From the NCBI GenBank assembly GCA_010093705.1, contig MU006096.1:704004-768003 (forward strand): a DNA stretch of 64,000 bases, in the 5' to 3' direction. Of this stretch, positions 1 to 64,000 are shown one piece after another (the stretch's first letter is position 1; each line of letters starts with the position of its first letter). Origin of the DNA: Patellaria atrata CBS 101060 (Eukaryota). Below the pieces are notes generated by a model that saw nothing but the letters and a program-made list of their open reading frames with translations, did not search any database and was not told the origin of the DNA. The translations under genes and the position numbers were made by a program.

Positions 1-89
1 TTGTCTGGCTTGAACTCCGAACAAAAGATTAAAAGTCTGCCCCGCAGAAGTACTCCTCATACTTTATTATTAGAATGCGATGGGGAAGT

Positions 90-1978
90 TTAACCTAACA
101 CCATGCCTCGTAATCCTGCCATATCACCTTCTTTTGCTGCAATTTCAAAATAGCCATAGATGATAGTAACCGCAAGCAAAATACCGGTACCACTGCCGAG
201 AGCGCCGAGGAGATCACTGGCAACTGAGAGAGCACCAATGCAAGCACCACCAAAAGCGGCCTATCAGAAATTAATATGGGTACATGATCATTTGGGAAAA
301 TTTCAAAACTTACAGCAGTTGGGATGACACGCTTCAATTCCTTGTACATGCTCTGTTCACGGTGACCAGCCATAACAAGACCTTGTTCCTTGAGCTGCTT
401 CGCAACGTCACGTGGGCTGCTTCCAGAGACCTCGATCCACTAAGAAAGAGATTAGCATTAACGATTGACTAAGCGTGGAGATGGAAATACTTACGGTCTT
501 TGAGAAAACAGCACAAGCAACCAACATATAAGCTATGTAGACAGCTGTGTGAACAGGATCAAGAAGAGCTTCAGTAAAATTAAGAGGTGGAGACATGTAG
601 TACGCAATTCCAGAAGCGGCATAAAGTTGGGCAGATCCATCGCGACTCTCCCAAACACCGATGAGACGGACCAGGAGGTTCTCAGAGAAGCGAGAATAGA
701 GCATCTGGCTGACAAGGAAGATGTTGGAGGATAGAGCAGACTGCAACATGATAGGCATGTTTGAGGTGTAGAACAAGCGGACTGGGTAGCTACCGCGCAT
801 ACCTCTCTGGCGTGAGGATTTGACCGGAATTTCAACACGGAAACCTTGGAGATAGATGACCGCAGCAAAGACAGCAACGGTAGCCAGCAAGTTCATAATG
901 TTGGGAAGGTTCTGTCTGTAGAAAGCCTCACGGAGAGCCAATTGCTTGTTGGGCCAAGTGATCAGAAGATGGAATAGAGCGATGATCGCGCCCTCAAACT
1001 CGGGGCCTCTGCCGGTATTGACAGTGGTGGGAGAGAATGCCTTCCAGACGATAGATTCGCAGATGTTGGTCGCAATGAAGAGCGAAATACCGGAGCCAAG
1101 ACCATAACCCTTCTGGAGAAGTTCGTCCAAAAGGATGACGATGAGGCCAGCAATGACGAGCTGAACAACCAAAAGAACACAGACACCCATGCCAAGATCA
1201 GAAGGTTGACCGTATAGACCGGTAATAACATACACGCAAGCTTGACCAAAGGAGAGGATGATCGCAAGGAGTTTTTGGGCAGTCTGGTAAAGTTCACGGT
1301 CGCTTTTAAGGTCACTAATCAACTGCGTTAGCTTATGTCGGTCCGAATGAATTATATGTTCCCGTCCGATGCACAGTTCAGATGGGAAGACCCAGGAGCA
1401 GGGGTTGGACATACAGATTCACGTCGATAAGGTGAGTACCAGCTAGAAGCTGGAAAACCATTCCTGAAGAAATAATTGGTGTGATACCCAATTCCATCAA
1501 TGTACCTCTGTTACTAGCCAACATCATACGTAGCCAATATAGGGGGTCAGAGGTGTCCGATGACACAATACCATACCTGAGAATGTTAGAGAGGATTTTG
1601 CAGGCTATTAGTCGTCTTCTGAACTCACAATGGCATCTGGCTCATGACCAAGAAGATCAATAGTGTCGTTCCTGTCCATACTAGACGCTAAAAGCCGGTA
1701 GCTATTAGCAAGTATAATTTGTGGGTGTGATTCAGCTCCAGTGCGAAATCTCCGTATCCCTTGAGCTCGGAGGTTCCCTTTGGTTGAAATTGAGGTCGCC
1801 ATACCTGATTGAAAGCAACCTTGGTCTCCGGAGAGCTAACCTCTGGTAGTAGAGGTGTAAATGGTTTCACCAAATCGAGAAAACGTACTGCGCACAGAAA
1901 ATAAAAACATTAGCAAGGTCCCTGAATTGTGAGTTACATCGAAGCTGGATGAAAAGGGATAGACTCACAGCCGCTCAT
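90..1978 (-). CDS. SEC61: Protein transport protein Sec61 subunit alpha (ER translocon), multi-exon
   Basis: Spliced reading [13 protein letters not shown]...[21 protein letters not shown]...[14 protein letters not shown]...[15 protein letters not shown]...GMVLG*; GT-AG introns; ATG at 1978, TAA at 92-90. Confidence 0.97.
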
Positions 1979-2315
1979 GTTGGACTTATCGCTGGACCAA
2001 GAGCAGCTAAAGATGCGAAAAGAGAATGTTATGAGAAAAGGAGTGATGTGGGCTGCGGATGTGATGGCCCTTTTGCTGCTTCGAAACCTTTAATTCATAC
2101 GTGTCCGACAAAGAGGGAGAGCATTGTGGACCGAGCTTGCTGATTCAGCAGCACAAATTCCGGGGCAACATCACCTCGCATCCATGTCGTTCCGTCTCTT
2201 GTTGCTTTCATATTAAAAACCCCCACCACCTGGTAATTCTCCAAATAACTACAAACTCTTCAACTAAGTACTTTAACGCCGAACACACGTATACTATCCT
2301 AAGCATCACGTCAAC

Positions 2316-2850
2316 ATGGGATCAGTTGTCCTCCCTCATCTCGTCACCGGCTGGCATGTAGACCAAGGTAGCCACCACCCTCCAGTTTGTGCAAGAATGT
2401 CCGCTAACCACCTCTCTAGCTATCATGTCCGAAGAAGAGCGCCTCGTTGTGATCCGCTTCGGTCGCGACTGGGACCCTGACTGCATGCGACAAGACGAAG
2501 TACTCTACAAGATCGCCGATAAAGTTAAGAACTTCGCCGTCATCTACGTGTGCGATCTGGACCAAGTACCCGACTTTAAGCAGATGTACGAGCTCTACGA
2601 TACCATGACACTGATGTTCTTCTTCCGCAACAAGCACATGATGTGTGATTTCGGTAAGTTACCTCTCTCATCCCATCCGCGACATAGCCGCTAATTGTTA
2701 ATAGGAACGGGTAACAACAACAAACTCAACTGGGTTCTCGAGGATAAACAGGAGTTGATCGATATTATCGAGACAATCTATCGCGGAGCCAAAAAGGGTA
2801 GGGGTTTGGTCGTCAGTCCAAAGGACTACTCCACACGTTACAGGTACTGA
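2316..2850 (+). CDS. DIB1: Spliceosomal U5 snRNP thioredoxin-like protein Dim1/Dib1 (TXNL4A)
   Basis: MGSVVLPHLVTGWHVDQA|IMSEEERLVVIRFGRDWDPDCMRQDE...FRNKHMMCDFG|TGNNNKLNW...GLVVSPKDYSTRYRY*; 2 introns; divergent from SEC61. Confidence 0.96.
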
Positions 2851-3426
2851 GCCACCTGGTATCATCCCTGGATCACCCATCATGTAGCACCAACGGATGT
2901 TATGAGGCCTCAAAACGACGCGAATTACGAAACTATATTGGGCCATATCAGGCCCTTAATACTAAGCTGCAAGATTGAACTATGGACTGGAACGTGGGTG
3001 GATGGGTCAATGGAATGGTTGGTCTCACTTTGTCAATTCACTTATTACTTATGAGATGCTAATAACACACTTCCAAAGCATACTCGACACCAAACTGCTT
3101 GTAAGTGCTTCTGACATGACAGACCTTGATCTCACAGTATTGAAGGCCATTTCTATGTTGAAAAGTGAACCCCTTACGACCTTAGCCCATGTAGGTAGGT
3201 CTAAATCTCTTCAAGTCATACGAGAGGAAATTTAAGCACAAGGTTGGATGTAACCAGCACTCCTATTATAGCTACAATACCTTATATACAGTAACTTGAC
3301 AACATGGTATCAGTCGTGTAAACTTGGATAAACCATCAACGTTCAAATTTTCCCCCAAAAGCTCCCCAACGCCATCTACCCCCTAAATGCAATGCTAGTC
3401 TCCTACCCCTTGATCAAAGACCTACA

Positions 3427-5877
3427 CTACGACTTCGAGGATCCAAAGAAATGATGCTTCTTTTTCTTCTTCTCCGGCTCCTTTCCCAACTTAATAATTC
3501 CCCCCGTATGACTCGCACTCCCATTCTGCTTCTCCGCTTTCGCCGGGTTCAGACTCATCGTATGCATCGCGTTTACCGGTGGTGCCGGCGCCTTCGGCAA
3601 GCCCACCGGCTTCTTCAAGCTCGGATCGTGGGGCGGCGGTTTCGGCGGCGTTTCCTTCTCGAACAGATGTGCCGGAGCCTTGGGCGGGGGTTGCTCGGCC
3701 GGGATGCCCAGACGGCGCTTATCGACGCTCAAGTCGCCGACTTGGCGCATGAAGAGGCCCGGCGTGAGCATATGCGATGTGACGAGGAAGACATCGCGCG
3801 AGGTTTGACGGGAGATTTCGTAACAGGCGCGGGACTCGGAGTATGTTGCGCCTCCGGCCATGAAAATAATCACACGCTGTCGAGGCTCGACGGACGAAAG
3901 CCGGGATTTGGCCCAGGTGGGTTTGGCACTACGGAGGGAGGCGGCTGAGACGGTGTCTTGGGGTGCGCCGTCGTTGGTATCTGTGTGGGGTTTGGTGTAG
4001 GGGAAGGTGGTCTGTTCGAGGGAGCCGCGGACGTGGTCTTCGAGCATGTGTTTGATCGCTGTTTCGAAGCGGGAGAGTGCGTATTCTTCTTGGTTGCCTG
4101 CAGGGGGCGGTTTCTGGGGGAACAGACGCTGCTGTGGGGGTTTGGTGTCCTTTAGAGGTTTCGCTACTCTGGCACCAAGGAGCTCCAGGTTTTGGATCAT
4201 TTCGCCGTCTTGGGAAGGCAATTGTGCGTGTAGGAGTAGCTTCTGCAAATCAGCTGGTAACAGACCGTCCTTATACAATAAGTATAAAGTGATCAATCTA
4301 AGCCGATCCGAATGGTTTACGGCTTCCTCGTCAAGTGTCCGAACTATCTGATCTGCCAAATTTTTAGGCTTACGATAATCCTCATCTAGTCCGGTTGCTA
4401 AAGACTATTCTTTGTCAAATCTTGGAACTCTTCCCGTGTAAAATACACATACCTGCTCTACAGATGCAAGATCTGGAAGCTTATGATGCTCAAAAATGTT
4501 CATGCACTCCTGAGCCATGCTCAAATGTAAGGAGTACGCTTCTTTCATTTCTTGAAATTGAGGAAGCCCCGCAAGCATATCCTTTATGGCATTTAGATTG
4601 CTTGCATTATCACTATCTGACTGAGTGAAGTGAGGATTCTCCGCAATAAATTTTTGAAAATCACCCATCAGCTTTTCAATTGTATCTTTCATATGTCTAT
4701 GTCGGTTCTCGACCCAGATCTTGTCTTTTTCCCCGATCTCCAATTCCTTTTCTTCCTGGTCAAGCCGGCCTTCATTAACTATGGTTTTATAAGTAACTTT
4801 ATCGCCTTCTTTGATGGGTAATAGATCGTGAGCCATTGACTGGTAAGTAAATTCATGAACAAACGGTGCAATGAGATCCATAGAGCGGTCAACAATGTAA
4901 AGAGCGCCTCGAGGTCTGTTCGTCACAGGAGGGAAGTTCTCGTGAAACTTAGCGTACTGATCTATCTCGTCTTGAATAAACCGTGCAAGGTGAGAGCAGA
5001 GTACACTGGCTTCATGAGTAGGTTCACGTGGCCTATAGTAACGTATGGTGGGATATTCTCCTAGAGACACACACACTGACACAACCTTTGCGGCGGCGCT
5101 GTTCAGCTATTGCTTCTACTGATGCGGGATGGCAAGATTGAAGCGTACCTTCTGTGCAATGCCTTCCATATGCTGTCGTACTAAATTATTGCACGCAGGA
5201 TGGAAGAGTATTGGAAAGCTCCATGGATCTCGGAAAGTGACAACGTGCGACTCCCTAGGAAAGAAATCAATGTTTAACACCCTAAATAGTGCGATCTGCT
5301 CCCTGGCCATAGCTGATCTGTCTATTCTTTCTCGTAACGGTGGTGCCAACACTATATAAATCAGCTAAGATGAAGCATTGAGCTGTGTCTCCGTAGACTA
5401 ACGTGAGGTCCATATAAGAAAAGATCTCCTATACCGCCGACGTTCAAAATCGGCCATTATGCAGTCCACAATATGCGGCAGGGGTGATAGGAGGTAGATG
5501 GCGTCCATGTCCTTGTTCATGGGCCGCCGGTCCTCTATCTGCTCAATATCTGGAATCTTTCTCAGTACTCAGAAATCTTGGTATAGAATAAATATTCATA
5601 CTTGTAATGTTTTCATTGAGAATGTCATCTTCCTTAACTACATTATCGACTAGCTTGCGACTTGCGGTATCTAGTACAAGGACTTTCCACTGTTCGAGAC
5701 GGCTAGATATTAGTTGCGGGGCGAAAGGGTGAGAAGACAACTATGACGAACCTCGCCGCGCGCAGTATTTCTGATGGTATCAATGATTACTGTAGACAAT
5801 TCTTAGCTATATGAAGACACGGTGGGATTCCTCAGATACTGACTATCGCGCTGGGTGTCTATGATTGAGACACCCAT
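3427..5877 (-). CDS. SEC1: Sec1/Munc18 (SM) family exocytic protein Sec1, multi-exon
   Basis: MGVSIIDTQRD..., WKVLVLD, CVSLGEYPTIRY, DRSMDLIAPFVHEFTYQSMAHDLL, RVIIFMAGGATYSESRACY, basic C-terminal tail. Confidence 0.94.
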
Positions 5878-6249
5878 TGCGGGCAACTGCTCCGCCGAGG
5901 TGTATTCGGGCTGCTTGTGGGAAGCTTAGAGTGAGCCTTGAGAACTACAGACTCGATACCAGACTATGGAAGTACTATGGACACAATTCTGAAGCTTAAA
6001 GAGTTTAAAGGGGAAAGGTTGTAGTCGTTATTGAAGGGAGGGGTGTGTAGGAGGTACGTCAATTTGCGGATGCTCTTTCAAGGGTCTGTGATGTTCATTC
6101 AAGAAATTTGACCTCTTCAAACATTCCCCGTCCAGACATCACAAATCCCCAACGACTGCCTTAACCGGTTCCATTGGCATTTGATTCTCGCAGGAAATGT
6201 GTTAAACCCATTTCCTACCTAGACCTCCTCAAGTTGAACTGCCTCTGGC

Positions 6250-9098
6250 ATGCAAACCATCGGCAAATCGTCTGGAGAGTGCCTCTTCTGTGCCCTAGTA
6301 CGATCATGTCGCCCTCGACCTCTAGCGACGAGGGTCTCGTCCAAGAGAGCCCGCATTTCAGATTATAGGAATATAATCTCTCCTGTTCGCATTCGTAAAC
6401 ATTTTTTTGAGGGCAAGGTTTGATTTCCAGTTCCTATCTCTTTAGACTATTGCTAACTACATTATAAAGACCAGGGATGGAGCCTCGAATGCATTTGAGT
6501 CCACGCGAAATACAGGCTCCCCAAATTTCAAAATAAAGAGTTTCAATCATGACGAATTCCGGTACACGAGCCGTATGAAACCAGAAGACTTCAAGAATCT
6601 CATCATCGAACAACTGAGTAAATTAAGAAACGAACTATATGACCCTAAAGTTCTGGAGGGTATAGAACTCAGCAAGTCCAGTTTCGAAAAGAAGTATGCA
6701 CAATACTGCCGACACGTTGTCGACGGCGTTTCCATCTCTAGGAGCGAGCTCGCATTCTCCCTCCGTGGCGTGTATGGCCGGAAGAACGTCTTTGGTCTAT
6801 ACGAGCAGCTCAAGTACAATTTCTACGATTTCCTTACGGGAACTAGCTTTACCAAAACCGACATCCAAAATCAGAAAGCGTTGGCAGATCTTCGATACCC
6901 CAGCGAATGGTATCCCACGACTCGCAGGCTTCAAAGGACGCTTCATCTCCACGTAGGACCCACAAATTCGGGGAAGACGTATCATGCCCTTCGGCGATTG
7001 GAGGCGGCCGATTCTGGAATATATGCTGGTCCACTACGACTTCTAGCTCACGAGGTCTTTACGCGGCTCAATGCTAGTGGGAAGAGATGTGGATTGGTGA
7101 CAGGAGAAGAGAGGAGGTATCCCGATGGCGATGCAGACAACCTTCTCAAGATGTTTAGTTGTACGGTCGAGATGGCCCCTGCCAACTTGCACTGTGAAGT
7201 CGCAGTCATTGACGAGATCCAAATGATAAATTCGGAAGATCGTGGATGGGCTTGGACACAGGCGCTGATGGGACTATTGGCTAAGGAGATTCACCTCTGC
7301 GGAGAAGAGCGCATCGTACCGTTGATCGAGGAAATAGCAGCATCCATGGGGGAAAAACTGGAGGTACACAGATATAAACGCTTGAGTCCCTTACAGATGG
7401 AAAGTCGAAGCCTCGGGGGAAACTTGAATAAACTTCGGAAAGGTGACTGCATCGTGTCGTTTACGGTTGTGGGTATTCATGCGCTCAAACGTGAAATTGA
7501 GAAGAAAACAGGGAAAAGAGTAGCGGTCGTGTATGGTACCCTTCCTCCTCTGACACGCGCCCAGCAAGCTGCCTTATTCAATGATCAGGATAACGACTAC
7601 GACTTTCTAGTGGCAAGTGATGCGATTGGTATGGGGTTGAATTTGTAAGTTTTCTATTTTGAAGGTGGGAATTACGACTGATCGAATTATTAGGAGCATC
7701 CGGAGAATCATCTTCGAAACCGTCTGGAAATTCAACGGCGTCGAAAAGACCGCCTTACCCATCCACGAAATCAAGCAAATCGCCGGACGAGCAGGCCGCT
7801 ACCGCACCGCCCAGCAATCTATCCAAGAGAAGTCCCAGAAGACAGGTGACGGGGAGACCACCATCGCAGAGGATGCCCAAACGTCTGAACCCGCCCCAAA
7901 CGTCGGGCTCGTCACAACTCTTGAACAGATCGACTTCCCCCTCGTCGAGCATGCCCTCCGCTCCGAAGGCGATCCCATCATGACCGCAGGCTTGTTTCCC
8001 CCACAACATGTTGTCGAGCGCTTCGCATCCTATTTCCGTCCCGGGACACCCTTCTCCTACATCATGCTCCGCTTACACGAGATCTCCCAAGTACACCAGC
8101 GCTTCCACCTCTGCCGCTTACGGGACGTCATTGCCATTGCAGACGCTATCCAGCCGGTCCGCAAACTGACGATTGCAGATAGGTATCTGGTCACCGCCGC
8201 ACCGGTCAGGGTCAAGGACCAGTATGGACGGCAACTCATCAACGCGCTGGCGAAGTGTATCGGCGAGCAAGGCGACGGCGACCTCCTCTCGATCAAAGAA
8301 ATCGAACTCGAGATCCTAGACCAGGAGATTACAGGCACGAAAGCCCAACTCGCGGCCCTCTCCCGCCTCCATCAAGCGCTATCCCTCTACCTCTGGCTCA
8401 GCTACCGCTTCTCTGGCGTCTTCGTTAGCAGGGAACTCGCCTTCCACGCTAAGGACCTCTGCGAGAAGGCCATCGAGACTTGTCTCAGCCAGTTCACGTT
8501 CACGACGAGGCAGCGGCTCATGATCGCGGAGAAGAGGAAACGAAGGATGTTGGAGGATCTGGCGCAGCCGACGGAGGCCAAGGATATGGATCGGGGTGAT
8601 ATTGCTGCTGGTGAGGAGTTTGAGGAGACCCCGATCAGTGATGGTGAGGAGGAGGGGGAGGAGTTTGAGGGGACCCCGATCAGTGATGGTGAGGAGGAGG
8701 GGGAGGAGTTTGATCTCGAGCTTGAGGGTGTCGTGGGCGCGCAGCAAAGACGACAACGTCAGGAAGGAGGAGTTGAGGACCTTGATTTCGACCTCGACGC
8801 TGATCCTAACATCCCTCGTCTCCAACATAGTCCTTTACAGCACCTCACGGAGCAATACACGCAAGATAACTCCAGGGAAGACGCCGAGGCCCGAAACTTT
8901 GATGCCGAGTCCAACGTATCTTCTGCCGATAGCAGAAGCGAGCGGGCTAACTCCGAATGCAAAGGTCCGCTCTGGGGAACTCATGTAGACCAGGGAGAAT
9001 TGCAGAAGGGCGACAGCTCGAATCCAGAAAGCTCGGATGCAGTCCTGCCGCCGTCTGTCGAGGAGCCGAGGAGAGAGTCTAAGTATGGGATATGCTAA
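6250..9098 (+). CDS. SUV3: Mitochondrial ATP-dependent RNA helicase Suv3
   Basis: HVGPTNSGKT, YAGPLRLLAHE, IDEIQMI, RGWAWT, VASDAIGMGLNL, QIAGRAGR; proposed exons 6250-6417, 6470-7644, 7694-9098; basic presequence-like N-terminus. Confidence 0.94.
8613..8713 (+). repeat. 45-bp tandem duplication inside the SUV3 C-terminal tail
   Basis: gaggagtttgagg(a/g)gaccccgatcagtgatggtgaggaggagggg x2 plus partial third copy; encodes EEFE(E/G)TPISDGEEEG. Confidence 0.92.
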
Positions 9099-9552
9099 CG
9101 GGATTAGATACTGTACCACCACCGTAGGGGAGACTGTGAGACTTTTGAAACGTACTGCAGTACGATATCGGCGTTGTGATCTTTGCATTCGTGGGGTATG
9201 GAGCATGGACAGATGTCTGGATGGACGTACTTGTAAGTATTCAGATAGGGTAGAAGGCATACCGCGTTTCGGCCTGTGCTGTTTTGTACGTGTAGAAATG
9301 TGTAGGATAGGTTATTGTACGGGAAGGTGTAGGTGTATGTACGAATAGGTCATCTCACTCTCCCCCCATCGTGTCTGAGCCAAAACCCCGCCGATACTAA
9401 CAATGCTTCTTCACACCCACCGACTCCAAATCACGTAGACGTCCGCCATGTATCCCTTACGGTAACCCAACCCAACCCAACCCGAACGCCGAACCCCAAA
9501 TCCATCATTCATAGCCCATCATCCGGAAGGGTAACCATCCATCATCCCAACC

Positions 9553-11194
9553 CTAACGCCCCCTCCTCGCCCTCCCCACCATGACAAAAGCCCCATAACT
9601 CCACGTCAAATCCCTCGCCCCCCTCCCCTCCCCCGTGACCCTCCCAAACTGCTCACCCATCCCGCCCCTTCTCCCCGTATACCTCCCCACCGTGCGCACA
9701 AACGCATCCCCCGCCCCTCTCAACGCGCTCACCGCAGCTTCAAACACCGGTGTCCCGGCCTCGTACGTCCCCTCCAACTCCGACCCCGTGGAATTCAGCA
9801 AATGGCTCCAAAACGGGGCCGACAGTGGGGATATATGAAGAGAGTTCGTGGTGGTTAGATAGGAGGCGGTCCGATATAAAATCTCGGCGGCGGCGGCCGT
9901 GCACAGGAACCACGGATTTCCCCCGTCGGGCGCGGTGGCGTAGCCTGTGTACCGGTCCTCCGGGTAGCGGCCTAGCGCCACGCCGGCAAGTATGTCCGGA
10001 TTCTCTGTTTCAGCACCCGTGTCTGGGTCCGAGTTGATGGGAAACCGGGCGCGCTGGTCGCGGATGAAGGCTAGGAGTGTGAGGAGGACTTCGGGGGCGT
10101 GGGGCGGGTAGGGAGATGGAGACCGGGTGGGGGATTTGGACGTCCCGTGGAGAGCGCCGAGGAGGATTGCGCAGTCCAGGCCGCTGCGCGAGGGGGCGTC
10201 GAGGGTTTCGATGAGGTGGTGTTTCTGCGGGGACCAGAAAGAGGGGAGGAGGGTCGCTTGTATGGAGTGTGCTTGGAGGGTGTACCAGGCCGCTGCGCCG
10301 GGGTCGCCGAAAGCGGCTGCGAGGGCGGCGCCTTCAGTTAGGGCGCGGTGTTGGACCATGGCGGTGAAGAAATGGAGGCCGGGGAGTTCCTCCCAGAGGT
10401 CGAAGCCCGGGTAGCGCCAGTTGTGGGAGGTGTATTCGAGATCGGCTTTGATTGTGCTGTCGACGGGGAGGACGGGGTTGTAGAGGGGTTTGAAAAATTT
10501 GTCTCGCTCGTTGCTGGCCCATAGTGAAGGATGGGATGCGTTGTAGGCTCGCACGAAGGCCATCAGTGCTAGTGCTCTTAGGGCTGGTCCGTCTCTTTGG
10601 GGTCTCCCCCAGTTGCCGTTGAATGCAGATCCGTTCGCGTGGAATTTCGGCTCTCCAAGGCCGGAGAGGTCATCGTATCTTCCGGATATGTTATCTACGT
10701 GTTGAATCTTTGCTTGGAGATCTGCATAATCCTGTACAATTCTGAGAAGCTTTGATGAGAGGTCATCGTAAGGGTCCTCGGCGTATAATTCAACCAGTGT
10801 GGAAATGGTGATAGCAGCGTCACGTACCCCTGGTCAGTCATAGAGAATTAGTTTCCGACGTTGAAGAGTAATTCCATAGAGCCATCTTACATTGATAGTA
10901 GTAGTCGGGATGCTCTCTTGAGGGACTCGCTATGACTGAACCTGGCGCTGCATCTGCTACATTCTTGCCATTTGGAGCTATATTTGCTAGCAGCCTATCA
11001 AGAGCAATTTCCTCCTCATCTTGAATCCAATCATCTAAGGATTGCTGAAATCTAGATGAGGGACTGGGGATGGTCGGTTCTTGAAGTAAGAGTAGCTGTC
11101 TCTGCTCTTGAGAATCTGCAATCGGAAGAACAGATTCGGCAAGAGCATAGAGTACAGCGTAAGCAATGAGAATGAAGGGCACAATGAAGACCAT
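9553..11194 (-). CDS. Glucoamylase, glycoside hydrolase family 15, no starch-binding domain
   Basis: GSVIASPS...PDYYYQ|WVRDAAI, WGRPQRDGPALR, DLWEE, GRYPEDRY, GGNPWFL, EQF, DLTWSY; intron 10830-10890; hydrophobic N-terminus. Confidence 0.92.
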
Positions 11195-12740
11195 GATTAA
11201 AGAAAGTATATATCGACCAGTCGAGGTCTTTATCGTCTATTGTTTATGATTTGTATAGGTGAAGGCGGACAGGTTACGTAAACTTCAGAGTGCAGAAAGA
11301 CTCTGAAGGAAATAGAGGAACTACATGAGTGAGGAAAGAAGGAAAGAAAGTACAGGTAAGAGCGAGTCACACGATGATATATTTGTAGAGAAAATGTGCC
11401 ACGATCAAGGACGTAGCCTATGGGAATACGACGTGTTATACTCAGACCAGTCAGCGAGAGTCAGTCAGCATACAACTACGTGGATACGGACGTCAACGGA
11501 TAATAAGCGTCCTTTCATGTATCATAATATGCCTCGCGTCGGCGACAAAGGATGTAAAGAGCACATGGTACATCTTTGGCTTGTACGGTGCACGTCACAG
11601 AATGTGGGAGTCTTTCTGTATTACATAGGTACTCATAAAGGCCGCGGAGACCGGAGTGTGCGGGGAAGTGCTTTGACATACAGTATCGCTTGCTGTACGA
11701 GTCCTGTACTGTACATTCCGTAGACCAATTTTGTCTTGGTGTACGGAAAAAAGAGGCTTGAGAATATCTTGCTGAGTGCGGGTGGTTATTGATGTGCAAA
11801 AGAACAGGTGGTCGTCTAAACGAAGATTTGGAGTCGTGTGACAGGAAAGCTTCCCTTTAGCTTCCCGGTTTAAACAGTTCCTGCATCAACGCCAGCAGCA
11901 GATCGGCTGGATTAAGTACCGTATACTTCAGGAGGGTTAGTATAGTCGAGGAGCCATAGAGTAGATGGTCCTAAGTCTGTTGAGGTAATCGACATGCGAA
12001 GGTATCTGTACAGAACAACAACCTTCACTGGACTGGTGATATCAAAGACCACTTTATAACCTCTCCGTGATGAAAAGAGGTGATTCCAAAAGTTTGCACA
12101 CAATTCGTAATGAGCATGCTCAAGCGACCGAGAATCACAGTTCTGTTCACACTCTGAATACGCTCTATTTCAACCAACTACATACACCAGGAAATAAAAC
12201 CCCGGCAATATGTGACGTCTGATGCAAGATTTTATACCTATCTGGAAACCACTCCGGCGTCACATAGTACAAACATGCTGTGGGCCCTTTTGAGGCAACC
12301 CGAGAAATCGTACCTAGATTGTACTCCGCTAGCGTCCAAGTATCATCTTCGCGCGGATCGTGGTTGGCGTCCCCTCTGCGGATGTCTACCGAACAAGTGA
12401 TGGGAAACGTCCTAATTCCGTAGTATAGGCCAACCTTTGCTGACTGTACGCTTAAGTTATACGTATGGTTGTGCGTTATTCGTACCTTTTCAATGGCTTT
12501 TGTACATGGTTCGAAACCACGGTGGGAGTGTCCCCACTGTACGTAAATTTATAACGAAGGTCCTACATGACTGAGAAACCTTTCCGGAATTTTGACCTTT
12601 CCTGTACTGTATGGTAAGGCAAGCAACCAGCATGAGAGTGACCGTGTATTATGCCAGGATTGCGACATTGGCGGAAGATCAATGCCAGATGCTCTGTTTC
12701 GAGATGAGGGATGGATTCTAGGATAGTATTCATCGTTTTT

Positions 12741-13206
12741 TCACAGCTTTGTCTGGCCATTCCCAGCTTGGACAGGCCGCTTCGGCTCGTAAATGTACCC
12801 ATGCGCTATGGGACTTTGCCCTCGAGATGCATCGGGAGGAAGCGGGAATGGAGGTCTTCGAAATGAATCTGTGAAAAATACTGGGTGTCTTGTGGAGCTA
12901 TCTTGCTGTATTATTGTCTTCGGTATATGTCCGAATGCCGGACAGGATTGTAGAGGGCTCAAAGTGTGAGATGGTAGTACGAAGGGTGGCATCTCTTCAA
13001 CCTGGCTCCTCGGTTTCATGGTGGGATCCGTACGGGACAAACTTGTTCCTGATACCTGAGTATAAGTAGTACGGATTTGCTGACGGCTAGCAGGAGATGG
13101 ATGAGGTTGTGGAGGATGCTGTATCGCTCAGTTGTTAGAACAAAGGTTACAACGATATGTGGTGGTGGCTCACCCTTGGCCTTGTCGGTTGAAGAATAGA
13201 GAGCAT
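12741..13206 (-). CDS. Putative small proline-rich orphan protein (136 aa, 2 exons)
   Basis: Exon 1 13206-13174 (MLSILQPTRPR); 55-nt GTGAGC...CTAAC...CAG intron 13173-13119; exon 2 13118-12741 in frame with ORF 12741..13040. Confidence 0.5.
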
Positions 13207-13705
13207 CGTGAAAGACTCTTTGAGAGGTTACTCCGTATCTATAACTGTTAGGTTAGTTGTAGTTGTGAAGATTGTCGTCTTTTGTCTGTCATTTGTGATC
13301 TGCCGACTGGTCACGTCACCGTTGGACCTCGGCTAGTTTCGAAGTGAATAACAGTACGGAGTAGTTCTGTTTCCCATATTTAGGAAACTCCTCGTGTTAT
13401 TGGATGTTTGGGCTAAGGACATTTGAATAATCACGTAAACAGGATTATAGTTCGCACGATATGAGGTAATATCAGATAACTTAGGGTGAAGCATAGGATC
13501 GGTCGGGGAGTCTCGTCCATCTCCGGATGTAAGCTATACGGCATACAATGCGGCACAGAAGCGCAGAAAATTGGATGACTAAGGTATAGTAGGTAGTTAA
13601 GTTAGTTAAGTTAAGTTAACTTTACTCTCGTCTCACGTCCAAAAAATAAATCATACTTTGGTGTTAAGATGGAATGAAAGATCAATCGTAACATGCATTA
13701 CAGAT

Positions 13706-15766
13706 ATGCGAAGGACCTTACCACCACTTGAGTCACTGACGACCAAAGTGACCAAACCCTTCCTGGAAGGGAAGCCTCCTCTCATCAGTATACGAAATGC
13801 AATCTTCTACCGTCAACATCCAGGAACGTCAAAACCTCCAGACCAGGATGCGCCTGAAAACCCACGACTATTCCCGCACTTAGAATTCACTCTTCCATCT
13901 TTCTCGAAACGTTCTGAACACTGGGCTATAGTGAGCCCCTCGTCTGTAGTCCGGACAACTTTTCTCCGGACCCTTCGCGGTGAAAACCTTGCCTTCCCCC
14001 CTACATCTCGATCATATCCGTACCTAGCAACAAAGGAAATCAAAGAAAAAGATCCATCGCTTCAATTCCCCGCAAATGCGATCCAATATGTTGGTTTTGA
14101 CGCGGAAAGGTCAGGCTTGGGTGGGAATAATTTGCAAGGAGCATACCTAAGCGCACGATACGAAAGTAGACGAGAAGAGACGGATTTCACGCTATCAGAC
14201 TACCTTAGAGGAAATACGGAGCTTAATGCCGCTGAAAACCTGACGTATCGCCCTCCCTCAGACCTATTGGAAAGAATCATACAAGACCTCAAGCTCCAAG
14301 ATTTGCTGGGTATGCCAGTATCTAATCTGAGCAATGGTCAAACAAGGAGAGCGAGAATTGCAAAAGCTCTTTTAAGCAGACCCGAGCTTCTGCTATTAGA
14401 TGGTCCTTTTAGTATGTGTATCCTGAATATGTTTTTCCACTCAACGACTGACATGTGTATGATTAGTGGGTCTCGATCCTCTTACTGCTCATTATCTCTC
14501 CGAGCTTCTTAACGGACTAGCCAAGAAGAGTGATCCTCGTTTGATCCTTTCCTGTAGACCTCAAGATGACCTTCCTGAATGGATAACTCACGTCATCTAT
14601 GTTGACGAGAAATTTTGGGTCACAACCTTAGGTGGGAAAGGAGTGGTGTTGGCAAATGTGCGTAAAGAAATTTCAAATGCAGGAAGACTGGAACAATCCC
14701 GGGAAGCGATTAACAGTGCTGAAACCACCCTCGGTAAGGAAGAGGAGCATTCCATAGGAGAGCCAGTAATCGAAATGGAAGGTGTACAAGTTAAATACGG
14801 TGAGCGATGTATCCTTGGAGACTGGACACAGAAAGATGGTAAAGAAGGATTATGGTGGAACGTCAGACAGGGTGAAAGATGGGGTATTTTCGGACCGAAC
14901 GGTAATGTTTAGTATGATATAAATCATACGAAGATGTACTAAATCTTTTCACAGGGTCAGGTAAGACCACGTTGCTCTCATTAATCACCTCAGATCATCC
15001 TCAGACATACTCAGCCCCGGTCAAATTGTTCCAACGTTCAAGGCTACCGTCCGCCGGCAAACCCGGAATCTCCATCTTTGACCTACAATCCCGAATGGGC
15101 CATTCCTCCCCCGAAGTTCACACGTTCTTCCCCAAGAACATTAGTGTTCGACGTACTCTAGAGAGTGCATGGGCAGATGCCCCCCTAGCCAAACCAATGC
15201 TTAATTACGAGGCGGATACTCACGTGAATGCGTATCTGAAATACTTCCGCGATGAACTTGATCCAAGACCGCCACCCCAGAGAAAGGGACGGTACGCATG
15301 GAAGGTACCGAAGGATGAGCGATTAAATCAGTTCGACTGGGCCGACGAAACGAATTTTGGAGAATTAAACTTTTCGGCGCAGCGGGTCGCCCTATTTCTT
15401 CGAGCCATCATCCGTAAACCAGATTTAGTGATTTTAGACGAGGCATTCAGCGGAATGGACAGCATAGCACGGGATAAGTGTATGCTATTCCTTGAATATG
15501 GGGAGAGTTTGAAAGTGAAGCGCATAAGACGCGCGTATTACATCGTACCCAATGATGGTACTGAAGACCCAGTGATAGTTAGTGGGCTTGAGGATAGACA
15601 AGCCTTGATTCTTATCAGTCACAGCCAACACGAGGTACCTGGATGTGTGAGAGAGTACATATGTCTTCCTGAACCGGGAGAGAGGTCACTTCCGAGAGTA
15701 GGAAAGCTCGATGGTCCCATTTCCAAGGACCCCAGACGATGGAAAGAGATATGGGGGAACGTGTAA
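13706..15766 (+). CDS. Soluble twin-NBD ABC ATPase, ModF/YDR061W-like
   Basis: YLSARYES, LSNGQTRRARIAKALL, LLLLDGPF|MGLDP, GPNG|SGKTT, VILDEAFSGMD, ISH; introns 14412-14466 and 14902-14954; no transmembrane segments; start codon tentative. Confidence 0.88.
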
Positions 15767-15947
15767 CACTTCTACTGAAATGCGGATTTGGATCGAACTG
15801 TACACTTTGACTGAACTGTACAGAATATCCATATATATACGAATATCTGAACCGTACATAGTAGAAAATGGTTCTAGGGAGATGGATAGATTTTGATAGA
15901 GTAAAGGGTTTGGTTAGTGCGAAGTTGAGCTCCTGAATATAAATAAA

Positions 15948-16507
15948 GGGGACTGTTATTTTGACACCCCTCTTAACTACATCGACATTGCCCCTAAAAA
16001 GGGAAGGAGGCTAACCCAAAGTGGCAGTCTGACCTTTCCCGTCGCTATGTAAGGGCGTGTAAAGCCAAGATCTAACTAATAGCACCAATATCTAAACGTT
16101 AGTATAGCTAAGGTTAGGTATACTATTAAAAGATACTAGCTAAATTAAGATCGTATCTGAGCACGAATTGAAGCTGAGTCTGATGCCGGTATCTGAGCAT
16201 GTGTTTAAGCTGAATCTTGAGCTTGAATCTGAAGACGTATCTGAAGACGTATCTGAAGACAAATCTGAAGACAAATCTGAGCACGAATCTGAGCTACCGC
16301 CATAGAATTGAGGTGAAGCGTTGAAAACTGTAATAAAACGGAAGGGGACACCCCACTAGAGGGTAAGTGTGTAAGGTAAGTGTGTAAGGTATACTTTACT
16401 TAACTACCTTTTTAGGTTAGTCTCTTTTCCTTTTTGGAGTTGGGTGTCAATGTAGTAAGGGAGGGGCGTTAACGTATAAAATGGGGGGTGTCAAAATAAC
16501 AGTCTCC
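15948..16507. mobile_element. Non-autonomous DNA transposon (MITE-like, probably Mutator/MULE-derived)
   Basis: Termini GGGGACTGTTATTTTGACACCCC / GGGGTGTCAAAATAACAGTCTCC (22/23 inverted match) plus ~60 bp of further imperfect inverted repeat; 8-bp TSD TAAATAAA at 15940-15947 and 16508-16515; TpA-rich interior. Confidence 0.9.
16152..16294. repeat. Degenerate 12-bp tandem repeat inside the TIR element
   Basis: Units such as tctgaagacgta, tctgaagacaaa, tctgagcacgaa. Confidence 0.85.
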
Positions 16508-16709
16508 TAAATAAATATATCAAACAACCTTCAAACAAAACTTAACTGCTTATTCGACAAATATCGTTGCACCCAAAAATTATTAACAAAGGAATGCAAA
16601 TCTCGCGCAAACTCCTACAAAACCCCCCCACCCCCACGAAAAATGCTCCCAATCCCCCATCCACTCACACTCAACCTCAAAACGCCCTACACCCACACAA
16701 ACGACAACA

Positions 16710-18282
16710 ATGTCCCTCCCCGGCCTCACCCTCCCCGGCCTCACCCTCACCTCCACCCCTCTTTCAGACCCAACACCGACCGCGACCCCGCCGCGCATCC
16801 ACGACCTCAAAGAGGGCACCGAATACCGCTTCGAAGTGCCGTTCACGCCGCGCGCGCAGCTCAGGCTTAAGCTCACCGCGGGCACGGCCGAGCTCTTCGG
16901 CACCGAGCTCGCGCTCAAGCAGACCTACTCCTTCGGCGCCGGGGCTAAGGGCGCCGTCTACACGTGGCATGGCGGGCGGCTGGAGGTCCAGGGGGAGGCG
17001 GACGAGTATGTGGCGGAGGAGACGCCGATGAGCGTGTATGCGAACGTGCATTTTGCGCTCGAGGGGATGCGGGGGAAGAGTGGAGGGGATACGGGACCGA
17101 GGGTTTTGGTCATCGGACCGCACGATTCGGGGAAGTCGAGCGTCGTGAGGATTTTGACGGCGTATGCGGTTAAGGCGGGGCGGCTGCCGGTCGTGGTCAA
17201 TCTGGATCCGAGACAGGGCGTGCTGAGTGTGCCGGGGAGTTTGACAGCGACGGGGTTTGGTGGTTTACTTGATGTGGAGGAGGGCTGGGGGTGTAGTCCT
17301 ATTTCGGGTCCGCTGGGTTTGCCGGTTAAGATGCCGTTGGTTTATCATTATGGGCAGGCGAGCTCGGAGGATAATCCGAAGTATTTCAAACCATTGGTTT
17401 CGAGGTTGGCGCTTGCGGTGACGAGTCGTTGGGAAGGTGAGGGGGGTGGCATGGTGGGTGATGCGGAGGCTAAGAGCAGTGGGTGTGTGATTGATACGGA
17501 TGGTGGGATGAGTACGGGAAAAGGAGGCTATGAGAACATTGCGCATATCGTCTCTGAGTTTTCTGGTACGTATATATCATTGTGTAGAGCAAGAATCTTT
17601 ACCTCTCCCATTACCCATCCCCTTTCCTCCAAGGACAAAACCCTTAGCTAACCCTTCCGTAGTCAACGTCCTCCTTGTCCTCGGCTCCGAGCGCCTCTAC
17701 AGCGACATGACCCGCCGCTTTTCCCCAACCCCCTCCGACTCTACCGACCCCGTCCACGTAATCAAGCTCCCTAAATCCGGCGGCTGCGTCCAGCGCGACG
17801 AGACGTACATGAAGACACTGCGGCACCACCAAATCCGCGCGTACTTCTTCGGCCACGGCAACACTACGCTATCCCCCTACACGCAAATGGTCGACTTCGC
17901 CTCTCTCTCCATCTTCCGCATCCCAGCCTCGACCTCGACCACCACCTCCTCCTCCTACGACCCCGGCGCCGACGACGACTCCGACGACATATACGCTCTC
18001 CCTCCCAGCTTGTCGAAGAACACGAAACCACGGAGTAGGATCTTGGAGCCTGTTGAGGTCGGCTTGGGCATGCAGAATGCGATTCTGGCGGTCACAACGG
18101 CGGATCCGGGGGAGAGCCATGAGGCGATTAGGGACGCGAGTGTATTAGGTTACGTGTATGTGGCGGATGTGGACGAGAGTAAGAAGAAGGTCAAGCTGTT
18201 GACGCCGGAGACGGGGCGGGTACCGGCGAGGGCGATTGTGTGGGGAGGTTGGCCCGAAGGGGTGGGAGATTTGGTTGGGTAG
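16710..18282 (+). CDS. CLP1: mRNA cleavage/polyadenylation factor Clp1 (polynucleotide 5'-kinase family)
   Basis: EYRFEV, GTAELFGTEL, YTWHG, EYVAEETPM..Y.N.HFALE, GPHDSGKS, NLDPRQG, GSERLYS, KSGGCV.R, IRAYFFG; intron 17566-17662. Confidence 0.94.
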
Positions 18283-19101
18283 TTGAGCAGCTGGGGTGAA
18301 AGGAAATGTGCGTGCTTTATTTTACTCGGGCGGGTAGAGAATCTTATGGTTTCAGTGTCTGAAGCGGGTAAAATGGAAAGTCGATTGGTGCAAGGAAGGG
18401 GTAATCAAAAAGCTCGGTGGGTGTTATATCCCAGGATCCTCCAAACCGGGACCTTAGCTCTAGTAGATGGTCCACGAAATCCATTGCTTGCGGATCTGCA
18501 TTTTATGCCGCATTTATAAGGCTTCTATCGAAATAACACTACTTGATGAGGTAGTATAAATTCAACTTGGCACTGATCTACACAATGCTAAAACAACCAG
18601 TCTTTGAATATAAATATCTCTGATAATACATGTTTGTTCGTCAAAAATTTTCTTCCCCAATAATCCTTCCCGAACCACTGAATCCGAAAGATCTTGGTAT
18701 GACTCAAATCCCAGGTTAGATAATAGTGATATACGCCGCTTTAGCCGAAATATGATAGTACATGTATGATATGCCTATAAGAGGGATCCAGGGCCAAAAC
18801 TGTTCTAACTGCTACGATTTTGTGCAATCTGAAAAGTGTACCGCCATGCTGATGGTAGGGTTGAGAAAGCTCTCCCACAAAAGAACGCCCTAAATCCTTT
18901 TGATGCATTCAAAGAAAATTTGCACAGAACGTGGAATTAAATGCGACTGTCGATCGTAACCCCTTACCAATCCGTGGATCTAAGAATAAACCAAAAACTC
19001 CCACAATGCCGGGCCTGATATTGAAAAAGCGGTGTTCCGCTCCAGAGCTTAGTGACAGTGCTCTAGAGCGCCGCAGCGGAATCTTTGCTACCCTGTTATT
19101 A

Positions 19102-21284
19102 TCAAGATCTATTTGGTGACGAGATGAACGGAGGGGGCGATAAACCCCATCCACTGGGATCTGAGCTTCTCATAAGTTGAGATTGTAGAGCATCTGATTC
19201 ACCGGATTGAGGTGATGACAAACTTTACCCAGGCGACTTTGATTTCGTGAAGTGCGAGAAGGAAAGGGGGTCAACCGGGGAAGAGTGAACGTGTTCCGTA
19301 TCACCAGATGGAGGTGGTGACATGCCCCATCCAGGAGTCTCTGGGTTCGGGGGGTAAGAGGGCACAAGAAGGTTCACCAGGGTAGAGTGAACGTCTTCCG
19401 TATCGCTAGATGGGCGGCACGGTAGTCTCGATCCGGGAGTATTAGACTGATCTATAATATTGTTCGAAGACGGCGGTAAGTCCCAATTACTGGCGAGGCT
19501 TTGAAGCCTTGGTTTAGAGGCCGAGTGCTTTGGTAATTCTGACCCAAGTAATTCTTTACCACTTGAGCCATTGTTGTCCATATGCTCCTCCTGAACTTCA
19601 CCTGCGGTTTTGAACGAATGCGGCTGTGAACCCAAACTGCTCAAGAGAGTTTGAATTGCCAGCTTGGGAGCTAAGGGGGCTCGCAGTTCGAATCTGGGTT
19701 CGGATAGCTGATTGATTTTCAAGCGATTGTCGTGTATAGTTCCCTCTTGAAGTGGATCTATATCGGTCTCTAAGTCTTCCGAATGATTTTCGCCTGTAGA
19801 AGCATTCTCGTTGGATAGAGCTCTCCACCATTCAATACTTTGACCTCTTTTTAGTAGATGGGCCTACAACTTTTGCCGACTCACGTCAGCCTTTAAGTTT
19901 AATTTGTCCATCTCCAATTTCAGTTCAGCAGCGATGGCAGAGTCTGTCACGAATTCTAGTCGACGTGTAAGGATCGGAGAGTACTCAAAGCAAGCCCTTT
20001 GATACATGTTAATCCACTTCTTTAACCATGTTCTCCATTCCTCAGAAACTCTGAACGTTTTAAAAGATTCGAGGAGTCCCAGCTTATCATAGAGGTCACG
20101 AACATCTAGGGACGCTCTCAACAAATATCTTTTGAAGTAAAACTGAAATAAAACCGACCGCGGTTGATGTATGCTTGGTAATCGTAGTCGAGCGTCGGAA
20201 TGCTTATAGGACGCAACATTCAGTTGAACAGCTTGACGTGTGAACACGGCAAGGTTGAAAAGGGGGCCGAGTCTGTTTAGTGTACCCAAGCGACGCAGGT
20301 CATCCATGAGCGAAATAATGCTAGAAAAATAACAATGTTTGAGGTCTCTCATCGTGTCTCGCTCTTCCGAAGGTTCCCGTTGTTGTTAAATTAATAAAGG
20401 CTCTATGGAGGAGTAAAATCTTGATTGTATTTTGTTTGAAATTGGGTTATCATGGTAGATAATATCTTCCGTTCGATTTCTCAATTGTGGTAAAGATGGA
20501 CTACTTCCTTCTGAAGATGGCAATATAGAAGCCATAATCTCAATCGATGCATTGAGAGACGATATCCTTTCAGTGGCTGTAAATGAATCATTTTTAAGAG
20601 ATCTGCAAGAGATCTAATAACTTCCCGATCACTGATGTTATAACACTTAGCGCCAATGGCCTTGGGTTCTACAATCCGAATTAAGCTTTGATTTTTGGGA
20701 ATGCGGGGACTGGATTTCTCAAGTCTTTCTAGTTACTCGGAGAATTTGCGATCAGCGCAGAGCAACCAAGAAAGGGAGCGCTTTTTAGGGATTATTGGAG
20801 AATCAAGTTCACTCCTAAGAAACTTTCGTAATTTTGGAAGCGGGTGTGGGATCTCTGTATGGTCGCCAGGATGTAATGGCTGATATGTTTCATAATCAGA
20901 TCTCTGCGGAGGTTCATCTTCTTTTGTAGTATACAACTGCCGGTACAGTTCGTGATCAGATCTCAGTCGAGGCTCATCCAGTTTTGGTATGGATGTATGT
21001 CCATTTTCGTCTGCAGTGGCTAGAGGTCTAAAGGCTATTGAATGAGACTTACCTAATTTCGCCCCACAGAAGACCTGGTTATCTGAGTGATACGCACTTT
21101 GTGAGGATTCTTCTCGCGGGTCGATTCGCAAAGCAACAGTCGGCTTTCGCTTTGAGAAGCACCGCTTATATCGACATTGATTGACCCTGAAACCCGCAAT
21201 GATGGAATTTGACACACGCATATCCCCCGAAAAGAGCAGCGATGGTATGAATTTGCCCGAAACATGGTTGAAGGGTGGCTTCAT
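19102..21284 (-). pseudogene. Disrupted ~720-codon gene of unknown function
   Basis: ORFs 20733..21284, 19864..20352 and 19225..19722 join into one frame after reading through TAA (20733), TAA (20386), TAG (19864) and TAA (19225) and removing an 11-nt insertion at 20605-20615; repeated GWG(M/L)SPPP motif on both sides of the last stop; 5' start uncertain. Confidence 0.75.
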
Positions 21285-23096
21285 TCGGCATTATAAGGAT
21301 GTTAACGGGAAAGAATGAGATATTTGTTGCGGCACTCGTGGACGCGTTCGAACGACGTTTGATTGTTAACAAGGAAGAAAGGAAAGCGCGGATCATTTCA
21401 GGAGAATCTAAACGGATGCGTCGTGAGAACTGAGATTGCACGAATAAATTGCAGCGGTACTTATTGTCTAAGAGCCGCATATTTGGTAGAAGATTGGGAC
21501 TTGAAGTTAAACCTAAGGTTGAATAATGAGAGGCAAGTTTACCCTAATTCTAGAACTAGACTAAGGTAGTTCTGGGAAAGCTGCCGGCTAAAGCTACTTT
21601 TATTAAGTAGCATTATAGTAGGAAGTAATAAGGAACTTGTTTATAATCGATAACGTTACGGTAGATAATCACGGATAATGCTACTTCGTAGTCCTATTGT
21701 TGCGGCACGTTCCTCCTTCTTCCACTGGTCGCGTAGGAAGACAGGAACCGTCCTGTCTGAAAATATGATATCGACAACCGACATTGAGTCGTGTTCTCGA
21801 AATAGTCCTAGTGGAAGCTTCGATGTTAACTGAGCACTAAAGATGTTGCTATTATCGTTAACTGTAATTTTCGAGGTCTGGCGTGCAAGAGACAAAAGTT
21901 TACCCTGAGATAGTTAAGTACAGTAGATCATGGATAATTTGATAGGTTAGATATATTTGAAAACCTGTTCGTCTAATTAATTGATGCAATGGATCTCAGC
22001 TAGCTATCTTAGCTACAATCCATGCCGCACCTGCGCAGCGCTGCCCACAAACTGCGGGTAGAGCAATTCGAACGCTCGTGGTATTGGTATTGCTGAAGAA
22101 AATACTTCTATCCAGTCACATTTCAATGCTAGAAGTATGAGTTCCCTAGATTTTAATATATTGGACTTATCATCTAATTCACAAATAGGTTCAGTAATCG
22201 TGAATGAGTGACCGGTAACGGCTAAGTGCTGTCAACTCTTCCACAACTCCATTGAGTGACCCAGTCTGCGATTCTGACAAGATCCTCAACCTTAGTAAGG
22301 AAGCTTTCTCAAATTACTATCTCGCAATAAGAAAACAAACTATGCAGAAACATATAATCGCATCTCTTCAGCAGTTTCGGGGGGTTGTTAATACGATACT
22401 TATCTTTCTTGATTATTTCAATGATAAGGATGCCTATGTCTATGGGGATTCAAGTTTTGATTGTGCTCTTTCCCTAGAGATGATGTAAGAAAACCCTGTT
22501 GGGAACTGTAGTGTCAAAATTCTTAATATATGGCTATCGTTGAAGGGGAGGGAATAAATGATCAACATCCTCTACTTCGCTCCTTTTGACGTTCGGATCC
22601 AAATCTGCTCGAAGTCTCATGACATTATCTTTCTCTTAAATAAGGATACGTAGAATAAAAGGATAGACATATAAATTGGTTCGCACTCCGTGAGTAATAA
22701 ACGGAAAATAGCCAGAGATATACTTGAGAGAGTACGAAATTCGGCAGATTACTCATAATATTTCATGCAGCACCCCAGGGAGAACCAGCTTGGGAAATGG
22801 TGTAGATTATCATCCGACTCGGTTGAAACGATCAAAGCCGCCGAGTAAACGTGGAAACCCCGTAGAAGCATTCGGATGATTTGTTTTTAAACCTGGTATT
22901 CTTCGATGAGTGATGCAAGGTGCGGTAGATTCGCGCCATCGTTGAGTGTTGATTGAGGTGGTTTCGGAGCGGGGAATCCTTTCGTTCCGACGCCAAGACT
23001 CACCTCCAAACCCACAAACGAAATTCCACTACGCACGACAGCAATAGCGAACTTCGATTGCGAGACCAACAGCAACCTCCCCACGACTCGCCCAAA

Positions 23097-23911
23097 ATGA
23101 AGTACATTCATTCAGAAGAGTCGCTAACGATCCCAGACAATGGTAAGCTGTCGCAGCTTCTTCGAATCGCATTGACGAGCAGAGAACTTATAACTATCTT
23201 AGTCAAGGTCCACATCAAGACTCGAGTCGTAACGGTTGAGGGCCCACGAGGTATACACCCATGGACATTACAAGTTTCGGATGGTTGAGGACTAATATGA
23301 TAATAGGAAAACTTACAAAGAACCTCGGACATCTTGCTGTTTCCTTCTCACACCCGAAAAAGAACGTTATCAACATCGAACTCCACCACGGCTCTCGCAA
23401 GAATGTCGCTACCCTCCGCACAGTCCGAACACTTATAAACAACTTGATCATTGGCGTGACAAAGGGATTCAAATACAAGATGCGATACGTCTACGCCCAT
23501 TTCCCGATTAACGTCAATATCGACAAGAACGCAGAGACCGGTCTTTACGAGGTGGAGATTCGGTATGTATTACCGACAATGGAAAGAGTAATATTTAGGG
23601 TAAAATTAGACTGATATGGTAATAGAAACTTCATTGGCGAGAAGATTGTCCGACATGTGACAATGCAACCTGGTGTCGATGTTGAGACTTCTAAGAACCA
23701 GAAGGATGAGATTCAACTGACGGGCAACTCTTTGGAGAACGTGTCGCAAAGCGCGGCGGATATTCAGCAGATTTGCAGAGTCAAGAACAAGGATATCCGA
23801 AAGGTTTGTGGAAACCGTTCAATTCAGCGGTCTGAACACTCACTAATGCGATAATAGTTCTTGGACGGTCTGTACGTATCGGAGAAGGGTAACATTGATG
23901 AAGATGCGTGA
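23097..23911 (+). CDS. RPL9: 60S ribosomal protein L9 (uL6), 5 exons
   Basis: MKYIHSEE...[10 protein letters not shown]...[21 protein letters not shown]...NFIGEK...[19 protein letters not shown]. Confidence 0.97.
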
Positions 23912-24163
23912 GTGGGATGAAATGGGTGGTTTGTAAGAAACGGTGCTTCTTTGCGGCATAACAGCATTCGGCGCAAATCTAGTAGTTCGATGCAAAATTC
24001 TAACGGTTCAAATCAACGTCTATCTGCACCAGGTCTGAAATTGCGACTTATTGTCTTAATGCTCACTCTAACATAGTCCTTGGGATTCTGTATGGCGCGA
24101 GTGAACACCAGATGATATCCCCGATATTCTCACTTTACGCCCATGGATGTATCGTTTCATAAC

Positions 24164-25778
24164 TTACTCTGTATCAACAGTTACCTCAGGCTCAATCTTC
24201 ACATCCGTCAATCCTTTGAACTCGGCCTTTAACCTTTCCTCAGATACAAGAAAGCTCTTCGGAAACCAATCGATTTCCTCCACCGTACCACCTCTCATCA
24301 GATGTGTCAGAGCTTCCGCACATTTCAAACAGAGTACCATACCTGTGATAATCATACATCAGCCCAAAACATACAACCCACAAACCAACATATTGAAACT
24401 TACCATGTCCATTAAAGCCAGCACTAACCCACAACCCCTTTTTGGCCGGTAGCTCCCCCACAAACGGATGCCCATCCGCAGTCGCGCCCATAATCCCAGT
24501 CCACTCCTTCTTAACCCTCCCCTCCTCCCCTTCCACATCATCCCCCCAATTCGGCCTGAAGTAGTCCCTCGCAACGCCCTTAAGATACAGGGAATTCGTA
24601 GGATTCAGCACCGAATCGTCCGTATTACCATATTCCGAGATCCCATTCTTCGGTAAACGTCCGAGACCTCCCCCAATCACGATATCCCACCCTTTCCCAG
24701 ATTGCCCTGAGAGGGGCCGTGGAACCATATACTCATACCCATGCTTGTAAATAAACGAATACGTAACCGGAAGCGCGTCCTCCGGCATCCCACTCCCAGG
24801 CCTCTGCGCGGTAACCTGTCCCCTCAACGGGACAATGACCCCCTTAAACTCCCGCGCTATGTGCGCTGTATACGCATTCGTAGCCAAGACGACATTTCTC
24901 GCCCTGACCTCCCCCCGTTCCGTCTGCACGATCCACCTATAAACCCCCCCTTCCTCCTCCTCCTCCTCCTCCTCCTCCTCCTCCTCCTCATCTACCGGTC
25001 TAACACCCACAACACCCGTCTCAGTCTGCAGATTCATCCCCCGAGCCACACACATCTCCACCAACGCGGTAGTAAACCCATACCCACTCACCCGACCCCC
25101 CTCATACACGAACCCACCCCTCAACCGTCCTCCCAGTCCATCCTCCCCCGCAACCAAGAACCTTTCCCGCGTCGCTTCCACATCCAAGATCTCATACCCC
25201 CCAATCCCCTCCTTACCGAACGCCTCCCTCATCGCCTCGATGGCCGCGACCCCCGCCTCCCACGCTTCCGCATCATAAACCACATCCACCGTCTCACAGG
25301 GGAAACTTTCCGCTCTGTTTCTGAGGAAGGGATGGGCCGCCAACGCGTGCACAGCTCGTATGTTCGCGCGTTCGAGTTCCGCTATCCTGCGCGCTTCGGC
25401 TGCGCCGTGGGCGCATACGTTGGAGGCGTAGGTCCGGTAGGAAGCCGCTTTGGTGTGGGCGCCGTTGCGGCCGGTGGCGCCGGAGGTGAGGGGGCGGGCG
25501 TCGAGCATTAGGACGGTCGCTGTGGTGCTATCGGGTACATCTGTGTTCGTGCTGCTTTCGGGCCTTGTGCGCGTGTGGGAGGAGGGGAAGAGAGGGAGTA
25601 GGAGGTTGTAAGCTACACAGGCGCCGCTGATGCCGGAGCCGATTATGAGGGTGTCGGCTGTCGTGGGGAGGCTGGGCGTGCTGCGGTGGGTTGAGAGAGG
25701 GTGGGGGGTGGTTTGCCAGTAGGAGGGGGTTGGGGTGGGGTAAGGGAGGGAGACGGGGATTTGGGCGCGGGTTTCCAT
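24164..25778 (-). CDS. FAD-dependent oxidoreductase (DAO/PuuB-like family)
   Basis: TPSYWQ, IIGSGISGA, SGATGRNGAH, VLATNAYT, PLRGQVTAQRP, WTGIMG.TADG.PFVG, AGFNGH|GM; intron 24343-24403. Confidence 0.9.
24952..24989 (-). repeat. (GAG)n microsatellite encoding poly-Glu
   Basis: Uninterrupted tcc repeats on + strand; translates DEEEEEEEEEEEEEGG. Confidence 0.92.
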
Positions 25779-26432
25779 TTGAGGTGGAGGTTGTGGGAGA
25801 GAGGCGTTGGATGGTATGTAGGTCCGACGAAAGGGTGGATGGCGTATAATGTAGAGGTGGAATAATGTCCTGTGTATTGAGGTATGAGTAGGTGCTAAAT
25901 AGTACAGTACCTGCTGCTGCGTTGGTTGATGTGAGTTGGTTAGTTTCTCAGAATTGAGGAGGATGGTAATATGAAGAGGGAATGTAGTATATTTGACTCC
26001 TATACTCCTACCTATCGAGCTACCTTAAGTACTGAACTGGGTAACCGTTTTCGTGGGTGAAGGTGGAGAGGAAGGTGCAGGGCCGTATCAGGGTCCGGTT
26101 GTACTTGCCTAAACAGGAATGGTAGGTGATTGGAGTGGTCGGAATAATCTTTTCCCCAAGTGAACTTGCGTTCTACTCCATCATCATTTCAGGGAGCACC
26201 AAAGCATGTCGAAAACACTTTATAAAAACGAAGAGTTGGAGATAAAATTTACCTCTATTGATCGAAGCTAATCCGGCTAGATGAGCCCTCGAGGAGGACA
26301 GGCATCCAGCAATGCTTCTGGCAGTGATGAAGACTACAATACATGTAAGAGCTATCCCTATAGCTCCCTGATACGCCAAACGGAACCCACGATCGATTCG
26401 CAGTCATTCCTCGGCGGAATGTAGTCAAACTT

Positions 26433-27276
26433 CTATTCGGCGTCCTTCTTCTTGGACTTCTTGGAGCTCGACGGAGCACCTTCCTTCTTCTGGTGCACAA
26501 TGAAGCGAGTGTAGCATTCGTCCTTATCCCACTCGAAACCTGCGAGGATTGGGTTGTCGAGTTCGTCATCGGCCTATTCAAGATAAGAACTTGGCAACCA
26601 AGAGCATGGAACACAATGGGCAAACAATAGCAACATAACATTAAGAGAAGGCAATTCGATGCTTGACAGGATGGAAGTAAAATACCTTCTTCTTAAACTG
26701 CTTGTAGATTGCATCTAATGCATCCTTGATTGTGACTCCCTTCAAGTTCCGTGCAGTGACTTCTAGTCCTAGCGGGAAGTGCAGGTCGATCTTCTTGACA
26801 GGAGGATTGCAAAGGAACTTCTTTAGAGTATCTGGTTCGCCCAGCGATGCAGGAGATGTGTTCAGCTTCCTACAATACATTCATCAGCTCGGGTTATCCA
26901 AAAGGATTCAAAACCAGATGTAGGTCGCGTGAGCTCAATTGGAAGCAGTCTTAAGACCAAACACGAACTGAATTTGATTATAGAAGTATGATTGTTGACT
27001 TACCAGTTCAGTTTCTGCGTTTCCGGTGCTATTTTAATTTCCTTCCCTTCCTTTTCTGTTCACAGTCATCAGTTTCTCTTCTCGACCAATTTTGTTCAGT
27101 AGGAGAGAGTCATGTCAAGTGAAGAAGAGATGATACTAACCTAAGTCATTGATGTTGAACACTCCCGTCACACTGCTGCTCGTCCGGCGATGGCCGATCT
27201 TCTTCTCGGTAGGGGAGGTAGAGAGAGTGTCTTCGACAGCTGAGTCGACCTTTGAAAGGGGTACTGGAGTAGCCAT
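26433..27276 (-). CDS. Conserved fungal hypothetical protein, 4 exons
   Basis: MATPVPLSKVDSAV...VFNINDL|EKEGKEIKIAPETQKLNW|KLNTSP...IDLHFPLGLEVTARNLKGVTIKDALDAIYKQFKKK|ADDELDNPILAGFEWD...KKDAE*; clean GT-AG introns. Confidence 0.85.
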
Positions 27277-27643
27277 AATGAACGAGTTGATTTTGATTGT
27301 TAGAATGTACTTGTTTGAGCTACACGCCAAGTGAGATCTGGTTGAGATGTGAATTGATAGCCCTTCTAAAGTATGAAGAGTTGCTAAAGTGTGGTAGATC
27401 AGGAACAAGAGGAGGTGGTGTGAGAGCAAGAGAGAGAGAAGAAGGGGAAATGCATGCGGGGTTTGAGGGGATCATACGAAGCTCCCAAGGGTCCAAGCAA
27501 TCCATGGCTTCATTCAGGCATAAGAGAGTCACCTGCCCCTCCGTCACCGTCCTTGGTCGTTCGAACAGCGATGATTACGATGATTACGATGGTAACATAA
27601 TACAGCTGTCCGAATAGGGTCAAGCGCCAGCCATGTTATCATC

Positions 27644-27744
27644 TGATTGGTGCATCGGTTGCTGTGCTCGTTTGCGGGGAAAGCTGAATCGTTCCTTCCT
27701 GGAGGGCAACTGGTCACGCCTGCCAATCACGGAGAATGCGGGGA
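27644..27744. promoter_or_regulatory. Candidate promoter module: two CCAAT boxes and two CreA-type GCGGGG sites
   Basis: TGATTGG 27644-27650, CCAATCA 27723-27729, GCGGGGA 27674-27680 and 27738-27744; 370-470 bp upstream of the 27276 ATG; motif match only. Confidence 0.3.
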
Positions 27745-28468
27745 AGCACCAACAGGTGGTCACAGCTTCATTCCGGAGGGCAACAACCAACAAGGTGCAA
27801 CTTCCCTCTGAGTTCCTTTCTCATCCATACCTTAGATGTACTACCGTCATGTCACCTGACTCTTCCATCCTTAAGGTACAGTATCATTTGTACAGTACAA
27901 GGTACCTGACCTGTCATTCACTGTTTTGTACAGTACGGGAAGTATTGTTGCACTCGTCGTCTGCTATTCCAACCATGTACTGTACGATCCCTTAATCCCG
28001 AGAAACAGAGAACATGAAAATGAAAAAGAAAAAAAATAAATAAATAAAAAGGGCCCGAAACATGGACAAAACGAGATTCAACTATAGTTCAAACGGTAGG
28101 ATTCAAGATTGTTATCCCTCATGGAGTGCGGATACACTTATCTCTCATGTATTTCAATTTTCACCGAATCAAGGGGACAGTACTTCAGAGTAGCTATAAT
28201 GATGAAGTAGCACTGAGTGAAAGAGGTGGAAGTAACAGCAAACAAACATTGTATACAACCTCTTTCACCAAGTCCTCGGCAAAGAAAATGATAGGTCTCT
28301 CCATGGCTACTGTCTTGCCCATAACCTCAATCACTTTTCTCATGTCGAGTTTTTCCGTCAGCCTTCTCATACTCATCGTCTTTCTTCTCTATCAGCGCGG
28401 TAATTGTATCTATCACTTCCTTTTCCTTCATCACACAAGGAATTCTTTTTCTAAACCGACCTCTTGAT

Positions 28469-30002
28469 ATAGCCTTGCAGTGTCAATAGGGCGTGGACAC
28501 CACAGTCAATTCCGCTTTAGGGTTAAGTCGAGGTCTCTTAAGAGCAGCTACCTCAGACAACGTCCAAAGTCTGGCGATCGAGGCATATAAGCATCTGGGC
28601 AATTTTATCGCTATATGCCAAAGGACTTGTGAAATAGTGGAACGTACTGTTCCGCCCACACCTCCACACGCCGTGCTGGACTTCATAAGTTTTACTGTAG
28701 GATTCTCTCGTGACGACAGCGCGTCTTACCTAGGCCGAAACCAAGCTGGAACTAAGTTCCTTGGGCTTGCATCTGCTCTTCTCACAGTAGGCGGGCCTTT
28801 CGGATGCTGAACGATACTTCACAACTTGCTCAACAATCCGATTTGCGATCAAACATTGATACCCACCATGCGGAACCTCGAACTCCTTCTCCGTGCAATA
28901 GCACCAAGGTGTAGCTGCGCTGGATTTGGAGACTGTGACAAAATGGCAGAAGGTCCTATCCCAGCTCTTAGCGCCGCACAAACTTACATTGTCAACATCA
29001 CTTCCTGGTAATCCTGGAATCAGCAGCCTAATAGAAGAGTTCGGTAAGATGAACAGATTAGCTAAGCTTCTATGACGGGTATAACCATCAGAACGAGCGA
29101 AGGTATCGCATGGATAGCAGCGTTCACCAAGTGGTGCCTGGGAATTGCTCCGTCGATTTATCTACCAAATGGGACGGCTCTGCTACCGCAGAAGGAATCT
29201 ACAGTATTAATCACTATAAGGGACGAGTTAGACTTCGAGCTTCTTGTCCACCACCGGTTGAGCAATCTTACCGGACTTTTCGAGCCAGAAATATGGATGT
29301 CCGATCGATATGTTGTAAAACGTGGCCACATTGACACGAATGAATGGGTCAGCTAAGTCTCTATTGGGAGCCACGGTAGATATTCTCTTCTTTCGCACAA
29401 TCTAGGTTCCAGGATAGGTTTCGAAGCCGCAAAAGAAGCTCTTCAATATCTCCTTTCTCTATACATTACAGCGTTCAAATGTTCGTCCGGAACTTTGGAA
29501 TCTATATCTGACATCTATAATCATCTATGGGCGCAGGTTATTCCAAGAGCAGACTCTCCATTGAACCAGCCAGCAAAGGTGATAGCAGGTTTATGTCGCT
29601 CTTCATCAGGTGCTGCGCCTCTAAACCCATGGGTATCCAACAAGAATATTTCCCTCGTCCTTATCCTGTCTTAGATTTAGACGATGCAGAATTGTCGTTG
29701 ATAACGGTTTACCATTGTTTGATCGTCCATCTGTTCGAGCATATTTTGAAGATATTACGCAAAATTGCAATTGCAAGCAGTGCTCGCCTGCCGGCTCAAA
29801 CCCCAATAGCGGAATCTTTTGCCCAAAAGAGTACTTCCGCTTTGATATTCGGAAAATGACTCTGAATATTGCCGGCCTCGCGCTATTCCGGACTCCGCAG
29901 CATATTATTGTTCAACTGGGTAACCATGGATCAAGGAGTGACGAGTATACTTCGACCTATCCAGGGAGACTAGGACTTCTCACGCGTCTCCCCAATTTTT
30001 GA
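28469..30002 (+). pseudogene. Degraded gene of an uncharacterised ascomycete protein family
   Basis: Fragments ATA(M)ALQCQ*GVDTTVNSALGLSRGLLRAATSDNVQSLAI..., WIAAFTKWCLGIAPSIYL..., CNCKQCS...FCPK in shifting frames; start ATG>ATA and TGG>TAG inferred; 3' end uncertain. Confidence 0.72.
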
Positions 30003-31711
30003 AATGATCCTTCCCGATTCATATCCACATATCCCAATCAGTACCCATCAATCAAAATACCAGTCAAAAGCATGATCCTTTGCGCTGGCGACATAATACT
30101 TTGCGGGATTCTAGAAAGATTTCCTTCGATAGAATGGACGGTAACCGGCATCTTCTGGTTCGTACATTCTGCAACTTTGATCTGAAAGGAGTTTAAGTGG
30201 TCCTAGGGAGGAAGGCCTAGATGTCATGCTGTATATAAGCTGTGTAGAGAAACTCTACGTCACACACTTATATGGTGATTCACTGAATGTTTTCCTCACT
30301 AGTGCATTCCTCACTCACCGCATGCTCATTCTCAGAAAGTTGTCCAACTTTACTGTACCGAGGGAGCTATAACGAATGCAGGATTTCTAACTACATTTAA
30401 GCTCTAATATACACCCGTTCCTAATATCGAAAAATCGAAACTTATACATATCGTCCTAGTCATACCTAGGAGTGGAACGTATTGACAGTGGAAGTGGCTG
30501 GTGCTGTACAGATATTTCTATTCCAGTAGTTGTACCGCACGCGTACATAAATCGAGGAGTACCAACTATGAAAGGGACGGAATGGCAATTCTCGATCAAG
30601 AGACGACTTACACGCGGTATTATCTAGGTGGCTATAAGAAACTATATTAGTAGCACTCTACTATGATCGGTCGACGTATTTTATGGTATAGGTTAGGTAT
30701 TCGTTTTGAAAGATAGGGGTTTTCTTGATATCCTCGTTATAGCTTCACTCGAGTATCTAATGTTCAATACTGCGAATGATATCGATCTAATAATTTCTCT
30801 CCTTCGGAGAAAATGCGTTGTAGAGTGCTATACAGAGATGTATGGGGATTCCGGCATCATACATTCATTCTTCGAATAACAATAGCACGGCAGTGTTCAA
30901 GTTTCTTTTCACTTCTATGGGCTCCATACATTTCACCGCAAGCGTTTCGATTATAACACCATATAACCACGAAACACATCTCAGTCATATCGCGGCATCA
31001 ACGCTTCGAGATCCTAAGTAGCATAAGATACAAATCCCCCCTTCCTCGCCCACGGTAGGAAATACGGTTCCTCTCAAACTAACCCTCCAACTTTCCGTTT
31101 AAAACATCCAAAAGTATACGGAGGGCCCGTAACTATATACGCCTGCAACTAGCAAAACTACTTACTCTATCATACTCTTCCTCTAACCCATCCTTCCTAC
31201 CCCTTTACACCAGTATCAAACCTACAAAAGTGGCTCCAACCGTACCCAGCCCCACTCCGTACAGATAACGGAACCAGTTCCTACCACACACTTCTCCCTA
31301 TGTCAGTAAGTGTACAGTACAGTATCGTACAGAACTTAGGAATCCGCAGCGACAGGAGCCGTAAATAGTTTAGGGGGTGCTTGCCCAGGTCCAACGGTCT
31401 GGTACCGCTTTCACCGCTTGTGGACTGGTTTGGTCACTGTACGCTCACTCAAGGGTGTATCCGACTCTAGTGTACGAGATAGGGGAGAGTGTACCGGGGA
31501 TTTTGATAAGAGATACAACTTGGGATATATATTTGCTGGAGTATGGGTGTTTTTAAAGGAGGAGCGTATTTTGTTGTACAGCGAAGGCGATATGGATGAA
31601 CGGGGCTCCGATCGTACCGTTTGTCCGACCGTACATATGACAGAGACCGATGATACGGCGGGATCAACAGCAAGTCAATGATTCTTGGGGGTAGTGTACT
31701 GAGATTGCGAA

Positions 31712-31883
31712 TGTCACGGGTTAGACCCGATAGGTATAAGTGCCTTGGATGATCCAGCGGCTTAGTCATACTGTACTTTAGTGGAAGAGCATAGCTATCT
31801 CAACACTTTCTTTCCTTAAGTTTGAGCTTCATGTACATATAACAATATACCTTTCAGCTTTCATCTGAGGTTGAGCCATGACA
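31712..31883 (+). mobile_element. Solo LTR, copy 1 (172 bp)
   Basis: TGTCACGG...CCATGACA termini; perfect 5-bp TSD GCGAA (31707-31711, 31884-31888); internal TATAAG and AATATA; related to 36828-36998. Confidence 0.92.
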
Positions 31884-32175
31884 GCGAATGCTAGATTTCG
31901 ATACAACCCCCTTTTACCCCTGAAATATCCGTTCTGGTACTGAGTCTCCAAAATTTAGAGCGTATTTCTTATGCAGTGATAAAGGAGAAAATGCTAGGAA
32001 ATATTATTACACTCTAGAATTAAGAACATTGTGAATATCCATCATTAGTCGATGCGGTTACAAAGAAATTACCAAATATATCTGCACAGTACCCTCTACT
32101 ACCCGTGAATCGCTGCTAGAGTTGATATCAACCACCAGAAATGACGTAATTGCTGTCCAGATAATCCAATATATG

Positions 32176-32435
32176 ACCGATATCTCAATGGTTCGCTGCC
32201 ACATCACAATGTTCGCTGACGAGACTCTGACGCAATAGGGTAATACTAAGACGGTCAATCCACACGCACCTCAGGCTATTGTTTGAGAGTTGCAAGCCCT
32301 GCCCAAATCTCACCGATATCTCATTGATTCACTTCCACGCCACAATGTTCGCTGACGAAACTCCGAAACAATGGGGTAATACTAAGATGTTCAATCCACA
32401 CGCACCTCAGGCTATGTTATGGGAGTGGAGACCCT
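32176..32435 (+). repeat. Diverged tandem duplication, period ~136 bp
   Basis: accgatatctca...cacaatgttcgctgacga...gtaatactaaga...tcaatccacacgcacctcaggctat starting at 32176 and 32312. Confidence 0.88.
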
Positions 32436-35400
32436 TGCGGTATACTGTGACATGTCAGCCGGTGGAGATCTACGTAATCATTGTTCTCCCTTCTACATGT
32501 CTAGAGGATAATGGAAGTTCCGATATATCATCATCCAAACTGTATCCGCTAGAGAGTAATTTGTACTAAGATGAATACCAACTTATTCTCGGTACTAACG
32601 TTCCTCACAAAATCATTGCAACCTCAATTTCAGCTAACTGAATATTTCTCCAAGATGCAAGTTTGTTTCCAACACGTAGGACCATAAGACTTGTTGTCGG
32701 AAGATATACGATCTTTGTCAATGAGAAGAATCTGGGGAAAATGACCGGCTCATTTCTTTGTTCCGATACAACGGAGGAGTAGATGTAGCCGCTAGGTGCG
32801 CCTGATTATATATGAATAGGATAGTATGGTGGTCTCCAAGCTTCTGGGGATTTCCAAGATCGGCGCCGGAACGCGTGTAGATTTTCGAATACACTTACCA
32901 GACAATGGCGTGAAGAGACAATATTCTAATCCGGAGCTTCTCTTGAAGATCGTGGTCCGGTTTCCATGTCTATGGAAATTTTTGCAAAGGCGCGGTAGAG
33001 TCTGTCAATTATGTTCATGGTAATGACTCAGTACGAATTGATGAGCGAGAGTGCTGAATGCTTACGTTTCATCGTACTAATGACCGGATTTTGGGGAGGA
33101 TGGAGAGTGTATTTCAATATCTTTGTAGTTCCTCCCCAATGAGCGAGAAACCTCCATGTAACCAAGAATATTGGGTCATCAGTTCCGAGGGCTCCACAAT
33201 CTGTATGAGGGCAATTTGCGGATATAAAAGCATGGTTGCATTTATATCCACTCTGTATCTCCCGCGATATTCTTCTTAAAAGGTGGGAAATGGTTGATAC
33301 AATCCGGAAAGGTACCAAATATACACTGTTGAGAAGTACTTCTCCGCCAACGATGGCAAATTTAGCTTGTTGATCCGTAATCGAATATCATATAAGTTCA
33401 TATAGTCGTGGAGACTATAGCCGCAAGCAGGTCAGAATAATCTACTAGATACTTTGCAACACGATGTACTTCGTCTGCGCAAAGTCGTCCACACGCAACA
33501 GGCATATTCAGATATTTGAAACCCTTTCGACCTTCAGAACCACGTAAAGTAAAGAGAGCTAAATAGACCACTCTATCTTTTGTCAGCCGTTACGATTATC
33601 CAAATACTCGGTCAATATCCCGCAAGCACGACACCCGAGAATGCCAATTCAGGCAGGGAGGAAAAGGGGCTTATCACTTCGCGGAAAGCATGGTCAAAGA
33701 ATTAAATCACTCCCGAAAATAAGCGCTTCAGCTCCCACAATTCCGAAAGGAATGGATCCATGTAGTCCTGTGGCAGAGGTGGTTACTTTTGTGGCCACGG
33801 AGGCCAATCAGGGGGAACACTGGTCGTAGTTCCTCTTACCCGCCCTCGGAAACTTGCAACAGAAACACATAACAACAAGCAACGCGTGATGTACCTCGTC
33901 ATCTCCTTTGTATGGTTCTTACAGGATAAGTCGGTCTACAAATCCCTAGTAAAGGTGTCCACGGCGCCTTGATGAGGTTACCATATTAATATAGTCGATA
34001 AAAGCCTACTTATAAACTTCCGAATTGTCGTTTGGGTAAACTTGACGATCATTATACAGCTATCGATCATCTATCATCTCATGATTATTCACTATTCGGA
34101 TATGTGAGAGTCCAAATGAAAGTGTATCCCTCCGCAAGCAGATATGGGACAACGACAGCCAGCAAGGGAGATTGAATGATGATACACTTTGTGAAAGAAT
34201 CGCAGGAATATTTCGCGTTGCGTCATGTACTTTCGATTCGAAGTCTTGCTGAATGAAAATTTTGTTTCGTTGATTTGTCCTGAATAGTTGTGTCAATCGA
34301 TGTCTTCATCCCTATCTTTTTGCGATGGACTGGTCTATTTCAGATTAATAAGTTGAACCATACTCGTTACCGGACGGATCTTTTCACCGAAATAGAGGTA
34401 GTGTTATTTTGATTGTACGTTTCATTATTGCGCGCACAGCGGTATGCTTCAGCAAATATCTCATAGACGTGTCGCAAATTTCTGAGATGCTGAGCGTCTT
34501 TAATATCTGGAATAGACTTCTAGCACAGTAAAATTGAACACAATTGGCCATGTGCGGAGAATATTCTTCAATATCCTCATGTATTAAAACACTGGGTGGG
34601 GATACTCCTATTCTACGTAGGACTCATCGTAGAACGAGTATAAATCCGGGGGTTGACAACCCGACCGGAGAAAAGGCTAGACAGAGGATTACTTTCTCGC
34701 AATGAATGCTTGTTCATGGTATATATCCCGACTGTGGATCTCCATAGGACAGTAGGAATAAGCATTCAGATCTAGAGTGTCGCCGAAACTCCCAAGAATT
34801 TCGTAACACGGTCATTGTGGCATTGTAGCGGCTCTTGACGAGGAGATCTTGAGGATTAATCTCCACGAGCTACCGCTGGTGACCCGAATTCAGGGATTGG
34901 CTATAGATTAATGGTAGCAAATATTCACCATGTTATAAGTTCTGAAATGTTTTTTACGGGGGTAGTGTAGGTCCATAGGTTCGTTAAAGCCGAATGATGT
35001 GTGATAAACGGCCGTTGAATCACTCCAAAGCAAGGTGTTTCGGACGAGTGTCATTCGCGTTTTTCCATGTTATGACATCCCTTAGAGTAGGGACATTGGA
35101 GGGAAAATAGGAAGCAATATGAATAAGTCCCACATCCTCGAAAATTGTTGCTGTTGCTTCGCACATTATCATCCCCCCTGACGGTTGATATCATTCCGTT
35201 TCTATACGCTTGTCGAGCGACTACTGTGACGCTGGTAATTCTGGAACATTCACTAATCCAATTTTTCAACGGTCAAGTCTTACGGATGGAAACGTCATTC
35301 GACTGTTTTCGGGTTTCCTATACAAGATAAGAGGACTATCCTAGGAGCAAGTGCGTATCAGGGGAGGAATATCACAACGAGAAAAAGATGGACTGAGGAT

Positions 35401-36827
35401 TGGTAAGATGGACACACCACCAAATGGACCGTTTGCAACTATTTTAATTCTAAAAAGAGGAGATTAGATGAAGAATAATGAGTACTGCGCGATATTCGAC
35501 CTGCTGAAGGAATATTCCCTTGGTATGACCGCTCCCTCCAGGAACGACGATGATAGACGTCAACGACTGCCCGGGAACGTTCCGTTAGTGTAATTAGGGG
35601 AGGGAACTCTGGACCTAATAGAGTATCGATACCAAGAGGGACAATCGCTTCTGAAGGTGTTGTGCTTCCACGGAAGTCCATGCGGCCGACAAGGCGTTAT
35701 GTTTACGAACCCGCCCAACAGGCCTTTGCTTATTCAAAGTCTTATCCTGAAACAGATGTAGATTCAAAGTGTACTCCTGGGCCAGTGGGCAAACCAGATC
35801 CAGGCGTATAGATATATTACAACAACATAACGCAATGAAGGAGGATAATCGCACAAGAAATCAACTGGAATGATCAATAAAGTCAGTATAAGCTCAGAAT
35901 TCCCAACCAAAATGTTTTGTCCCTCTGTCCGGAAGACATGGTTGGTTCTCCATTATCTCGCGGGAACCATTGCACCTTAAACTTTGGGGTGAAAGCGGAA
36001 AGGGTCTAAATCCTACGAGCCCGACTGTTCCAAGAGAATGAAGGATTCATATCCTTAGAAACAAAGTTCTATGTTTAAGGAACATTCCCCAATATGTATC
36101 TGTAAAGACGTAGATTTATTTGGGTATGGGCTACTGCGAACAGCTGTGATTAAAATAGGGGTTGCACAACCGCACAATCAGCGCTGGTAGTGTATGAGTC
36201 CTTAGAGTTCTTTGCTGAGCTTTTATTTGCAGAAAGCTGTGCGGAGGGAACCATTCTGCCCAATTACTATATTCTCATGGAGAGTTGGGTAGATAACCGA
36301 ACCACGAGCAAGAATAGCTAAGACGAAGAAACTCGCAACAGCGAAATACCCCTTTTCGAACCTTAGACCTCGTAGGTTTAATTCGAAAGATAACCGTAGA
36401 ATGAAATCTCTAGAAAGACGGACACCTCTGCGTTATGGTCCTTTCCAAGTTGATTATCAAGTAAGATAATCCCTCGAACGTGGACATTAGCAATAAGCCC
36501 CTACCTCCTCTGGCAAGAGAAGTGCTAGTTCTGCTCCGATTTTCCCCACAGCCTACCGAGTAATAGACTTTGTAAGATGTATAAAGTAGCTGGGATCAAG
36601 GAACTAGAGGCACAGTGATACCCATTTGAATTAAGGAACCAGTAGTATGCCGAAGGTCGCGACGGAATAGTGAGGTTTTGAAGTCTTCCGTCTCGCCAAT
36701 GACAGCCGGAGTCTTCATGTTGTTTCTCTTCTTCAGAGGTCCTGCGCACATATCTCCCACTTTTACATGTTATCCACCCAAAAAACGGAACTTGGAATGC
36801 TTACGGAAAACCAACGCGGTGACCAGT

Positions 36828-36998
36828 TGTCACGGGTTAGACCCGATAGGTATAAGTTCCTTGGATGATCCAGCGTCTTAGTCATACTGTACTTTAGTAG
36901 AACAGCAGACTGTCTCAACACTTTCTTTCATTATGTTTAAGCTTCATGTACATATAGCAATATACCTTTCAGCTTTCATCTGAGGTTGAGCCATGATA
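36828..36998 (+). mobile_element. Solo LTR, copy 2 (171 bp)
   Basis: TGTCACGG...CCATGATA (terminal CA>TA); TSD CCAGT/TCAGT; about a dozen differences from copy 1 by eye. Confidence 0.9.
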
Positions 36999-39775
36999 TC
37001 AGTGCGCCTTGATACAGCAATGTATTGACTTCTAGCTGATCAATCCTACTACAAGGAACTAGCATGACGAAGAACCAGTCCTGAGTAACCATTGTGGGCT
37101 CCCTCCACAACGTTGACATCTTCTTTTGAGTTTCGTCGACAGCTCTCCAACTTTATTGTAAACCATGTAGTGGTATTGTATGTTTGTCCGGTGCAATTTG
37201 ATCTCGCGTAAGAGTTCCATATATCAGCCTAGCTCCGATGGCACTGACTTTTCGACGTGCAAGCAGATGATCATTCTTCACGCCCAAGATACCACCAATG
37301 TCAGTATCTTCATTATCGATTGAGCATAAGCGCTCATACATCACCACGTCCTCGTCTGCCACAAATACCACCGACAGAATTCTTTCCGCTCCCGCAATGT
37401 GACTGACATACTGCACGAGCCCAATTCAACCTCTTTGTGGTTTCTCCAGAACCCAAGAATACCGATCTAGACATATCCTAGATATTTCCAATGATAAGGC
37501 GCGAAATAGCCATACTAGATGCTAAATTAGACGCTGATTATGCGTATCTTGCAGCACATGTCCCACAATACGCGTCGCAGTATGCTCTGATGTAGACCTA
37601 ACCGCACGGGGGCTTCCGATAATTTCTCGACAATGATATGTTCCTTTTTCGTACTTCCCAAGAGCCCGAAGGCCAATGACTTTGTCTTTCATCTTTGGGA
37701 AACGGAATCCGGCGCAATAGAGCGAGTCTTTTCTAGCCACCAGCAAACGTTCAACACGGACCCCCAGACTCTAATAAATCCATTGAGTCTTGCGGATCCA
37801 CGAAATCTCCTTTGTTTGGTTTTGGCACACATGATAGCGTAGTGAGGAGCGCTATAATCGAATATTTTCCACCTTTTGCTGGGCGTTTAGACCAGGAAGG
37901 GAGGTGAACAGACCTCGAGTGAAGGACAAGAATCTCCTTGCAGCACAAGGATCTCCGCGTGACCTCAGGTACGCGTATGTGGTGAGGGCCCAATTGGAGG
38001 TATTTATACTGTTCGCAGGAGGATCGAAACCAAGTGTGGTGAATATCATTTTGGAATGAGCAAGGGACAGAATAACGAATGGGACGTATGGACCCATACA
38101 ATGACTATTTAGCTACTCCGATACGGGTCTTTCGTTCCCGGAACATCAGAATAGTAATTGTAGCATCTTCGACAGTGCTTAATGGTGCATCACGAGCGTA
38201 ATGAAAGAGCAGAAGAACACCTCAGTCTGGCCCCGAAATTGGAGATGAGACGACAAACTGATGTCTATGGTCCAAATAAAGCAGGCGCCAGCAATTCAAG
38301 GTCGAAAGGATCCACTTTCGAAAATGAGTCGTTCCGAATACCAAGATCAGCCAGACAGCGGCTGCCAATTAAGCGACTCTTGATTGCGTTCACCATTTCC
38401 TAGCTCTTTTCTGTATGGTTCAAGAGAAAAATCACTCGGGTGGTATGCCCGGAAACCTACGACTCAAATATTGTCGACGGCGTAGTCATTGCTTCTAAAC
38501 CAAAGACATAATGCTTCTTCGTCGCCGGTGACCGAACACTCGCAGGAAAGAATATGTTTTAAAGCTAAACGTTTCTGCCTGATAATGCAGATTTTGATCA
38601 GGCTCAGAAAACTCTGGGAAAACGACTTTCTACACATTTGGAATAGATTTTGGAGCCGGGAAATGGTTGATATGTGATGTAATTGTGAGATCCACTCTCC
38701 CAATGGCCAGTATCCAACATCATTCTACTATCCGTATCAGGTAGAACTGGCCCTCTTCTAGAGACGCCCTTAAACGCTCAAGATGGGTTTTCAAAAGCGA
38801 AGTCGCAGTGTAAGGCCCGGATGTGGTTACGGAAACGCAACCCGAGCCCCAAAGCCATAAGATAGAATAGTTTTGCAATCTCCAGGAAGAACACAATAAC
38901 TGTTCGGAGATGGGTTCAAGGTAGCATGCTAACCAGTAATCTTAATTCTAAACAACTAACATGGGATAGAAAATGGACATAATGATGGAGCATAGATGAA
39001 GCTTTGGTCCAGATGGGTATGAACTCGAGCTAGGAGAATAAGGCGATGTATCCTAATAAGTATTGGCGGCGTGGAACTCGGGGGAACAGACAATGAGTAT
39101 TCCCAGCTGAATAGAAGGTGATGAGGCAGGATATTAGATAAAAGCTCTCTTTGCTTCTGAATCTGTATATTAGAATAAGAAAAGCTGCAGGTTAGCTGAT
39201 CCTCTAGCAATATGCCTAGGAATGTTTAACTTGAATGGAGGAAAAGGAAAGAGAAGAGACAAGGGAGAGGGGGAGGGATTAAATAGACGTCTGGCCTCTC
39301 TAAATAAGTCACCTGCGAGCTCCCATCCTACACCGCAACAGCCAGCACATCAATCACACGCGAGGAACAACTGGTAAGGTCATCGTCCACAAGCATCTCC
39401 ATTTCTTTTATCTACCCTAAGCCAACTGGTTCCGCAGCAGGTCACTCGCACCTAGGATCCACGCTGACGCCAGGAAAATCCATCATTCTCGCAGGACAAT
39501 CAGCAATACGGCGCATATTCAATCATGCAGACTTACCTGTGATCTATATCTCCATATGGCTGTCTGATGATGCGACACGCATGATCTCTTTCCCGGGCCG
39601 CGCTTCCGTAAATATACAGATCCAGATTCATCACCCATCCAGACGCCTCGCTTCCTATCATAACACTTACAGCTCAATGGGGAAAGAAGGGGGAAGGTGA
39701 TGATTATGATCTTGCTTATATTACTGACTTAGGGGATGCAGCAAATAGTGCCGTGAACCTAGTCCCCGTTCAGTC

Positions 39776-42216
39776 CTAAAGACCGAACTGATTGAGTGGT
39801 CCTCCTCGTCCACCCTGCCTTTGTTGTGCCATTTCACCGTACATATCGAACGGTCCTCTCCTTGGGCCTGCTGGAGGCATGCCCATCATGCCATCTTGCG
39901 GCATCGGTGGTGGTCCGAATCCGGGAGGGGCTGGTCCTGGAAAGTAACCTGGTGGTCCAGGAGGAAATTGCCCTTGACCTTGAAACAAATTACCTGGTCC
40001 GTTCATGCCACGCGGTGGTCCTGGGTGGCCCAGAGGAGTGTTACCAACAGAATAAGGAGCTAAATTCGGGCCACCAAAACCTGGTGGATTCCTCATACCT
40101 GCTCCAAAGCCTGGTGGGGGAGCAACACCACGTTCTTGAGGAGGAGCAATGCCTTGCTTCATCCATGGCATCTCATTAGAAGCCTGCTGAGGGATCCCCA
40201 TGTTGCTCATCGGAACCCTTGGCGCATTTTCTGTCGTATTACGGCGCTGTAGAGCGGCCATGGGATCTTCATAGAGACCAGGAGGACCACGTTGCGGACC
40301 TTTACGATATCCCTCCGAGATCTGATCAGAATCCCGGTGTTGCATTTCATTCATGGGAGGTGAATCGTCAAAGAACCCAGGTGGACCTTTCGGCCTGTGT
40401 CCTTGTGGCTTTCCTAGTTTGCTCTCAATGAATTGTTGAACTTGTTCTGGCTGACCTGGTCCCCTCTGCGACTGCTGCATGAGATTCAGTAAGAATTCCC
40501 TGTCACGACTCAAAGGTGGATTCTGTGCGCTTGGTGGCCGCATTAAGCCTTGAAGGCCAAAGTTTTCCTGAATGCTACCACTACGCTGAGGTACTCCGTC
40601 CATACGGTTCCCAGGATTGCGACTTTGGTTTGTCTCCCACCATTCCGGTTCTGGACTTTGCAGCTGAGACTGATGTCTAGGCTCTGGCTGCGCTCCCCGA
40701 GGCGCGAGAGCCGCTTCGACGAATGCATGCTTTTCCTCACGCGAACGCAACACGTGGTGCCTCGGTTGGTTACCAAACTCCATGGGATATTCTTGAGAGG
40801 AGAACGGAGCGTCTTTGGAGGGTTCCAAACTCTCAGGCCCGTTCGACATGCTCTTTTGACGTTGAGTAGGGACTGGCGGCTCTGGTCGTACAGCAGGTTG
40901 CGCTAAGGACACACTACCAAGCATCTGCAGGATCCGCTGAAATCCCTCCTTGTCCTCAGAGGACCCGTCTGGTGCTGGACTTGAAGGAGTTTGCGCTGGA
41001 GGTTCTTCTGGAACGGGCCTTGGCCTTTCCGGGGCATTGAAATAGCTGGCGAATTTTGATGCTTTCGTTTTCGCAGCAACAGGTTTTACTGCAGGAGGAA
41101 CCTCTTGATTGACTTCCTCTAGGTTCTTTGGAGCTCCAAAAAGGCCGAACAATCCTCCAGTACCCTCGAAAGCCATAGGGGTGAGAGGCTTCGCTTGTTC
41201 AGAAGCTTCTTTCGGTTCTGGAATTTTCTCCGACTCATTCTCTTCCTTTTCTTGCGTTGTCTGGCCCTTGTTCTTCATGTTCATTGATTCTTTCCACTTT
41301 TGAAAGTCCTCCTGGGTACGGGTGACCTTCCTGTCCTCCTTTACTGGTGCATCTAACCATTCAGGATCTTCCTCAACAGGTCCTCTTCTACTCCAATCTC
41401 GATCCTCTCGGCGTTCTCGCTCTCGATCGCGCCAACTCTGAGCCTTTTCTGGGCCGTCTTTCTGAGCCGGGAGCCCGCCTTCTCGGATCCAAGTTCTCTC
41501 GAATGGGGCTCGTGGCGGCGGCGGGCGCCGTCCGTTGGAATCAGGTGTATTGTCCAAATCTACATCCCTTCGGAAACGCTCGCGGTCGCCATTCCTGTGC
41601 AGTTTCTCGCTATCCTCAATTCCGATACTCTTTCGAGACCGCGCATTTGTCCAACTATCACCGTCATCTCGCTCCATGCGTCGCCCATTCATCAATGGGT
41701 TGCGCTCTCTTTCTTTCGTAAACTTCTCCCGAAAGTTCGTCTTATCCTGCGCGTATTCATCATTGTAGCTAGTCGTGGTTTTGTCGTTGTTCTCGGAGGT
41801 ATTCTGTTGCTTACGTGCAGTGGAGGCGAACGAGGTTCTAGGAGGCCCAAGTACAAGATCCTCTGGAGCTTTTGGCATTGTTAGCAGTTGAACAAAAGGT
41901 AAATGAGGAATATGTGGAAAACGGACCTGTAGCGGATCCCCTAGAGAAATGCCGATTCTGGAAGAGTGAGGGTCGTTGATTAAGTTCGTGACCTGTAGAT
42001 TGCTCATCCGCTTTGCCGCTCTGTGTGCGTTGCTTCCTTTGATTTTGTTGCTCGTTCGGTGGTCTGAGATATGTTGTTAGGGAGACATCTTGGGGGTGAA
42101 GAAGGTAAGACTTACTCTATCCATAATTCAATTGAGGGCAAGCCCTCGGGTTTATGTACAAGAGGCGATTCGCGGAGGTGATGGAGTTGTTGAGGGGTAT
42201 ATCGTATGATCATCAT
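39776..42216 (-). CDS. Probable eIF4E-binding protein (Eap1/4E-T-like), long low-complexity protein, 3 exons
   Basis: N-terminal RYTPQQLHHLRESPL..KPEGLP (YxxxxL motif); LVLGPPRTSFAS, EEDPEW, RTQEDFQKWKESM, SKFASYF; P/G/Q-rich tail; introns near 42065-42115 and 41870-41926. Confidence 0.7.
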
Positions 42217-42967
42217 GGTTGCGGAACAATAGCAACCAAGAGTGAGGATAGAAGAAGGTTGAATTCGCAACGCGGTCGTAAAATATATGAATGACAATGA
42301 ATACGTTCAATTTACATATACCGTCGTCGAGATACACAGAGTTTGTAGATCAATGTTTGGAGGTTGGAGAATGTCGCGGAGGGTTTGGAAGGTCGAAGAT
42401 AGGACTGACGTGGGAGGTGGGTCAATTGTGTTCGTCGGGCCTTGACAAAGGCTGTGTGTCAAGATATCTGCGGGTTTACTGAGGCAAAAGAATTTCGTCC
42501 TCCAGTTATAGATTTAGCAGGCGGAGATTTGAGGTTCAGCAGTGACAGCACCCCGAGATGTATGAGCACGCTTTGGTGCTCAAACATGGATTGCGTAGCA
42601 AACCTCGAAGAATTTGGAGTGCGGCGGAATAGCGGTGGGTTGAAGTTGAGATCTCAGAACAGAAGTTTAGACAGTGAAGAATATTTGGAATGGTATCTTG
42701 GATGTGAGAAAGTTCTTATATTGTCGCGCTGTGTCGTGTGAAAATATTGAAGGTTTGGTGCCTTAACATTCTTCAGGTAGGCATGCTACGTACAGTTGTG
42801 CAGGTATAGCAGCTAGACTTATTGAAGCTTACCGCCGCTTCGCCAAGCAAAAGGTCGAGATTTCGGTCACATGCTGCATCGGGAAGTTAGTCATGTAAAG
42901 TCTTGATGTTCTACTAATTTATGATCTTTCTACAATACAACCATAGTAAATCGAGGAACTGTCCCAT

Positions 42968-45900
42968 TTAATTTGGCTGCTTTATTCCTAATTGTTCAAC
43001 CCTCTGGACTGTTTGCTCCGTACCGCCATGACTCCACTCGTTCGCCTTTGAATCACACGCCTCATACAATTGTCGAGCCAGTTGGCTTAGAACCTTCATT
43101 GTGGGTTTTTCTTCGCTAAGACATAATCGGCTCTCTATCCAGCTTAAAATGCCATTCCTGGTCATCAGTGTCATGCTACCCCCTTCCACCGACCTTGTTC
43201 GGATGAGCAAACCCAATATCTTCCGTTTCAGAGCTTTAGAGCTCTGTTGTGCACTGAACAGTGAAATGATGCGTTCATACACGTTGCAGGTACGGAAGAT
43301 TTCAAGATCCTTTGATACGTCGTTAGTAAGATGAGGGAGAAAGGCTGAGAAGGATTACTTACCTCCGGCGTACGGAGACCGTCTATTAGCCAGTCCATCA
43401 GCCATTCCACTTCCTTATGATACCCATCATCATCCGTTGGAGAGTTGAGCAAGATGGCTTTGATCCAGTATGTAGGTAACTTGCTAATTTCCCAAGTTGG
43501 GCCACGGAGAAGAAATGTGTTCACTTTGGCGTAAAGAATGTGGTCAGGGTTAGCCTGGACAGCAAGAGCGCGTGTAGCGAAAGTCCCAACTACATAAGGT
43601 AGAGCTGTTTCATCGAGCGATGGTGACGCGGATTCAACCAACTCCCCAAGTAGGAGGTAGATCTGTTCCCACTCCTCATACGACATTTCCGAAGCCTTAA
43701 CCCTTCCCATCAACTTGCGAATATTATACAAAGCCTGCCGTCTGATATCTGGGTATTTCGAACAAAGACATAAGATCAGTTCAGCAGCGGAACCTTCTTG
43801 TACAGCCTCGTCTACCTCCTTCTGCGACCATTTGTGCAAACCATGGTGATTTTCTTTCTCTCCCGGAGGAGGATTGAGCTCTATGGTGTTCGGCGAGTCA
43901 TCATCCTTCATCTTTACCTCCATGTTGTTGCTCAGGACTCCAGTCGTTGGGCTATCACTTGATAAAAGTTTGGGTAAAGTCTCATTCTTCCGGAAAGCCT
44001 TCTCTAATCGTTTCCGAAGCGAGTTATCAACAGTCTCCGTGATGATATTGCTTTGTACCAACATCAATATGGCCGGATTCACTCCGACATTTTCGAAATA
44101 CCTAAAAAGGCTGGCAAGCCAATCGGCAATCCATATAGTCCGCTCTGAATCTGGTGAGCTTTTTGATATGTATAACCATTGCTCAACCATCACCATCAGA
44201 CAGATAGTCGTAGGACTAGTATGAACATTGATTGAATGTTCGTTACTCGATATGATTAGCGACTCCAAGTCGTCCAAGTATTTGATTGGTCTCTTAGACA
44301 GCCTGCTAAAGCACTCATCGAGGAAATTGAGGACAGCGAAATTGATCTGGTCATCTTTTAATGGTAGACTGACAAGAAGTGCATCTAGAGATGGAGGGGA
44401 TGTCTTGAGGTCCAAAAGCTCATATTCTCTGACAAGTGATACTAGTAATGACTTGACCTGCGGCATTGCGTTAGATGCTGCAAGCTTCAGTATGGTTATG
44501 AATGGAGAAAGCGGGAGTGATTCTACAGAACATTAGCACCTATAACAGAATGAGAAATTACGCGCTTCATACCAGGCTTCTGCCACCATCGCATATTGGG
44601 GGAATAAGTGGCAATCTCTAATAGGTACTCTAATTCAAGTATACGTAAGCCCTCCTCCTCAGAGCTACTGGCAGTATTGTCGATACCTATTCTCGACAAA
44701 GCGTTAACGAGATGTAACGATGCGTCGAATTTTTCATCCAATGCTATCTGTGGAGTGACTTGATAATACAGCTTAAGAAGGTGTGTGACTGCTTCCCTCT
44801 GGAGCAAGTCGTCCCCCGATGTATTCTTATATGTAAAAACTACATCCTTTAGACTAGGGCACCGTCGAATAAACTCTGAGAGCAACCTTACACGAGTCTG
44901 CTGCCATGGCTTTGGTCGGGATTTGGAAGCTTCACCAAGCTTTTTCAAAACTTTCTTTAGCTTTTGAAACGATATCACCAGAAGTCTTACGGCAAAGAAC
45001 GTTATTAGATTACTGCTCTGGTTTAAACACCGCGTAAGAACCTGCTGATTAGCGGGATGTGGTAGAATACTCTCTATGATGGTATTGACCGGGGGAGGAG
45101 AAGTAGCATAGTCTCCAGTATGACCGAAATATTCTGGGATCGGAAGTTGTATAACCGAGAATAAGAACGAGGAGTAACCGATCCAAGTGCTGGTAAGCTT
45201 AGCGTCGAAGGAAAAATTCTTTTTCTTGTAGAAGTAATCCGTGACCAATTCCGGCGCGGCCTCGAAAATGGCGAGAAGAAGCCCTTGCTGCATCAGATCT
45301 GCATACGGCCGAAGGCTTTGAGCAAAAGTTGCTAGGGTGATATTGCGCGGTGGGCGTCGACGAGAAGAATTCACTAATTCGATACCAAGATCGATATCAG
45401 TATTATCTTCATCGTCACGCTCTTCCGAATCTGTCATCTTATTTGACCCACGGCCATACCACCCAGATGACGAGAGTAAAACACCGTTGTCGGGATTCGT
45501 ACATACCAGCATGAGAAATTCGTGCGCGACAACATCAACAGACTTCTGTTGGTCGGAAGATTTGGACTCCTCTTCAACATACCTGTAAAGGTTTGCAATA
45601 CTTTCAAGCGACCGTTCTGTCAGAAGGTTAGCTTTGCTGTATCTCGGTACAGTTTTGTCAGAGATAATGTGAGATTTAATGACACTCAGAACGCTGATGA
45701 TAGTTTCCGGTGTATCAGATTTCAAGTTATCGAAGAGGGCTTTGATGACGTATCCCTGTTTAAGTATATCGATCTTCGCACCTTCATCCTGATACTTAAA
45801 ATTTGCCAGAAGATATCGTATTGAGTTGGACCGAACGCTGGGCTTCTTCCGTTGGTCCTTTGCTTTTCCATCTGAATTGAATATGCTGAGGTTTCTTGCT

Positions 45901-46597
45901 ATGACTTTACCATCGAAAGTATAGTCTCGCCTCGAGTAAAGGAGTCTTGCCATCGCACCATCCTCGAAAGATACAATTTGCGTGAGCAATCGGATACATG
46001 GTGAAATGACGTAGTCCTTGTGCTTGGAGGCAGAATGACCTCGAGAGATCAACTTCAGTTGTGCTGGGTTAAGCACTGTTCTGCACAACAACAAACCCGA
46101 TTGTTTGAAATCCGAATGGCTGGATAGCGTCTTCATCAGGAGAGCGAGTACGGAAACAAGGGCGGCGAAAAGGTATTCATTATTTGTATGATTTGAGAAG
46201 GCCCAAATCTGCATAAGATCTGACAGGAATACTGACTCTTTATCATGCTTTTCCTTGGGCTTTTGCGACTCCAAATAATCCTCTAATATTGTCCGTTGGC
46301 GGGGAAGCTGGGCTTCTTCTTTGGGGTAGAGTATAGTCTCGAGAAACACTTTGAAACTCTGGATCCCTATTAACACATATTAGCAGTATTCTTTCTATTT
46401 AGGGCAGGCCACTTACCATTGCGCATCCGTGGGACGTCATCCTGTCGAAAGTTAAGAAGAGAGTGTAGTTGTCTTGAGGTAAAAACTTCTTCTGGCTTGA
46501 GAGAAGTATGGTCATGATGCTCAAGTTTCGGGCGCTTAGACTTCTGCTTTTCGTCGCTACGCTCGTCTGCGACAGCCTGAGCAGGCCTTTTGCTCAT
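42968..46597 (-). CDS. URB1: Nucleolar pre-ribosome-associated protein Urb1/Npa1, multi-exon
   Basis: Joined ORFs 46370..46597, 44523..46376, 43228..44466 and 42968..43282 with Npa1/NopRA1-like motifs (PSVRSNSIRYLLANFKY, IFEAAPELVTDYF, LTSTWIGYS, EGGSMTLMTRNGILSWI). Confidence 0.85.
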
Positions 46598-47320
46598 TCT
46601 GGTGCAAATAGCATATCTTTCGATATGGGTGTAAAAAAAGTTTGACGCGGGAGCATAGTAAAGCTGTGGCCAGCGGCAGAATCAAAAGCTTGCATTGACC
46701 GCCAACAGACGACGGGACCAGCCAAACTCCGGTTCGGCGACCGCACAGACGGGAGCTTTTGATAAAGCTTTTCTAGACGTAAAAGATGATAAGTTAGCCT
46801 ATGAATATTATCTAATGTCATAACAGTTAGTTCTACGCCTCCTAGCACAAATTAATACGACCATTTCTCGATCAAGCTAGTATAGTCATATGCCTTCGTA
46901 AACCCAAGTTCACATAAAGTACAGGTACTGTAGCACAAGGGAGTGATGATCTGCCCTATCTTGTTAACGGACAATCCACCAATTTCGCCCAAATCTCACT
47001 ATCCCAGCGAGGGTATGCAGCGCACCACCGCCATTAGAGCGTCCTAATGGCGGGCATCTCGTGGTATCAAAGCCTATCAAAACCTATGGAAAGGCGTAAG
47101 CGTGGTTGCATATGGCGTAACCCGGCTCGCATGCAAGCGAAACTTTGCACGGATAACATCGCTGCTTCATGACGGGAACACCATTATATTATCTCCATAT
47201 TTCCCTTATCAAAGTTATCATGCAGCAAAAATAACATTTTAAATCCCTTCCAAGCGGATAGTATTGTACTTGTACCATCATATCGTACCCCGTACCTGAG
47301 CTACCATCCAACCTGTCAAC

Positions 47321-48943
47321 ATGGCAGATGTCAACGCTAAGACTGACCACGATGAAGACGTCACTAAAGTGAGGACAGATGGGACGACCGCCAGACTTCT
47401 GGAACAAGCTCCGGACGCGGCCATACCAGAGGGTACCTTGGACCCTGTGTACACGGCCAAGGCAAAAGTTCTTAACAAAGCCATCCAGGACATTGGTATG
47501 GGAAAATATCAATGGCAGCTCTTTATTGTTATTGGTTTTGGATGGGCTTCGGACAACTTATGGCCTATTGTGACCTCTTTGATCTTTACTCCAGTCGCAA
47601 ATGAATTTGGTCCGGATAGGCCTGCATATCTCACTCTCGCACAGAATATCGGCTTACTCGCAGGAGCTGTATTTTGGTATGCCTATTTGCAACGATTGAA
47701 TTTACTGATCAGGGCGCTAATTCCGACTAGGGGTTTTGGCTCGGATGTATTTGGGAGACGATGGGCCTTCAATTTGACTATTGGCATTACCGCCGTGTGG
47801 GGAATGATAGCAGCTGGTTCTCCGAACTTTACAGCAATCGGAATCTTCGCCGCTTTTTGGTCTTTCGGTGTTGGAGGAAATCTCCCGGTTGACTCGGCTA
47901 TCTTCTTAGAATTCTTACCTGGATCCCATCAGTATCTTCTGACTATCCTGTCTATCGACTGGGCTTTTGCCCAGATCATAGCCACACTTGTGGCCTGGCC
48001 GTTACTTGGTAACTTGACCTGCGAGCAGGAAAGTGTATGCCGCAGATCGGATAATATGGGCTGGAGATATTTCATGGTTGCAATGGGAGGATTATCCCTT
48101 ATTATGTTCACTCTGCGCTTTTTGTGCTTCACGATTTTCGAATCTCCCAAATACTTCATGGGAAGAGGCAAGGATGAGGACGCAGTACGGGTTGTTCATG
48201 AGGTGGCTCGACGAAATGGCAAGACTTCAAATCTTACTCTGGAGGATTTAACAATTTTCGACAGTCTGGGACAGACCCAAGGAACGGATGCAAATGCTGT
48301 CCTACAACGTAGACTGGAGAAGTTGAATTTGACGCACATAAGAGCCTTGTTTTCATCAAAGCGCCTCGCAATATCGACATCTATGATTACCGTCATATGG
48401 GCCTTCATTGGATTGGGCTTTCCGCTGTATAACGCATTTCTCCCATATATCCAGGCGACACGGGGAGCGGAGTTTGGGGACGGGTCGACGTACATTACAT
48501 ATCGAAACACTCTAATCATTGCTTCTATGGGTATTCCGGGCTGTCTTCTGGGAGGTGTATTGGTAGAACTTCCCAGGTTTGGACGAAAAGGAGCGCTCTC
48601 CTTATCAACCGTTCTGACCGGAGTCTTTCTATTCGCATCGACAACTGCTGTCACTTCGGATGCTCTACTAGGCTGGAACTGTGCTTATAACTTCATGAGT
48701 AACATTATGTACGCGGTATTGTACGCTTACACGCCAGAAATCTTCCCGACCAAGGACAGAGGAACTGGTAATGCAATCACCGCAGCAGCAAACCGTATCT
48801 TCGGTGTCATGGCGCCGATTATAGCAATGTTCGGAAACTTACAGACTGCTGCTCCAGTTTACGTCAGTGGTGCTCTGTTCGTTGCAGCAGGGCTTCTCGC
48901 GGCTGCTCTACCTTTCGAGTCCAGAGGAAAAGCTAGTATGTAA
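47321..48943 (+). CDS. Major facilitator superfamily transporter (SV2/SVOP-like)
   Basis: IGMGKYQWQLF, SDVFGRRWAFN, GVGGNLPVDSAIFLEFLP, ESPKY, YAYTPEIFPTKDRGTG; many hydrophobic segments; probable 54-nt intron 47677-47730. Confidence 0.92.
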   Translation: MADVNAKTDHDEDVTKVRTDGTTARLLEQAPDAAIPEGTLDPVYTAKAKVLNKAIQDIGMGKYQWQLFIVIGFGWASDNLWPIVTSLIFTPVANEFGPDRPAYLTLAQNIGLLAGAVFWYAYLQRLNLLIRALIPTRGFGSDVFGRRWAFNLTIGITAVWGMIAAGSPNFTAIGIFAAFWSFGVGGNLPVDSAIFLEFLPGSHQYLLTILSIDWAFAQIIATLVAWPLLGNLTCEQESVCRRSDNMGWRYFMVAMGGLSLIMFTLRFLCFTIFESPKYFMGRGKDEDAVRVVHEVARRNGKTSNLTLEDLTIFDSLGQTQGTDANAVLQRRLEKLNLTHIRALFSSKRLAISTSMITVIWAFIGLGFPLYNAFLPYIQATRGAEFGDGSTYITYRNTLIIASMGIPGCLLGGVLVELPRFGRKGALSLSTVLTGVFLFASTTAVTSDALLGWNCAYNFMSNIMYAVLYAYTPEIFPTKDRGTGNAITAAANRIFGVMAPIIAMFGNLQTAAPVYVSGALFVAAGLLAAALPFESRGKASM

Positions 48944-49559
48944 GAATGTGTAACAAGAGGTCATGATGTGTGTTGTACAGGTATGTTGAACTATACAGGA
49001 GAAAACGTACCTTTAATCTCTGAAACGGAAAGGTGGATATACAATATCTCAATTAAGATAAATATGACCAACAGAAATAATACCAAACTTTTTATGACTC
49101 TGGAGAGTTTGAACCCGAAAAGAAATAAGTCATAAGTTGACATATCAGCTTCCTGAACTGGTTAGATAGTTCAAGGTCACCTTCCCTCCTTATCTCATCG
49201 TTGAGATAGAGATCGTAAGATTTTACTTACACTTGAAACTTATTATCTAACAAGGTTCTTCTAGGTAACTCAAACCCCCACGCCGGAAGTAAGGTGATAC
49301 CAAAGCCTCATCAATACCAACTCTGCTAAAATTAATCCTCGTTCATCAGCTCTGTATTCTAACATTTCTTTACTGGCTGACTGTCATTGCTCTGTGTTAC
49401 AAACTCGAATTCCTTCTGTTGTGAAAAGTTATTGTATAATGCAACTTAAAATCCAGCGTCTGTTACACGACTCGGCATCCAATATGTTATTCTCCAAACC
49501 CATAAAAGTAAACAGTGAAAAAGAAAACAAAGCAAACAAGAGAAATCCTCGAGGAATAT

Positions 49560-50628
49560 CTACGGATTGGGCGCGCAAGGTGCTTGACCACAATCCGGGT
49601 CATTATCATCCTGCCCTGGAACCGGGTTACCGTATTCCTTGAGACAAAAGAATAGTCCATAGCGCTTCCTGCAGGACAATCAGTATTATCTTCGGCTTCA
49701 ACGATTCCAACTTACTGATGCAGGGTAAGCGTAACTATCGGCATTGAGCCTGGCAAGATTCTTGTCCATATTACGTGTCTGTACTGGTCCATAGCCCAGT
49801 GGCTCACCGTTAGCATCCACCAGATCTACGATTGGTGCATTGTAGCTATTATGGTTAGTGAGACGCCTTTAACCTATATCCTCTACAAAGGTGACTCATA
49901 TGGAATGCATTATCTTATCATAATGCCTGAAAATGATCTGTCAGAGCTAGTCTATCACAACCAACTTTTAGGGGACATACGTATATTCATGCAAAAGGGT
50001 CATCCCAAGAGAGTTCATCCTGTAGCTAACATTGTCTCCGAGTTGATCGCAGGTGAGGTACCAGTTTTTCTTGTCTGGAGAGTCTGGATCCGCTCCGTTT
50101 ATAAGGGTGACTCCCTTCTTGTTAAATGCTCTCGGGCAAAGAACTAAAAACACATTGTTCGGGTTGTTTTGGTTGAGGTATGAGATCAGTCTTGGATCTC
50201 CACAAAGTCCATTCGCGTCGGCTTTTTGCAAGAATTATGTCGTTCAGCAAAGGATTTCCAATGATTCCGGCATCAGGGGGAGCAGTGGGATCGGTAAGTA
50301 TCGTATCAAACACCCTTCTCACGTTTGCTTTGTCCCCGGCGTTGAAGTATTTCAAGAATATCGAGTCATCACCGTTGTCAAGGTCGTATATTGCGTAATC
50401 ACAGAGTTCAAAAGCATCATTGAATGCTCCCTCGACTTTCTCACGCCTATTCGGTGGTGTTCCTCGTCAGGAGGTAAGTCATTGTCGCCTGTATCGGGCT
50501 CTCCACGCTTTAGATATCGGAGACGAGACTTGGTCGAAGGCTGATTTTGGCGCCTCAGGGCTGTCGTCAAACTTGCAGTAAGAAGACATGATGCCAGAAT
50601 GATAGACGGTCTGAAAAAAAAGCTGTAT
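49560..50628 (-). pseudogene. Secreted M35-like (lysine-specific/deuterolysin-type) zinc metallopeptidase pseudogene
   Basis: Signal-peptide-like start, FLKYF, LVLCPRAF, TLLHEYT|HY, GYGP, NADSY; start ATG>ATA, about four frameshifts and a GT>AT splice donor at 49899. Confidence 0.82.
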
Positions 50629-51538
50629 GTCTATTGAGCTAAATTCTCGCAGTGAATTGTGAGGAGGCGATGAACTCTCTCGTGAATCGACAGTATTCTA
50701 TACTTGACATAACGTCGTACAAAAACACCACATTTAGAAGGCCTCAGTCCAAAATGGTATCCAACTGCGGCGCTTGTATACAGCGTTCATCCTCAGTATC
50801 GAAATCGAGTATGAAGGAAACAATACCTAACATACCAGTCAGCCCTAAACTATCTCTGTACAGTGCTTGATTAGTACTCAATCCATGTTCTCCACGCCGG
50901 TGAATCATTGAACGAGAATCTAATTGCACATAGGTAAAGTCATACTGGGTTCCTGATCGATCGACGTCCAGCGGTGATCCGACGTACGGAGATAACGCAC
51001 ACAGTTACATTTACCATGCATGTAGCTACATGAAACCCTTTTGATCCAAGTCATCAGTTAGCGACCTATAGGTGGAAATATTTAGGAACTATAGGCGCAA
51101 GCCCTAAGGGTTAGACATAACAAGTCCAAGTTTGTGAGGGCGGCTTACAGCGACAAAGGTACATATGAACAAGATCCATGAAGCAACGAATCAAGAACTT
51201 AAGCTCAACTTAACAGGTGTTTAAGAACCCCAGATTCCTAATACAGCACCCCCAAACCAGAATTAGATCATACTGATCCCCACGTGCGATTTGCGCTTAC
51301 ATAGATAATAAGCCCGCACGCCACTCAGGCCTTGATATTCCAACCTAGTCTGCTTTCGTACGACACAACAAAGTAGCATCTGTATCCTGGAAAAATACCA
51401 ATGCGCATCCTACTTGACATTCCACTGCGCCATACCACTACGTCATAGTTAAAATTATCTTTCGGCGTGGGCAAGCTCCTCAGAAAGATAATAAAACCCT
51501 CCCGCGAGTCTCCGCAGAACAACGCCGGAATCCCCAAA

Positions 51539-52190
51539 ATGTCAGACAACACAGAACAAAATCAAACCGAGAGCCTGACACCCAAAGTCCTCATTTCCCT
51601 TACTCTTTCCCCCTCAACATATCACTTTTCCTCTCCTATCCCTCCAACCCTGAGCCTGAAGCTCACCTCACCTACGCCCTCCCTCTTTACCCTCCGAATT
51701 CCACATGGCTCGCCTCTCGACCCCATAGCTGCTATGAACCAAGGCGGCTTCCCCATCTCCGACCTCTCCACCACACCGCCAACTGAACTCCAGATCACAG
51801 ACCTGAGCGGGAACCTCCACCTCCCGGCACGACCGATCGGGACGCTCACGCTCGGACCGGGAAGGGAGATCGTGCTGCATGTCCCATTCAACAGGGGCGG
51901 GCAGAGGACGGAGCAGTTTAGACCGCAGCCTTGGAGTGTGGTGGAGAGGGGTAGGGTGCTGGATGCTGGATGCTGATGGGAACGAGACGGAGACAAGGAG
52001 GCCGAGTAGGGTGGCGAGCGTGGATGGGTTGGAGGCGGGGAAGAGATATCGGGTCGAGGTTGCGGTGGAGCAGTTGGGGATGGTGAGATGGTGGTGGGGT
52101 GAGGGAAGTGATGCAGAAGGAGAAGAGGTGCAGGAGGGGTTGGAATTTAAGATTGTGGATGGTCTGGTAGAGTTGGGTGTTGAGGAGTGA
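51539..52190 (+). pseudogene. Hypothetical fungal protein with a single frameshift
   Basis: ORFs 51467..51976 and 51879..52190 fuse in frame (FRPQPWSVVERGRVLDADGNETETRR...VDGLEAGKRY) if one copy of the 7-bp TGCTGGA duplication at 51957-51970 is removed. Confidence 0.7.
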
Positions 52191-52421
52191 GGTTTTGCTG
52201 GCGATCGATTGAGATAGATGAAAGAACAGCGACACCAATGGATGCTTGCTGTGCAGTACCTTTATCTAAAAAAAATCAAAAATCAATTACTACTTAATAC
52301 CTTTTTTTATTGTCCTCTCGATCATGCATTGTGTATGTCTCCGCCTTTTCCTAACAGACGTGGTTGTGATCGTCGTCATTAGCTGCGAAAAAAAGACCTC
52401 AAGGGAAAAAAATTCAAAAAG

Positions 52422-52625
52422 AAAACCTCGAAGGGTCCCAGAATACCAGGCGTACTGATTTTGCTGTGGCGAATATATTCAAGGGCTAATGCGTGCGTTT
52501 CGTTTCCTTTGAACCTCAAATGAGAGTCCTTAAGCAGCCACAGACGGGGGATGAACCCACGACCATCTGCAACGCAGGAGGTTGATTTGAGTAAGTACCG
52601 CGTACTACCACTAGGCTATTCGCCC
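52422..52625 (-). mobile_element. tRNA-derived SINE-like / Pol III-type element (candidate)
   Basis: Starts GGGCGAA; A box TAGCCTAGTGG (52618-52608); B-box-like GGTTCATCCC (52557-52548); ends with hairpin plus TTTT; 12/15 direct repeat flanking both ends. Confidence 0.5.
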
Positions 52626-53311
52626 GAGAAATTCAGAAAGGGCCCAGCGGTTTAGCATTCATAAGGTGCGGGAAGAAAGTACGTTTTAGATTCCGCCCGT
52701 GGCTAACTGAGCATGTTTCTAGTGATAAACTTTGGTGAAGAAAGGGAGAAAAACGTGACTTTAATGAAAAGGGGAAGTAGAGCAAGGAACAGGAGCGGGT
52801 TTTGAACTTTTCAATGATAGAAGGTTTCTGCACAACCCCACAAGGCGCTATACTACGAAAGAAAATCAACACACCAAAGAATGAAACTTTATACAACTTT
52901 ACACACGCATAAACTGAGTGGAGCTCGCAGTCTCCAACTAGTCTCTGACACTTTATTAACTGTAGTCTCGTTCCATTTCCCCTCACTTACAGCTGCGCAG
53001 GAGCTAGAACACAGTGACTCTTACATCCACACATCATGTTCCAGCAAATCTAGAGCAAAATGTTCAATCGGTGTCGTCTGACGAAGAGCTTGTAGGAGTC
53101 AGAGACGTCGATAGAAACTCGTTAGTTCTACTCCTTTGGCTAGGCTAGCCCCAAGTATGGTTAGAGGCATAACTCAAACTTAACCCCATCTCTTCTCCTC
53201 CACTTAATACAACTTCATTAAGAGAAGTTCTCGAGTATGACTCCATCTCTACAATATCAGCTTTAAAACAAGTTAGAAGACATGTCTAAATCGATGTTAG
53301 TACAAAGGTAA

Positions 53312-53318
53312 TGAGTCA
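53312..53318. promoter_or_regulatory. Gcn4/CpcA-type TGAGTCA site upstream of the S58 peptidase
   Basis: ATGAGTCAC about 260 bp before the ATG at 53572; motif match only. Confidence 0.35.
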
Positions 53319-53571
53319 CCGGTTGTTTTCTGCAGCTACATAGTTGCTAGCTTTCTACCCCGGGAGACGATCACCATGATTACTAAATAAGCCTGAGGCA
53401 TAAAAGCAAGGAAAGAAGTGGAAGCTAGAGCATATAAAATGATGTTGTACACTACATAAGTGGGTTTCGAGGCATCTCTTAACTTGTCCTACTGTGTCGT
53501 CCTTCTAGTCAAGTTCACTACCTAGGTAGGTTCTATTGCTATTCCATCATTCAGCCTGAGAATAAGCCACA

Positions 53572-54822
53572 ATGTCATCCGCAATCCTTCGCCAGCGCAT
53601 TCGAGAGCTCCTCCCAAGAACACATTTTGGAAATCACCCACCAGGTCCCAAAAATTCCTTAACAGACGTCCCTGGAGTACTCGTCTCAACTCAAGAGATT
53701 CATAGCAAACCCGGGAAACCCGACGGGTCTATCAATACCGGTGTAACATGCGTCCTCCCGCGTAAAGAATTTTTCAACAAGGCCTGCTATGCCGGTCTCT
53801 TCCGCTTCAATGGCTCCGGTGAGATGACAGGGAGCCACTGGATCGAAGAGACCGGGCTACTACACTCACCGATCATTCTCACGAACTCGTTCTCTGTGGC
53901 TCCGGCTTACCAGGGAATCTATGAGTATTGCGTTAGGGAGTATGCAAATGAGAAGGGTCATTGTGATTGGTTTATGCTCCCCGTTGTTACAGAAACATAT
54001 GATGGGTATTTGAATGATATCGGTGCTTTCGCGGTGACGAGCGACCATGTTGTTAAGGCGTTGGATAGTGTAACTGATGCCCCTGTAAGAGAGGGTAACA
54101 CCGGTGGTGGCACCGGGATGATATGCCATTGGGTGAAGGGAGGAACTGGGAGCTCCAGCCGTGTGGTGCTGGGAGTCAAGTACTCGCCATCCGCAAATGG
54201 GGATGACATGAGTACGAAAACAGACTATACCGTTGCGGCTCTTGTACAAGCAAATTATGGCGGTCTCCGCGACTTCCGTATTGCTGGAGTTCCTATCGGA
54301 CGGCATATCATAGCTTCGCTCGCAGAAAAACTTAAGAACGGTGCGACCCCCGAGGATTTCATCGAAGGGGCCGCACTGAAGCAGCTTGAGCGGGCCAAAG
54401 CAAAGAAAGATGGATCCATCATCGTCATTCTGGCAACTGATGCACCACTCCATCCGTTGCAACTTCAAAGACTTGCCAAACGCGCCACTGTCGGTATCTC
54501 CCGCGTCGGCGGCATCGGGCACAATCCCTCGGGCGATATCTTTCTCGCCTTCTCTACAGCGAATGAGATTCCGGTGCAGACGGTTGGAATGGAGAGTAGG
54601 AAGGTAGATCCGTTCACACCCAGTGCATTTCCTGTTGATGTTGTGGACGATAGCACGATCAGTATGCTGTTCGAGGCTGCGGCGGAGGCGACGGAAGAGG
54701 CGATATATAATACTGTTTGTATGGCGGAGACAATGGTCGGGTTAGAGGGAAGGAAGGTAAGTGCATTGGATTTGGGGCTTTTGAAGGAGGTCATGGGGAA
54801 GTATGAGGGGGTGGGTGTGTGA
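53572..54822 (+). CDS. Peptidase family S58 (DmpA-like aminopeptidase), intronless
   Basis: [72 protein letters not shown] autoprocessing site, [19 protein letters not shown]. Confidence 0.93.
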
Positions 54823-56183
54823 TGCGACTGCACGAGGAGATGTCGGCTCTGGGTGAGTCTGTCATTTACTGATCTTATTTAAATCTAAAATTTTCCATCT
54901 GAAGATACTTTTGATTACAACTAACAGTGCAATCTCTCCTCCATTGTCCGCAGCCGGAATGCGAAGATATTCGTATCTTTTCGTGGCAAAAAGCATTCAT
55001 CAATGTTCCCTCGGAGTATACGTAAAATAGAACTCAGTTGGGTTCTCAAAAAAAAAAAAAGGGGGCCAAAAGTCTCTTCCATTACTAATGATCATCACCA
55101 CTACGAACGGTTATACCGCTCCTCAGCAAATCTCATTTTCCATACGCATCATCATCAAGTACCAGATCAGGTGGGACTTTACCCCCTTATTAACTTCTTT
55201 TCCAACACTGGGAGCAACGCCAACAGTCCGAATCGCGGAAGACCACCTAAAAGAATGCTCCCCCTTCTCCGTTGAGCTGGAGATCTCAATAAATACGCCC
55301 CGTTATTTTCCAAAGCACAATATATTAATGAGGTGTATTTCGATCCCTCGAATCTTTTGCTGTTGATTCAGAAGGGGAAAAGTTGCGGGAAAGAGGTATT
55401 TAAAGGGAGTGTATGCAGGGAGGAGTCAGCGTAGGTGCGTCTGATGGCGGGTTATGATGTACTCGTGATGAATATGGGCTGTTTCGATGTCTGTATTTCT
55501 CATCCAGTAAAGAAATTCTATGTGATTTCCCCCTTTATTCTCTACACTGGTCCCCGCTACGTCGGTCTTTACTTTGAATTTGCGATAATTTGTGGCTCCA
55601 GATGTTCGATTAATTCCAATCATCGAACGGTTACTAGTCAACCAACAATTATTGATTAATAAATAAGGGAGGAGCATACTTCATTATCTTTTTCTTTATT
55701 TAGAAGGCAAAGTATGAGATCTGCATATCCATGACCTGGAATTAGCTCTAGATGTGGGGTTGAGAAATAAGCGCAGGGTCAGCCAGCCAATTTTTCTACC
55801 TCTTTAACAGCTCGAATACCCTCTTATTAAAGTATGTATACATGGTCTGAATCGTTGTACGCGCTGCGGCTCACTTAATTTAGATATGTGTTACGCCTTT
55901 ATTGTCAAAGTTGCCAATATTTGAGGAATACGCCCTTCTGGTTTGACATGAAACGCACCCTTTCGGGAACGCGCCTTTCCAAGAGCATATATCAGTCTCT
56001 AACACCGATTATCTGAACTCAGTGTCAACCAATGTAATCATCTTCCTTAGAAGTGGACGTATATATTCTAGCGCACCCACACATGCAAACACACACGGGC
56101 AGTAGCCAGTAGTCAATTAGTTTATGTCTTTATGAATCATTTCTATCACATCCTCCATTTCCACCCCTGAACCAACGAACCAG

Positions 56184-57040
56184 ATGGACCCTGTTATCTT
56201 CACACCGAGGCTCAAACTAACTCTCATCACGAGCGCGGAGAGAGGAAGCAAGGAGTTAGAATGGCTGCATGAATTGCGAAGTGATGAGAAGGCGATGTTT
56301 TGGAGGTAAGATAAAGCATCCCTCAAATTTCAAATCCATCCCAATCCTCGTTTCTCAGTTCCCCTATCCTAGTCCTAAAGTCTGGTTCTCGATGATTGTA
56401 TAAGTTGATTTGCCGTAACCGGTCGATTGATTGACATCATGTGTCCAGTATCTACCCGCGCTCAACATCCATCTCCGACACTGAGAAAGCCATAAAGGCC
56501 TATCTTCCGACCCGGTCTGACTCGCCCGAAAAGTCGTACAGAATCGTCTACGCGGTACACGTACTACTAGACCCTAAGGATGCCCCGAGTTGTGTTTCTG
56601 CTTCCATTCCGCCGGAACCGCATTCGCAACCCGCTACCCCAACTCGATTCATCGGTCTTACGACTTTAGTATCCGTGGGTGCTAACGGACTCTCGCTACC
56701 ACAAGAATTAACGCTTCCAGCTGTGGTCGCAGCTACAACGTTGACCGTGGAACTTGCCTACTCATTCCTGCCCCAGAGTTGGAATAAGGGATACGCCACC
56801 GAGGCTATTTCGGCCGTCTTCGACGCCTGTAAGAGGGTACCTTCGTTCTGGATGCCGTGGGAGAAGGTGTACGTTAGGGCGATTGTGAACGCCGAGAATC
56901 CGGCGAGCTTGCGAGTGATGGAGAAGAGCGAAATGGCGATGAGGGGTATTTATGAGTGGACCGGGAAAGCTATTTTTGTTGCTGGACAGTGGAAAGAGCG
57001 GGATACTCTTCATATTTTTGGGGGGTATTTGATGGATTGA
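56184..57040 (+). CDS. GNAT family N-acetyltransferase (RimJ/RimL-like)
   Basis: MDPVIFTPRLKL...WLHELRSD...WS|IY; ELAYSFLPQSWNKGYATEA, NPASLRVMEK; intron 56306-56448. Confidence 0.88.
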
Positions 57041-60000
57041 GGAGGAGAAAAGGTAGGAGTTGACATACCTGTCGGCTTTGATATTCTTTTCCCCTTGGTC
57101 AATTCCATATTTTACTGTAGATTTCCTTGTTTTATAAAATTTTTGTCAGGAATGTTCTCTGCCACTATCCTTTACCCCTGATTACTGCCATCATCATTAT
57201 CCTCATCAGCATGCACCCATATCTCCGTAACCACTGTTCAGATTCATTCCATATCACTTAAAATCGAAAACTTCGCTCACAATTACAGAGGAGCTCTAAT
57301 GGATGATAATACCGCATAATTAAGGTCCAATCGCACACGATTTCCAGAAGTGTTCTAACAATAACTTTTTTCCCTAGTCAGTGATTGAGCAGTATAAGAG
57401 CTGAAGTAGAGGACAAATTTTTGAGGAAGAATGGAGGGGATCATGCATGACAAGTGTACGTATTAGTATAGCTTGCGTGATGGTTACGGGCTCAGCTCAT
57501 GTAGTAACATGACATATATACATGAGTGCATCACATAACCACTCGTGGAAGAAGTCATCCGAGCTTAAGGAGGTGAGTTAGACGTCCGAGCTAGGAGCAT
57601 GATAGATTAATATCTGATTGATCAGATCTATATCTAGAAGTGGAAGCCATTTTTGTTTCTCGAAAAAGATTTGCAATCATTCTCGCTACCCTTTCCGTGG
57701 AGGTCATGTCCGTTATAGATCATTTAGGGGAACTTTGCGCCGAATAACCTGACTTGTTGTCTAATTCTGCCCAGGGGACGCAATTATTAAAGCTCTAGTC
57801 TAAATCAATGGACTATGGAAGACTGAGAACCTGTTCTTAGTGATAATCGTTCTTACCGGGCGTTCATTTTGACTCTGCTATTTAGCATTAAGCATAGTCG
57901 ATACTACTTATCATCAATATTACAATACCACCTCCAACTATCTCTAATGACCTATCTTTTTTATATCTTTGGCCCATTTCTTCAAGGAACATCCAAGCAA
58001 AAGAACATACGATTCATCCCTGCACTGGGTTTCCCTTAGGGGAAACACAAGCAATAGGCAACAGTATTGGCTTTAGTTTTTCTTCGACAATTTATTTTTG
58101 AGTTCATAGTGAAGAGCAGTGAGGACTATTAACTATTTAAGGGAGAGAAAAGAGATGTTACGGATGTATGTGCCTGTGACGAATGTGTTTTTGTGCTCGT
58201 AAAGAAGACCATGGAAAAATATAAGGCGATTTGGCATTGACATCTAACTAGGTGCATAAGAAATGTCATGGTCGGGTGGAGGGTCTCTCTTTAAATTAGA
58301 ATTGGGGTTTGAGAAAGCAAGTTCTCTTTTGCATTCTTGAGCAGTCTGAGAGTTTCGTATTTGTCTCTTACCGGAACTTGCGGTTATGAACGGCTTTTGA
58401 TTCGAGAAAGCGATCACATTGGGATGCTCCATGTCTAGCCGCCAGGTCCAATTTTTCTTTTGCTGAGGGGGGGAAGGAGCAGTATTGTTGTTCGAAACAA
58501 CCTCAGTGGAGAATAGAAAGACCATGAACCGGTTCTTAGATCATCATCTCTGAACTCTCATACAGCTAATCAGCATTACCCTTCCTCGATACACAGCATT
58601 ATAAATCTGTTAATCACTTTCTACAGTGTCCCATAACTGATATTCTCCTCATTCTTCCTTATCCAAAGCAAACGCCGACAACTAAAGGGACGAAAACATT
58701 ATACAAGCAAGGCGGTGGGGGTCAATAGACTTGAGATTCGAATCTCTGGATCTGTTGTGAGAGGTAAGGTGTAAAGCTTCAGTGGTCATCCAGGTAGACT
58801 CTTTTAGAATGAATTGTTAAGTTATTAAAGAGGACTGGGGAAGGCGAGTATTTTAATGAGAGAAAAGAGGCTTACGTAGGAAACACTCGCGTGGCCGCAG
58901 ATTTACAGATATACAGTATGCTGCGTGGATGAGGAGAATGACATATGACGAACGTGGTGTATGTTGGCTCTTACACGGAGCTTTGGGGGATCTTGATGGG
59001 TTTAGGGGAGGAATTAGTAAGAGAAAGGGGTTAAATATCCTCTTTTTGCCTCCGCAGACATACGTATATCTTATTACATCCAGGGTAGAACCCATTTCTG
59101 TCAGGTGATACCAACGAGTACTATCTCGGAATAGGTCCATAAGAGCGTTGAGACTCATTTGAGATCCTATGCCGAGGCGAAAGCACCACATACCAAGGAC
59201 TGAGTCATCCCGAGTCTAAAACTGACCATTAGGTCTTGCCGGGTCAATGCATATTATAATCACTGTTCAGTCCTCATCACTGTCACACTCTCATTCTTTG
59301 AACCAAGAATCTTCAGAGTATCGAACTCACCCAACAACGAGAACCGAAGCAAGGCGAAGGGTCCACAAAAAGACAATGATACAAGCTTTGTGGCATTTCC
59401 GCATAATGGAAGAGCATTTAATAACTACACTAGGGGTTTCTCTGAGGTGCTTTGAGAAGAAAGAAAGAGGAGATCAGAAGAGAGAAGGGCTTCTAGCAGG
59501 TTAACTGCATGTGCTACGTTTTACCCCGAGTCACCAGCTAAGGCTACTAAGCTAACCTGGTAAGACGTATCATGGAGCAGTGACATATAGATTGAGAGTG
59601 GATGTGACTATACTCGTACGGAGCGTTTAAACACGCTCTTCATTATCCTATATAGAGGTAAATGGCCAACATTTGTGCCCCGTTTCCCAAACAATAATGG
59701 AGGATTGAAAGTCTAAAGCTGGTGCTTCATCAATTTTCTCATTGTAGATTAACCGGTGAAACTAGTCCCACGATAGAGGGGGGTTGGGGAAGGTGACTCA
59801 TTAGGTAGTTTTTTAAGAAATGCTTACTTTACTTTACTGACGTACAGCTTGCCTCCTGTTCCAGAGGAAGGAACGAAGACAGAATGTGATATTCTAAGGA
59901 GGGAAGGGGTAAAATGCTACATGTGACATGATACATTACTTAATGCTACGTAAAATGTAATGACACTTACAGGGACTCTTCCTTATCCATAAATCTCATT

Positions 60001-60727
60001 TACTGAAATGACGTGAGCGACATGACATTCTGTGGGAAGTGTGTTGTGGACCGGACTCAAGAGACTTTCAGATATAGTTTATATTATGATGGAGGGAGAA
60101 CCGTTGGGTTCTGCGGATATCCTCGCCATCTAAATACAGGATTATGTTCTGTAGAAGATTGGTGGATTGTACGATGGTGATATCCATTACCGGAGAGAGA
60201 TAATACATCTCGATATTACGAGAAGAAGATGAATAGTGCCATGACTCTACGGTTTGCAGCCATCTAGTGAGGAAGTTTCGCTTTCATAATGTCTTGTCTG
60301 TGCATATTGTGATGTGGCAAGACGACAGTCACCAATTGTAGCGGATACAATATGGAAGCGGTTGATAGGAACACGGAAGGATCCTAAAGTTCATGGCTAG
60401 GATGACTAAGGTAATCTTCCACACAACTTTAGAAACTCTTTGAGAAGATCAATGATTAAGGTACTGTTGTTCTTTTCAGTTGCTAGATTTGGGGGATCAG
60501 GGATGACTAAGATGGAAAAGAAGACATAAGGGCGATAATGTCACCAGGTTCGCCAAGGAAAATGGCCCAGAAATTTTCGAAGTTGAGTATGATATAAGGA
60601 GAGAACGTGGTATAGCCAAAATACTCTTGGGGTCATATGACGCTAAATGATACGTCAAAAACATAGTCCTCCAACGCCAGTGAAATGCTGGTGAAATACA
60701 GCTCATATAAAGTCTTACAATATGATT

Positions 60728-61834
60728 CTACTGCCAAATGGTAATCAGTTCTTCGCTCACAGCACTTGGGGTCAATACACCGCTTTCTGTTATAATGCCT
60801 GATATCAAGTTCGGTGGCTGATGATCAAGTTAGCTTGACTGGATCCCTTGCTAACAACAACTAAGGGAGGGTCTTACTGTGAAATCAACGGCATCTTTTA
60901 GCCCCGTCTTTATGGGTCTAACATTTTCTTCAGTGTTATCAGCTTCCATCCCTACTCCTTCATCCACATCCGCCTTCCTGACGGTGGGTTCATCAGCTTC
61001 GCCATCGACCTTGAATTCGATAACCCGCTGATTGATTGGTAAATCGTACTGGCCTAGCGGGTACAGCCTAACAAACTTGTGACTTTCTGCTACCACGTAG
61101 AATGGCTTTCCCGCACTCTTTGCTAAGAGGCCCATTTGATATGTGCCTAGCCGACTTATGATACCTCCATTTTCGACCACACCCTCTGCACCCACTATGC
61201 ACATATCAACTTGCCCCAATGAGTAGGCAACTGCTGATTCCGGTATAGTCGCAACTGGGACACCCTTCTTGCGTAGCGTTGCGACTATCGCACTGCCCTC
61301 AGACGCTTCCGATGCCTGGGGTTGAACGTATATCACTCGAAACCTAATATTCCCCTTTGTTGAATCTACCGCGGACTCCAATAGCGCGCCCACAACTCTT
61401 GAACCACCATTGGTCAAAACTGTCGCACCATCTCTAACAAAGTGCCTTCCGAATCCTGCGATCTTCTGCCTGCTCTCTTTCGCGCGCTCTACGAACAGCC
61501 GTCCGTTACTGAGTAGGTGCGTTCTAATGGCATTAAAGTCGCCTCCACCAGCAGGCCGCTGCAGACTGTTTATTAGGTACCGCTGGAAGAGATCCGTGCC
61601 TGCAGATAGAGAGATGGGATTGGGGATGGCGTCTTTGAGCGTTTGTGAGTAGGTGCTTAGGAGGTCGAGGGTTTCAGAAATTGTGGATGCAGAGGAGCTA
61701 CCGAGAGCTTCGACTAGAGATTCAATAGCTGCAACCGGCATGGTGAGGTCGGGATCATCTTTCAGAAGGCGTTTGTATGCGCCTACAATGTCGAAAGGGA
61801 GAGAGGTTGAAGCTGGTTGCGCTGCGGGCGCCAT
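60728..61834 (-). CDS. GCN3: Translation initiation factor eIF2B alpha subunit
   Basis: DPDLTMPVAAIESL, SLSAGTDLF, SRVV, VGAEGVVENGGII...GTYQ, PFYVVAESHKFVRLYPL.Q, VDFT|PP...LTPSAVSEEL; intron 60818-60877. Confidence 0.95.
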
Positions 61835-62488
61835 GATTGAAGTGGTTGTCTTGGACAATGGTTGGGGAATGAGAGAAATGAATCGCAGGCGCAACAGAGT
61901 GTATATTCTGCGTTAGTGAAATGCGTGCAAAGTATTCTACGTTTCTCTCTCTTAAATTTATCTCTGACTTGCGAAATTTTCGTTTGATAAATCTCTGGTA
62001 AACGTACTCCGTGCAAGTGATGATTTAGGCATGGATTTCCGGTGAAGAGAACGCACGCTGGTAGGGTTTGCGGTTCGGGGATAGATTTTGGAGTAATGGG
62101 CTTGATTTTGCTCAATGATTATCTTAAGGATATGAATCTCTGTTGGTGTATTGAGCGATTGACCAAATTGTTGGAGTGAGCACAAGTGGGGGTTGTAATT
62201 TCGAACTTTGATAGATATCAATGACTCGAGTGCCAAGACACTAACTTCCAATCCCTCGCTCATAGCTAAAGGGGGTCGAGAAGGACTTTTTCTCCATCGC
62301 CATCATTCACCTCTTCTCTTGTAGTTCATCTATAATATATTCCTTTCTCTCTCTCCTCATTTAGTCAACCTCTTTTTCTTCCCTCTTTGATCTCGTACCT
62401 CGACTGCAACCCCCCGCAGAGTACTACGAATGACTAGCATTTGAAAAATATAGCTCGAATACATCCAGACGACTTCCAGTGGAAAGTC

Positions 62489-64000
62489 ATGCTCAGGCAT
62501 GCTACTAAACGGAGGCTTAAACATTCTACACACGCACAGCTTGCACTTGCCTTCGAGCAGCTAAACCTTCCCTGGCTCTGCCCGGCCCAAATAAGATGGC
62601 GGACACAAGCAACGGTGGCGACGACAGATGGGAAACGAAATGGAACCCTACGATATGTAGCCAATCGCTCAGATACGCGTTCAATTGCGACTCATTCGGG
62701 CTTTTTCAATTCACAGGTCGATAATCCGCCGCCGTTAGATAGTTCTTTGTTACCTCAACCTTGGTTCTGGCAGCGCCCTCCACCCGACATCTCGAGTCTC
62801 AAACCAATCAATCCATCTGAACCCCTGATTATACACGATTCGATAGTTGCGGGTTCTCCATCATTAAGACTCAAAAAATCTGTAGGCGGAGATTCGGTGG
62901 AGTTACATCAAAATCTGTACGCGTGTTTGCGTGTCGGCCGTTGGGATAGAGCGACAATCATTCTTCGAAGAATTGGCGATCTGTACGCCCCGAATGCGCC
63001 AGAGTTGATTAGTGCTCACAATTCCCTCTTCTCGGCAATGGGTGATGCTCTTCGCTCCCAACGCTTCGGCACTACCTTTTCTAACATACAGGACCATTTC
63101 GATGAACTTCTCGCTTCGGCCATTCCGGCTGATATTACGACATACACTCATGTGCTTCGAGCTTGCCTCGCGGTGGATGAGCCCAAAAAAGAGCGACTTG
63201 TACGTCAGTACATGCATGCATTACAAATGGAAGGAAATGGCATGTACGAGGCCTTGATGACTGCTAATACATGGTCTCTGGCAGAATGGGAAAGCTTGGT
63301 TAAGTTTCAACCCCAGATCTTCGAGCCGCCTTCAGTGACTGGAGAAATTGAAGATAGAGTTTATGTCGAGGCATCGACACCGTCGGAAGCAGACACTACA
63401 GCTCCTACCGCACCAGATATTCGACCGGTTGAACAAAAAGGCTTAGGACTCAAGACATTGAAGAAGGCACTGTCCATTTTTAGCGATCCAAGGGAGATCC
63501 CATATCCAGTTAATCTAGAGGGGACAAAGGAGGAAAAAGATCGGGCATACGAGTACATGAGACAAGATCGGTTGGAGGAAGACGCCGTTGATGCCGCGAT
63601 CGAACGCTGGAAAGCAGACAATGAGAAACTTCAGCATATGGGAATCAACTCCGCACTTCAAACAAAATCTATGGAGAGCCTTTTGTGGTCATGGTATAGT
63701 TCCACTTTACCAGCCGTCAAGGACGAACTGAAACTTATTCGGCAAGCCCTTCGCAACCCGGGTAAAAAAGGGGAAGATCGTTTAGTCTATGGTCCCTACT
63801 TGGAACAGCTCAGTGCTGAAAAAATAACTGCAATTTCCTTGATGGCAACTGTAAGTTGTTTCATTATCGATCGCGAACACTCCTTTACACATGTTGTATC
63901 AACCACGCACAAAATCAGTAAATTTTTGGAAGAGGAAACAAATCTACAACGTCCCAATAAATCTGGAAAGCCATGGCACCGAAACGCGAGATCTTCATCA
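62489..64000 (+). CDS. RPO41: Mitochondrial DNA-directed RNA polymerase, N-terminal part (runs off the window)
   Basis: MLRHATKRRL...EQLNLPWLCPA presequence; RQDRLEEDAVDAAIERW, LWSWY, DRLVYGPYLE; absent from the ORF track because no stop codon lies in the window. Confidence 0.85.
   Translation, partial: MLRHATKRRLKHSTHAQLALAFEQLNLPWLCPAQIRWRTQATVATTDGKRNGTLRYVANRSDTRSIATHSGFFNSQVDNPPPLDSSLLPQPWFWQRPPPDISSLKPINPSEPLIIHDSIVAGSPSLRLKKSVGGDSVELHQNLYACLRVGRWDRATIILRRIGDLYAPNAPELISAHNSLFSAMGDALRSQRFGTTFSNIQDHFDELLASAIPADITTYTHVLRACLAVDEPKKERLVRQYMHALQMEGNGMYEALMTANTWSLAEWESLVKFQPQIFEPPSVTGEIEDRVYVEASTPSEADTTAPTAPDIRPVEQKGLGLKTLKKALSIFSDPREIPYPVNLEGTKEEKDRAYEYMRQDRLEEDAVDAAIERWKADNEKLQHMGINSALQTKSMESLLWSWYSSTLPAVKDELKLIRQALRNPGKKGEDRLVYGPYLEQLSAEKITAISLMATVSCFIIDREHSFTHVVSTTHKISKFLEEETNLQRPNKSGKPWHRNARSSS

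Follow-up and report, generated by a model that had tools for sequence, protein, structure and literature searches.

The window, a stretch of 64,000 nucleotides, is eukaryotic and fungal-looking by its gene content and Pfam matches and belongs to an intron-bearing genome. Pfam matches include Sec61/SecY, Sec1, Suv3, a glucoamylase (GH15), Clp1 and Urb1/Npa1, as well as Eap1, an MFS transporter, an S58 peptidase, an eIF2B subunit and a mitochondrial RNA polymerase. Several of the housekeeping genes are broken across adjacent open frames, a pattern expected from short introns. The homologues of Urb1/Npa1 (43228-46214, minus strand), Suv3 (6575-9098, plus strand) and Clp1 (16710-18282, plus strand) each occupy two open frames, which is consistent with short spliceosomal introns as are ordinary in filamentous fungi. 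The element described here is flanked by the S58 peptidase gene (53572-54822) and, on its other side, by a possible plus-strand gene that ends near 52190. The region 51449-52190 (plus strand) contains two overlapping long open frames (175 and 127 codons, counted between stops), which are proline/serine-rich and returned no match in a Pfam search; it may represent an orphan or fast-evolving gene with its 3' end about 230 nt from the element. No reverse transcriptase or LINE was identified in the 22 Pfam-scanned open frames of the window, which include 16 of the 17 ORFs of at least 250 aa.

The element is read on the minus strand and contains a tRNA-like head with two putative RNA polymerase III (Pol III) promoter boxes, a body with several short inverted repeats, and a T-rich end:

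52422-52625, minus strand: whole element, 204 nt from GGGCGAA to the first T4
52625-52619, minus strand: 5' GGGCGAA, read in the sequence
52608-52618, minus strand: A box TAGCCTAGTGG, starting at +8, an exact match to TRGCNNAGTGG
52594-52606, minus strand: AGTAC-GCG-GTACT hairpin between the D-arm-like and anticodon-arm-like parts
52547-52557, minus strand: B-box-like GGTTCATCCCC within GTGGGTTCATCCCCC, one mismatch to GGTTCRANNCC
52537-52614, minus strand: degenerate tRNA-like head, from a sub-threshold ARAGORN call
52624-52617 and 52468-52475, minus strand: strands GGCGAATA and TATTCGCC (3' strand) of a putative end-to-end helix, from inverted repeat I1 and the predicted fold
52388-52425, minus strand: T-run cluster (T4, T5, T7, T7), read in the sequence, with T4 at 52425-52422
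52405-52388, minus strand: second CCCTTGAGGTC-T7 copy, read in the sequence
52626-52640, minus strand: 5' member CTTTCTGAATTTCTC of a flanking direct repeat, 12/15 identical to 52421-52407
52407-52421, minus strand: 3' member CTTTTTGAATTTTTT of this repeat, inside a stretch that is also matched by a contig from elsewhere (X2 record 10, below)

All sequence features of the preliminary description were thus recovered, among them the 5' GGGCGAA, the A box at +8 (exact), the T-arm/B-box-like stretch (one mismatch), and the T4 end with its following T runs and second CCCTTGAGGTC copy. In sense orientation the tail reads T4-C-T5-GAA-T7, and the T runs at 52388-52425 likely represent Pol III termination sites, judging from the sequence. 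The hairpin near the end of the element reads ACCC-TTCG-AGGT and is weak. A CCCTT...T-rich motif is present three times around the element, upstream of it (CCCTTTCTGAATTTCTC), at its end (CCCTTCGAGGTTTTCTTTTTGAATTTTTTT) and after it (CCCTTGAGGTCTTTTTTT; 52388-52425 and 52626-52650, minus strand), which may mean that the terminator region was duplicated in tandem on a small scale.

Three exact matches to the A-box consensus TRGCNNAGTGG were found in the window against 0.83 expected, and at least three occurred in 9 of 100 shuffles. The two matches outside the element, at 49792 and 51422, have no B box, T run in register or tRNA-like surroundings and were dismissed as chance occurrences. B boxes alone are at chance level, with 27 window matches at up to one mismatch versus 26.5 expected. 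An A box followed by a B box (each with at most one mismatch, 20-70 nt apart) occurs only once in the window, at the element, where the gap between them is 50 nt; 0.2 such pairs per window are expected from 30 Markov resamples. The single B-box mismatch of the element is a T at the place of tRNA A58.

The preliminary description held that the element is not a tRNA, and this is upheld. ARAGORN identified no tRNA genes in the window or at the locus, either in default mode, with introns of up to 200 nt or with the -ps option. Only when the threshold was lowered to 80% or 70% did it return a poor, 78-nt tRNA-Arg(CCT)-like call at 52614-52537, in a register that differs from the one first proposed. 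Rfam yielded no match at gathering score over the window, whether to snoRNA, SRP, RNase P, U6 or other known small RNA families; at E values up to 10 it gave chance-level matches only on the element locus and no tRNA match in the 241 nt around the element. Furthermore, what follows the T arm has no complementarity to the 5' end of the element, and a 3' acceptor strand is absent. The head nevertheless contains an anticodon-arm-like CAAC-CTCCTGC-GTTG (anticodon CCT), a variable-loop-like stretch and a T arm, GTGGG-TTCATCC-CCCGT, in colinear order as in a tRNA, which indicates that it is a decayed tRNA; by sequence, the remains look most like tRNA-Arg(CCT). About 20 extra bases, formed by the AGTAC-GCG-GTACT hairpin, separate the D-like from the anticodon-like part. 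The best local Rfam match was snoU105B (14.6 bits versus a gathering score of 49, E 1.7). A tRNA-like leader in front of a snoRNA is the layout of SNR52-type genes, and a snoRNA behind such a leader was considered here and rejected, because C and D boxes are missing from the locus and the snoU105B match would include the B box.

Contigs of two DNA runs (X1 and X2), which belong to one sample and one study, were aligned to 52250-52800 at 80% likeness; the sample is probably the source of the window assembly. Within the window itself, blastn identified no second copy of the element, the best other match being 21 nt long (E 0.6). The contigs of the locus itself are exact, but they are interrupted inside the element at 52544/52545, where a 60-nt piece bridges the gap. 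Assemblers tend to break contigs at repeats. Diverged copies of the head or the tail, about 85-96% alike, were identified on at least five further long contigs:

X1 record 3, 2.7 kb contig: 52510-52600, 12 other letters, 1 gap
X1 record 4, 17.7 kb contig: 52515-52600, 13 other letters, 2 gaps
X1 record 6, 1.6 kb contig: 52538-52608, 9 other letters, 1 gap
X1 record 8, 30 kb contig: 52545-52616, 3 other letters, 2 gaps
X2 record 10, 20.4 kb contig: 52406-52474, 7 other letters, 0 gaps

The four X1 contigs recur in X2 (as records 11, 12, 14 and 16, respectively), and X2 record 10 fuses 52474 directly to 52593. Beyond the pieces itemised here there are 33 more matching ones. X1 provided 27 records, four of them at 99% likeness or above, 15 at 90-95% and eight below 90%; the 17 records of X2 are distributed as seven, six and four over the same classes. 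The summed depth of these contigs varies strongly along the locus:

Flanks: 339-447 in X1, 281-314 in X2
52573-52591 (peak): 4500 in X1, 3197 in X2
52421-52458: about 1700 in X1, about 780-900 in X2
52478-52496: 339 in X1, 281 in X2

Relative to the flanks, depth is thus raised about 10-fold at 52573-52591 and about fourfold (X1) or threefold (X2) at 52421-52458, and at 80% likeness it drops to single-copy outside about 52406-52629. As each of the listed long contigs has single-copy-like depth (310-460), we read the peak as about nine further heads and about three tails, an estimate that rests on one sample and on summed contig depth, which is not itself a copy number. Three modules can be distinguished:

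52510-52616, minus strand: head and first part of the body, common to most other copies (X1 records 3, 4, 6 and 8, and depth)
52478-52515, minus strand: middle piece specific to this copy (single-copy depth at 52478-52496, barely above it at 52497-52515)
52406-52474, minus strand: tail common to few other copies, with TATTCGCC, the weak hairpin, T4, T5 and T7 (X2 record 10 and depth)

The most repeated stretch, 52573-52591, sits between the two boxes, and the copies are therefore relatives of the element and not merely ordinary tRNA genes. Depth is also raised at 52269-52325 and 52725-52762, to up to 724 versus 281 in X2 and 866 versus 447 in X1. Both regions consist of A/T- or T/C-rich low-complexity sequence, in which matches at 80% likeness probably arise by chance; in one contig 52608 is joined to 52735, with 28 letters only on the shorter side. 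In a metagenome scan for relatives, a first search pattern returned no matches, and among the at least 119 loci listed for a second pattern none was similar beyond the seed (blastn, E up to 1e-3).

The preliminary description had left the choice between a dispersed repeat and a single conserved RNA gene to the number of copies, and the head and tail copies on several other long contigs, together with the single-copy flanks, come down on the side of the repeat. A single decayed tRNA pseudogene surrounded by chance motifs, to which the sub-threshold tRNA-Arg(CCT)-like call could point, appears very improbable, since what other contigs share extends to non-tRNA parts, namely the inter-box stretch, the body that follows the T arm, and the tail. 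The element is an ordinary SINE-like repeat copy and not a unique new RNA gene, while retroposition would be the probable route of its spread.

Between copies there are indels, and modules are missing or replaced, which is what decaying repeats would show. No RIP-like bias between copies was evident, with six transitions among 13 listed substitution entries. Where contigs cease to match, their loose ends (30 letters) were compared with the locus by eye. In one other copy the AGTAC/GTACT stem is retained around a different loop and the A box deviates at one position, one has a consensus B box and the same continuation as this copy past the T arm, and one follows this copy through GGACTCTCAT, after which the next hairpin strand (CTC/GAG) is broken. 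The exact complement of GGGCGAA is present in two other contigs about 20 nt past the point matching 52515; this copy has TTAGCCC at the equivalent site and a second TATTCGCC 13 nt further on. By depth, the consensus A at the place of 52551 is found in one contig of roughly six, which makes the B-box deviation a trait of the family. This position is invariant in tRNAs, and the deviation therefore counts against the reading of the family as SINE-like.

Some of these observations would suit a family of real tRNA-derived Pol III small RNA genes, each producing an RNA of about 200 nt whose 5' end pairs with an internal TTCGCC(C). The boxes, the tRNA-like +1 start and the redundant T-run terminators amount to a complete gene layout, the complement of the 5' GGGCGAA recurs in the two other contigs mentioned above, and a stem has been retained in another copy despite its changed loop. 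However, divergence between copies amounts to 4-20%, with indels and with some modules absent, and the middle third is unique to this copy. Moreover, the CTC/GAG hairpin is broken elsewhere, the site in this copy that matches the closing strand of the others has a mismatch (TTAGCCC), the locus has no Rfam family, and its fold is not more stable than those of shuffled sequences (z -0.85). On balance we consider such a gene family unlikely.

The preliminary description stressed that the body is rich in pairings, two of which exclude each other. The pairings AGTAC/GTACT, CTGC/GCAG, CTGTGGC/GCCACAG and GGCGAATA/TATTCGCC are all present, the last of them belonging to inverted repeat I1 (15 nt, 80% complementary), but their richness does not exceed chance. 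The element has a minimum free energy of -60.4 kcal/mol compared with -56.8 +/- 4.3 kcal/mol in shuffles, and 37 of 200 shuffles fold as well as the element or better. TATTCGCC is indeed able to pair with the 5' end of the element and overlaps GCCACAG by three bases, as would suit a unique, switch-like Pol III RNA that has two incompatible folds. Any 200-nt sequence, however, commonly offers alternative pairings of 7-8 bp, and the ordinary fold energy, the hairpins partly broken in other copies and the absence of a match to a ligand-binding or known switch family in Rfam leave this idea without support. The other copies in the genome contradict the uniqueness of such an RNA, and we regard it as extremely improbable; the element is a repeat and not a switch RNA, and probably a SINE.

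The flanks and ends of the element bear on how the family spread. The preliminary description interpreted the 12/15 match between the two flanks as a target site duplication (TSD). The match itself is present, and one of at least 12/15 anywhere in the two flanks occurred in 36 of 2000 composition-preserving local shuffles, but it does not appear to behave like a copy-specific duplication. The loose ends of contigs that cease to match at 52626 and 52620 resemble the 5' flank of this locus by eye, with about 19/25 and about 14-16/27 matching columns when small gaps are allowed, and X2 record 10 spans the 3' member. Other copies thus seem to share the flank motif, which would then belong to the repeat unit itself or mark a preferred target site of partly palindromic sequence, and this speaks against simple retroposition into random sites from +1. 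A local alignment of the upstream 175 nt with the element and its tail reached a score of 19, equalled in 65 of 300 shuffles and thus not significant; a longer flank repeat (CTGGG-CCCTT plus the 15-mer, seen by eye) is therefore unproven and not claimed here. Where a SINE-type 3' tail would be A-rich, a simple repeat or LINE-like, this element ends in T runs. For a family of small RNA genes, the shared flank motif would correspond to a conserved upstream promoter and downstream terminator context, and the upstream flank seems conserved in two other copies, which is unexpected for retroposed copies.

The same flank also invites a reading at the DNA level, in which the element is a repeat with a tRNA-like piece, either a solo LTR of the Helenus / TRIMp3 type or a fragment of a segmental duplication. 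By eye, homology to two copies seems to reach about 25 nt upstream of the tRNA-like +1, and fungal Helenus elements are described as carrying tRNA-like sequence in short LTRs that often occur as solo LTRs (PMC10886601). Depth at 80% likeness, in contrast, is single-copy from 52630 upward and from 52401 downward, and no TG...CA ends with an exact duplication of 4, 5 or 6 bp were found among the combinations of seven TG starts and nine CA ends. In PMC10886601, fungal Helenus elements are reported from Pucciniales and some Agaricomycetes only, whereas the genome studied here looks ascomycete, as judged from its gene content. A DNA-level repeat of this kind is in our view unlikely.

The family might also be something other than junk, comprising either Pol III genes for a helix-closed RNA of about 200 nt or an unusual, site-specific, U-tailed type of SINE. 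The latter could conceivably retain the U tail of its transcript and insert at a partly palindromic, T-rich, TTC-GAATT-like target, and a sequence-specific insertion target would account for the similar flanking repeats at different copies. We consider it quite unlikely that one or the other of these applies.

Our preferred interpretation, which we hold to be probable though by no means secure, is that the element is a diverged copy of a low-copy (about 10 members), dispersed, tRNA-derived repeat family that spread in a SINE-like manner, and that this copy is a decaying relic. The copies are dispersed over several contigs, the promoter-like motifs are present, and a tRNA fold is absent. In common with tRNA-derived SINEs, the element has a tRNA-derived head with ordered and appropriately spaced boxes and dispersed copies, albeit in low number. 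Of the SINE insertion proposed at the outset, the repeat nature is thereby supported by the other contigs, whereas distinct TSDs for each copy were not seen. The retroposition part is weakened by the shared flank motif, by a tail made of T runs where an A-rich or LINE-like one would be expected, and by the lack of a visible partner LINE.

In type-2 Pol III promoters, TFIIIC binds to the boxes, transcription starts near the tRNA-like +1 and it stops in T runs. The head of the element appears to retain such a promoter, with the A box at 52618-52608 and the B box at 52557-52547. Bound to the B and A boxes, TFIIIC would position TFIIIB upstream; Pol III would then initiate at about 52625-52635 (minus strand) and, terminating in the T runs at 52425-52388, produce a transcript of about 205-240 nt. 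Since a T4 run by itself terminates weakly in fungi, the RNA would probably end at the T5 or a T7 run. We hypothesize, by analogy with elements of this kind, that SINE-like retroposition is the most likely way in which the family spread, and that its transcripts would have been reverse-transcribed by an enzyme supplied in trans. The present copy, if once transcribed and mobile, is most likely a decaying relic without a function of its own and may now be inert.

Repeats with tRNA-like heads mimic small RNA genes, and their recognition as families prevents false ncRNA and tRNA annotations. If the shared flank motif and the T-run ends hold true, they would point to site-specific insertion or to a mode of spread unlike that of textbook SINEs.

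Among described elements, the miniature LTR retrotransposons Helenus / TRIMp3 carry a tRNA-like Pol III promoter within the LTR (Kojima 2024, PMC10886601). Like the element, they are short dispersed repeats that contain a tRNA-like piece, in which the cores of the A and B boxes are conserved; solo copies are common, and they occur in fungi. In contrast, the element lacks TG...CA ends and a 5-bp TSD, no second LTR, primer binding site (PBS) or polypurine tract (PPT) was seen near it, and the fungal Helenus elements are reported from rusts and some Agaricomycetes, not from ascomycetes. Closer in kind are the classical fungal SINEs MgSINE (Magnaporthe), Foxy (Fusarium) and nrs1 (Nectria), as summarised in PMC5063351, which are likewise short tRNA-derived repeats with a Pol III promoter in ascomycete genomes. 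The low copy number of the present family is matched by nrs1, for which 11 copies are cited in the same paper. However, these SINEs are longer (about 470-500 bp or more), and MgSINE is said there to fold as a tRNA cloverleaf, unlike the head of the element.

The closest described relatives in kind are the AfuSINE2 families of Aspergillus fumigatus. These tRNA-related, SINE-like families are low in copy number and 140-493 bp long; their A and B boxes are degenerate, and they do not fold as a cloverleaf (Kanhayuwa and Coutts 2016, PMC5063351). They differ from the present family in their TSDs of 4-14 bp, compared with a flank repeat that seems shared between copies here, and in their A/T-rich tail or ACT repeats, compared with a T-run cluster. 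Transcription was detected by RT-PCR for five of eight AfuSINE2 families, whereas that of the present element is a prediction. Compared by description only, both have a tRNA-related head whose boxes are degenerate and which forms no cloverleaf, followed by an extended region unrelated to tRNA. Both come from a filamentous fungus and are present in low copy number, with the about 204-220 bp of this element falling within the AfuSINE2 size range, and one AfuSINE2 family is tRNA-Arg-derived as well.
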